Assembly (NCBI GenBank): GCA_020536535.1
Contig: JAHLWZ010000751.1
Span: 113,518-177,517 of the forward strand
Length of the DNA: 64,000 nt
From: Pelomyxa schiedti
Taxonomy: Eukaryota > Protista > Evosea
Direction: 5' to 3'
Below are positions 1 to 64,000 of this stretch, one piece after another. Under the pieces are notes generated by a model, which ran no database searches, was not told the origin of the DNA, and saw only the letters and a list, made by a program, of their open reading frames with translations. The number at the start of each line of letters is the position of its first letter. Positions within the stretch are counted from its first letter, which is position 1. Made by a program: the position numbers and the translations under genes.

Positions 1-80
1 GGATATTAGCAGAACAGAAAACAAAACCAAAAAAAAACCGACGAAATAACGCACTTTGGACGAAATAAAAGCAACAACTA

Positions 81-1190
81 ATGGGACGCGTAGACACAAC
101 GAAAAGTGCGGCTCCATCGACAGGGACAGGAACAGCCACAGGCACGACGGGCACCGCGTCTGCCTCCCTCGCATCCCTCCACGCCCTGTCCACAGCCACA
201 ACGACCGGGGCTTCTGCAGCTTCCTCCTCCTCCTCGTCGTCGTCGTCATCATCATCCACTCGATCGCCCTCACCTTCTCCAGTTCAAACTAGAGTGGCGC
301 CTCCAAAGCCCAGGAAAACAGCTGGCTGGGTTCGCGTGGGCGGCGCCCTTAAGGTTCTCCCTTGCTTTTTTTTCTTTCTTTCTTTGTCACCCACGTTTCT
401 CACTGGACCCCCTTTCGTTCAGTGCATCGAGTCGGATGAGCTGGGGAACCTGTGGGGAGTCAGCAGCGCGGACGCGATATACTTCCGCTCCAAGTACGCG
501 GACTGGACCAAGATTCCCGGGGGCCTCAAGCAGATCAGCGTGAGCCCCTCGGGCGACGTCTGGGGAATCTCCGCCGCCCTCGACGTCTACCACCGGACCG
601 GCTGCACCGCCTCGGAGGCGCAGGGCTCCGGCTGGGAGAAAATCGACGGCAAGATGATCCACGTCTCCGCGGGCGAGGACGGCGCCGTGTGGGGCTGCAC
701 CCCCGACCACCAGGTCGTGTACCGCTCCGGGGGCCAGGGGGCCATGGGCTCCTGGGAGCCTCTTGTGGGCAGCGGGGGGCCTGAAATGTGCCAGGTATCG
801 GCGGGCCCAAACTCGCAGATCTGGGCCTGTAGTACAAGCGACGATATCTATGCTAGAGTTGGTATGTCATGGAATTTCTTTTTTTTTTTTTTTTTGGATT
901 CCACATGGTGAAAGCTTCCCTTAGGCATTAGCCCTGAGAACCCTGGCGGGAAGTCTTGGCACCAAGTAGATGGGAAATGCATATGGATCAGTGTTGGAAA
1001 CGACTGTGTGGTTTGCTGCAACAGGGCAAATGCGCTGTGGAAGCGTGTTGGTGTGGACCTGATGAACAACAACCCCTTTGGCGACAGATGGGAGAAAATG
1101 CCTGGGGGCCTCAAACAGGTACACATAAACCCCAACTGGCTAGTTACTGGGGTCAATCAATCTGATGAGATATACTACTGTCACGTTTAG
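81..1190 (+). CDS. Tectonin-like beta-propeller lectin with Ser/Thr-rich N-terminus (3 exons)
   Basis: Repeated tectonin blades (WTKIPGGLKQISVSPSGDVWGI, WEKIDGKMIHVSAGEDGAVWG, WEKMPGGLKQVHINPNW); GT-AG introns 354-422 and 861-924 join the ORF pieces in frame. Confidence 0.85.
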
Positions 1191-1301
1191 AACAATAAAA
1201 CAAATTCTTTTATTTTTGCTTGTGTAAGAGTTTGGTTTGTTTGCTGTGGAGTTGATATCAATTTCTACACTTGGTAACAATGTCTATTTGGTACAATCGT
1301 A

Positions 1302-4300
1302 TTACTCTAACTTGCTCTGAGCCGCGAGGTACTTGCAAATCTCCTTGAATGCTTTTATTTTTTGAGTTAGTTTCATCCAAGGGGTTTGAATAGTACAAGG
1401 TCTCTCATGAGGGTCAACTGCCCAGCAGTTTGTCATCAATGTACCAATAAACTCTGGTGTTCCTTCAGGAATTGCCAGCCTCTGAATGACGTAAGTGAGA
1501 TGACGAAAAGGGAGCCTCACCTTTCCAGCAATTATAAATTCAGCTATTTTCCATTGGGATGCAAACTCTGGTTCTCCAAAAGGGAGAGTCTCTGCCATTG
1601 CAACCCATACAACGAGAGAGTAGCTAAAAGAATTTGACAAAAGGAACTTTGCTTTACAGTGGCATGCCTGTAAACATCTGCTGCAGTTGAGTACTTGTCG
1701 TTTTCAAGAATCTCTACTCGGAAATGAAAAATATAATAGGGAAAAAGTGGGAAAAACCTGGTGCCATATATGCAGGTGTTCCAACACCCTACCTTCAAGG
1801 TGAATTAGAGATAAATTCTAAGTACACACCTTCGTGTAGTACTGAGTGGCTTGAGACCGATTTATTCCTCTAAAGTGGCTGTTTGCAAAAAAAAGGGGGA
1901 AGAAAAAGGCGAATTAGCCCAAACCTGGCAGTCCCAAGATCACTAATTTTACAACAGACAGGAGCATCGGCATCTAGACACACAACCTGAGCATATTAAT
2001 ACCTGGAGTTTCCTAGGTTTTTTGAGCTTACTAATAAGTTATCCTTTATGTTGTTAGAACGAGAAAACGAGTGTGTGACCAACCGGCTTGAGATCTCTAT
2101 TTATTTGTAGAAGAGGAAGTTAGAGAAATTACCCTTTATAGAAGCCAACCTGTGAAGCATTCCAGCTGAGTGGATGTGATGCATACCTTGTTGTTTGAAA
2201 GTGAGGTCCGAATTTTGAAAAGGAAACAATACCCTTTGCACAGTCTGTTAAACATTTGACCTTGAACGGAACAGAGAATTTGTTCTTGGCCATAGCTGAA
2301 GTGAAGCTGCCATACTCACATAACCTTGTTTGAGAGTTTTCACTATTTCCTATTTATTACATAATAACATACTCTGTCACTATAGCAAGATTCCCGGGAA
2401 TCAAACAAGCTCCTGAAAAAAGAGTTTTTAATGGGAGTGAGGGAAATTTTTCGTGTACCAACAAAATTCACTACCTATGGAAAGTCAGACTGAAGACATT
2501 AGGTTATGGATCAAATACATAGGGACTTTTAAGTTTGTTCATTGCGGAAATTTCATTCTCAAAAGCTGTGGTCTCAGCAGAGGAAATTCTTTGGTTCTTA
2601 AGAAGTTTGACTGCGACTTCTTGTCCATGCCACTCGGCTCGAAATACCTTTTCTACACCTTACTTGTTGGAGGTTTGACTTAAACTTACTGTTCCATATG
2701 AGCCATCTCCAATGGGAGGCTGAGTAAGAGTAATTTCATCGGGATCTAACTGGGGTCAACAAAAATTGGAGTAACTTACGTTCTGAACCAAGCTTTACAG
2801 AAGCTTCAGTAGAAAGTGATATTGTAATCAAGGCATGATTTTCACATTTTTCCCATGTTGATCCTTGAATGAGAGATGAATGGACATTTACTTCTGTATG
2901 GGCAACCTGCGCATACTCCAAGTGGAATTTCTATATGAAGAACAGTAGTGCAATAAACTGTAAGGTAAATAGAAACATCTATCTGCTCTCCCTGCAACAT
3001 AAAATTAGTTAAAGCGGGAGGGAAATAAAGTACAGAATTAAGTGTCCCAGTGTTTGGTTCGAACTTCAGGGTGTATTTTGGATTCAACGGAGGAAACAAC
3101 TTCCAGGTATACTTCTTTTCAGATCGATCGTTTAGAATTGTAAACTGTGATTCAATTTGGCGGTCAATAGGAGCCAAATTGGTGTCGAATCCCATGGTAA
3201 TAGGCTTGGATGGAACCTTCAAAATTGTTGTGACAGGTGTTGTTATTTGAGAAAACATACTGATAGAACAAAATTGTTTTCTGATAAAAGTCTGAGTTTT
3301 AATTAGGTTCTAGAGGGAAAATGTAGACAAGAAAACTACATAGACTCTCCAGGATCAAATGTATTTCTCGCTTGCAACTCAAATCCATACTGAAAGGAAG
3401 TAGTAATGGCTTCTTCTGGCTTATTTTTGTATCTACAAACTTGAGAAGGGAAGAAAAAAAAAACCGACTGTACATTCGCCACAGGATAAAACCGAAAACA
3501 ATAACAACACATAGGGCAATCAAAAGTATAGGAATAACAATGGCAGCAATTTCTGTTCTATGTTAATTAACGGAGAAAAAGGAGAGGCAATACTTGAGCC
3601 AAGGCTGTTGTGCTTTTTTCCTTGACTTGAGGAATCAGTTGATGGGAATGGCTCTGTTGATGACATGGGTTGAGATACTGAACTTGATGACTCAGAGTGA
3701 CTACTACTGCTCTCACTGACGCTGGAACTATCGCTCACACTGTTACTACTGCTACTAAAACTCTCACTGCTGCTACTTATGCTATTAGATGAAGAATAAC
3801 TAGGAAACCAGTCAATAGGATATGAGTACTGCTTCTTGGATGTAAGATTAACAAGTTTAACAGAGAAGCTTTCAGAACACATGAAGTATAGTTCAATTTG
3901 CACAACTTGCTGCAGATCAATTGGTCCGTTGCTAGTAACACACCAAACTTCATCCTCAAACTCACACCAATCACGGATTGATGTACTAGAACTAGCCGAG
4001 GCACTAGTTGACATTGACGTACTTAGACTTGGCGAACTTGTGAAAGAACTACTGAGTGAAGAAAAGCTGTTGCTTGTGGAACTGTACAAATTTGTACTTT
4101 CCGAAGAACTCGCGTCGCTGTAGCCATATGAAAAGCTGTCAGAGTGAGAAGATGAAGAGCTGCTTGTTCCTCGCAGGTGAATTAACAAAGGAGTGACCAC
4201 GGAGGAAGAGCTTTGACTGGAGCTCCAAGACTCACTGGTTGTACTGTCTGAAGCTGAAGTACTTAGTGTGGAATCACTCTGTGATTGTGAGCTACTGAAG

Positions 4301-7300
4301 GAAGTTGACCCACTGAGGGAGACTGATTCACTAAGAGAAGATGATCCACTCAGAGAAGATGATCTACTGAGAGAATTGGAGAAACTGGAAGATACAGAGT
4401 CACTCAGTGATGCAGAAACACTGCAAGAACGTGATTCACTTTGTAGCAAGACCCATAGTGGCAATCCAAGCTCCATCCTTGTGGAGTGATCAATGCACAG
4501 GTGAAGGAGGGGTGAATACCAACTCAGATTCATAAAGAAATTTAAATCCTTGGCCTGCCACTGTTGCCAGTGGCCATCTCTGCTAAAAACTAAAACTTTG
4601 GGGATCACAGTTTTGAAATCGGCAATGGAACTGGCAGCATATTTTAGAACAAGCCTACAGTTCTTTTAGAGGGAAGTTATTAAGTGAGGGAAAACCAATC
4701 TTGCCCAACATCAATAAGACAATGATTTGTTAGAAGAGAAACAGAAGCATTTGTAACATGGGAGTACAGAATTCGAACCCCCATTTTGTCAGGGCCACTT
4801 AATAGGGAGTTGCTTGATACCTGTGCATAGGTTGATGCCAATAGATTGGAAGGCATCGTCATGGGAACTAAAGAAAATTGAGCACAGGTTAAGTGGTTGG
4901 TACATACCAACTCGGTAAGAAAACTGGAAATTAGTGGATTGGATTGGGACATATGGCACAACAGAGTACAAGTCACATCGGACAGAAGTTGGTTCAAAGC
5001 TAAAGGGCAGGTCAGTCTTCGCGGCAGTCAGCGTTTGCGAAAGGGATATGGACAGTGTTGTTCTGAGACCAGTTGCATTGACCTTACTCAGAGTTTAATA
5101 GAAGAAATGGAAAAAAGAACGTACCCAACTAAAATTCAATACATAATAACCAGTTACATATCCAAAATATGCTGGTTTCCAAAGTAATTCAAAAGTGGGC
5201 CACGCCACTTCAATTACAGATGAGAAATTAGCCAGTGGGAAGAGTGGAGTAACAGAAAGGTTTGTTGCAGGGGTTGGAAGTGTTGGTACACAAATGTCAT
5301 CAGTATCTTGGAGAAGACTTTTGAAGAGGAGGGCATTTTGATTCTGTGCAGAGCCAACATGACTAACACCTGAAGTACTGATAAAATCTGTTGTTGTGAA
5401 GCTTTTTTACAGATTAATAATAGAAGGGGTGGGTGTTGGTACCCAGCAACAAAGAGGAAATCTTTATTGAAACCCAGCGAACTAAACTGTGTGGTACCAT
5501 ACACTGGGCCAAAAATATACAAGTTAGGAAATAAACCATGAGCACCAGACGAATTGTAAAAAGGAGGTGGAATTACAGCTTCATTTATGTAAGTAGTTTT
5601 AGCAAAAAGTGTTAATACCAAGGAAAGGTAAAGTTGCATTTGTAGAAGTGGAAGTAAACCCTGAGGAAACTAAAAATGGAAGCGTAGGATGTGGTACTAT
5701 TTCAGTGATGGTAACATTATCAGTGGTATCGATGTCCTGACTATACAAAGTGATATTATTGCTGTAGAACTAAACAAATGAGACAAATTTCGTAAGTGAA
5801 GATTACCTGGAAGAATGCTATCTTGGGTTTCGTTTGGTTGCTGGTTGTTATAGAGATTATAGCTGCGACCCATAGGTCATCTTGATATTCCAATAAAGAA
5901 AGACCTGATGGCTTTCATACAACTCAGATTCATTGAGGAAACATGTTTAAGGGCACACCTTCAATGAGAGCCCCTCTGGGGCAGGAATTTCATGGTACAC
6001 CCAGTTAGAGGAATCAGCAAAGAGACGCGCCACGGCAATGGAGGATTGCGATGTACCAAGAGCAACTGCATCAATTCCACTAATGCCAACATGTGAAAAC
6101 GATGTACCTGGGAACTATTTGTAATTTGTGTTATTGGAAGAAGTTCTACAATACCAGCAAAATGACAATCAGCAATGGTCCAATTCAAATAATAAGAGAG
6201 AATGATTCCACTTTGGCTAGTGGAAGATTGGCAGAATGATCGAACTGACTCAGGAAGTGGAAAATCTTAGTGCCCCTGTTTAGTTGACACAAATAAAACA
6301 GAAAGCACACTTGAAGAAACACTGCCAGCAATCACTCTGAGGAGTGGAGGAGTGAGATTAAAAACAAAAAGGATGATTAAGTAAATACATACATCCTTGA
6401 CTCATCTACCTTGATGTCATAGAATACTTCATTATCAGATTCATACCCCCATGGAGCTAAAAAAAAAAGGTATTTAGGGGGAAGTGGTAAACGAGAAACA
6501 AACTTGACCAATATAAAGAGCAATCTGACATTGAAAAAGATGCAATGATACAATCATTTGAGAGTCGCTTATAGCCTATTCCCTATTTCTTCTGAGTGCC
6601 CTAAGCACAAATGTGGAGAACACACCACATCATAAGGTAAAGTGGTAGCCTTGATTCTGACACCACTTCCAGTTCCCACAACTTTAGAAGCTGTCAGACA
6701 AAAGAAAGATAGGAAGAAACACTACTGTAAAATAGATTGTTATATGGATCAACGGAAATCGAGTGAAGCTCTAGGTATTTGGCAGGAAAAGGCTCACTGC
6801 ACATAACACCACTAGAACTTATTTTTGCCACTTTATAGGAAGAATCGACATAAAGTATGGCATATATATCTGAAAAAGAATTCCGTGAGGAGTATAGAAG
6901 AAGTGGAAGCAACAACATTCATCATGAATAGCTATCTTCACAATGCTTGACTGGTACCATGTTGTAAGCTGAACAATAGACGAGAAGAAAATGTCAGTAT
7001 CATTGACAGCATCCTGCTGGCAGGTTGTGGAGCAATGAGTACTTTCTGATTGCCACAAGCAAAATGGGGAAGATTGACATGTGTCAGAAGATTTAACAGC
7101 CTCACATGAACAATTATCAATATCAGCAGGACTCCACTCACATGTTTGAGTAAATGTGCACCACATACATTGATCACTGAAGAGTATGAGGGATTGGAGA
7201 GATATTCTCAACAAAAGGATACTTTAAGTTGCAGTCACCACTTTGTGTGTACCCGGAACAATTTGCACATTCAGAGTACACTGGAATACAACCTTGATGT

Positions 7301-9242
7301 GCGGAGGATACATTACACCACTGACAGTCCTCATTGCAACCTTCCACATGAAGGGATTGAGGACAAAGGAGGCACATATCATCCTCATCCATACATGCAA
7401 GGGTTTCTGTTGTGTTGCAAATAACACAAGGAAGACTGAAAGAAATTAAATGGCAATCTATCTTGTTTGCCAAAATACCTGCAGGATTCAACAGGAATAT
7501 TACGGCAAGGAGTGCAAAAATCCAGTACACAGCTATGGGTGGAAGTGCACCAAGTACAGAAATTTCTTTTGACTTTAGTTTTCCAGAAAAATTAAGGTGT
7601 GGGGAACTACTCCTGGCACGTAGTTTCATCAAAAAATGTTTCACACTCTTGGCATGGGATGGTACTACAGAGGGGCAGGGGTCGATCCAAACACATCTCA
7701 CAATCAATCATAGTGCAGTAAGTTGGATTACTATTGTATGTGCTGCAGACAGGATCTATATTTTTCTCAGGAAGGAAAACCTTACTAGTACACACCATAG
7801 CTATGAAAATAATATACAGCACCTGTCATTGTGTTCCAGTAAGAGGACACAATATCTAAATATGCAGGATTGGGAACTCTAAAGAGATAAGTAATGCGGT
7901 GCAGATATCAGTGTATTCACCTAGGTGTATCAACGACACTTATTGCTTGCTGTTGAACAGTAGAGAAAGGAGGAGACATTGTAAACTTCACCCAGGTGGT
8001 GTCATGAAGTTCATAGCGGAAAAACTGTGTTCCGTTGAACATTACAATATCAGGTACACCATTGTTGTCAACATCACCAACATCAAGGCTGCAGCTGCCT
8101 CCCTGTTGGTAGTCTATGTTTTGGACAGACACCCAGTTGCCACTAGAGTCATGTGTGTAGAAGTTGATGTTCATGATACTGCTCTTCTCACATGTCACAA
8201 ATGAGTAGAGATCTTATTTTGTTGGTTCCTGTATTGGGACATGGACAACATACCATAAATCACTATGTCTTTGACAGATAAATCCGAAGCAATGGTGAAA
8301 AATGGAGTAGATATTGAATAATCATATTTTCCAGCATCACCTTCACAGCACCACAAGGTGTGGGAGTATGGAATATAAGCAATGACAATATATTTTGAAT
8401 CAAAGGACTGTGCATCCACATGTGATGGATCACCAGCTGTCCCAAATTCAAACACAGGCAGTTTTATTGAGGAGGCAGCATCTGGGTATTGTGCATACAA
8501 GAGCTGATAATCCCCTCCACCTAAAAAGCCCCAGTCTGCATTAGATGTGCCATAAAAAAATCCACTTTGAAGGGAATAGGGAGATGTTGATGGCCACACA
8601 AGTGGTGTAACAGTAAAAAATGAAGGACTTGCATCTCTGCAAGCATAAGTGTAGTGGCATGTCCATTTAAAAAACATACGAAGAGATTGCATGATTATCA
8701 GTCCAACCGGGAACAGGATCCTCATGGGTCCACACAGTGTAAAACCTCAATGTGTAGCTATATCCTACCAAAACAATAACCCCTATAGGGTCCTCTCCTG
8801 TATTGATTACAAGAGGGGCAACAGCCATGCTCTCAAAAGTTTCTCCTGTGTTTGGTTGCCAGGATTGAACTTCTGGGTCACCAGGTGGTTCACGTGGTGA
8901 TGCCAAAGAGGATGCCAGTGGCCAACGTGCTTCCCATAATGTCTAAAAGAAGGGGAAAGCAAAAAGTATAAATAAAGCATAAAAAAAACAATTTTAAAAA
9001 GAAAAACTGGATGGTGACACAACCAAGAAGCAAGGGCTCCACGCCACAGCGTACAAGTAATTGCTGTCGGAGAACGTGTAGGCTGGGAACAACTCGCAAT
9101 ATTGCTCGCCAAAAACCGACGCCCTTTCGGGGGTCACCATGTACGACTCACACAGTCCGCCGCACAACGCAACTACTACTACGACAACAACTACGACGAT
9201 CTCCGACACGCCGCGCCGCCGCACGCACGTCGCCGGACTCAT
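1302..9242 (-). CDS. Large single-pass receptor kinase (TKL group, Entamoeba TMK-like): signal peptide, FG-GAP-like motif, Cys-rich PSI-like repeats, Ser-rich stalk, TM, kinase; many exons
   Basis: N-term MSPATCVRRRGVSEIVVVVVVVVVALCGGLCES; DVGDVDNNGVPDIV; TM IAAIVIPILLIALCVVIVFGFILW near 3560-3470; spliced kinase motifs HSAGMLHRDLKP, KISDLGTAR, GVGTPAYMAPE, ADVYSYS, CWAVDPHERP. Confidence 0.85.
1624..1667 (-). other. GC-AG intron (44 nt) in kinase subdomain IX
   Basis: Only a donor at ag|gcatgc joined to ttttag|c restores ADVYS-YSLVVW; the internal GT is in the wrong phase. Confidence 0.75.
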
Positions 9243-9491
9243 TTTCGACAGTCTTGCAAACAACAAAATGAAGCGATGTTTCTTCGGAAAAGATTTGGAA
9301 TGTATGCATCTGTGAACTTGATGAACAATGTTATTATCCAGTCCAAGGAGTCTGGGGCCGCCGTACTGGTGCCACAAGCAGAACAATACTCAATAGCAAT
9401 GGAACCATTCCCAGCTCTTCTGTCTCAGTGCATGAGGAGGTTGCTCTGATCTCGCTGAACGAATTTCGCTGGAAATTCGAAACGAAAAAGA

Positions 9492-11608
9492 ATGAAGCGG
9501 GAGGTTGTACTGGTGTGTTGTGCGCTAATTTCGGGGATTTATGCCGCCGTGTGGCCACAGGTTTGACACATTGACATGTTCTCTGTTTGGTCTTACTCAA
9601 ACAACTTTGTTCATTTCACTGGCACTAGCCGTACAGTATGACTCAAGGCACCACTGTAACGATGGTAGATCCTCGTTATTTTAGCATTGGGACCACTTCT
9701 GGATCTGCTTTACTCGACAGAGCCATTGTCCGGTACATGTCTCTTATGTTCCCTTTCACTAGCAACGCCGTCACGGTGTGTCTTTCTTAACTTCAAAGCT
9801 TCCTGTTCGTAACAAATTTAGGCGTCTTCTTTCAAAGTCTCTCTCGTTGTGGGTTCTGACTCTGAGGAGCTCACTCTTGAGACAGATGACAGTTATAATA
9901 TCACAATTGGAACAAATTCTCTTTGTACCATAAACTCAAATTCGATCTTTGGTGCTATTCATGGTACTTTTACCTCAATTTTCTCCCTTTTCCCACACCT
10001 GTGCTATTAAGGACTTGAAACTTTATCACAATTGATTGAGTACAACTATCAACCCAAGGTGTACAGCATTTTTTTGCCAGTGACCATCGTTGATGTGCCA
10101 AGATTCCCATGGAGGTATCCAGATACTCGCTCTACAAAAGTATTCAAGCAAAAAAAGGGGCTTGCTCATTGACTCTTCGAGACACTTCTTGGAGCTGGAC
10201 TTGATTTACCTTCTCATTGATTCTTTGTCCTATGCCAAGGTTGGTAAATGACCTAGGAGGCCACTAAAAATTTCCTCAGATGAACGTACTGCACTGGCAC
10301 ATAACTGATGCTCAATCTTTCCCAGTGCAAAGTACTTCCTATCCCCTTTTAATTGAGGGTGCATATACCAGTGACACAATTTACACCCCAAATGATGTTA
10401 CCTCTGTAGTTGACTACGCACTTGGTACTGCCATAATTTCTCTTTCTTTGTTATCTCATCGTCGTATTTAGATCGAGGAGTGCGTGTCGTCCCCGAGTTT
10501 GATGTGCCAGGTGGAGATGTGGGAATTCAATAACCAGCTCACCAATCAAAAGGTCACAGCTACAGTTGGGGAATTGGTTATCCCGACATAACTGTTTCGT
10601 GCCCTCTGATTGACAGCAACATTAATAATGTCCCTCTGGACCCAACAATTGACTTCACATATGAGGTCATCACAGGTCTTTTTGGAGACATGAGTGCTCT
10701 TTTCCCAGATGTCTTCTTCCACATTGGTGGTGATGAAGTATGGAACAATGAGAATTGACTAGTGGGAGTGTTCTTATTACACTTTAGCTGTCTTACAGTT
10801 GCTGGCAAGAAAATGCAAATGTATCCAAGTGGATGGATGAGAACGGATACACCCCGGAACAAACAGAGGCATACTTTTTCTCAAAGGTGCACCCCATCGT
10901 TGAAGCAAATGGTAAAATTCCAATTTCCTGGGAAGAAGTGTTTACAAGTGGAACGCCACAGCCAAGTGATGCCATAGTTCAAGTGTGGAAAGTATGGCAC
11001 ACTATTTCAGATAAAACCTTCTCACCGTGATTAGAATAAGAAAACCATTGGCGATGCTGCTAACGCAGGGTATCGTACCTTGTTATCACACGGGTGGTAT
11101 TTAGATAGGCAGATTCCTCTCCCACCCAAGGTGCATTATGAGTTTGAAGATACCTGGAAGGGTGCGTGCCCAATACTTTTCACTGGAGCTTACATTGCCA
11201 AGATTTTTACGATAACGACCCCACTTCCAACATTGGTGATGTTCCTCCTGAGAACTTGAAGAACATAATAGGAGGAGAAGCAGCGTGAGCCTATACACCT
11301 TAGTCAACTGTCATTAAGTTCCCGCTAGGATGTGGGGAGAGCAAGTGGATGCCTCCAACATTCAATCCAGAATCTGGCCCCGAACTGCAGCAATTGCAGA
11401 AAGACTGTGGAGCAATGAGTCTGTTAAAGGTGCCGACCTTGCTGAAGAGAGACTCGTCGAGTTCAGGTATGCAACTCTGCGTTCCGTTGTAAGCTCCTTT
11501 CTTCTAACCAAAGTCCACAAAAGGTGCCACATCGCACAACGCGGCATTAGAGCCGGACCTGTTGCACCCGACTACTGCCCACTCCCCAAAGCCTTCACTA
11601 GTTATTGA
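9492..11608 (+). CDS. Beta-N-acetylhexosaminidase, GH20 (multi-exon)
   Basis: Signal MKREVVLVCCALISGIYAAVWPQ; motifs MNVLHWHITDAQSFP, FHIGGDE, MWGEQVD, IWPRTAAIAERLWS. Confidence 0.92.
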
Positions 11609-11738
11609 GAACCTTCCTCTTTAGTCGCAAGATTTGTGGCAAATTTATTGATTAGGCACCACCTTCTCGTGAAGCGGTGCTAAGAAAATAGGAAGTTGGT
11701 TTCTTCCAATCAATTACTGGCAAAACCCAATCAATCGA

Positions 11739-14700
11739 ATGCACTACGTAGCAGCGTTGTTGTTTGGGGTCTTTTGTTTCGTTTGTCACGTGGATTGTTC
11801 CACATTATTGGAGGAAGCACAGGTTTTCTTTTGTTTTGTTTACGTATTTCGTGGTTTTTTGTAAGTGGGTTTTTTCTCTGACGCCTATGTGTTACTTGAA
11901 TTTAGGTTTTGTGTGATATAAGCACCTATAACCATCCATCATCGTGGTCTGGGTTTAGTGACCCTTGCACGTTCACCAAGCCTTGTCAGCAGTTCTTGTC
12001 AGGAGTAACTTGCGAGAGCAGCCATGTTGTTTCTTTGTGTGTTTGCTGAATTCTTTTTTTTTTTTTTTTTCTCTGGACTTATGTTGTCAAGACAATTAAG
12101 TGATAACCACATGACGGGGACAGTAAGCTCTTCAATTGGAAATCTTAGGGAAATCAGAGAACTGTATTCACATACCCTGCTTTTTACGTTCTTAAAATCA
12201 TGTCGCAGAATTATGCCAGTTAACCAACTGAATGGAATAATACCTACAACACTCTCCATGCTGACCAAGTTGTTAAAATTGTACTTACTCCTTAAAAGTA
12301 CGTTAAGTGATGCTTTTTCACAATTACTAAAAGGGATATTTCTGAAAATTCGTTGGGTGGAACTGTCTATCCTCTTGCGAATCTGACTAGACTTACAGAA
12401 CTGTAAATATTCCATGTCCTCATGTCTGTAACTTATGAACAGAAATCTTGCCCGGAACTCTTTTTCAGGACCATTCTTCTCGGTTCTTTCTCCTGAATTT
12501 GCTGGCCTGGAAGTCCTGTATAATCACTTTTTTTTTTGTCTCCCCTTACTCCTTCAGGTCCTTGCACGACAATAATTTCATCGGTACCATCCCCGAGAGT
12601 ATTGGGCTGATGAAGAATTTAACGACTCTGTTCTTTCCTTTTCTGTAACATTGGCTGACCATCCTTAGGTACCTTGAATACAATGGTTTTACTGGTTCTC
12701 TTCCAGGAGAAATTGGCCTCCTAACTTCGCTCAAAGAGCTGTATGTCTTTAGATTCGCTCTTCTCTTATTCCTCGACAGCAAAGCGTCATCAAATGGACT
12801 GAGTGGCGTAATTCCTACCACTTTATCTGGACTATCCAAGCTCGTTCACCTGTAAGTGCAGTCCTCTCTACAAACCGTCTCTGAATTTATCACAGTTCCC
12901 TCTCATTAAACAAATTAGTGGGTACTATCCCACTCGAACTTGGAAGTCTGTCTGCCCTCCAATATTTGTAGGTGAAAGACTATTTCCTGGTCTGTCTTTA
13001 ACCAAAGGAAATTAAGGTCTCTTTCTGTGAACCAGTTGGAAGGCAGCATCCCCTCTCCGCTTGGAAGTTTAGGGCTTACAGAATTGTAAGCAGAACTTCC
13101 TACTGAATATCTTAATTAAAATGCAGATACCTGTCTTCCAATAACCTCACTGGATCTATTCCATCCTCTCTCATGCATATGACAACCGTTTCTACCATGT
13201 ACTTTTGCCGTAATATTCTGGAAATTGACTTTGGTTTTTTCGAAAATAGGTATCTCTCACGAAATGCGCTCACTGGTGAAATTCCAGACCCAGAAGGGGA
13301 CCTTTACTCTCTCACCCTCCTGTATTCTCCCGTTGTTCTCTTCTAGTATTGATAATTCATTAGAGATATGACTTCAAATTTTCTGCGTGGGACAGTACCT
13401 CCAACTCTCAACCCATCCTACTGGTACAATATTACTTTCTCTCTTGAGAACTCTCAAAAGCCGAAGCTATTTAGGTCAGAATTGTTTACAGTGTACAACC
13501 GCGGACGTGTGTATGGCTTGTGATACAAGCACCATGTGTTCTTGTATTCAGCCTCAGATGTGTGAAGATGATAATTCCTGCACTGGTAAGCTCATTCAGA
13601 ATGAATTAAATTTCCATCTGATGACTTTTAAATCTAGACGACAATTGTTATGAAGTTCAATCCTCATCTCAAAGCTCCCAGTCTTTACTGTCCTTGTCTT
13701 CGTTGTCCTCTCTATCCTCTAGCTCATCTTATCCTTCCCTGCTCCCTGCTCCGATCACATGTACCTTTTCACCAAGTGACACCAATCTATGCACTGATGG
13801 CGATGGGACTACCACTGACTTCTGCATTGGGGGCTTGTGCACATCTGTAGATAATGATCTGTATGGAGATGCTGTGGCTCTTTGTGAAATCAAAAAGATC
13901 AATTCACCTTCTTCCTGGGTAAACGACCCGTGCACGTTTTTGAAGCCCTGCCAAGAGGTTCTTGTTGGGGTTACATGTGATGCCATTACAGAAAGAGTAA
14001 TCCAACTGTAGTACCTAGCACATCTTTTCTGAAGTACTACTAATACCACTAGGGATTTAAGTCACAGTTCACTAACGGGGTCAATCACAAACCTCATTGG
14101 AAATCTTAACGCTATGACATTTCTGTTGTTTTCTTTGTTTAACCCTTCTCACTCATACACTCCTTCAGTTCTCTTGAGAGCAACCTCCTCACCGGGGGTA
14201 TTCCCCAAACCATCGGGGAGCTAAGGGAACTTGGAACCTTGTATTTGATTGCATTCACTTTCAACTCTGACCACTTCAGATATTTACAGAATAACGTTTT
14301 GGATTCTTCCATACCCTCATCTATTGGAAAATTATCTTTACTCAACGATCTGTGCGCCACTGCACTAAAACTCTCGGTACTAATGCCACCCCTAGTGACT
14401 TATCTGGGAATATGCTCAATGGATCGGTACCCGAAGAAATCAACCAACTGACAAATATCCAGATGCTGTATGTATTTTATCAATCGAACTCATTCTTATT
14501 AGCCATTCGTTTAACTTCTCTGAAATAGGGATATTTCCAATAACCAATTAGAGGGACTTATTACTTCCTTGGAGTATCTTACTCAAATCCAAGTGATGTA
14601 TCTCTCCACAAAATAGTCTTTTTCGTAAAATAAACCAGAGCTGCATCTCACAATAAATTCACTGGAGTGATTCCACTATTTCTATCATGTCCATTTTTAC

Positions 14701-17700
14701 AACAAGTGTATGTTCCTTCTTGTCCAGGTGCCTTGGCACTAAGATTTGCATAGGGACTTCAGTGACAACTTTTTTTGGGGTCAAGTGCCTTCAAAACTAA
14801 GTACCCTCTCTTCGTGGTAATGTGAAATTAATCTACTCTTTTTTTTTCCTTACACAATGACAGTAATACTGCAAACAACTGTCTACAATGCCCAGACGTT
14901 GACCCCTGCCAAGCTTGTGAAGTCTCGTTGTCTTGCTCTTGCACCCACCCTAACATTTGTGACGACTTCAACTCCTGCACAGGTACCCACCTTATTTTGT
15001 GCTTCTCCTCACTGGTGTGGGTAGATGATTTTTGTAGTCAGATACCAGCCGATTCTACTTCATATTCTGGAAGTGGTTCCATGAGTGCCGAAGCAATTCC
15101 CATTCAATGTGACTTTGTGGCAGACGATGAGAATTCATGCAGTGACGCAAACTTGGACACAGTGGACTTCTGTGTCAGTGGTTCATGTACATCTGTTCCT
15201 CTGTCTATTTACGATGATGTGTTGGCCCTATGTGATATCAAGAGAGACAACGACCCTTCTAGCTGGAATGTTGACCCATGTGATTTCTTGTATCCATGCG
15301 AAATTCCTCTTAATGGAGTTGTCTGTGATCCAATTTCAGATGAAGTGATTTCTCTGTGTGCCTTTACTATTGTAATACATCAAGCTTATTGTGTTTAGTG
15401 ACCTGAGTGCTAACGATATGGCTGGATCAATACCAAAATCTGTTGGAGAGCTCAGCTCCCTCCAATCCCTGTTGGTGTAAACTTTTTCCTTCTGAGTCTC
15501 AATTTTTTTCTTTCAAAGATCTTGCCCATTCAATTTCCTATCAGGTGCAATTCCGACAACTATTGGCCAGCTATTGCACTTAGAAGAGCTGTACTTCCAC
15601 TCTGTCACATCTTTCACCTTATTCCTTTTGCTTTCCACAGTAATCTCTACTTCAATGAGTTGAGTGGTTCTATACCAACCGAAATTGGGCACCTCACCTC
15701 ATTAGAGAAATTGTTCACAACTCAAAATGAGTTTTTTTACTCACGCACTTTAAGATATTTATTTAACAATCGATTGTCTGGAGCCATTCCTGACACAATT
15801 ACTAGCTTGCAATCCATGAAAGAACTGTGTGGGTTCCTCTTCTCTCATTCAATTAAACTTTACCAGATATTTATCAAACAATATGCTTACAATGGTGCCC
15901 TCAACAATTGGCCTGAGTCACTCGTTGGAGCGAATGTAATGAAATAGTATGTGATGGTGCTAGATTTTCTCACAATTTTAGTGTACTGTCTCACAACCGT
16001 TTATCTGGCACACTGCCTGAGACAATAGGAAATTTGACATTGTTGGAAATGCTGTAAGCGGCAACACAATCAAATGACAAACTAATCAATACCAGATCTT
16101 TAGTTGATAATAGTTTCACCGGGACCATCCCATCTTCATTTGGGAAGCTCTCAACATTACAGCATCTGTAATTTCCAGAAACTGTAACATTGAATTTTCA
16201 TGCTCATAGAGATATTGGGAGAAACAAACTCACTGGCTCAGTACCAGACATGGCTCTGTTAATTTCTCTTGAAATTCTGTGAGTGTATTTTTTTCCATAC
16301 ATAATTGACCTTTCTTAGAGATCTGTCCCTCAATTCTCTTACAGGACAACTTCCCGTTATTTGTACAGATAAACTCGAAGACCTGTGTGCCATTCTACTT
16401 TTCTCATACTGTCCAATGTAATTCCTTAGGGATCTAAGCAATAACTACTTGACTGGGACGGTCCACAGCAACCTTGAAAGCATTCCCACATGGTACTATT
16501 TTGTGATATCTTAATTAATGCTATTAACGTGGCTTTAGTGCCTTGGAAAACAATTGCCTTGAATGTATTACAAACGATTCTTGCAATGCATGTGACGCTG
16601 GACCTTTTTGCAGCTGTGATTACTCTTCATTACTTTGTGTGGATAATAACCCCTGCAGTGGTGAGTAAACAAACTTTTCAGTTGAATGTAATGAATAGCT
16701 CAGATGATATGTGCTATGATAATACTACTTTCCCTTCTTTTCCTACTGTTACTTGCTCATTTGTACCTGACGATACAAATCTTTGTGATGATGGGGATCC
16801 TTCAACCATTAATTTTTGTGCTTCGGGTCTATGCACAACTTTATCGGTTGCTCATGTGGATGCTCTGGTACTCTGTGATATACATACAACCAACCACCCT
16901 TCTGTATGGCCAAGTGACCCCCAATATGACCCTTGTATCTTTAATACTCCATGTCAAACCCCACTCATGGGTGTAATCTGCAGCACGAGTAATAATCGTG
17001 TTACTCGCCTGTAAGTTATTTAAGTTACACATTCTTCTTATAAACAACCAGAGAGTTGAGCAACAGTAATATGACTGGCCAAATCCCCATATCTATTGGG
17101 AACTTGGCTTTCCTTGAATTACTGTATTATCCTATTTTAACTTCTTTTGTAACCTGTAAGGTAGTGATTTCCGAAATAATGCACTGTCTGGACAGATTCC
17201 TTCATCTATTGGAAACATGACTTTTCTTACAAAAATGTAGCTCTTTCACTGCTTTCCGCCTTGTTTTTATGGGGTCTTAGAGATCTTGCAAACAATTCTC
17301 TGTCGGGAATCATCCCTGAATCCTTGGGCTATCTCTCTTCCCTTTCATATATGTAGTGCCATCTTTTCATTTCTCGAGACCACACCACTACCTTGTTTTT
17401 CTGCTTTGCCTCAACATTTTCTTTTCCTTTTTCCCTATAGGCATCTGGAAAAAAACCAGCTCACTGGCGAGATTCCGAAGACATTTAATTTGCTTTTCCC
17501 TATAGTATCATCTTCAGACTCCTCGAGTTCCTTGTCGAGATCATCACATTCAACGTCTCTCAGCTCATCGGAATCTCTCTCATCTCTGAACTCACCAGAA
17601 TCTCTCTCATCTCTGAGCTCGGAATCTCTCTCATCCGAGTACACATCCACTACAGCATCATTTCCCTCAAATTCCTACTCAACCCCAACAGTGTCCGTAT

Positions 17701-20126
17701 CAGAATCCAGCTCCATTTATCTTTCATCTTCTACTTCCCTGTTAGATTCCTCTGTTTCTTCTTCAGAATCAGAATTTTCTCTACCTGTACCCCAGTCCTC
17801 TTCACTTGTGTTATCCTCCAAATCACTATCTCACTCATCCTCGGGGTCTGTTTCTTTCTCCGAGTCCCTTTCATCTTCAAACTCAATCTCTGAGTCTTCC
17901 TCATCTGACTCTACATCTCAATCACTTTCGTCATCACATTCCTTATCACCTTCATTATCAACTTCAACTTCACTCTCCAGCTCTTCACACTCTTTGTCGT
18001 CGTCTTCACAATCTTCCCAGTCAATATCGCAGTCAAATTCCCTTTCTTCGTCTCAGTCATCTTCATCCCTTTCGGGTTCAGTGTCAAGGTCTATTTCCTC
18101 ATCTTCATCGTCATTTGCTTCATCATCTCAATCGTTATCACAATCCCTTTCTTCCTCAGAAGTTCTCTTTGATTTGTATCTCTCTGGTGGACCTTTTTCC
18201 ATGACTAACTTGCCCTAGAGATTTGAGTGATAACTTGCTCCGCGGTGAAATACCAACTAATTTACCATACTTTCCGATGTGGTATCGTGCATTTCACTTG
18301 GTACAAAGCTTATAAGAATAAGCAATGCAGCCAGAAATTGTCTGCAATGTGAGCCCGATGGCGATCCTTGTGGGACCTGTGAATACAACTCTTTGTGTAA
18401 ATGTTCATTTACGGTCATCTGCGACGATGGAAACCCTTGTACTGGTACCGTCACGCACTGCACCATCTTTCATAATATTTGAAATAGATGACATATGCAC
18501 AAATGAACCGTCAATATTGTGCACATCTCAACCTGACGATACTAACAATTGTTCTAATTCTGAGACGAACCCTCTTACGGAATCAGATTATTGCATCAAC
18601 TCTTCTTGCATTGCTGTTAGCCATAGTATACTTGCAGACACACTCGCACTCTGTGATATACAGAAAAACAATGCTCCTTCATCATGGAAAAGCTCTACCC
18701 CATGTGACTTTGTTTATCCATGTGAAGAAGTGTTGAATGGAGTGACGTGTGATCCAGTGAGTAACAGGGTCGTATCACTGTATTTTTGTTGTTATTCACA
18801 ATTACGCTCTAAATACAAACAGAGAGTTGGCCCATGATGGGTTAGTTGGTCAATTATCTTCCTCAATCGGGAATTTGTCTGCCTTGATTACTCTGTATAT
18901 CCACAAGAAGAAATTCGCCGCTAAATTAGATTAGGGATTTGTCCTATAACATCCTTTCGGGAACTATTCCACTGTCCCTGAGTGATCTCACTCTCTTGGA
19001 ACATCTGTAGTCACTCATATGTTGGCGTACTAAACAACTAAATACATTTAGGTCTCTGCGAAATACCTCTCTTTCTGGAAACATAGATTTTCTTTTGACC
19101 CTTTCAAATTTGAAATATTTGTATCTCTCTTGTCCCTCATTGTAGTACTTATCTTATCAACAGCGATGTGTCATCAAATCTTTTCGAAGCAACAATCACG
19201 GATTACAACTTTTTCCTGCAGTTGGATACATGGTACAACGGAAAAAATACTGGAAGAAAACTTATGGTATAAAAGTGATGTTAGTGATACATGCATTACT
19301 TGCTTCGGCTCTCCTTCTATCTGCAATTGCCCTCTGGTTTTCCCGTCAAGTTTATGCAGCTGTGTGACGGAAAGCAGTTCATGCTACATAAGCGGAGTGT
19401 GCTACACTGATGGCAGTGCCAACTCTGCAGATTGCCATCTGGTTTGTGATTCAGGAGTATCCCAATTTGATTGGACTTGGACTCCAGAATGCCCCAGTTC
19501 ATCAGGTAACACACTCCCGCTGATAGCATTCTAATTTTTATGACTCAGAGTCCTCTTCATCACAGTCGAATTCGGTGCAGTCCTCATCCTCACAGTCGAA
19601 CTCGGTGCAGTCCTCACAAAGTACAGAGAGTTTTCCATCTCTGCCCGCTTCAGAAGTCTCATTGCAGTCATCCTCCGAGACTCCTATTGCTGCATCCAGT
19701 GAGAGTGGCAAAGAGGTGTCTATATGGATTGTTATTGGAGTTGCTATAGGCGCACTTGTTCTCTGCATACTCACTTTTGTTGCCGGCCTGGTCATTGCCT
19801 GTTGTGTCAGTAAGAGGAGAAAATCCAGCACACCGGCCGCCGCAGCTTCCTCAACACTCAAGCACAGCAACAGCAAAACATTCTCCTCCGTGTTCCAGGA
19901 CGCTGCGTTTGATACTCATGAGCCGAAGTTCCCAGGGCAGGACGGAAATGACCCCCGGTTCATTTCCATGAACAATCTTAGTATCAGACAAAGAGTGAGG
20001 ACTGACGAACCAATACCAACAGCAATACCTACGGTGGAGCTTCCAACTCAAGAGTTCAAAGGCACCATTGATCCCAATGTTGACAAACCCTCGCCACTAT
20101 ACCCCACTCTCAACACGAATTCATAA
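11739..20126 (+). CDS. LRR receptor-like protein without kinase: five [cap + plant-type LRR array + Cys-rich repeat] modules, Ser-rich stalks, TM, ~100-aa cytosolic tail
   Basis: Signal MHYVAALLFGVFCFVCHVDC; many ~72-nt exons (e.g. 12092-12163) each encoding LxxNxLxGxIP-type LRR; cap motif LCDI..N.PSSW..DPC..PC...L.GVTC recurs near 11910, 13875, 15220, 16865, 18645; TM IWIVIGVAIGALVLCILTFVAGLVIACC; single-gene model is inferred. Confidence 0.75.
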
Positions 20127-20293
20127 CTATTTTAGACTGTAAAATACATAGAATTTGGTAAAATTTTTTCTTTTTTTTGTTAGCAGTGTGCCTGCCTTGT
20201 CGACGTGCACTATGATTACAAGTGGGTAAATTTACAAACGCAAGAATTCAGCTGAAGCGGACGACTGAGAAGGCAGCCGTGAGCATTGTGCTG

Positions 20294-20716
20294 TCAAGGT
20301 GTGTTTTTGGATCTTTCTTGGGAAGGGTTACTTCGATGACAACAAGAAGATTTCGGTGGACTTACAGTAGAAATCAAAGATCCTTGGAATGGGGTGATAT
20401 CCCGCAGTGGCGGCCTGTTTGCGCCTCTCTTGTGCGATGAAGCAGGCGCCGGCGCGGCCTTTTGCGAGTCTGTGGTGTGGTTGTGATCCCCGGGCTTGTT
20501 GTTTGCTGGGTGCACTTTGTGTGGTGTTACAGAAGCAGGCCCAGAGAGCGTGGGGGGTGTGTTTTCCGTTGAGCGTGTCCCTGGTGATTGCACCTCGGGG
20601 GCTGGCAGCAAGCGTCCATCAGATGTTTGGTGCACGACATAGTTACATAAGGGCGACCCTCTCTGGCCACTCCCAAACATTTGCGGGTAAGCAGCAACAA
20701 CCAAAGGTACGTTCAT
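20294..20716 (-). CDS. Hypothetical intronless Pro/Ser-rich protein (~140 aa)
   Basis: Open frame from ATG 20716 with protein-like composition, between the LRR gene and the actin 3' flank; no recognised domain. Confidence 0.3.
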   Translation of the reverse strand: MNVPLVVAAYPQMFGSGQRGSPLCNYVVHQTSDGRLLPAPEVQSPGTRSTENTPPTLSGPASVTPHKVHPANNKPGDHNHTTDSQKAAPAPASSHKRGANRPPLRDITPFQGSLISTVSPPKSSCCHRSNPSQERSKNTP

Positions 20717-20906
20717 CACCAACGACTTCAGGGTTTTTTGTCACTTAGAAAAAGCTCGATTCGGTGCGCTTTTTTGTGTTTATATTTTTTTGAGAACGAC
20801 GATGTTTAGCCGAAGAAGAAAAAAACCAAAAGTTTTGGACAAAGAATTTTTTTCTGTTACAAGCCAAAAACCAACCAGCCACGGGGCTTGTCAAGCACAA
20901 CTTTGG

Positions 20907-21032
20907 GGAGTGTGTCTTGGCAGGAAGAGTGTCCTTTTCCCTCGGTCTCATCAATCCCGCGTCGGCCAAACCAGTGGCACAACACAGGACGAGAGAGGGA
21001 GGGATAGACTCTTACCACGTTCACAAGACTCC
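20907..21032 (-). ncRNA. Conserved ~130-nt stem-loop downstream of actin copy 1 (probable structured 3'UTR element)
   Basis: Arms ggag..tcttg/caaga..ctcc and aagagt/actctt; apical gttg-gcca/tggc-cgac; homologous to 32757-32890. Confidence 0.6.
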
Positions 21033-21108
21033 TCGCCCGCAGCCGTATGTCGCCTGACTACAAGCCCCGCTTGTGTGGTTGGTTCTCGTCTGCCGGTGTT
21101 TTTTGTGT

Positions 21109-21392
<284 letters not shown>

Positions 21393-21492
21393 NNNNNNNN
21401 NNNNNNNNNNNNNNNNNNNNNNNNNNNNNNNNNNNNNNNNNNNNNNNNNNNNNNNNNNNNNNNNNNNNNNNNNNNNNNNNNNNNNNNNNNNN
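21393..21492. other. Assembly gap (100 N); true size must be larger
   Basis: More than 800 nt of actin coding sequence and its promoter are missing. Confidence 0.95.
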
Positions 21493-22005
21493 AGCAGAAT
21501 CAACCGTTAATTAAAAACCAAAGATCCAAGCCTCACAAACCAGTCACTACCAGCCTGAGCGTCACCGGCATTTTTCGTTTTTACGGCCGTCCTTTGGCTT
21601 CTGGAAGCGATAACAGATCGGTGTCGTGATTGGTACCACGAATTCGATGAGAGTCTGAGTGCCACCCACAAAGCAATGCAAGGAGGAGAGTCTCAACGTC
21701 TTGATCTACAAAATGTCTTTTCCCCAACAAGTTGGTCCTGCGGCGTTCGCTTCCTGGGTCGTTCACCGTGTCCACGTTTGCGATACTGTGGAAACATTTT
21801 CTTCTCTATAATTGCGGGCTCATCTGACTCAGTTGGCCACCGGGTCAAAAAGCATAAATTTTGAGCAAGAGAAGGCGGGTGTGCGTGCATGTTCGAACAA
21901 GGGAAAAAAAAGCGCGGTCCGTGATTTATAAGGAGGAGAAAGGGTGCAGCGTCATGTGAGACTCACTACAAACAAAAACTCAACACGGTTTACTACTGCT
22001 GGGTG

Positions 22006-24510
22006 ATGCGTTTTTCCCTCTGGATCTCGGCCTTGGTGGTTGTGGCGTGCTACGGGAGTGCAGAGATCTGCAACACGTCTTTCACTTTCCTGTGTTTGAA
22101 TGAAAAACGGTGCATAGATTTGTCACCTTTTTGACGCCTTCTGACGTTCCTATGTTAACACCAGATTCCTACGTTGTTCTGCCGTTACGAACGTGAGCAC
22201 AGAGAACAGCACCCTTTGGACCACTGAAGAGGCAACATGTTCGTCTGGTCAAGTGTGTTCTTGTGGCCGCAGTTCATCTTGGCCTTGTCTATGGTACTGA
22301 ATTGTTGTTACATCTACTCAATCCCTGTAACGAGTCATCTGAAGGGACCACGATGTTACTCCAATTGACTGTGAGGGCTATGCTGGTACAGAAGAAAGTA
22401 GATGGAACACTGACAACGCAAAGTCTATTGACGGTATTACATTCTTTATACGTAACCTTTCTTGACTTCCCTTTTTCTGTATTAGATACTTATAGCCTTA
22501 TGCCTAGCAAGCACCTTTCTATGGCTATTTGCTTCGATAAGAAGAAATGGCTCTCCCAGCTTGGTGCTCTGCTACTTTCTGCAACTTATGACAAGATTGA
22601 CGCTCATGTGGCCGTTGGAAGCAATTTCATGTGCTCATTGCACCCAAATGTACACTACGACTATAATCCCACACAGCTGTGGTTAGGTGATCACCATTTA
22701 CTATTACTCAACAACACCAATTATTTACTTTCTCCAGGTTTTCCAGAAGATGTTGTTCCAACGGACTTGTCCAGGGGGAAACGTTTGCGATTTTTACGGC
22801 TACCTGATTCAATGACCGGTCTAACACTTGGTTTCTTGATGGACATGTACGGAATGTATGAGTCGCTATTCATTCTATCTGTTGAGATGACCCAAACAAA
22901 AAAAAAAAACAAAGAAACCCTGGGACACTTCTTGCTCTGTTAACTGATGAATCTCTTGCTACAGTGACAAGTGTTCCATCAAATTTCTTCGTAGCACCAC
23001 TTTTTGGTGAGATGTGGAAGTGCTCCGAGACTGTTGCACAATCCAAGTTTCTCTCCCCTCTTTCCCTCTTTTTTTAATAGAACTTCCGTAGTAGCACAAC
23101 ATGTGACAATTACAGCCCACTGACAAGCGATGGGGGAGCTCTGCAGACCTCCAAAACTGTTCTGAGTGACCTCGTTTCAATTATTCCACAACGTCTCAAA
23201 GTTCCATCAGCAGAAGGTTGCACACGATTTCTTACCATGATCAACTGACACTTGAAGCAGGCAGACCAAACAACACAAAACAACCTGATTACCAGAGCCA
23301 TCAATACTTCGAGTCGAACCCAAACTTTGATGCATACTTTGCAGAACTTTCTTTTGCGCCCTTGTACAAATCCTTGATTGTAACTGCCTTGGAGATGCAT
23401 GCTCATCATTCCCCCTTGTTCTTATTTGACTGCCGTAAGCTTTTTCTTTCTTCTTTCCCTGCTTACCGATACCACAGTGGGAATGAGGCCTATCTGGAAT
23501 GTACTTTCACGAACATCTATGGATTCACTCGAGTTCTCGTTTGCCATACATGCCCACAAGGTCGGCTTGTTTGACACCTCTTTACGCTATGAGAATGTGA
23601 TGCAATGTCTTACATCTTCCAACCTCACAAGCAAGTCGTTTGAGCAGTGTGACTTCCTCTTCTTATGAGTGACGTGCTGATTTTTCCATCAGATGTGTAT
23701 TCTCCTCCACGTACACACAGATCGATCGTGTTCGAGCCCTATGCAAGATATTTGACTCTTCAACCTTGATTTATGATTACCCCATCTACTGGACAGATGT
23801 TGAGTATGCTTTTTGGTCAAGTTATCACATGCTCACTCTCTCAGGTTGTTTATTACTCGGCTTCGCAGTACATATCCTTTCAGCACCGTTGAAATGCATG
23901 GCACTATTCTTTGGGATACACTTTCTCGAGACTCCCTGACGGCGTTTCAAGTTCTTGCAGAGCACAGGCAAATCTTTATTTTGGAGATACTGGAATAGCT
24001 AAATACTCACAGGGCCTCGACTGGAACATTCTCTGAGTATGGGTCTGGCCCCTCCCAAGGGGCGATTTCATTGAAATACGATTGGAGAGCTTTGTGTGCC
24101 GTAATAAGGATGTACCTTCCGGCCAGTGAGATTCTTGTGGGTAGGACTCTTCAGGTATTCTGTGCCCCTCCTCTCTATCTTGAATAACTTGTGACAGGCT
24201 CTAGCCCAGAGAGGCCGGGTCTCTGAGGACATTAACTACATAAATCCTGACTGGTGGCCGACTTCATTTGGATCTTTTGCCGGCTATAATGAAAATGTAT
24301 GCCCCCCAGCCGAGATCACAAACAGTTCGTCTTCAGAGGGACAAAATGGTACAGTGTCAAACAGCAGCTCCGCAGCAGACGAGTATGCCAGCAATTGCAT
24401 TTTCTATTTTGTTCAACACAAGCAGGTCACAGTATGGTACAGCAATCAGCCTGCCAGTGGCCCAGTCACTCACTCTCATCCTTTGCATTTGTGCACTCCT
24501 GTTTGTCTAA
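22006..24510 (+). CDS. Secreted/probably GPI-anchored protein of unknown function (multi-exon, model unresolved)
   Basis: Signal-like MRFSLWISALVVVACYGSAEIC; scattered coding exons with GT-AG boundaries; C-terminal hydrophobic SQYGTAISLPVAQSLTLILCICALLFV*. Confidence 0.45.
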
Positions 24511-24601
24511 AAAAGCAACAAACAAAATTAATTAAATTTCCTTGCTTCATCCATCCCTTTCTTTTTTCTTATGTTCTGGCCTGCAAAATGACCGATGATT
24601 A

Positions 24602-26977
24602 TCAGCAAGAGTATTTGGTTTCTCCAAGCCAGTGGTCTACTTCTGGGGTTGTTGTAGCCCTACCGTTCTTCCCATAGTACTGGCGAACCTCGTCGATGCT
24701 GATGCCTAGCCTGGCTGCGGTTGGTCGACCAATGAAAGCGGATTGTGCTAAAATGGGCATGAAGTGCTTTCGTATGACAGTGACATCATCGAGTGGTGGG
24801 AACATTGCCAGGAGCATGTTCCATGTATCCAGGTCGAGGCCATAAAGGCGGGGTATGAATGGTAACCAGCGGTCGAACATATCCAGTACCTTGTTGGGTA
24901 TGTGATTATTAGGTCATGGGTAGAAACTAGTCAGTAATTACTAGAACTTGTACCTCTTGAGAAGTGATTCCAAACGATGTTACGAGCCACTTGACTCCAC
25001 TTCTGTTATTCCAGTTGAGATTTCTGTACAACAAGCAATTGAAATCCCGTTTGATGTGACTAGCATTGAGACGGAATTGGATCACCAACCATTTCATGAC
25101 TTTGGTTGGGCATGAATGTGAGAACCTGTAATTATCACAGTTCAGGACCCTGGCAACTGCATCGGAAGTTAGCAGCGGTGGTGAGGAAAGTTGATTGATG
25201 GTGGACAAAAGCCACTTCAGCCTCTCAAGGCCACCCATTGACATGAATGAAACCACCATGGATTCCAACAGGGATGTTGGGAAGGATTCGCCACCATCAT
25301 CCTCCTCATGTGACAGTCTCTGTGGGTGCCGAAGAAGCTGTGAAAATTGTGCAGGAAATGCCTTTAAAACCAGTTCAAGGCCATTTGCACCCATGTTCTC
25401 GGTTGCTAAGCGGATGGCTTTGCGGACTAAAGTCACACTGATATTGGAATGCCGTGACAGGTGGTCAAGGAACCACTTTAGCCCTTCAACTTGGTCCAGG
25501 CAATAAGGGTTATTGCATATTTTGGCGAGAATAGTACCAGCAACAACATCACTGGCGTTGACTTGGTTCATGACATGGAACGTGCTCTCCAACCATTCTG
25601 CAGTTTCCGGGTGGTTGAAGCGAAGTGAACGATGGAGAGCGCGGATGAGAATGCTGGGTAAAAGTGACACCCTTGCTGAAAGCCACTGTAGAAGAGGAAT
25701 GGAAGATTTGTGTTCACACGCGAGTATAAATGAGTCTGTGGTTGCTTTGAATGGAACTGTACGGTAGACCCACTTGGTAAATTCCACACCCAGGTTGGCA
25801 CACATATGATCAACGCAGTTTCTATCTGGTGAAACTTTTAGAAACGTTGTGAGGATCCACTTCGCAACATCAGGATTCTTGACGCTTCTCAGAGTGTTCT
25901 TAATACTTTTACAATTCCACCATTTTCCATCTTTAAGCCATTTGCACAGCGGCACAGATGAATGCTTATTTTGTACCACAAAGGGAGCTATGTTCCATTT
26001 ACGTGGATCAAGGCCCTTCTCAAGCAACCACTTTACAATTGTTGGGTCCTTTCCCTCACAGGCTTGCCAAAGTACACACATGGGCGGTCGCAGTCCCGTT
26101 GCAAGGTATAGTTTATCGTACAACCATTCCACAATCTCCCGATGGCCACGAGGCAGTGCCAGTGTCAGACCTTTGGTAAGAAACCACCCTATTTGCCTCC
26201 ACTGCTCATTACTTTCCTCAGTCACGAGAAATGTGTAAACCACCCACTTAACAGTTTCGAGGTTCCCAGAAATGCACGCTTCTTTGGTGATAGAATGTAT
26301 CCAACTTGATGGTGCCTGCATCATGTAGTCTCTAGGGGAAGTTGTTGGATTCGCAATTCTGTGTATATGTCAACAAAAAAACCTGCCACGACAAGATGGA
26401 AAGACCTGTCACTGGCTCCGGAATCCGCACCCAAATTGGCATTCCTTCCCCGTTGTTCCCATTCCGGAATGAGTCTCCCGTCCCATAACGCCGGGAACGA
26501 AGGGCTCCCTCGTTCCGCCTCCTCGCCCCTCTGCCCGCCGAACATTGCACGCAACATCCTCACATTCCCAGCCCGGCACAGCCCTGACATCACCCACATC
26601 ACTTCCTTCACTGTAACACCCCTCGCCCATTGTTCCGGCTCATCATCACAGTGCCCATGGCCACTGTCATCGTATATCCTTGCATCAACCCCGCTGGGCG
26701 ATTTGGGCATGGTTTCCATTCGCGTTTTCCTGTGGCTCTTCACCAGCCAAGCGACGCAGGCAGGCGCGCCAGCCAGTGCGGCGATTCCGATAAAACGGTA
26801 GTGCGACAGGCACAGCCTGCGTTGGAAGGTGCTCGTGACTCGGCGGCAGCACAGTCCCACAATTGGGAACATCGCCTCGCCCAGTCGCAGGGTGCTCAGT
26901 ATCGAGTCCAGCAGTGGCGCCCCGCCGATCTCCTCGAAGTGCAACTCGAGGCTGGACCCGTAATTATGGCGTATCAT
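24602..26977 (-). CDS. Ankyrin-like repeat protein with N-terminal F-box-like motif (about 3 exons)
   Basis: Degenerate ankyrin units ACISGNLETVKWVV, ACEGKDPTIVKWLL, ACEHKSSIPLLQWL; PLLDSILSTL..VGLCCRRV..TF resembles an F-box; introns near 26385-26335 and 24945-24893. Confidence 0.6.
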
Positions 26978-29207
26978 GCCTTTCGGGTGGGGACCGTCGA
27001 GCCACCCCGGCACGACAACACACCCCCACACGATACACGAGACTCTAAGCATTGATGGGGTTCTGCTCGACGCCAAAACTTTTCCCGACTTCGCCAAGCT
27101 TTGGCTGTCGGTTGGCGAACACGAAACTGCATGGCGGCGGGACCTGCAAACAAAACGACGATGGAGGCAGTCAAGGTGTGCGTTGTTGGAGGAACTTATC
27201 TTTCCAACCCACGACGTTCCAACACCCACCAACAAGGCTGGAGAAGCACACCTAGACGAGTGCACCCAACGCGCCGCCGAGATCCTCGAGTGCTGGGCTC
27301 GGAAGTACCCGGGAGGCTCCGCGGCCGCCGACGCCGCCAGCCTGCGCCAGTGGGACGAGGACTCCTACGTCATCGTGGCGGGAAGCACCAACAGCGGCAA
27401 GAGCAGCCTGATCTGCAAGCTGCTAGGCGCCGATCTCGCCAAGGTCGACGCCTCCATGATCACAAACGCCACGTGGACCTACCACCACCGCGAGGCTCCC
27501 GCGCCCGACAACGAGACGCCGCAGCAGCCGAAGTTGAGCACCAACGGGGTGGAAAAGTCATTCCCTAATGTAGAGGCCCTGGTCGAACATGTACGCATTA
27601 TGGGTATGGGAACTCCTCCTTCTGAATCAGACACTACCCTTACCTGGTGACTATTTTTGGTGCATTAGATGACAGGCATCCCTTTGATGTGGCTATTGAG
27701 TTTCCGTCAGAGACTTTACGCGACCTGCAGGCGGCATTTGCTGACACACCTGGCGTGGATGAGACTAATACAGAAGGTGATCCTGTGCACATTGAAAGGC
27801 TACTGAGCACGGTTGGTGACAAGGCAGCAGTGGTTGTGTTCTTGGTCACTGCACAGTCTGGAATCCTGGGCCCGACCCATGTTAGATTTCTGAAGAAGGT
27901 GCCGAAGGACATCCCGATTGTTATCTTGTTGACTCAGGTGGACTTCTTCCAAGCTAGCCAAAGGAAAGATGTAGAAGCTGTATTGCAAAGGCAGCTTAGC
28001 CAACTCCAAAGATATTCTACGGAAGCATTGGACAGAGCCATTGATGTACTCCCAATGATGATTCTACAAGGTACGTTCCTTGAGACCGTCAACCGGAAAA
28101 CACAGGAGGCGCAGTACTGGAAGGGGTTCCTGAATAATGTCAAAGAAAAACTCAGGTTTACACTTTCGGTCTTCTTATTATGCCCTTCCCACAATGACGC
28201 TTATCAGTGCCCCCGCCCTCTTGCGGCACCAAAAGAAGTTTTTGCGAATACTGAAACAGTTCTTCGACTGTGAGACTGTCAAACTTAAACACCATGGCGA
28301 ATGCCCCATTATTATCAGTCGGCTCAAGCAGACTATTGATTCGGTAATTAGCAACCAAGTTGACCCTATTGTTCAGGTATTGACATTGCATCTTTTTGAC
28401 GAGCCAGCCTATCAACGTGCAGGATATACTGAAACTCCCATGGCGGAAATATCTCTCTCAACACCTACACGATCACCCACTTGGAGGTGGCTGGGTATCT
28501 GAAAAGGCATATGTGGAAGCAGTAGTGACATTCCTTGGTGGTTTCGCACACACGTAAGCAATCCAAATTCCAACAGAAATACCTACGCGTTTACAGTAAG
28601 CTCACGGATTTGATTTCCACTGAAGTTTCTGCTGCAGTGGAAAAGGCAGTTGATCTGGAACTACATCAGCTCCGACTCCAGGTATAAGTCGAGTTGATGA
28701 TAAAACTAAAGGGTGCAGTTAAACGTAGGATCCTTTACTGCAGGAGGCTCTCAAATTTATACTGGATTAGCCGTTGTCCTATCCGGAGGAGGTATTCTTT
28801 TTAAAGCTTTTTCGCCAAAGAGACTCGGCAGTGCCTTGAATGGCATCATTGTTAGCACCGTCGCAATTTGTGCTGGCGTTCTCAGCCTCGCGTCTCTTGT
28901 TACCAGCAACATGGTATTTTGGCGCTACTCGACCGCCAACGATCTAGCTATGGACTATGTAGTACAAAGCCTGCAGCAAGGGGCTATTAAATTGGGGCAT
29001 CAAACAAAAACGTGGCTACACATAATGCTGAATGCCCGTGTTGAGGAACTCAACGCACAACTCGACGAAGAGGAAAAAGAAAAAACTTGCATGCTGGTAA
29101 AGCTACAAGAACTTTCCAACTACACTAATGTACAACTACCCCCATGCACAATTACCAACACCACAACATCCACTACATGCACCACAACAACCGGTGGGCA
29201 CTCATGA
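26976..29207 (+). CDS. Dynamin-like GTPase with two C-terminal TM segments and coiled coil (mitofusin/Fzo/BDLP-like topology)
   Basis: G1 GSTNSGKS, G2-like ITNAT, G3 DTPG, G4 TQVD; hydrophobic pair GLAVVLSGGGILF / GIIVSTVAICAGVLSLASLV; heptads LNARVEELNAQLDEEEKEK. Confidence 0.7.
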
Positions 29208-29286
29208 ACAAAGAAAATAACTATTTTAGGTGATGGAGAGTTCTGTTGCCAAATTTATTTTATTTTTTTACGCAATCTTTTCAACA

Positions 29287-30947
29287 CTAGGCAGTACAAG
29301 ACAGTTGACCTGGGCCTGTGGGCTCATGGGCAGGGTTGTCAATGCGCTCACCAAGGTCGTCACGAATCCACGTTGTGAAGTCAACAGAATTACTGGAGAG
29401 TGTTGTTAGAACGTAGGTGCAGAGCACATGTTCATACTCGGAATGTAGGGTTATCTCTATTATCCTTGAGCCGTGGTGCATGGGCCATTCTGGGTTGCTG
29501 AACAGGTGTTTTTTTTGTTTGTTTGTGAACAGGCCTATGCTTTTGGAGTGTACCTGTATCCAAATCCAGTCTTCCGTCCATAACACAACATCAACTGTGG
29601 GTGTGCGGCAAAGGAACCACAATAGTCATTGTGGTGGTCGTGGCTAAAGGGTTGAATCAATAATTCAAAATGAGCAAAGAAAAAAAACCACACCCAACAA
29701 ACATGCCATGAATATCCCCAGACTCCAATGCAGCATCATACCTGGGTAAAGGTTACATTATGGGGAGGAAGATGTCCAATTACAAGCCAGTGTTTACTAC
29801 AGGGCAGCAAACATCTTCTCCTTTGGTGCCATATGTGACTTCGTAGTTCCATAAATCGACATACTCTGGCGTTGGGACATGCAAAAAGAATAAGCCAAAA
29901 TGAGAACCCAACTTAGCTGTTTCATTCTTGTACCACTCCACCTAATTTGTTTTTTTTTTTGGCTCTGTTGGGTTTTTAATCCTTGACTACCTGAGCTTTT
30001 GATACACAAGCATTCGAGCTGACATTCTCGCATCCCCAATTGTCACAAAGGTCACTGGGAAAAAGAATGAATAGGTAAAATTTATGGAGTCTCATACAAG
30101 AACCACAGAACTGCAACTGTTTGATTGCCGGTAGTATCATAGATAGGCAAATAATAATTTGTCACACCAGGAATATCTTAAAAATTATTCTTTATGTTTG
30201 CCAAAAGAGCCCTTAGTATTTGACCTGAAGGACCTATGGAGTACTTAGAAACCCTGATGGGGAAAGTATTCTATTACCATGAAGTGTCAGGCTTCCAAGA
30301 GATTGATCTATTTCTAATAGTTGTTCCCGGTCCAAATTACCGTCTGCATCATGATTTCCAAACTAGGTAACTTGGGTAACAAAATCTTATGAAAAAGTGT
30401 GAAGATATACTGTTGTGGCCCAGGGAATTCCCAACTCCCTCATAGGAAGAGTTAGTTTTTCCCATTCACGTTTTTCCTGTTGTTAAAAGCAACAGATCAA
30501 CATAAGAATAACCAAGGGAATGGATTTGGCACCTTATCTCCTCTGTGTTGAAATGCAGTGCCCGAGATAGCATCGCCAGTTATGGCAACTAAATCTGGGC
30601 GTTCTGTTTCCAATACTGTGTACTCTACTTCTGCATATTGTGTTGCAAATTAGGTAGGTTACGTGAATGCTTCTCAATCCCAACCAGCATTTGGTCCATC
30701 AATGACCACATCATACGCATAGTGCATATCTAGTTAGAATTGATATGAAATTACACAATAGTTTCAGTCAAAAACCCTTACCAGTGAACTGTGCAATTTT
30801 GAACCTAGGGAACGCAATTAAGTCAACTCAAAACAAGCACTGGCCGCGTAATTTATTAACAAACGTGTTTCCAGTTGTCAATGTCAGTTTTCCCAAGGTT
30901 GCATGAACTACGAAGGCAATCCACCAAAGTCTCACCAACCACCCCAT
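29287..30947 (-). CDS. Secreted calcineurin-like metallophosphoesterase, DCR2/PAP29 type
   Basis: Signal MGWLVRLWWIAFVVHATLG; FKIAQFT(D), ERPDLVAITGDAISG, FGNHDADG, FLHVP, NDYCG, GSRIIEI. Confidence 0.8.
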
Positions 30948-31200
30948 CGCCGATCAACAATCAAGCTAAGCGAACAGAAACAGGGAAACCAACTTGAACC
31001 ATCACCAAAACTCTTACTGAAGGTACTCACCTTACTACCTACTTATATCACGAGTCTTTCTCAGGTTCTGCCTTTTGGGCGTTAATAATAAGGCATCAAA
31101 CCATTTAATAAATAGATAACCGCAAACCTGAAACACAGCCACAAAGTTGCCTGATGGTTCTAAAAAAGAAGGAATGAAATTTTTTCTTTTTTTATGCAAT

Positions 31201-32391
31201 TTAGGGGAAGAGTGTGGGCATAGTGAAGGCGCTCTGAGGTGGGCGTTGAAGCGGGTTCGCCATGAGTTGTAGTGTTTGTGGCTGGTATTGCCGTGTTGAA
31301 CTGAACTCGTAGGTGTACGAATTCTTTCCTAGCCGGGCAACGAACTCCTGTAGGTAGGAGAACACTTGCTAGAACGATGTGTGGGACATGAGGCAAAGTA
31401 GAAAAGAGAAGAATAGAAAAAGAAATACCCATTAGAGGTGGGACTGAAATGAGTGGTATGTTACCTGCGTTTGGGTCGAAACACCCTCGTGCAAGTAAAC
31501 CGCATCCATGAAGAAATTCTTGTTTAGGATAAGGGGAGAAAGTATATCCTGCAGTAGATTTCCGGATTACTAACGCATTTTGGATGAGGGAACAAACTTG
31601 CGGGCCATCCCAATGTGGAGTGACTGGTCTTGCGTAGAATAATACACATCTATACACAAATTTGCTATCTGGACGAACAAACTCATTTCTAGAAAAGAGT
31701 GTCAACACTAGAAAAGAAATTAGGAAAAGTATTACAGTGATTTACAGAGCGATGCAATGTCTGTAATTGGGTTAGAGAGTACTAATCACTGAATAAAGCC
31801 ATACCAAACTTGGTGAAAGCTCCTTGAGCCTCGATTGGTATAATAACATTGCGAATAAATGCCACTGGATCTGACGACCAAGTGGAATTTGCCTGCCACC
31901 AAGATTGGATGAGGGAGGGAAATTGAAGAATGAGAAGGACATACCGGGGCCAGCCAGGTTGCTTCTGATGTGACAAAGCACAACTAAGAAACTATGAATC
32001 AAAAAATGAAAAGAAAATACCAAGCATAGGTGAAGTACAGTGTATTCATGAGCTGGATTCATACGAGTCTTCATAAGAGCAATGGTTGCAATAGTGTCTT
32101 TCACAATGTCCATCTTAGTTCGCTTGGATCTTACGGTTTTCGTACATTATATAAAACCGCCAAAAAACAAATAAATACCCCACAATGTAAAATGACAAAC
32201 AACCACACAAAGTCATTTTTTAAAAAAAAAAAAACGCCAAGGAGCATTCCCAACCCCTTGAAGTTCTTCGCCATATCGGCAGAGACGTCGAGGGCAAACA
32301 CAATTCTCTCTGGCATGAACGGTCGTTCTTCCAGTTGTACTGGTACCGTCGCAACCGCACCACCGCTCACACTCGCTCCCTGTGTACTCAT
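31201..32391 (-). CDS. BABAM1: BRISC/BRCA1-A complex member 1 (MERIT40/NBA1) homolog
   Basis: PERIVFALDVSADM, K.RMNPAHEY, CVLFYARP, FFMDAVYLH, LMANPLQRP match the recalled BABAM1 motif order. Confidence 0.75.
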
Positions 32392-32750
32392 TTTCCGAGA
32401 TTTGATCGTAATGACAGCTGTCAAACGGCTTTAGATTTTCTATCCAAATATTTAGCTCACCTCGTCGTTTTTATTATGCTTGTTGATGAGAGAAATGAGA
32501 TGAACCCTGTAAGAGCCCAGTACCAGAAAGGAGCTTCAACAGACGCAGAAAAAAAGAAACTTTGAAAGCAGAAGAAAAAGTTTGAAAAAGAACGATTTTT
32601 TCTGAAGCCATGGAATATCCACGTAGGGAAATAGAAAGTTGAAAGAGGGTAGGTCCCATGGCCCAATAAAAAAAAAGGTTGACAAAGGAACAGTGATTTG
32701 TTATTTTTTCTGTGCCAACAACCAAAGACGGCCAAAGCCTCAAAGGGCAA

Positions 32751-32902
32751 CGGGAAGGAGTGTGTCTTGGCAGGTAATAGGGTTTCCTTTTCCCCCTGGC
32801 TCTTTGTTCAAGTTGGCCAAACCAGTGGCACAACCCGAAACCAGAGGAAGGGGGATAGAGCCCTGTGCTTACCACATTCAACAAGACTCCTAGCACTTCC
32901 CG
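32751..32902 (-). ncRNA. Conserved stem-loop downstream of actin copy 2
   Basis: Stems cgggaag/cttcccg, ggag/ctcc, tcttg/caaga, ggtaa/ttacc, aggg/ccct, ctgg/ccag, gttg-gcca/tggc-caac. Confidence 0.65.
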
Positions 32903-32970
32903 TATAGCTGCCCAAGGAAGCTCTGTGGTCCGTATCTTTCCGGTTGTTGTCTGAAGGGTTTAGTGTGTGT

Positions 32971-34504
<1,534 letters not shown>

Positions 34505-34564
34505 TTCTGAGATCAACGCTTGTTTTTATCGTCGGCCTGTCGTAGCGGTGTTAGCGTCACCAAG

Positions 34565-37500
34565 ATGTTCAAACCAGACAATGTTCTCCGCAAAGCGGAT
34601 GGTTGTACTCTGTTCCGCACCTTCTTTTTTTCTCTCTCTCTGCGTTACTCACTCGTGTTATTCCTACAGAGTACGTTAGGGTGGGGAAATCTAGTGCGGC
34701 ACTTTCTGTGTTGTTAGATGTCGTCATGTTTTCGAAGAGGTTGCCCTGGTCGAAACAGCTGGAAGAAATTATGGCACGATTTCTCACTTTATGTGTGGAG
34801 TTGAGGAAGACACAACAGGCCAAAGGTAACGAAACGAATTACAAAATAAATAAATAACATCACAATAACTCTATGTATTTACAGACGGTCTGTTCCAATA
34901 CAAGGCGCTGTGCCAAATCAACAATGCCCCCAGCATTGAATACGTTGTGAAAGTGTTTTTGGATCAAGCAGAATTGAAGGCTCGTTTGGCTCAAAGCAAA
35001 GCTGACAAAAAGACCTTGGAGTCGATAGAGGATTTGGACGAAGACACCCCAAGCTTGTCTTTGCTGAGTGCAGTGAGTGGTGAGGACACCAAGGAAAGAA
35101 CTGATAGGTTGCTAGGAGTGTCAAAAATTGGCAACTATTAACTTCCATCAAGGGAGGTTGTCACTCCTTGGTTGAAGTTACTGTGGGACTCGTATCGTAC
35201 AGTCTTGGAAATCCTGAAAAATAATAACAGAATAACTCACATTTACCATGTAATTCTCACTAAAAACCATAACCCATTTGGCGCTTATATTTGCGAAAAA
35301 CAAAACAAAAATACAGCTTGTTGCACAGCAAGCTTTTCAGTTTTGTGTGAGATATCAAAGGAAGAACGAATATCGTCGTTTATGTGACATTTTGAGGTTG
35401 CATCTTGCTGCTCTTCATAAGTATGGATTGACGGTATGATGCCCGTGCAAATGCGTTCCTTATATTCACTGTGTTTCCCATTGAAAACAGCCACACGTAC
35501 CTGACCTTACTGATCCTTCCGTTTTTGATCAGTACCTTGAAACTCGTTTTGTGCAACTCACTGCGTCAATTACCCTTGAACTGTGGCAAGAATCGTTCCG
35601 CGCAATAGAGGACATTCACTTGTTGCAGCAGATGGTCAAAGGGAAGGTTTTAAAACCTCAAGTGATGGCGATGTTTTACCAACAATTGTGCAAAGTAACT
35701 TTCCTCTATTATTTGTTATTGAAACACGGTTTTCACCTGTATTTTAGGTTTTTTGGTCATCAGATAACTTTTTATTCCATGGGTATTGCACACTTGCCTA
35801 TTTCCATCAGAGTAAGGCCCAACTGAGTCCAGAGGAACTGACGATGTAACTTGTGTTTCGTATAAATTTGTTTCATTGAAAAATACCTTTTCAGCACTGC
35901 CTCTGGTGTTGTTTTGGCTGCACTGTGTGCCCCCATAGCAAGTGTTTCTGATGACGCTCCTGAGTACGATATTTGCCGGGAACGAATAAACAACATGGCT
36001 GCATTGTTGAACTTCCCTATTAACCCTTCTAGACAGTCTTTACTCCGCGAGGTGATTATTAGAAGTTGACATCAGTTAATTATGCTTACAACTCTCGTTG
36101 ACAGGTGTCTCGGGATGTGCTCCCTCTTGCGGGACAAACAGCGCAAGAGATATACTCTCTCATTGAAGGTTTCCAGCCTCTCGCTATGTGCAGTAAATTG
36201 CAAGAACCTATTCAGACACTGCAAGCACAGCCTCAACTTGCGCAATATTGCAAGCAACTGAAACACACTGCCTTCATACGCTTAATGCAGCAGGTTCCCA
36301 AAAATCTCTTTCTATCAAATCTTAGTCATGCCCTTTATAGTTGTCTGAAGTTTATGAAACCTTGCGTTTCAGCGAATTGCAAAAAATTCTTGCATCTTAC
36401 ACCTCATTTCAAGAGATGGAAGTGGTACTCTTACAGGCAATGCAGAATAAACTTGTGAATGCATCAATAGACCACTTCCGAGAGCAATTGCACTTCCTAC
36501 CCATGGTACGCCCTTAGTATTAATAGTCAGTACTTACTCTTACTTCTCTCAGCAAAGTGAGTCTGCAAGCCTCCAGGGCAATCTTACAAGATTTTCCACT
36601 GGTCTTGATAGTATTTTAAGTGCCATTGGTTCTAAACTCAAGTATATCTTCATTTCGTTTTCTTTTTTGCTTACTTACTTGTTAAAGAGAGCAAGAGGAG
36701 CAAAAGAGGGCCCGTGCGTTGGCTCGCATGACTCAACTCCTAAACACAGAACATCAAGTAAAAATTTTCCTTCTTCTTCCTCTGTATTCATATCTCCTCT
36801 CAAGGCCTTGCTTTCAAGAAAAACGCAAATCGATAATATGCGAGAAAATCTTGACAACGAAGAACAACAATTCATTGCCAGGGAGCGTGCAGAGCAGCGG
36901 CGACAAGAGTATGCTTTGCGTGAAAATGCATCAAGGTTTCTTATATTTATGAAACTCAGGGAAGAAGCTGCCAAAGCTGAGGCAGAACGGTTAGCTAAAA
37001 TTGCTGCTGAAGAGAAAGCCAAAGCCGATGCTGTAATATAACCTAACACTGTTGATACAAGAATAACTGTAAAACAGTTGGCAGCCGAACAAGCTGCAGC
37101 AGAACAGAAGAAAAAGGAGCAAGCAGCCCTTGCCCTGGAAAGAAAGAAGGCAGCACCCCCTGTGGACACGAAGTATGACAGGATGGTCAAATCGATGTTG
37201 TATTTCGAATTGAAAAAGCGGGAAGATGAAGAAGTCTTGATGATAGAACAGATCAATGAACACAGAAAAACAGACAAGGAACTGTATGCAGAACAAGTTT
37301 CTGTACGTGCAAGTCAGCTTCACATGTAGTTCTAACCGTGCGTCAGGCGTCAATAGAGCAACATAAAAAAGTTTATACTCAGGCATTTGAGGAGAAGCAA
37401 CGCCTATCCCGCATGACCAAAGATAGGGTATGTGCGTTTGACCTTAGATTTTGATTAAAGAGGTACAGGATGCCTTTGTTCAAAAAATTATTGCTGCCCG

Positions 37501-38666
37501 ACGGGAAGTCCACAACAAACAAGTTGAGGAGTGGAGGAAAGAGCAAATTGCAAAACTTACTGCAGAGTACGTGACACAAAAGCTTCTTACTCCATGTTAA
37601 CTGTACACAGAAAAGCAGAAGCAAAGAAGAAAAAGAAAGAGATTAAAGCAGAAGAACAGAAACGAATCGAGGAGCAGAAACGAATCGAAGAGCAGAAACG
37701 AATCGAAGAACAAAAACGAGTCGAAGAACAGAAACGAATTGAGGAGCAGAAACGGATTGAAGAACAGAAACGTGCAGCCCTGGAAAAGGAGAGACTCGAA
37801 GCAGAAAAAGCCAAAGGTTGTGCCGCAATTCTGTGCTCATTAATTCATGTAGAAACAGAAAAACCTGCTGTGTATCGTCCTCCTTCAAAGAGGAACACTG
37901 GGACTGGCAGGGACACATATGATAACAGGCCTCCAGGGCCCGAGTTCGACAACAGACAAGGCCGCGACTTTGATAACAGGCCTCCTCCCCCTCGTGACTT
38001 GGACAACAGACCTCGCGAGTTCGACAACAGGCCCCGCGAACGCGAGTTCGACAACAGGCCTCGCGAGTTCGACAACAGGCCCCGCGAACGCGAGTTCGAC
38101 AACAGGCCTCCAAGGCGTGACTTTGACAACAGGCCCCGCGAGTACGACAACAGGCCCCGTGAGTTCGACAACAGACCTCGCGAGTTCGACAACAGGCCCC
38201 GCGAGTTCGACAACAGACCTCGCGAGTTCGACAACAGGCCCCGCGAACGCGAGTTCGACAACAGGCCTCGCGACTTCGGCAGGGCTCCTCCACGCGACTT
38301 GGATAACAGACCACGTGACTTCGACAGTAGGGCTCCTCCTCGTGATTTTGACAACAGACCTCGCGACTTTGATAACAGGCCTCCTCCCCCTCGTGACATT
38401 GATAACAGGCCTCCCCCTCCACGTGATTTTGATAACAGACCACGTGAACCAATCAAGCAAGAACCACGTAAGTTCACCCTCTTCCATGACTTTCCTAAAC
38501 TAACACCATTTCAGAAATGCCACCCGCCAAGGAGCCAACTCCGCAACAGCCCCCAGCCACCAGTGCACCTCCCCCCGTACACAAGCCAAAACCAGCACCA
38601 AAGCCACAAACTGATGCAGATGGCTTCACCGTGGTGCCCAAAGCAAAGGGACCCCACAAAAACTAA
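34565..38666 (+). CDS. EIF3A: Translation initiation factor eIF3 subunit A (multi-exon)
   Basis: [12 protein letters not shown]|EYVRVGK..A; [21 protein letters not shown]; [15 protein letters not shown]; [15 protein letters not shown]; charged coiled coil and R/D/P repeat tail. Confidence 0.92.
37651..37772 (+). repeat. 18-nt coding tandem repeat (EEQKRI x7)
   Basis: gaagaacagaaacgaatc variants. Confidence 0.9.
37918..38445 (+). repeat. 21-30-nt coding tandem repeat (REFDNRP, about 20 units)
   Basis: cgcgagttcgacaacaggcc variants within eIF3a. Confidence 0.95.
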
Positions 38667-38699
38667 ATGACACTCAGAACTTATCCCAAAAAAGAAACC

Positions 38700-39290
38700 A
38701 TGTTCTCTTGAATTTAAACAAACCTTGTAAAAATGGGGCTGCTTGTCGGCACCTCTTGTGTACCTTGTTGGACCAGTACTTTGTCCACATACAAATCTTT
38801 CAACAAGCACAACGGCAAAATCAGAGTGTCACTCACAGAGGTGCGAATTCAACCCTCTTTATCCTGATATCTCCGCTTTTCACAACCACGTCATGTCCAA
38901 CAGGTACACCACGCAGTTGTAGTATCCTTGATGATTGGATCCGCCCTGGAGTTCCATACAGCCTAGACCAGCACCCTGTGGTCACCAACGCACCCACGCG
39001 GGTCTTCACATGAACATGTGAACCGAGATACATCCACCACACCAAGTGTCAGTGACACACTCACATGCACTGTTTCACTGTGCCCCAAGGTCGCCAAGGA
39101 TGCTCCCTGAAAGGGCAGCTTGAAAATTGCATCCCACAATGGGGAGAGGACCCAGTCGCAGGCCCACTGCCTCACCAACGCTGGCGACCGCGCCCACTCC
39201 GCCATTGTGGGACATGGCCCCACAACCGCCGCCACCGCGGGTGTCTGTCCCACTTATTGGAGCACGTCGTCCCACAATCGCTTCATCACG
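38700..39290 (-). pseudogene. Decayed copy A of the EWARSPALVRQW orphan family
   Basis: Retains GPCPTMAEWARSPALVRQWACDWVLSPLWDAIF; has N-terminal and internal deletions (CNRKWIVG block missing), a frame change and stops. Confidence 0.8.
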
Positions 39291-39508
39291 CAGCTCCTGT
39301 ATCTCTTTTCGTTGAAAAAGATCAAAACACATGTGTGGGTGGTGGGGAATTGTTCAACACTCGCAATCAATTGATCATGCTTCTCGGACATGCTGTGAGT
39401 GTTGTCCCTTAGTGACGGACGGATTCGGAGCATTACGGGAAGTCACCAATGCCACGACCAACGCTGCAGAGTCATCCCAAATGCAACCAGTTTTTGGAAA
39501 CAACCACA

Positions 39509-40644
39509 TTACCAACGAGGGTGGAATGCCTTTAACTTGAGTGGCACTGAGAAATTACCAATGAGAAATCCAGTGACGCCATCATGCAATTTGAACTCAA
39601 CTTCAATTTCAGTTTCAGCGTCGAGTGAATTCGCTGTCAGACCCTTGCTTGAATGTGATGTAGAAAGTATGAGGCCTGATCGCTGATCAGGGGATGACCA
39701 AGTGCACGGAACCAGAATGATGGCTCTGTGAAGCTCCCATTTCTGAAGACCCAGAAGTTGGGGTCTTCTGGTGATCGCTGTACAAACACATGACTTCTCT
39801 GGAGTGTGGCAACTGTTTTGCCCTCAGGAAACACCCACCTTGTTGCCAGCGATGATGCATCAACAAGTGAGTAATGGTTCACTGGTACAGTGCCCCTAAC
39901 CAAAATGCAAGGAGAACCATCAGGCATCAAAGCCGCACCCTGTGCATTCCTCATGGGCTCACCTGCAATCTTTAATTTGACAACAAGCTCCTTCCTGAGG
40001 AAGGTGGCCTCCAAGTCAACAAAAACACTGGCATTATAGTCACCCACCAACATCAGAGTGTTATCCTCCTGAGGTAAGAATTCAACATCAAGAATCCTGT
40101 ATTCTCTGCTTTCCACAACCACTTCGCTCCCAACAGGCGCACCACCCACCACCTTTTGAATGAACAGTGACGAAGATCTTGCAGCATAAGTGCATCCCAC
40201 AATCCACTTCCTGTTGCACTGGACGTACTCGGGAATTTTCCACGATTTCAAAGCTGCTACAGGCGCGTAACTAGCATCCCACGCAGTTGCATCCTTGACA
40301 ATCATTCCAAGGCACCCACACAGGGCTTCATTTGAACAAGTGAACCAAGATATATTCACCACACCGAGTGTCGGTGACACACTCACATGCACTTCCTTGC
40401 TGTATTGCCGGTTCTTCCAGCATGGCCCCTCAAATGGGAGATCGAAAATTGCGTCCCACAATGGGGAGAGGACCCAGTCGCAGGCCCACTGCCTCACCAA
40501 CGCTGGCGACCGCGCCCACTCCGCCATTGTGGGACATGGCCCCACGCCCGGGGTGTTTGTGCCATTTACTGGAGTAGGTTGTCCCACAATTGCAGCACAG
40601 CACACCGCCATCACTTGTGCCTTGGCCGTCGTGGTTCGCATCAT
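39509..40644 (-). pseudogene. Copy B of the orphan family with a single 1-nt frameshift near 39715 (recent pseudogene or sequence error)
   Basis: Intronless; after PSF the paralog-matching PCTWSSPDQRSGLILSTS...EFKLHDGVTGFLIG is in another frame ending at 39509. Confidence 0.7.
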
Positions 40645-40699
40645 CGCAAAGGAGTACCAGTTCCTTTTTTCGTTGAAAAACAATCATCCCACATCGACG

Positions 40700-41956
40700 A
40701 TGGGTAGCACCACAACGGCCAAGTCACAAGTGATGGCGGTGTGCTGTGCTGCACTTGTGGGACATCGACATCCTCCCACAACAACACAAGCGACGGCAGG
40801 ACCATGTCCCACAATGACGGAGTGGGCGCGGTCGCCAGCGTTGGTGAGGCAGTGGGCCGACGACTGGGTCCTCTCCCCATTGTGGGACGCTGTGTTCCAT
40901 CTCCCAATAGACGGGACAACGTGGGATACAACCGGTCAGCAGCACTTTTTGTTTGTGAGTGTGTCACTGACACTTGGTGTGTTGAGCCACTCCTGGTTCA
41001 CTTGTGGTGGGATAACTTGTGATGTGTGTGGGTGCATTGGTGACAACAAGGTGCTCATGTATGTGCCCAAGAGGGGTTCTTGCGGAGATGAGCAGGCTGC
41101 AGCAGAGCACATCATCAGGGACACTGCTGCAGGAGGAGAAGCGCGGAATCCAGAGTGTCGTTGCTTGCCAGAGACGGAGGCCTCTCTCGCACAGTGGGAA
41201 CAAGTGAGGTTCACAACGTGCAACAGGAAGTGGATTGTGGGTTGCCACGTCAAGGGCTCTGCTCTCTTCATCCGCAGGGTTGTCAGTGGCTCACCTTTTG
41301 GTGATGACGTCATTCTGAAAGCAAGTGAGTTTTCCAGGGGGTTTGTGCCTCAGTTCACACCACTGGGCAATGACGTCGTGATGCTGCGTGAATTGGGTGA
41401 GCACTCAAGCGCAGCTTTGGTGTTTGTTGACTTGTGGGAAAGCTTCAACAAGAAGGACCTGGTTGTGACATCAAAGATTGTGTGCAGGACGAACTGGCCA
41501 ATGGTTGACACAGGCATCACGTGGCTTCCTGATGGCTCCCTTTGCATTTTGAAGACTGATATGTTGGGAGACCTTTCTGAAAAGAAAAACACAGATTTCT
41601 GCCTTGTTGAAGAAAAGAGCAATGCAACAGTTTGGGACTTTCCTGAGAAGCAAGTTACAATACTTGGAAAGAATCACCTGCTTGCTGCGCCCTCAATTTG
41701 GTGGTCAGGAGAGAACAGCCACTTCAAAGTGTTTCACACTGGTGACCTTGCACATCCATCACTCCATGTTCCAAGCACTTGGGCAACTGGAGAGTGGCAA
41801 TCCAGCCTCATTCTTTCAACTTCCTATCACAACCCAGAGCACACAACACCAAGTGCCCAGGAAATCGAGTTCTCACTGTACGATGGTCTCACTGGCTGTC
41901 ACATTGGTGTGTTCACTCGGCCACTGCAGAATTATCTCAAATTCACTGCTTTTTGA
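40700..41956 (+). CDS. Copy C, intact intronless orphan protein (~418 aa), probably beta-rich
   Basis: MGSTTTAKSQVMAVCCAALVG...EWARSPALVRQW...CNRKWIVGC...LYDGLTGCHIG; inverted paralog of copy B. Confidence 0.8.
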   Translation: MGSTTTAKSQVMAVCCAALVGHRHPPTTTQATAGPCPTMTEWARSPALVRQWADDWVLSPLWDAVFHLPIDGTTWDTTGQQHFLFVSVSLTLGVLSHSWFTCGGITCDVCGCIGDNKVLMYVPKRGSCGDEQAAAEHIIRDTAAGGEARNPECRCLPETEASLAQWEQVRFTTCNRKWIVGCHVKGSALFIRRVVSGSPFGDDVILKASEFSRGFVPQFTPLGNDVVMLRELGEHSSAALVFVDLWESFNKKDLVVTSKIVCRTNWPMVDTGITWLPDGSLCILKTDMLGDLSEKKNTDFCLVEEKSNATVWDFPEKQVTILGKNHLLAAPSIWWSGENSHFKVFHTGDLAHPSLHVPSTWATGEWQSSLILSTSYHNPEHTTPSAQEIEFSLYDGLTGCHIGVFTRPLQNYLKFTAF

Positions 41957-42750
41957 ATTCATGATGAGTGTATTGATTTCATTTTAAAAAGAAGATTTAA
42001 ACCTCCTTGACTGTGATGATGGTGATTGGAGTGGTTCTGATGTGAAGAGGCGTGATTGCCAGTCACCAAGTGCATGGAGAAGAGGGAGAAGACGAGGATG
42101 TAGCAGAAGGAGACACACAAGAAGAAGCAACAGCAGCAGCACCAACAACAACAACCACAGCACCGCCAACAACGCATTCCAGTTCGTCGCACCAACAACC
42201 TTCCCTGGGGGCTTCTCTTCACCGGAGTTCTCGGAACACTGTGATTTGAAATGTTTTTGGAAATGCCCCGTCAGGAATGACAACAACTGCGAGGTTTTTC
42301 AGGTGATTCCATTTCAAGTTCACACTGGCCTTCTCTCAAGTACACAATGCAATGAAGAAGGAAAAAAAAGAACAAAACATAATAATCATAATAATCGCAA
42401 TCACCAAACGGCTGGGCCGGCGCCCCGGTTGCCGGTTGGGCGTAACACACCACGTCCACCGGTACTAGGATCGCGCGGCCCAATCGCAAACAAATGGTTG
42501 GCGGCGATCATTGTACGGCAACGTACCCTTTTATAATGCGTTCCAATTCTTTTAGTGATGTGTTGGCGGTGCATGGCTGGTCCCCCCCAACTTCTCCACT
42601 ATCTAATAGGAGTGCATAAAAAATTAAAAAAAAAAGACTTCATTATCATCCCCTGTTTTTTCTTTCTTCGAGCGCAAAAAGTGTTGTTTTTCCTTACGAA
42701 CCAAGCTTGTACAAGCTCGCAAAGGGTTTTTTCTTCCTTACGAGCCGACA

Positions 42751-45700
42751 ATGGCAAAAAAAAAAATATCTCTGTCAGGTTCAACAAGATGAACTCCACA
42801 GCAACCCCTCAGAAAAACCTCGCTGGCCGCGAGTCATAAGGGAAAACCCAGTGGCTCTGTCAGGATTGTGGGACAGCAAGCGCGGTGCCGCAGTCCAAGA
42901 ACGGAAACTTCCCTGAACAAAACACCACTCCCCTGGGTATTTTTTTCTGTTCAACAGATCTCGGTGCTCATTTTTCCTATTATTTCGTAGCCACGCCAGA
43001 CATGCACAACTGGGACCCCAAGCGGCTCCCTAGTGGATGGTGCGCTTATTGCAAACAAAACACATGGTAGATCCGCACCCACTTTTGTTCAAGTACCACG
43101 TACATAAACACCTAATCGCCAATGCTCAATGGCAGGACAAAAACTCCTATGTTACAGTGCAGGCGTTGTGCCGTGCAATGCCACGAAAAATGTACAGCAA
43201 CGGTCGACACTCTCAAAATTCCTTGCACCCCTGAGGAGGTATCAAACACCGAACTTCATTGTACTTCATAACATCCTTTTTTTTTTTTTTAGCTCGTGGA
43301 GAGCACTCCCATTTCATCGCCTTCCACACTCATTGGCGGTGCACGAGCCAAACTTTTGGCATTTCCAGCCTCTCCCACCACACCTCCCCCAATTCCAAAA
43401 TCAGTTAATCCCAATTCTATATCGATGCCACTTCTCCCCACACCAGAGCAGGCAGCACAACTCCTGTCAATGCACGGCACTCCAATTTCACGACACACGT
43501 CAGTGTGCATTTCATCACACCTTCAAGAAACATCAACAATATCATCACTATCTCTAGCTTCAGCTTCGCATTTAGCAATTTCATCTCCTCAACTCACTGC
43601 ACCACCACCACTTCCTGCACCCGTTGCCGAAAGCATTTTTGCATCTCTACCTGTGCGCTCCTCCACATTTCAGAGTGGGAGATTTCGGATAGAAACTCTA
43701 CCACATTCCATTGAGTTCACACACCCTTTCACACAAGCACCTAGAGTTTGTGCATGGGTGATGGGAGGAACAGGTTTGTCAAGGATACCTTCTGAACAGC
43801 TGACAATTTCTTTGTCTGGTATCTCCCCTCACATGAAATAATATTAGTACAAATTTGTTTTATAGGGTTCAGAGTAGACTTTTGTCACTTCCTCAATGTC
43901 GCTGTAAACTGGGTGGCCTACATATTTCTTACAACAAATCCATTACTTAGTGATACTATCAAACTGATACTAGCAAGTCCACCACAGATGACCCCTCCTT
44001 TGATGCAAAAAGTGGAAAAATGTGTGGAGGTACTCTTGAAATGAAGATTTCTCTTGCCCATACTTTTTAAAGGCAAATTCCGTAAATGGTGCTTCATCTG
44101 ATGGGCAAACTTTACTCCATGCAGCCGCATATGCAGGCAACTTGGATGTATTAAACTGGGCGTTGAAGAGGAGTGGGGTTAATATTGATGCCCAGGTACC
44201 CACTCACCTTAATCTTTTATCTTCATTTATTTTCAAATAGGATGAAAGAGGTTGGACACCTTTGATGTAAGCCACATGAATCAAGTTCACGACTTAAAAG
44301 CATCGTAGGTGTGCCATAAATCCAAGTCACTGGGCAGCTGCTCTACGTTTACTTGCCGTGGGAGCTAAGATTTCAATTGCCAACTATCGCCAGCATACTG
44401 CCCTTCATTTGTTCGCAAAATCTTTGACACAGGAAAAGAGCTGTGAAGATGTGTGTAAATTCACTCGTTTTTTTGTTTGTTTTGCTGACATTACAACAAA
44501 AAGGTTATGAAATTACTACTGGCACCACCAGCTGATCCAAATCTCAGGTCAGAAACAGGTGAAACAGCTCTACTGTTTGCCTGTTCTGGTCCGTTCTTCC
44601 CCAATATTGTCACTGCCATACTCGAGGCGCACGCTGACCCAAGTTATTCTTCATTCCTTGTCTGCAATCATTTACTTCAATAGACATTGCTGATAATTCG
44701 GGAGTTACTCCTCTGTGCAAAGCCACAATGGCAAACAACATTCCGCTCATCGAATTACTTTTACGGTATGCAATATTCCTTTTTGGTGATAGCTAACTTC
44801 TTCAGGCATGGAGCGGACCCTAGTAAAGGCCCCCAAGGGGAAACTCCTAAGGATCGTGCCCAAGCAAGCAACAACACCTACTTGATAGAATTATTTTCCA
44901 AAGCTGCTTCACTCTCGAAGGAGGGACTCAATGTACATATTTTCTTCTATTATTGGTTTAATGAGGGAAAACAAAACAACAGCCCCATACAGTGCGCTCA
45001 TTGCCTGGTTGGAATAGCCCAACTGCCGATTTAGGTGCAGCTATTGCCGCCTCTATGAAGGGAAGCAATAGCCTCGCTTTTGCAGCGGCAGCTGCCACGC
45101 CTGGATCAGACAAGTTTTTTGCAACACTGGAAAAACCTGAGTGCAAAGAGTTACGAGTCATGGTCGATTCATTTATTAAAAATTTCTCGAAGAACAAGTA
45201 TACCTTGGAGCAAGAGGGTGACGCACTTGCTCAGTTTTTCTCCGATCTACTGGTAAAAAGGTTATCCAATAAAGAATTTTCCCTGAAAAGTCTACAGGAA
45301 GCTATGAAACAACACACCTTGTGGTCTTCATTGCAAGTTAGTTTCTTTTCTGTATTCTTTTAGTATTACCCTACCCCCTAGGAACAACAAATGGACATTG
45401 TATTTGAAGGAACCAAAAAGGCCATTTTCTTGCGGATGTACAATCAGCTTTTCACAAAGAAGGAATTACAAATCAAAGACACACAACTAAGTAAACACAT
45501 TGCTCGCATAAGTCCACTAGTACGCCCACAGAACATGCATTTACGGGAAGATCTTGACTATGATTTAATTTCTGCTGCCGAGGCCGAGCTTCAGGTAACC
45601 AAAACAAACGAACCCACTGTGTTTGATTTGGTGCTTAGGAAATGGACAATGTCGTAACACCAGACGAGAAGCTTCTGTGCATTCTCAACTGTTGTAAGGT

Positions 45701-46010
45701 TTTGGTGAATGTACTTCAAAGCTTTGGCTCCACTGCCGGAGCTGATGACTTCTTACCTCTGTTCATGTATTCCTTTGTTCCACTCCAACAAAAGCCACTA
45801 ACACCATTCCTACACAGATTCACTGTTCTGAGGGCCAATGTCCCCCGGTTGCACTCGAACTTATCCTTCATTGACCGGTTTTCAAATGACAGAGGCAGGA
45901 GCAGTGAAGCCTATTGCTTCTACACACACCTTATGTGCGCCGCTACATACATTGAAACCGACATTACAGTGGAGTCCCTCAAAGCTGCCAGTTCCACTGA
46001 TGTGTCATGA
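42751..46010 (+). CDS. C1-domain, ankyrin-repeat, VPS9-domain protein (Rab5-family GEF)
   Basis: Spliced C1 HNWDPKRLPSGWCAYCKQNTWTKTPMLQCRRCAVQCHEKC; ankyrins GQTLLHAAAYAGNLDVL, GVTPLCKATMANN; VPS9 TPDEKLLCI, GADDFLP, SEAYCFYT. Confidence 0.85.
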
Positions 46011-46097
46011 TAATTCAACTGGGTATTTGTGAAGAAGAAAAACAATTTTGCACATTAACAAAAGTGTTTTTACTTGTATTTTTGTTTTTTTTTCCTT

Positions 46098-48131
46098 TTA
46101 TGTGTTGGTGGTTGTATCGTGTGGTAGCAAGTCGTCCATATTTGCAACTACATAGGCGATGATGCCCATGACTGTAGAGCAATCATTGAAATCGCCCATG
46201 TCAACTTTCTCTGGTGTGTCGGCTCGTGTGTGGTGGTAAGAATAGTACACTCCGTCTGCCGGAATAGACTCGGACGGAATAAGGGACATGCAAGGAACCC
46301 CTTCCTCTTCCATTGCGCGAGTATCTGGAGTGTTGTGTGGGTAACGGAATAGAAGAAAAGGTACTTACCAACACCGCCGGATCCTGGTGTCAGTGTAACA
46401 TTCAGTCCATAGTCAAGAAGGGTTTCCGCAACAGGGGCCAAGGCTGCAAGTGTTTTGTCTCCTCCACTCACGCTCAGCTCCTTTGGTTCAAAGACACCCA
46501 GGTCCATCTCTACTGCAAGTGAAGTTTTATCCAGTTCACTTAGGTGGTCCGCAGCATAGCTCCTGCCTCCGTACCCTCCAAGTTCTTCACAAGTCCATAG
46601 GATGGCTCTTACAGTGCGCTTCGCGCGAATACTGTTGCGGTACATACTTCTAACAACTTGCCATGCAGCGAGTGTGCCTCCGGCATCATCATGCGCGCCA
46701 GCCATATTCATGTCCCATCTGTGATTCGTTGGCACCAAAAAGACTGGAAGAGAGTTCTCACGAGTCTAGGTGACCACTAATTATTACATATTCATCAGGG
46801 TAATCGGTTCCAGGTATGTCAATAATTACGTTACGGGACATATAAGTCCCTCTGTTTTCGCAATCAAGAACCAGATGCAGCAATGGGATCTCTCATGAGG
46901 GGAATGGAACTGAAGCTTAGTTCAGGTCATACGAAGAGGAATAATACCTGGCCACGGTTTTGCATTCGGTGTAACATTTTGGCATCTTCGACTTGGGGAA
47001 AAAACGTTAATACCGGGTCACACTAAATAATACTTGCCTGTGATAGAACCAGCAGGAACAGTTGCCTCCGTCGATCCGCCAGTATGGAGTGTGTACAGTG
47101 ATTCAGGTGTAACAGACATTGTCAATGACGCTAGTCTGTGGTGGAATTTTGGTATAAGAGTAAATTATTGTCTACATACGCTCCAACACTTGCGGCCATC
47201 AAAGCACCCTGAGACCGGTATTGTACGGTATCTCCATAACTCACGTAATCCACATCATAAACAACTACTTTGAGGAAGTTAGGCATTTTATTTCTTTCCC
47301 TTATGTTGCATGTGAAACTACGTTTGGGGTGAAATACTTTTGCCAGCCGCTTCAGCACTTCGATTGTTTAGTTCGTCAAAACTAGAGACAACAAGCACAT
47401 ATCCTTCAATGCCGTCTGGTCCTATCTGCGTTAAAAGAGCATGGAGCTCGAATCAGTACCTGTCCCAATAGAACGACCAAGTGGAGTGACAGCAAGTTCA
47501 CGAGGCACTCCCGGGTACAGGAGTTTCAAGTTGTGCCCATCAGGGTTTTGATACCAATACGGTACCGATGCGTTTTCGGTATATCCTTCCATTCCCTCAA
47601 GTTGCAACTGGTCCAGAATCCATTCAATGGCCGCTAAAAGTTTATCATCAAATATTGACCTGGACTACCCACGAGCATACCGTCCATTGAAGGACTACTG
47701 GAAATTCTCGCAGGGTACAAATCACATAGCGCAGCCATTCTAGCGTATTGAGTCTGGCCACGCATAAGACAAAATCAAGCGAATTACGAAACACAAAAGC
47801 AAAGCAAAGCAAAGCATACAGTGTCTTGCTGCAGCGACTCCACCAAAGTCTCCAGCTCGTCGTTGTGGCCCCTCTCGACGATCGCCATCACAAACGCCAT
47901 CACCACAACCAAAACGCCGACGACAATTACGCCAACTCCCACCGTTTGCCACAGGCAACGAGCGGAGCACAAGTACGCCGCGACGCCGCTTTTCTTGTCG
48001 TCACTTCGCGAACAGCACGAAGATCTGGATCTGACATGCTTCTTCTTTTTGCCGTCGGGATCGGTCGACGTGCCGTAGCCGTCGAACTCCTCCAACCGGC
48101 CGTATGACTGCTTACCGTCGCCGCGTGACAT
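46098..48131 (-). CDS. CPQ: Carboxypeptidase Q-like M28 metallopeptidase with N-terminal type II TM anchor
   Basis: GAHDDAGG, RTVRAILWTCEELG, YHHTRADT; TM VGVGVIVVGVLVVVMAFVMAIV after a ~55-aa tail. Confidence 0.82.
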
Positions 48132-48435
48132 TTTGCGAAGATCTGAAAACCGAATAATGTACGAAGAAAATCGAAACGGTGTGGGGGTCGTCTGTCTCGT
48201 TGTTTTCGAAAGGTCTTGTTTTGGCCGGCTCCGAAAAGACATGCATGGAGTCCATAACATACTACACAATTCCTACAAGCGGTGCTGAAGCTTGGTTAGT
48301 GACAACACCCAAGAGGGAGCTTAAAAGTGTTTGCCAATGCTTTGAGGAAACCAGACTGGTCTATCTGAGTGGCTTACCACCAGGAGTAAGCTCTCGCTTG
48401 AATACCATGTCCTAGCGCGTGACTCATTGTAAGCG

Positions 48436-48777
48436 GTGATGTACCAAGGTGAGAACTAGGGTGCATCTCCTCGCCCTGCACTGCAAGCAGAAGAACCTTG
48501 GGCAGTTGCCATAGTCAAGAGCGGGCAAATGGCGCCAAAAAGCTGAACCTGCATCTNNNNNNNNNNNNNNNNNNNNNNNNNNNNNNNNNNNNNNNNNNNN
48601 NNNNNNNNNNNNNNNNNNNNNNNNNNNNNNNNNNNNNNNNNNNNNNNNNNNNNNNNGTGATGTACCAAGGTGAGAACTAGGGTGCATCTCCTCGCCCTGC
48701 ACTGCAAGCAGAAGAACCTTGGGCAGTTGCCATAGTCAAGAGCGGGCAAATGGCGCCAAAAAGCTGAACCTGCATCT
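48436..48777. repeat. 121-nt direct repeat flanking a 100-N gap (scaffolding overlap)
   Basis: 48436-48556 identical to 48657-48777. Confidence 0.9.
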
Positions 48778-48999
48778 TCACGACCGTGCTCGCACAAAGT
48801 TGGAACATGGCGATTTGCCGCAACCCATGTCACCCTGTTACACCATTAATGGAATAAAGGCACTGTTGGGCCAGCTCCTTCGTCGCCTAAGATTTCATCA
48901 AATCAACTGAAGAGAACGGGAGCCCGAAACGCCGGGAAAACATTAAAGAGACGAAAAGCAACACAACAAAAAAAAAAAAAAAAAAAAAAAAAACCACCA

Positions 49000-50290
49000 A
49001 TGGCCACAGCAACCAAGTCTACGACAGTGAAGTGTCCGGTATGCGGAAAGACTGCGTATCCAATGGAGAGTCTAAGGGCTAACGACACACTCTACCACAA
49101 GTACGATCCGTTTTTTTTATTTCGCGCCGTAACATCTTTTTTTCCTTTGTTTTTGTAGGAGTTGCTTTAGGTGCGAAGTTTGCAAACAGCCACTAACAGT
49201 TACTTCTGTGCAACCACATTCCGAGTCTGGCAAGATCTACTGCAAGGCGCACTACCCCGCTCCAAAGAACATTCAAACAGCCGACACAATGGAGCTTAAC
49301 AGATGTCGAGGTACTTTTTTTCCCCGTTCAACTTTGTTATCTTATTCGTGTTACTTTTAGAGGGCCCGAAATTAGCCACAGTGAACAGGCAAGTGCTTGG
49401 AGACGATTCGATGCGACATAATCTCGCCTCTACTGACACAATGGAGATGAGGAAGGCCCGAGGCGCGCATCAAATTGAACTTCACCTTTTCCTAACTTCT
49501 CAATAGACGGTCCCAAGCTTGATGTTGTAAATCCCCAGGTCCGTGGTGATCACATGGACAAAAATCTCCAGGCTGCCGATATGGCAACAATCAATGCTAT
49601 GAGTAAGCGTACATTTATATTGAGTTTTCTTAACTTTGGTACATAACAGAGGGTCCCAAGTTGGACACAGTAAACCAACAAGTTCGAGGTGACGGCATGG
49701 ACAAAAATCTTCAAGCTGCTGATATGGCTACTAACAATGCAATTAGTGTGTATTGAATTTACTCAAATACCACAAACCAACTTCACGAAGATGCTCCTAA
49801 GTTGGATGTTGTCAATCAAACATTGCGTGGAAGTGAGGATATGAGGACAAATGCCCAAGTTGCTGATATGGCAACAACGCGTGCAATTACTGCTCCGAAA
49901 CTCGATGTAGTTGGCAAACGTGATGCTCTCGAGGCGCCTTCTGCAGTTGTTGACCGGGTATCCCCAGTATAATGTGAGGCTTTTCTAACCTATTAATACA
50001 GGTTACCCTAACGGCGCTTTCTGCACCGAAACTTGATGTTGTTGGAAAGCGCGACGCCATGGGGGCCCCAGCACCTACTCCTGACATGACAATGCAAACT
50101 GCTCTCAGTACCACTCCACCCCATTTGTTAGGGTAAAGCAGCTAATGTTTCCTCAGATGCCCCCAAGCTTGAAGTATCAGGTGGAATTCAACGCGGAATC
50201 GCCACCTCCAAGGAAGAGACACCAGCAACAACTACACCGGCAGAGACCCCAACACCCAGCACCGAAACTCCCTCTGAGAGTTCCTCTTGA
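49000..50290 (+). CDS. LIM-domain protein followed by ~30-aa PKLDVV repeats
   Basis: CPVCGKTAYPME..YHK|..CFRCEVC..IYCKAH; repeats GPKLDVVNPQVRGDHMDKNLQAADMAT on separate exons; GC-AG intron 49463-49506. Confidence 0.85.
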
Positions 50291-51085
50291 AGAAGAAGCT
50301 GTACTTCTAACCACGATACCACTCCACCAACTAGGGAATAAAACAAACAGTCTTTTGAGGAATTATTCTTCAAGTTCTTTCAGGAACCTCACCTGAAGTG
50401 GGGAAATCACACCTTCGTTTAAAACAGTAACAAACAACGGCGTAGCACCTACTAGATTGCTCTCGGTGCACTGAGAGTGCCCAAAGAGGAAAAACGACAT
50501 TTGGTGGACACCGAGGCACCGGAAGCCCCTCAACCCGCTCGTGTGGAGCAATGTTGTTTTGTTGGCAGGTCAAGGGGGGCCAAAGCTGGTACTCTACAAA
50601 AGTATAACAACACTTATGGTACGACCAGAAAACGAGATATACACTAGTAGCGGCTACACTTCTGAGGCGAGGTTTGTGTGCGTGGGGGGGAAAGGGGGGG
50701 AGATGATGAGGAGGAGGTACCCTACTCCCTCCCGTCTCGACAGGCCCGAGGAGGCCTGGGAAAAGAAGTGTTTGACCAGCTGCACAAAGGGTATTAGCTT
50801 TTCTAAGGTGTCACAGAGAATTTGGCGGATAAGTGTGGTGGAGGTGACTTATGGATTCCCTGCGCCACAATAAAAATTAAAAAGGACAAAAAATGATAAG
50901 GGGAAAAAAAAAAAAAAACCGGGATCTGGCAGTAGTGAGAATAGAACACGACGACAGGTTCCTCTACACCGGACGTCTTCGTGCTGTGACAGAGGACTTA
51001 CTGAAGAGTCTATTCCCTGATGGTTGCTTGTACGATTTCCTCCCCTGCCTTTTTCTCGTGACGCCACACTCACCTCCTGCTCCCC

Positions 51086-51369
51086 TCACGGGGGCAGGGG
51101 AGTATGAGTCTTGGTGGTGCTGACTGTAAGTGTGGTTGAGGATGATCTAAGTGGTATAAACTCTTCTGCATGCTCCTTTTCTGAGGTGTGGTGGTGTTGA
51201 TCGCGATCATGCTTGTGGGAGTGGCTTTCACGGCTTTTGTTGCTGTGGTGACGATCCTTATGGTGTTTATGCTCTCAGTCTCGGTGGTGCTGACTGGGAG
51301 GGTGAATGTAATTATCATGATGGTCATAGGGAATGGGTGTAGTTGGTGTAGTGGTTGCAGTAGTTGTTG
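51086..51369 (-). other. His/Thr-rich coding-like fragment with an in-frame TGA; 5' part in gap
   Basis: TTTPIPYDHHDNY..HHRD*EHKHHKDRHHS..HSHKHDRDQHHH; TGA at 51275-51277. Confidence 0.35.
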
Positions 51370-51469
51370 NNNNNNNNNNNNNNNNNNNNNNNNNNNNNNN
51401 NNNNNNNNNNNNNNNNNNNNNNNNNNNNNNNNNNNNNNNNNNNNNNNNNNNNNNNNNNNNNNNNNNNNN

Positions 51470-52121
<652 letters not shown>

Positions 52122-52333
52122 TTATTTTTTTAATGTAAAGTACGGTTGGTTGTCTGTTCTTTGTTAAAAAAATGTTTTCGTTCTGCGGCCCTTTAAAAGA
52201 CGGAAATGATACTAAAAGTAGAACAGACACCCGCAACAGCAACTGCAGCAGCTTTGGAGCTGATAGGAGCACAAAAGATTGCTCCCTCAGTTCAACGCCA
52301 CTTGAGGAATCGGTGTCTGGTGCCTCAAAGAAC

Positions 52334-55127
52334 ATGTCTTTTCCGGTCGAGGTCAACCACCGCAAGTCATCCGTTCCAGGAAGTGGCTTTTTTCGCCGGC
52401 GACCGTTCGCAACAAACAAGGGGCTAATGATGAACGCCAGTACCCGGCCATTCGCGTTTGGCGCACTCCCCGTCCCAGATCCCAACAACATGGCCACAAC
52501 CGTACCTACATTATTACCCCCGGGCGTGGTGATGGGTCCCCCGGCGTGTGATTTGTTTTTGGCAGATATGGGCGAGTCGCTGTCCCCAATTCCTTTGTCT
52601 CCGAAACAATTTCCGCTGGACCTACCCCCCGGCGATATTTCGATTTCGGGGTTTCCTGGCAGCAACTGCTCCAATTTTCCTGGGTCTTGTAGGATGAGTG
52701 GGATTGAAGAAAGTCCTGGTTCTCTTGTGCAATACCCGGACTATTCCCAATCGAGCTGTTTTCCTGTAAATTCTGCCCAAACTGACCTAATTGCCACAAC
52801 ACAATGCTCTAGCACTATGATGCAAAATTTCTCTGTTGACTGTCAACAAAACTGCACATCTGTTCAACATTTTAACCCCCCAGCATTACCTCCCCTACCA
52901 CAAAGTACTACACTTCCACTGGGAAACCAGCCTATGTTTTTTCCCCAATGCTCCCCATTTGACGGTCAACAACTCAACTTTGACACTGCAAATACCTTCA
53001 CTCCAAGTCCCATTCAGACACCATCACCTCAGAAAGTTTCTCCCATGGATTCACCTCAGGGTACTTTTCTTCAACCAAATTCTCTTAACGTAGCTGTGGG
53101 ACAACTTTTTCCATCTCAACTACCAGGCCAAGTATTTATCAATTCTGATCTCCAGGATCAGGCTGTAAATCCACCACCACCACCACCAGCTCCTCCGCCT
53201 CCCCCACTACGCATAACGCCGCCATATTGCCCCCGCATTCGCGCACATGCAGAGATTGAAGAGCAGACTCCTCCACCCACACTTTCACTGGTTCAGAGGC
53301 ATTACACCTATCCCACAGTCAACGTGAAGCAGAGAACTCAGTGCCGGCCCCCGGCGCTTCCACCCAGTCAAGACCACATTGAGCCGATCCAATCTCCCAT
53401 GTGTTCCCCAATCCCTCTCGACTCACCACATCAAACACAGGCGCCCCAGATTCTTCCATCTCCATTGACACGAGACAACATAGTTTCACAGCAAAGGCCA
53501 CTAATGTCAATAACCCAAGCAATCTCCCAAGCAATTTCTAAGGGTGTTTCACAAGCATTGTCAACTCAGCCTGGCCAACCCGTCGGGTTCCAGTCTCCAT
53601 CCCAACAGCCACAAAATCCACCGGAGATCACCCATCCAAGTGCAACAAATCAGCAGACACAGCCTCCTCCTCCTCCACCTCCCCCTGCTCCGCGCTCACC
53701 CCGAAAAAATCCCTCACAGGGTCGCACCCATGGCAGAGCTCGTTCCCGTGAATCATTAACTCCATTTGCCCCACCACCAACTACACAATTGCAACAGCAG
53801 CCACAACTTTTAGAGCAGCTCCAGGCTCTGTTGAGAGCCCAGGGACACACGGTAGTTTATAAACACTCAACTTCACAGCTTGACGCCTCATCACAACATC
53901 CAGAGACGAGGAACCAATTTCAACACACGCAGCCGCTTATGACTGCTCCAATGTCCACCCAGTTTATTGCCTCACCACCTCCACCACAACACGTGCCCAA
54001 GCCACCTGCGCCTCCACCACCTCCTTCTCGAAATTTGCACTCCTCGCGTCAGCTACCTCGTACACACAAGCCGCCACCGCCAGCTAATAGCCCACCGCCA
54101 CCCACTTTACCTCCTCCTGCCTCTCCTCCAAATTCTGTATCACCACCAACACCTAAATCAACCCCTGAACCACCCAAACCAATCTCCGCTGAAATACTGC
54201 CATCAATGCCAGGACCCCCTTCAAATAAAGTTAAAGGGGAGTCGTATTGGACGACATGGACAGAAAATGCACCTACACTTTCTTGGGGGACATTTGCAGA
54301 CAATTTTAAAAAGACCTGGGCCACAGACATCGACGACTTCAAAATTCATAGTAAGTACACTTCCCCATATGAAATGCGGCATCATGAACATAGTGAAGCT
54401 TATTACCCTATTTTTCCCCCTTACCTTAGTAGGTCTTGTTTTTTGTTCCCTTATGTTCGTTTGTTTTTTGTAACAGTATGCCCCATGGAACAACACAAGA
54501 GTACTATATCGAAAGAAGAGTGGCTCAAACTTTGTGATTACTGGTTTTCTCCAGATTTTCAACTCGACCAGGTATATCTTTATGCAAAGTTTTTCACTGA
54601 AGAGTTAACAAGCATTTAGGCAACAATTGCCGCCTGGAAAGAAGGGTGCGACAGTTTTTTGATAACGACATAGACACTGACTCTTAAAACAAAAAGGTGG
54701 TTTTACGCCTTGACTCCGCGACTTAAATGCGAAGAGTTAGTTCAAAGGAGTCCCAAGGCAGTAGCTATTATGCACTGCTCCAACTCGACCTCCGGACTTT
54801 ACACACTGACCCTTGGTGGAGGAAATTCAGTGAGCTCTTTCTTTCCCTTCCCAATTACCCATTCACGCACTTAAACCCTTAAAGACAGCTGCAAACCTGA
54901 GAGTTGCACGCCGGTGGCCGAACGAAGCCGGTGTGTGGTGGGGTTCTGCGGTTCCCCACTACCAAGCCTCTCCAGTACCTCATGCCGGAGGATGGTATTT
55001 CCTGCTACCGGCACCACACCACCCCATTACATACCACCACACCATGCAAGAAGTACTCCAAGTGTACCGGCCCTTGTTGACCCTCCACAGGCTTACTGCC
55101 TACCAAGGTCACCCTGGGTTCTTCTGA
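52334..55127 (+). CDS. Long Pro/Gln-rich protein with C-terminal helical + degenerate SH2-like domain
   Basis: Poly-Pro tracts; WFYALTPRLKCEELVQRSPKAVAIMHCSNSTSGLYTLTL follows the SH2 betaA-alphaA-betaB-betaC pattern; start could be 52172. Confidence 0.6.
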
Positions 55128-55230
55128 AGAACCCACAGCACACTGGTTTTGTACTATTAAATAGGCAAATGTTTAATCTGGTATCTATTGGCACAATTTT
55201 TTTTTTCCCTCTTTAAAATTTGGAACCACA

Positions 55231-56167
55231 ATGAGGGTACACGAGGTGGTGCTGCCGACGATTTGGGCGACGGTCGGCACGCCGGTGGTGATTTGCGCGG
55301 TGTCGCTTCATTTCTGGGGGGACGCCATCGTGGGCACGGCCAAGGCGGCGGGCCGAGGGGGGGTCGTGGCGACGGCGGCCGTGTGCTGCATGGTGGCGGT
55401 GGTGGTGATCGCCACACGCGCCGCGTCTTCCGCGGCGTTCCAGTGGCTCGCTGCCGCGGCTACCAGGCGGCGCGAGGAGCAGGACGAGTGCGTCGGGCGG
55501 CGTGGGGCGTCGGCAAAGGCGGGGATTATGGGAGAGGATGAGGCCTTCGATGCTGCGTGGGCGGGCGAGGACGAGGACGAGGACGGGGACTGGCAGTCGG
55601 GCGAATGTGACGTAACGGCAACTGGGGGCGCGTGCAACTGCACCAACGAATGCAACTGCGCTGAAGAAGGAGAAGACTCAAAGGACGACGCGTGCACCGA
55701 AGAGGCACAGGAGGGAATCACCGCTGGAGGGGAACTTATGGGTTGTGACGCGGACTGTGCTTCCAAGAATGAAAATGAGGATGAGAACCGGCATGGATAT
55801 GTCCCTGCCGGCACTGTACTTTTCAATACCTATTTGAAGCCCAGAATTGATGCCGAACTACGGGTTTGGTTATATTCATTCGTGCATGCTGTCTTTGTAT
55901 TTTTCTTCCTGTTTCACTATTTATTGGGTGTAGGGCCATTGGACATCATTTACACACAAATTGGAGAACGAGCTGCAGGAATGCAATAAGCATTCCACAG
56001 ACTCAACCCTGAAAATGATAACTCAGCAGAACGACACAACAAGGCAGGCTGTGCTGGACATCCTCACCCCAGTCAAACAGCTCAGACAGGAGCTAAACCA
56101 AGTATCTTCCAGACTTTCATCCCTTCAAAGTGAAATGGAAAACCCACGCTGTACCAAAAAGTCGTAA
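55231..56167 (+). CDS. Hypothetical membrane protein: two hydrophobic segments, acidic/Cys region, C-terminal coiled coil
   Basis: Intron 55864-55933 joins RIDAELR to GHWTSFTHKLENELQEC...LRQELNQVSSRLSSLQSEM. Confidence 0.6.
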
Positions 56168-56391
56168 CTAACATTTTTCTTACAAAACGCTAAAAACAAT
56201 TTCCCACAATGTGCCGAGGTAGATTGGGTTTGGATAGTTACCACCACACTGTGAGGTGTGCTGGGGTTGATGGTTGTTGTTTTACTTGAGTAGTAAGGGA
56301 TAAAGAAGCCCGAAGACTACACAAGAGTTGATTGTTTATTACTTTAGCTTAGCTTGGATAACTACGATGGTGTTGTCCCCGCCTGATAGAA

Positions 56392-57438
56392 TCAGGTGTC
56401 GCCTGAATCTCCCTCAGGGTCCCAACAGATTCGCTGTTGGTAGTTTTCCCAGAAATCCATCAGTGATTAGAACCGTACTTAGAACTACAGCGACGCGAAG
56501 TCACCTCGCCACACACAAACAATTCGATTTCTCGTTTTAAGGTGAAGAATGTGTTGATGAAGCGTTTTCTTCATTGAGTTGTTTCTACAACTCCATGCCA
56601 ATGCGCAACTTTTCCTCTGTGATATATGAGGCCAAAAAACAAAAATGAATTGAAACGCTGTACAACGCTCCTCCGCGTCTAAAACCAACTTTTCCTGAGG
56701 AAAGACTGAGAAAAAGTTGGTATTGATAACGGAGGAGGGTTGTACTTAATATTCTCATCTCATCATCCAATCTTGAAGAACAAGCTAATGTGTAATCCTG
56801 TCAAGTTGTACTCTCAATTTAGATTGCTGTGCCGTTGTTGTGTTGGCTTCCTAGGAATGCAGGTAAAGGTCACAGGAAATGAAGAAATCAAACAAGTGAG
56901 AAGAGATAAATACCTCATTTGCAATTATCATGATCATAATACCGTTTGTGGCACAATCTAGCTCGCCAGAATACTGTTCCTCCTGGTGGTCCTGGACTGC
57001 TCGGCCCCAGTGAACCCGCAGTGAAGCTTTGACTGTAATGTTCTGAAATCGCCTTGTGACAACAACTGCCTTCCCATTGATGGCAGTCACGTGCTTAAGA
57101 AACGCCTCCTTCTTGACAGTATGTAAGTGCTAGAAACCTCATCCGCGTAAGTGCGTACCTGCCCTTCACTTGATGTAGCTGTAACCTCCGCAATGCCGCG
57201 CAATTTAAGTTCCTTCGCTACTTGCTCGCACTCTTCGAACTTCGGGCAGTACACTACAGTCAACCCACTCACCGACGCTATGCCAATCTGGCAAAGAAAG
57301 TTACCAAAAACATCGTTACTTTCACATCTTCCAATAAGCCATACCGCGTGATATAGTCTTCTTCACTAACTCCTCAATTACAACGTGAGCCATCACTTCT
57401 ACCTGGTTTACTTGCCTTCTTCCGCAAAAACTCCACAT
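56392..57438 (-). CDS. Possible degenerate SF2 helicase C-terminal-like protein (model unresolved)
   Basis: GLTVVYCPKFEECEQVAKELKLRG resembles helicase motif IV; ENYQQRI resembles motif VI; no Walker A seen. Confidence 0.28.
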
Positions 57439-57627
57439 AAAAACTCTGTTTTTTTTTTTTTGCGCCACACATTGATACAATTGGGTTAGCATTGCGCTAC
57501 GTTACCCGAGCAGAGGGATTTCCACTCAAATCACTTTGAGTGTTTGACTTGAAAACAGAAGAAAAATTGGTGGAAAATAAGACTGTATTCAAGTGCAAAA
57601 CTGGTATAAACAAACAAGTCTGTGTGT

Positions 57628-59231
57628 TTAATCGACCTCCTCGATCTTGGGTCCGCCGGTCTTGGGAGCACTTGAACCAGTTGAGGAGGAGGATGGGCTG
57701 GCTCCTGGTGTGGCTCCAGAAGCTCCTGGGAATCCTCCTGGGAACCCTCCTGGCATGCCGCCGGGCATTCCTCCTGGCATTCCTCCTGGCATACCGCCGG
57801 GCATTCCTCCGGGCATGCCGCCGCTGGCACCGCTGGACTGGTAGAGCTTGATCATGATGGGCTGGACAACGTCCTCAAGCTGCTTCATGCGGGCGTCGTA
57901 CTCTTCCTTGGTGGCTTGCTGGTTGTGGTCGAGCCACTCAATAGCTTCAGTGCAGGCATTCTCAAGCTGCGCAAGTGGTTAATGGGGCTTACAATATAAT
58001 AATGAATCAAAACATACTGTTGTCTTGTCATCGGCTGGGATCTTGGAGCCAACCTTGTCGTCCTTGAGTGAGTTCTTTACAGAGTAGGCATAGCTCTCAA
58101 GGTGGTGCTTGGCATCAATACGTCCCTTCTGTTCCTCATCATCATTCTTGTATTTCTCAGCGTCGTGGACCATGGCGTCGATTTGTTCCTTGGACAAACG
58201 TCCCTTGTCGTTGGTGATGGTGATGTTATTCTTGCGTCCAGTTGTCTTATCCTCAGCAGTGACATTCAGGATACCGTTGGCATCGACATCGAATGTGACT
58301 TCAATCTGAGGAACTCCTCTTGGAGCTGGGGGAATGCCGGAAAGCTCGAATTTGCCGAGGAGGTTGCAGTGGCGGGTCATAGGGCGCTCACCCTCGTAGA
58401 CTTGAATGAGTACGCCTGGCTGGTTGTCAGAGTAGGTGGAGAAGATCTGTGACTTCTTGGTTGGGACTGTGGTGTTTCTTGGGATAAGTGATGTCATGAC
58501 ACCACCGGCAGTCTCAATTCCGAGTGTGAGTGGGGTGACATCCAGCAGAAGGAGGTCCTGGACCTTGGCACCTCCTGCACCTGTGAGAATGGCGGCCTGG
58601 ACAGCAGCACCGTAGGCGACGGCCTCATCAGGATTGACAGACTTGTTCAGCTCCTTTCCGTTGAAGAAGTCCTGAAGGAGTTGCTGGACCTTGGGAATAC
58701 GGGTAGAACCACCGACCAAGACAACTGTTGAAACATAAGTAACAGGAAACCAAAAAGAAAAGAGCCATACCATCATGGATGGAGTTCTTGTCGAGCCTTG
58801 TGTCGCGAAGTACCTTCTCTACTGGCTCAAGTGTGGAGCGGAAGAGGTCAATGTTGAGCTCCTCAAACTTGGCACGGGTGATTGTTGTGTAGTAGTCAAC
58901 ACCCTCGAAGAGTTGGTCGACTTCAATGGATGCCTGAGCCTGAGATGACAGTGTCCTCTTGGCACGCTCGCAAGCAGTGCGGAGCCTTCGGAGAGAGCGG
59001 GCATTGCCAGACATGTCCTTGTTGTACCTCCTCTTGAAGTCCTTGGCGAAGAAGTCGACCATCCTGTTATCAAAGTCCTCACCTCCAAGATGGGTATCAC
59101 CAGATGTAGCCTTGACCTCGAAGACACCCTCCTCAATTGCCAGAAGGGAGACATCGAATGTGCCGCCACCCAAGTCGAAGATGAGGATGTTGCGCTCTCC
59201 TCCCTTCTTGTCAAGACCATAGGCAATAGCA

Positions 59232-59263
<32 letters not shown>

Positions 59264-59989
59264 GTTAAGTCCGGCAATTGTGCCTGCGTCCTTGGTAGCC
59301 TGCCTCTGAGAGTCATTGAAGTAAGCAGGGCATCTAACAGTTGAGGTTAGTTGCTATTTTTCTTTACTATCTAGGGTTTTGAACAATCATATAATCGAGT
59401 TAAACGCATACGTGATGACAGCATCCTTGACTGGTTTGCCGAGGTATGACTCTGCAATTTCCTTCATCTTGGTGAGCACCATTGAGGAGATTTCCTCGGG
59501 GGTGAATGTCTTGACGTCGCCGCGGTAAGCAACTTGGATGAACGGCTTGTCACCCTTGTTGATGACCTTGAACGGCCAGTGCTTCATGTCGCTCTGGACA
59601 GAGGGGTCGCTGAACCGCCTTCCAATGAGCCTCTTGGCGTCAAACACGGTGTTCTCTACGTTCATGGCGATCTGGTTCTTGGCGGCATCGCCGATGAGTC
59701 GCTCCTGGTCAGTGAAAGCAACATATGATGGTGTGACACGGTTGCCTTGGTCGTTGGCGATGATCTCAACACGGTCGTTTTGCCAAACACCTACGCATCT
59801 ACACAACGACATTAGTAAGTGTTGGAGGATCAGGGGGAAAAAAAAAATAAATAAGATCCGAGCGACAGAGATGACGATGGAGGTTGTTGAGTTTGTTTGT
59901 TGTTTTGTTGTGGTAAAAACATACGAGTAGGTTGTTCCAAGATCGATACCGACGGCTGGTGCCTTGGTTGCTGCGGTTGTTGATGCCAT
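57628..59989 (-). CDS. HSP70: Cytosolic Hsp70/Hsc70 (5 exons) with GGMP/GGFP repeats and EEVD end
   Basis: [44 protein letters not shown]. Confidence 0.98.
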
Positions 59990-60510
59990 GTTGTTATGTT
60001 TTATAGTGCTTTAGTGAATAAATAAACGCGGTAGATGTTGCTTTGCTCTTGCTTGTCTTTGTTTAGCTTGAAAAAAATGATGAGCAGAGACGGAGCTTAA
60101 AAGATGCGAAAAAACGCAAATTGGGTGGGCAATTTGGGGAATATCAGTGGCTAAGGTGTGACTTCTCCGCGAAAATACCGCGACTTTTCACTCTGTTCCT
60201 CAGTTGCTTTGCCATCTTGGAGAATTAGGTTTATGTTCAACAACAGATCAAAGAACTTCACCTTTGCTTCATACCCATACAGAGCCTGATAATCGAAAAA
60301 ACAGCAGTTTCTGCCGATGTTGGTTCACCTCAGTGACTTTTACGCCCCTTCATCCTACTTTTGCCCAGTCACAACGGAGAAACATTACGCCCTGCTGGAA
60401 GAATTGTCAAAAACAATAAGGGGGTGTTTGTGTCAACACTTAGAAAGAGAACAAAAAAAGAGAAATGTGCTGTTGGATATCTTTCTTTTTTTATTTTACA
60501 ATACAAACAT

Positions 60511-61425
<915 letters not shown>

Positions 61426-61914
61426 CACTGTCGCTTCGTCCTCTTTTATTGTTTATTTTTTTTTATTTTTCTGAAAAATAACTGGAGATTTATTAATTAA
61501 GCGGGGTGGCGGACCAGAAGCAGAAGTGGAACACCGGTGATATTGGGAAGTATTTTTTCTCCCTTGTGATTTTTTCCTGCTCGGACTGATGCAAGCTTCC
61601 AACCCGACACCTTCCAACATTGTGGGTAAAATGAAACAGACTCTTTGTCCAGGTACTGTGGAACCTGTCTCATAGGATTCCCGATTTGTACCGGACAAGA
61701 AAAGTTTGATCGCACATCGCGAAAGTCCTTCTGCAAAGTACCGTGGATCTTGAAATAGATTAGCCAAGTTACAAGCTGTCGATAGGCGGCTCGATCGGAC
61801 AAGAAACCAAAAAAGAAAAAGGTTGCCCTGTGACTCCGCCGATTTGTGCACTTTTAAGCGCCGTTCTTTTTTGATCAAACAAGGGAATTACAAACACAAG
61901 AAGCTTGGTCCACA

Positions 61915-63937
61915 ATGGGGAACTCTACACTATGCATAGGGGTGCTAGTATTGCTTGGATTTGCTTGCAGCTTTTCCAATTGCACGGAATCCGTGACAAC
62001 AATAACTCGTGACCAGTTGTTGTCCATGTGGCCAAAGAACGTGGGGAGTTCCTCTAGTGAGCTTTTCAATCCTGTTTTCCTGTTCTTTTATTTGTTGACT
62101 CTCATGGAAGCGTTCATTCACTTACGGTTTGTGTTCAGGAATGGCGTTCTTGGGAATGCCACCTCTTGTTGGCATGATGTGGATTGGAGGCGATGTGACC
62201 TCCTGGGACAGCGACCCGTGCTTCAAAACTACAAAGGCAATTGTCTATCAGTCCGAGAATTCAGTGCTTGCCAATTTCTCTTTCTCTGGGTCAAAATCAG
62301 TGCTGAGGTGCAAGGCAAACTACCTGATTGCATGCGGCCCAATGTTTGTTGTTGCACAATTCGAGAACGCCAATACAAATACTTGGTATTCCGTCGTGGT
62401 AGCAAATAAAACTACTGATATGGATAAGGCCATAATAAATCTCAATGGTGTAGGTAAGATTCACTATGTGAGAGATGTGAGGTAATATCATTTGTAGGGG
62501 CTTTCATACTTCCAGGGTCCATAGTTGAATTATTTGAAGATATACTAGCAACAATTGAACTGTTTACTTCCTACAATGAGACCATCGTAGTCTACTACCA
62601 TAAACACCTCCATATTAATATGGAGTTACAGGTTATGAATTTCCTGGATTACTACATGGATATACCAGCTGTTCCAAGAACTCCTTCCACACTTGATACA
62701 TCGTATATGAAGTCTGGGGATGTTATTGTAACGTGGAGAACTAGGTACGGCGAGACCGGTCTATTTCTCTTACAAAATTGCTGTAGCTCCGGCATTGATG
62801 CCTTGGATATGTTCGGAACAGGGGGTTACGCCTCCCACTCTGCGATAGTTCTAGAAATCGATGGTGAAAAATACGTCGTCGAGGCAATTAATCCATACAA
62901 TCTTGCTACACCTGTTGATAAATGGATGGAAGACGACGGTTATAATCCACGAGCTATTTTAAGAATGGGACCAGAGTTTGCACATCCTCACAGATAAAGA
63001 AAAAATGACATACAATAGGTTCCTTGCGCGCTATGATAATGAAAAAGCGGTTCAAAGATGGAAGGAACTGGAAGGATTGTATTACGGATACTCAACTTTC
63101 ATGTATGGCTGGATTGACACGATAGATGTATGCACCTCTGAAGAGTTTTTTTTTTGCTCAAACTGGATCAGCAAAACTACCCCCCTCCACTGTCCGGCCC
63201 ATTTACCAATTGGCTAATGTACATTGTTGATCAATTCCTCGGGCCAATATTTGATATGATTGTGGGCGCAGCTCTGAACCAGAGAATCGACAAGTGCGCA
63301 CAAAACTGCCTTGACACATGAACTAAATCTCGTTATAGTCCCACATGTTGCATCAGAGGAACAAAGTGCACAACAGACCAGCCTCCTTGTTTGACCTACA
63401 TTAACATTCTGAACACCATAACGGAGCAAGGGATCTCGATGTTAGGTAAAGCTGGTCCTCCATTTCTTTCAGTTTCATAGAAGGCTCACCTGAAAAAACC
63501 TTCCAACAACAGACCTAATTGCCATTCCGGAGAAGGAAGAGTGGGAGTACTGCATCGAAGAGAAATGCGGACCATCACGTGTATGCAGTGCCCTAGTAAC
63601 AGATATCCTCAAGCACGCCGGTGTATTCCAAGGAATAGACTTCTACCCCAGCGAATTTGTTCCCAGAGATGTCTATCAGTTTGTCCCCTTCTCTCAATCT
63701 TGACATTGAAATTGGTATTGAACTGACTCTCTGCCCATGGCCAACAGGATGAACATTTATGACACAGCGAAACCTGAAGGCTGTGAATCCCTGGACCCTG
63801 ATCTGCCCTACTGCCAAGTTGGCGGCGATCTCAAGTTGTATCTGCCCGGCTGGAATTCCGTGCCACTCTACGACCACATGAACGAAAGATGCGGAGCTCT
63901 GCCAAAGGACTACGTCCGGGCTCCTGACGATTGCTGA
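61915..63937 (+). CDS. Secreted permuted NlpC/P60 (papain-like) enzyme, uncharacterised family
   Basis: Signal MGNSTLCIGVLVLLGFACS; GDVIV..ASHSAIV..YVVEA (His) precedes RVCSALVTDILKHAGVF (Cys); tail LPYCQV..LPGWN...Y.HMNERC. Confidence 0.7.
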
Positions 63938-64000
63938 AATTCAAAACGGCCACCACCCAAAAAGACTAAGCCCAAAACACCGACTCCAAAGTCGCGACTC

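What the first reader, a model, noticed from the sequence alone, without database searches (positions are those of the whole stretch)
20907..21032. Conserved, covarying ~130-nt stem-loop in actin 3' flanks (copy 1)
Seen: begins 77 nt past the stop; shares ggagtgtgtcttggcagg, ggccaaaccagtggcacaac, ttaccac and acaagactcct with 32757-32890 while flanks diverge. The middle stem differs in sequence but keeps pairing (aagagt/actctt versus aggg/ccct). An apical pair that is C-A on the + strand reads U-G on the actin sense strand, which gives the orientation. Known: actin mRNAs carry 3'UTR localisation elements in animals; amoebozoans also make hairpin-derived small RNAs. Inference: an undescribed structured cis-element (localisation, stability, 3' end formation) or small-RNA precursor tied to actin genes.
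Basis: partly seen in the sequence, partly recalled or inferred. Interest (0 to 1): 0.75.

Follow-up and report, generated by a model that had tools for sequence, protein, structure and literature searches.

The report
Conserved RNA rod on actin mRNAs
In the anaerobic amoeba Pelomyxa schiedti, every ordinary actin gene whose downstream DNA is assembled is followed by the same long folded RNA rod with an unchanging tip; selection has kept it folded, so it is probably an undescribed control element on actin messenger RNA, though its job is untested.

Summary
The 126-nt element (20907-21032) and its partner (32757-32890) lie on the minus strand, 76-80 nt after the stop codons of two actin genes. 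Each is the conserved top of a 222-236-nt unbranched hairpin (20868-21089 and 32715-32950). These fold at -110 and -105 kcal/mol, z -6.8 and -5.7.

The genome is Pelomyxa schiedti. A covariance model finds 28 copies, 27 of them complete. All 27 are on the actin sense strand directly after a conventional actin coding end; the 28th is cut by a contig end. Actin paralogs sharing only 86-94% of residues have none.

The gene copies are old: 20% of third codon positions differ, and the flanks beyond the rod cannot be aligned. Yet a 14-nt tip (GCCA-CUGGUU-UGGC) and other blocks are nearly invariant.

Several tests point to selection on a sense-strand RNA structure: compensatory changes, arm-swap chimeras, an excess of G-U over A-C mismatches, and better sense-strand folding. 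An A-rich, AAUAAA-like tract follows each rod, so I read the rod as the body of the actin 3' UTR. No Rfam family matches it.

Function is unknown, and I could reach no RNA data. The same scan had already noted this family on another piece of this genome (s1-589672).

The parts
21109..21393 (-). 3' part of actin coding sequence, copy 1 (residues about 240-376 of actin plus the TAA stop at 21109-21111). The rest is lost in a 100-N scaffold gap at 21394-21493.
21090..21108 (-). 19-nt A/C-rich spacer between the stop codon and the base of the rod, copy 1
20868..21089 (-). Full 222-nt rod-like hairpin, copy 1
   Evidence: -109.8 kcal/mol, z -6.75, 0 of 200 shuffles as good. The antisense strand gives -90.3 kcal/mol, z -3.88.
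20907..21032 (-). Conserved core of the rod, copy 1 (the finding as given)
   Evidence: (model R1, 109 bits)
20965..20978 (-). Apical stem-loop GCCA-CUGGUU-UGGC, copy 1. The same 14 nt occur in 24 of the 26 distinct copies analysed.
20830..20867 (-). A-rich tract just 3' of the rod, copy 1 (seven A at 20847-20853), followed by a U-rich stretch. Putative polyadenylation region; this is an inference.
34091..34189 (-). Actin exon 1, copy 2 (33 codons, ATG at 34187-34189). A GT-AG intron follows at 34003-34090.
32971..34002 (-). Actin exon 2, copy 2 (343 codons plus the TAA stop at 32971-32973)
32951..32970 (-). 20-nt spacer between the stop codon and the rod, copy 2
32715..32950 (-). Full 236-nt rod-like hairpin, copy 2
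   Evidence: -104.5 kcal/mol, z -5.67. The antisense strand gives -99.0 kcal/mol.
32757..32890 (-). Conserved core of the rod, copy 2
   Evidence: model R1, 150 bits
32816..32829 (-). Apical stem-loop GCCA-CUGGUU-UGGC, copy 2
32677..32714 (-). A-rich tract (AAAAAAUAACAAAU) followed by the CUGUUCCUUUGUCA block, copy 2. Putative polyadenylation region; this is an inference.

Best explanation
The element is the conserved upper half of a rod-like hairpin of about 230 nt that makes up nearly the whole 3' UTR of conventional actin mRNAs in Pelomyxa schiedti. It is transcribed with the actin gene on the sense strand. It begins 12-32 nt after the stop codon, just outside the footprint of a terminating ribosome. 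It ends 5-30 nt before an A-rich, AAUAAA-like tract.

Selection acts on the RNA in three ways. It keeps the two arms paired. It holds several internal loops constant. It holds constant a 4-bp apical stem with the loop CUGGUU.

The most likely mode of action is a platform for sequence-specific RNA-binding proteins that places all 27 or more actin paralogs under one post-transcriptional control of mRNA stability, translation or placement in the cell. The tip loop and the constant internal loops would be the contact sites. The variable paired segments would act as a stiff spacer that also brings the stop codon close to the poly(A) tail.

Shown: the structure, its conservation, its strand, and its exclusive link to actin. 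Inferred: inclusion in the mRNA, protein binding, and the regulatory outcome.
For: Distribution. Model R1 finds 28 matches in the 52-Mb genome. All 27 complete ones lie on the actin sense strand right after ...HRKCF-stop. Every conventional actin gene with an assembled 3' flank has one; paralogs at 86-94% identity do not.

Fold. The full rods score z -6.75 and -5.67. They are among only about six strongly folding places in 64 kb.

Age of the copies. Third codon positions differ by 20% on average. The 200 nt after the rod differ by 48%, which means they cannot be aligned. The rod differs by 27%. Even so, the 14-nt tip is the same in 24 of 26 copies. One exception is a compensated G-C to U-A closing pair; the other is a loop change that keeps CNGG.

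Covariation in the core. 97% of cells are paired. 14 of 39 pairs show changes on both sides, against 3.7 +/- 1.4 in shuffles (0 of 500) and 2-5 when partners are slid.

Covariation in the outer rod, on an alignment not fitted to structure. 92% of cells are paired against 85% in shuffles and 33-58% when slid. 42 cells have double changes against 13.4 +/- 3.2.

Arm-swap chimeras between copies lose 16.6 kcal/mol on average, and 153 of 156 are worse than the native arms.

Nine close pairs of copies show 13 compensated double changes against 3 broken ones; 9.3 double hits of any kind were expected.

Strand. G-U to A-C mismatches are 202:74 in a strand-neutral arm alignment. The sense strand folds better in 24 of 26 copies.

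Position in the transcript. An A-rich tract with AAUAAA, AUUAAA or AGUAAA lies 2-31 nt after the rod in most copies, and all 26 are A-rich there.

Non-coding. Lengths fall evenly into the three classes modulo 3.
Against: I could reach no transcript, 3' end or small-RNA data, so inclusion in the mRNA rests on position and on the downstream A-rich tract alone.

I could examine no other species, so all covariation comes from paralogs within one genome. A pattern scan of metagenomes gave only chance hits.

A projection test between distant copies was uninformative: 44-48% of changed pairs stayed canonical, against a 41-51% background.

For copy 2 the antisense strand folds almost as well as the sense strand.

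No binding protein was identified.
Confidence: 0.68

Rival explanations
1. The rod is a processing substrate. An RNase III-type enzyme (Dicer-, Drosha- or Rnt1-like) cuts it, either to make small RNAs from the two conserved facing blocks or to destroy actin mRNA in a regulated way.
For: It is a long, imperfect double-stranded rod. The two most conserved blocks, 19 nt on the 5' arm and 18 nt on the 3' arm, face each other as the two strands of a small-RNA duplex would. The genome has Piwi-domain, RNase III and dsRNA-binding-domain genes.
Against: The loop and the internal loops are the most conserved parts, which is unlike typical small-RNA precursors. The conserved blocks enclose a constant internal loop of 6-8 nt that would hinder dicing. 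Small RNAs from it would target all actin mRNAs. I found no small-RNA data.
Confidence: 0.14
2. The rod is itself the signal for 3' end formation or transcription termination. The mRNA would end at or before it, as with the histone stem-loop or the fail-safe RNase III termination sites of yeast. It would then not be an internal UTR element.
For: It has a fixed place close to the stop codon in every copy. Some anaerobic protists have very short 3' UTRs; this rests on my own knowledge and was not tested here.
Against: The 12-32-nt spacers are A/C-rich with no shared signal. The conserved A-rich/AAUAAA-like tract and the CUGUUC...UUUGUCA block lie after the rod, not before it. Other gene ends in the window show no such rods.
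Confidence: 0.1
3. It is a DNA-level palindrome with no RNA function: the relic of a mobile element, or a recombination or replication structure carried along as actin genes duplicated.
For: The ends of the core form an inverted repeat. Palindrome arms can be kept alike by DNA-level correction.
Against: No copy lies away from an actin 3' end. G-U exceeds A-C by 2.7 to 1, and the sense strand folds better. Unpaired loops are conserved in sequence. Alternating constant and variable blocks do not fit gene-conversion tracts.
Confidence: 0.04
4. It is a separate small non-coding RNA gene, for example one transcribed by RNA polymerase III, that merely sits beside actin genes.
For: It is a compact, strongly structured, conserved unit. 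This genome is said to hold several orphan structured RNA families (earlier notes; I did not check them).
Against: Seven of 26 rods contain runs of 4-6 T on the sense strand, which would stop polymerase III (the rule is from my own knowledge). The distance to the stop codon is constrained. No copy stands alone.
Confidence: 0.04

Closest known systems
Smaug/Vts1 recognition element (SRE), bound by the SAM domain of Smaug, SAMD4 or Vts1p
   Same: It is a hairpin in an mRNA whose loop starts with CNGG. The published consensus is CNGGN0-3 on a non-specific stem (PMC4053848). Here the loop is CUGGUU in 25 of the 26 distinct copies and CUGGCU in one. The one stem change is compensated. The effect on target mRNAs would be control of stability or translation.
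   Different: An SRE is a small stand-alone hairpin, not the tip of a 230-nt rod with further conserved loops. The consensus carries little information. No Smaug- or Vts1-type protein was identified in this genome: two of 52 SAM-domain hits were checked and look like liprin or caskin.
Beta-actin mRNA zipcode of vertebrates (bound by ZBP1/IMP1)
   Same: It is a cis-element in the 3' UTR of actin mRNA, close to the stop codon, in a motile cell type. The vertebrate element is a 54-nt zipcode that sends the mRNA to the leading edge (PMC2120214, listed).
   Different: The zipcode is a short, mostly single-stranded, two-part motif. Its GGACU element occurs in only 2 of 26 rods. There is no sequence similarity, and the binding protein family is an animal one (my own knowledge).
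Hairpin precursors of microRNA-like small RNAs
   Same: It is a long imperfect hairpin with conserved facing segments. Argonaute and RNase III genes are present.
   Different: The tip loop is invariant and large internal loops are conserved. The hairpin is fixed in the 3' UTR of one gene family. There is no Rfam match even at E up to 10.
Histone mRNA 3' stem-loop
   Same: It is a family-wide structured element shared by many paralogous genes of one highly expressed protein family, placed shortly after the stop codon.
   Different: The histone element has a 6-bp stem and a 4-nt loop and replaces the poly(A) tail. Here the rod has about 80-98 base pairs and is followed by an A-rich, AAUAAA-like tract.

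Membership tests
Smaug/Vts1 recognition element (SRE) | Hairpin loop beginning CNGG, with 0-3 (up to 4) further loop bases | tested here: met
   The loop is CUGGUU in 25 of the 26 distinct copies and CUGGCU in one. It forms in 25 of 26 minimum-energy folds with pair probabilities of 0.8-1.0. Consensus taken from PMC4053848.
Smaug/Vts1 recognition element (SRE) | The stem is needed as a structure, not as a sequence | tested here: inconclusive
   The 4-bp stem is invariant except for one compensated G-C to U-A change in copy C590. That is too little variation to judge.
Smaug/Vts1 recognition element (SRE) | A Smaug/Vts1-type RNA-binding SAM protein is present and binds the element | tested here: inconclusive
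   The genome has 52 SAM_2 matches. The two I checked against solved structures resemble liprin or caskin, not Vts1 or Smaug; the rest were not checked. Binding cannot be tested with these tools.
Vertebrate beta-actin zipcode | Conserved two-part GGACU plus ACA-type motif recognised by ZBP1 KH domains | tested here: not met
   GGACU occurs in only 2 of 26 rods and not at a conserved place.
MicroRNA-like hairpin precursor | Conserved duplex arms with a free-to-vary loop and only small mismatches | tested here: not met
   The loop is the most conserved part. The conserved blocks enclose a constant internal loop of 6-8 nt.
MicroRNA-like hairpin precursor | Discrete 20-30-nt RNAs from the arms | not testable with these tools
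   No small-RNA data could be reached. The machinery exists: Piwi and RNase III.
Histone-type 3' end stem-loop | Short stem-loop at the very 3' end of a non-polyadenylated mRNA | tested here: not met
   The rod is 222-255 nt long and an A-rich, AAUAAA-like tract follows it. The true 3' end is unknown.
Miniature inverted-repeat mobile element | Copies dispersed at unrelated sites with terminal inverted repeats and target duplications | tested here: not met
   All 27 complete copies lie at the same place after an actin stop codon. Only 150 of about 16,000 loose first-look candidates were scored, so weak stray copies could have been missed.
Any Rfam family (release 15) | Match to a curated covariance model | tested here: not met
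   No match at gathering scores in the whole window, and none at E up to 10 in 20820-21115.

The most novel reading that the evidence does not exclude
The rod is an independently evolved amoebozoan counterpart of the animal actin mRNA control systems. One RNA structure shared by all conventional actin genes would be read by a loop-specific protein, possibly a Smaug/Vts1-like SAM protein recognising the CUGGUU tip. That would tie actin mRNA stability, translation or placement in pseudopods to the state of the cell. If so, it would be a family-wide post-transcriptional regulon for actin in a protist, and it could push SRE-type recognition outside animals and fungi.
Probability: 0.15. Interest if true: 0.8.

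Novelty: new variant of a known kind. Interest (0 to 1): 0.6.

Why it matters
Actin is the main motor protein of an amoeba, and this species spreads its production over at least 27 genes that encode an almost identical protein. One elaborate RNA structure kept on all of them, while the surrounding non-coding DNA has diverged beyond alignment, points to a shared control step after transcription that has not been described.

The system is easy to test: delete the rod or mutate its tip in a reporter. It also offers a rare natural set of 26 distinct paralogous variants for studying how a long RNA helix evolves by compensating changes. If the tip proves to be a Smaug-type site, or the rod an mRNA localisation signal, it would show how such systems arise outside animals and fungi.

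Tried and rejected
1. Rfam. Nothing at gathering scores over the window, and nothing at E up to 10 over the element.

2. Other organisms. A three-motif pattern scan of JGI metagenome contigs gave 10 hits. None matched the model beyond the 14-nt tip, so they are chance hits. Four environmental actin transcripts at 93-95% identity have no such rod.

3. Transcript evidence. The exon-2 reading frame is not on record as a called product, and records of this genome appear to be withheld.

4. Truncated actin-tail-plus-hairpin copies as a sign of retroposition. Rejected: each lies next to a 100-N scaffold gap, and the complete genes keep an intron after codon 33.

5. Pairing between the rod base and the actin 5' UTR. 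Five of 18 leaders have a 7-nt match, against 2.9 +/- 1.5 in shuffles (76 of 500 as high). That is not beyond chance.

6. Projecting pairs between distant copies through separate arm alignments. Uninformative, because the variable segments cannot be aligned by sequence. The outer-arm alignments also gave RNAalifold too little to work with.

7. An alternative local hairpin (GGAGUCUU with AGGGCUCU) proposed by RNAalifold. It does not vary, and it is broken in copy C590. In that copy the rod-closing helix is fully compensated instead: GAGGC pairs with GCCUC.

8. Coding potential. Rejected.

9. A Smaug/Vts1 homolog. Only two of 52 SAM hits were checked, and both are generic; a third query failed on stop codons.

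10. A covariance model of the full rod with a hand-written structure. Not built, to avoid typing a long bracket string.

Full report
WHAT IS THERE

The window holds two actin genes on the minus strand, with stop codons at 21109-21111 and 32971-32973.

The two long shared motifs occur exactly twice in 64 kb, against 0.01 and 0.06 expected. As sense-strand RNA the two elements fold into hairpins of -56.1 kcal/mol (z -5.0) and -54.7 kcal/mol (z -3.6). Copy 1 folds poorly on the other strand, z -1.55.

THE STRUCTURE IS LARGER THAN REPORTED

The sequences on either side of the element differ between the two copies but pair with each other. The full structure is an unbranched rod of 222 nt (20868-21089; -109.8 kcal/mol, z -6.75) and 236 nt (32715-32950; -104.5 kcal/mol, z -5.67).

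A sliding fold scan of the whole window, corrected for G+C content, places the two rods among about six strongly folding loci in 64 kb. Such rods are therefore not a general feature of gene ends here.

ORGANISM

The genome handle has 52,367,397 bases in 5337 contigs. That matches the published Pelomyxa schiedti single-cell assembly of 52.4 Mb in 5337 scaffolds (PMC8887013). The closest named actin is that of Pelomyxa palustris, at 99% identity. That paper does not mention UTRs.

DISTRIBUTION

A BLAST search found 22 copies. A covariance model of the core (R1, built from 18 distinct copies) found 28: 27 complete and one cut by a contig end.

All 27 complete copies lie on the sense strand just after the actin C-terminal codons and the stop. 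Every conventional actin gene with an assembled 3' flank has a rod. That covers copies with at least 95% identity over the last 149 residues, including a 92%-identical whole-exon copy on C807.

Five paralogs at 86-94% identity (on C239, C132 and C200) and the more distant actin-like genes give no model hit. Their 3' flanks do not fold better than shuffled sequence.

Apparent "actin tail plus hairpin" fragments are bordered by 100-N scaffold gaps, as is copy 1 in the window, so they are assembly breaks. Complete genes have one GT-AG intron after codon 33, so they are not retrocopies.

Caveat: the genome search scored only 150 of about 16,000 loose candidates, so weak stray copies could have been missed.

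IS THE CONSERVATION MORE THAN SHARED ANCESTRY OR GENE CONVERSION?

Among 17 complete copies, third codon positions differ by 20% on average, and first and second positions by 0.9%. The 200 nt after the rod differ by 48% in global alignment, meaning they cannot be aligned. The rod differs by 27%.

Within the rod, nearly invariant blocks alternate with variable ones. The constant blocks are:
- the base helix, ACAACAACC paired with GGUUGUUGG;
- GGAGUCUUGUUGAAUGUGG;
- the tip, GCCACUGGUUUGGC;
- GGAAAAGGA;
- CCUGCCAAGACACACUCC.

Gene conversion homogenises continuous tracts, not alternating 10-20-nt blocks. I therefore read the blocks as held by purifying selection.

IS THE STRUCTURE SELECTED?

Core, on the model-fitted alignment of 26 copies. 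97% of cells form standard pairs. 14 of 39 pairs have changes on both sides, against 3.7 +/- 1.4 in shuffles (0 of 500) and 2-5 when partners are slid by 1-3 columns. This alignment leans towards the structure.

Outer rod, on a MAFFT alignment not fitted to structure. 23 consensus pairs are 92% paired, against 85.0 +/- 0.7 in shuffles and 33-58% when slid. 42 cells have double changes, against 13.4 +/- 3.2 (0 of 500).

Arm swaps, an alignment-free test. Joining the 5' arm of one copy to the 3' arm of another, across 13 diverse copies, costs 16.6 kcal/mol on average relative to the native arms, and 153 of 156 chimeras are worse. If the arms evolved independently, chimeras and natives would be equally stable on average.

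Close pairs. In nine roughly independent close pairs of copies there are 16 pairs hit on both sides, against 9.3 expected. Of these, 13 remain standard pairs.

The most divergent copy (C590) has changed the rod-closing helix at three positions with full compensation. It has also changed the closing pair of the tip stem from G-C to U-A.

One test failed. Projecting pairs between distant copies through separate arm alignments gave 44-48% retained pairs against a 41-51% background. I attribute this to the variable segments being unalignable.

WHICH STRAND?

In a strand-neutral alignment of each 5' arm against the reverse complement of its 3' arm, G-U mismatches outnumber A-C mismatches 202 to 74. 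These counts are summed over related copies, so they are not independent events.

The sense strand folds better in 24 of 26 copies, with means of -106.8 against -94.6 kcal/mol. The model scores 109-167 bits on the sense strand for all but the three most divergent copies (61-94 bits), and at most 17 bits on the other strand. It argues against a purely DNA-level palindrome.

PLACE IN THE TRANSCRIPT (INFERENCE)

The rod starts 12-32 nt after the stop, just beyond the reach of a terminating ribosome. An A-rich tract begins within about 30 nt after its 3' end in all 26 distinct copies. Exact AAUAAA occurs in 14, AUUAAA in 3 and AGUAAA in 3. In many copies a conserved CUGUUC...UUUGUCA block follows.

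This order (stop, rod, A-rich signal, U-rich block) fits a 3' UTR made almost entirely of the rod, which would bring the stop codon and the poly(A) tail together.

I could not test this. Records of this genome seem to be withheld from the protein and contig look-ups.

WHAT IT IS NOT

- It is not coding: lengths fall evenly in the three classes modulo 3.
- It matches no Rfam family, even at E up to 10.
- It is not a mobile element: no copy lies away from actin.
- It is unlikely to be a polymerase III gene: 7 of 26 rods contain runs of 4-6 T (the termination rule is from my own knowledge).
- It is not the vertebrate zipcode: GGACU occurs in 2 of 26 rods.

HOW IT MAY WORK

The most constant parts are unpaired: the tip loop and two internal loops. 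The paired segments between them are free to change as long as they stay paired. That is the signature of a protein-binding platform, not of a plain double-stranded RNA or a small-RNA precursor.

The tip displays CUGGUU on a 4-bp stem in 25 of 26 minimum-energy folds. This fits the published Smaug/Vts1 recognition consensus, CNGGN0-3 on a non-specific stem (PMC4053848). It is a lead, not a membership claim, for three reasons. The consensus is short. The rod has much else that is conserved. I did not find a Vts1-type protein: two of 52 SAM hits were checked and both are generic.

The genome does encode Piwi, RNase III and dsRNA-binding domains, so regulated cleavage or small-RNA production stays open as a rival.

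My best reading, at about two in three: a cis-acting 3' UTR structure that puts all conventional actin mRNAs under one post-transcriptional control.

RELATION TO EARLIER WORK IN THIS SCAN

The same family was noted on another piece of this genome (s1-589672: a rod of about 230 nt on at least 27 actin genes). My independent tests agree with that note in size, number and conclusion. The second copy in this window was noted separately (s1-383278).

VERDICT

The feature is real: a strongly supported, apparently undescribed structured RNA family tied to actin genes. Its function and its presence in the mature mRNA remain untested.

Noticed in passing
window 40415-40925: A near-perfect hairpin of about 510 nt (-400 kcal/mol, z -26.8), built from a dispersed and partly tandem repeat with 81 matches in the genome in both orientations. 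It could be a source of hairpin RNA or siRNA, or an inverted pair of repeat units.
   Followed up: partly
window 55241-55520 (+) and 56660-56745: Two further strongly folding places. The first is a G+C-rich stretch (0.72) at -138 kcal/mol. The second is a hairpin with 40-nt arms and a 6-nt loop.
   Followed up: no
window 21394-21493: A 100-N scaffold gap cuts the actin gene of copy 1. Several other actin loci (C171, C625, C115) are cut in the same way, so the actin family is only partly resolved in this assembly and its true copy number may be higher.
   Followed up: yes
rod 5' arm GUGGUAAG and 3' arm UAUUACCUG (window about 32866-32875 and 32770-32780): One helix of the core pairs a sequence that looks like a 5' splice site with a sequence that looks like the 5' end of U1 snRNA. 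The resemblance is recalled from memory and only partly conserved among copies. Another note in this genome reports hairpins that display splice-donor signals (s1-611425).
   Followed up: no
L045 and L048 (contig C132), 3' flanks of divergent actin paralogs: These paralogs keep CAGACAAC and GGUGUUUGGCAUAAAAACUGU around a much shorter hairpin. This may be a reduced relative of the rod base and of the following A-rich signal.
   Followed up: partly
window 34190-34330 and 17 other actin 5' flanks: Actin genes share an A/C-rich leader of about 60-100 nt, preceded by a TATA-like UUUAAG/UAUAAG box and a conserved CAAUGAA...GCUUUUUUUAG block. Five related copies also carry CAGACAAC in the leader, the same 8-mer as at the rod's 5' base.
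   Followed up: partly
L103 (JGI metatranscriptome contig Ga0439914_169975), 3' UTR: An unrelated environmental actin transcript has its own hairpin of about 70 nt right after the stop codon. Structured actin 3' UTRs may therefore occur in other protists too.
   Followed up: no
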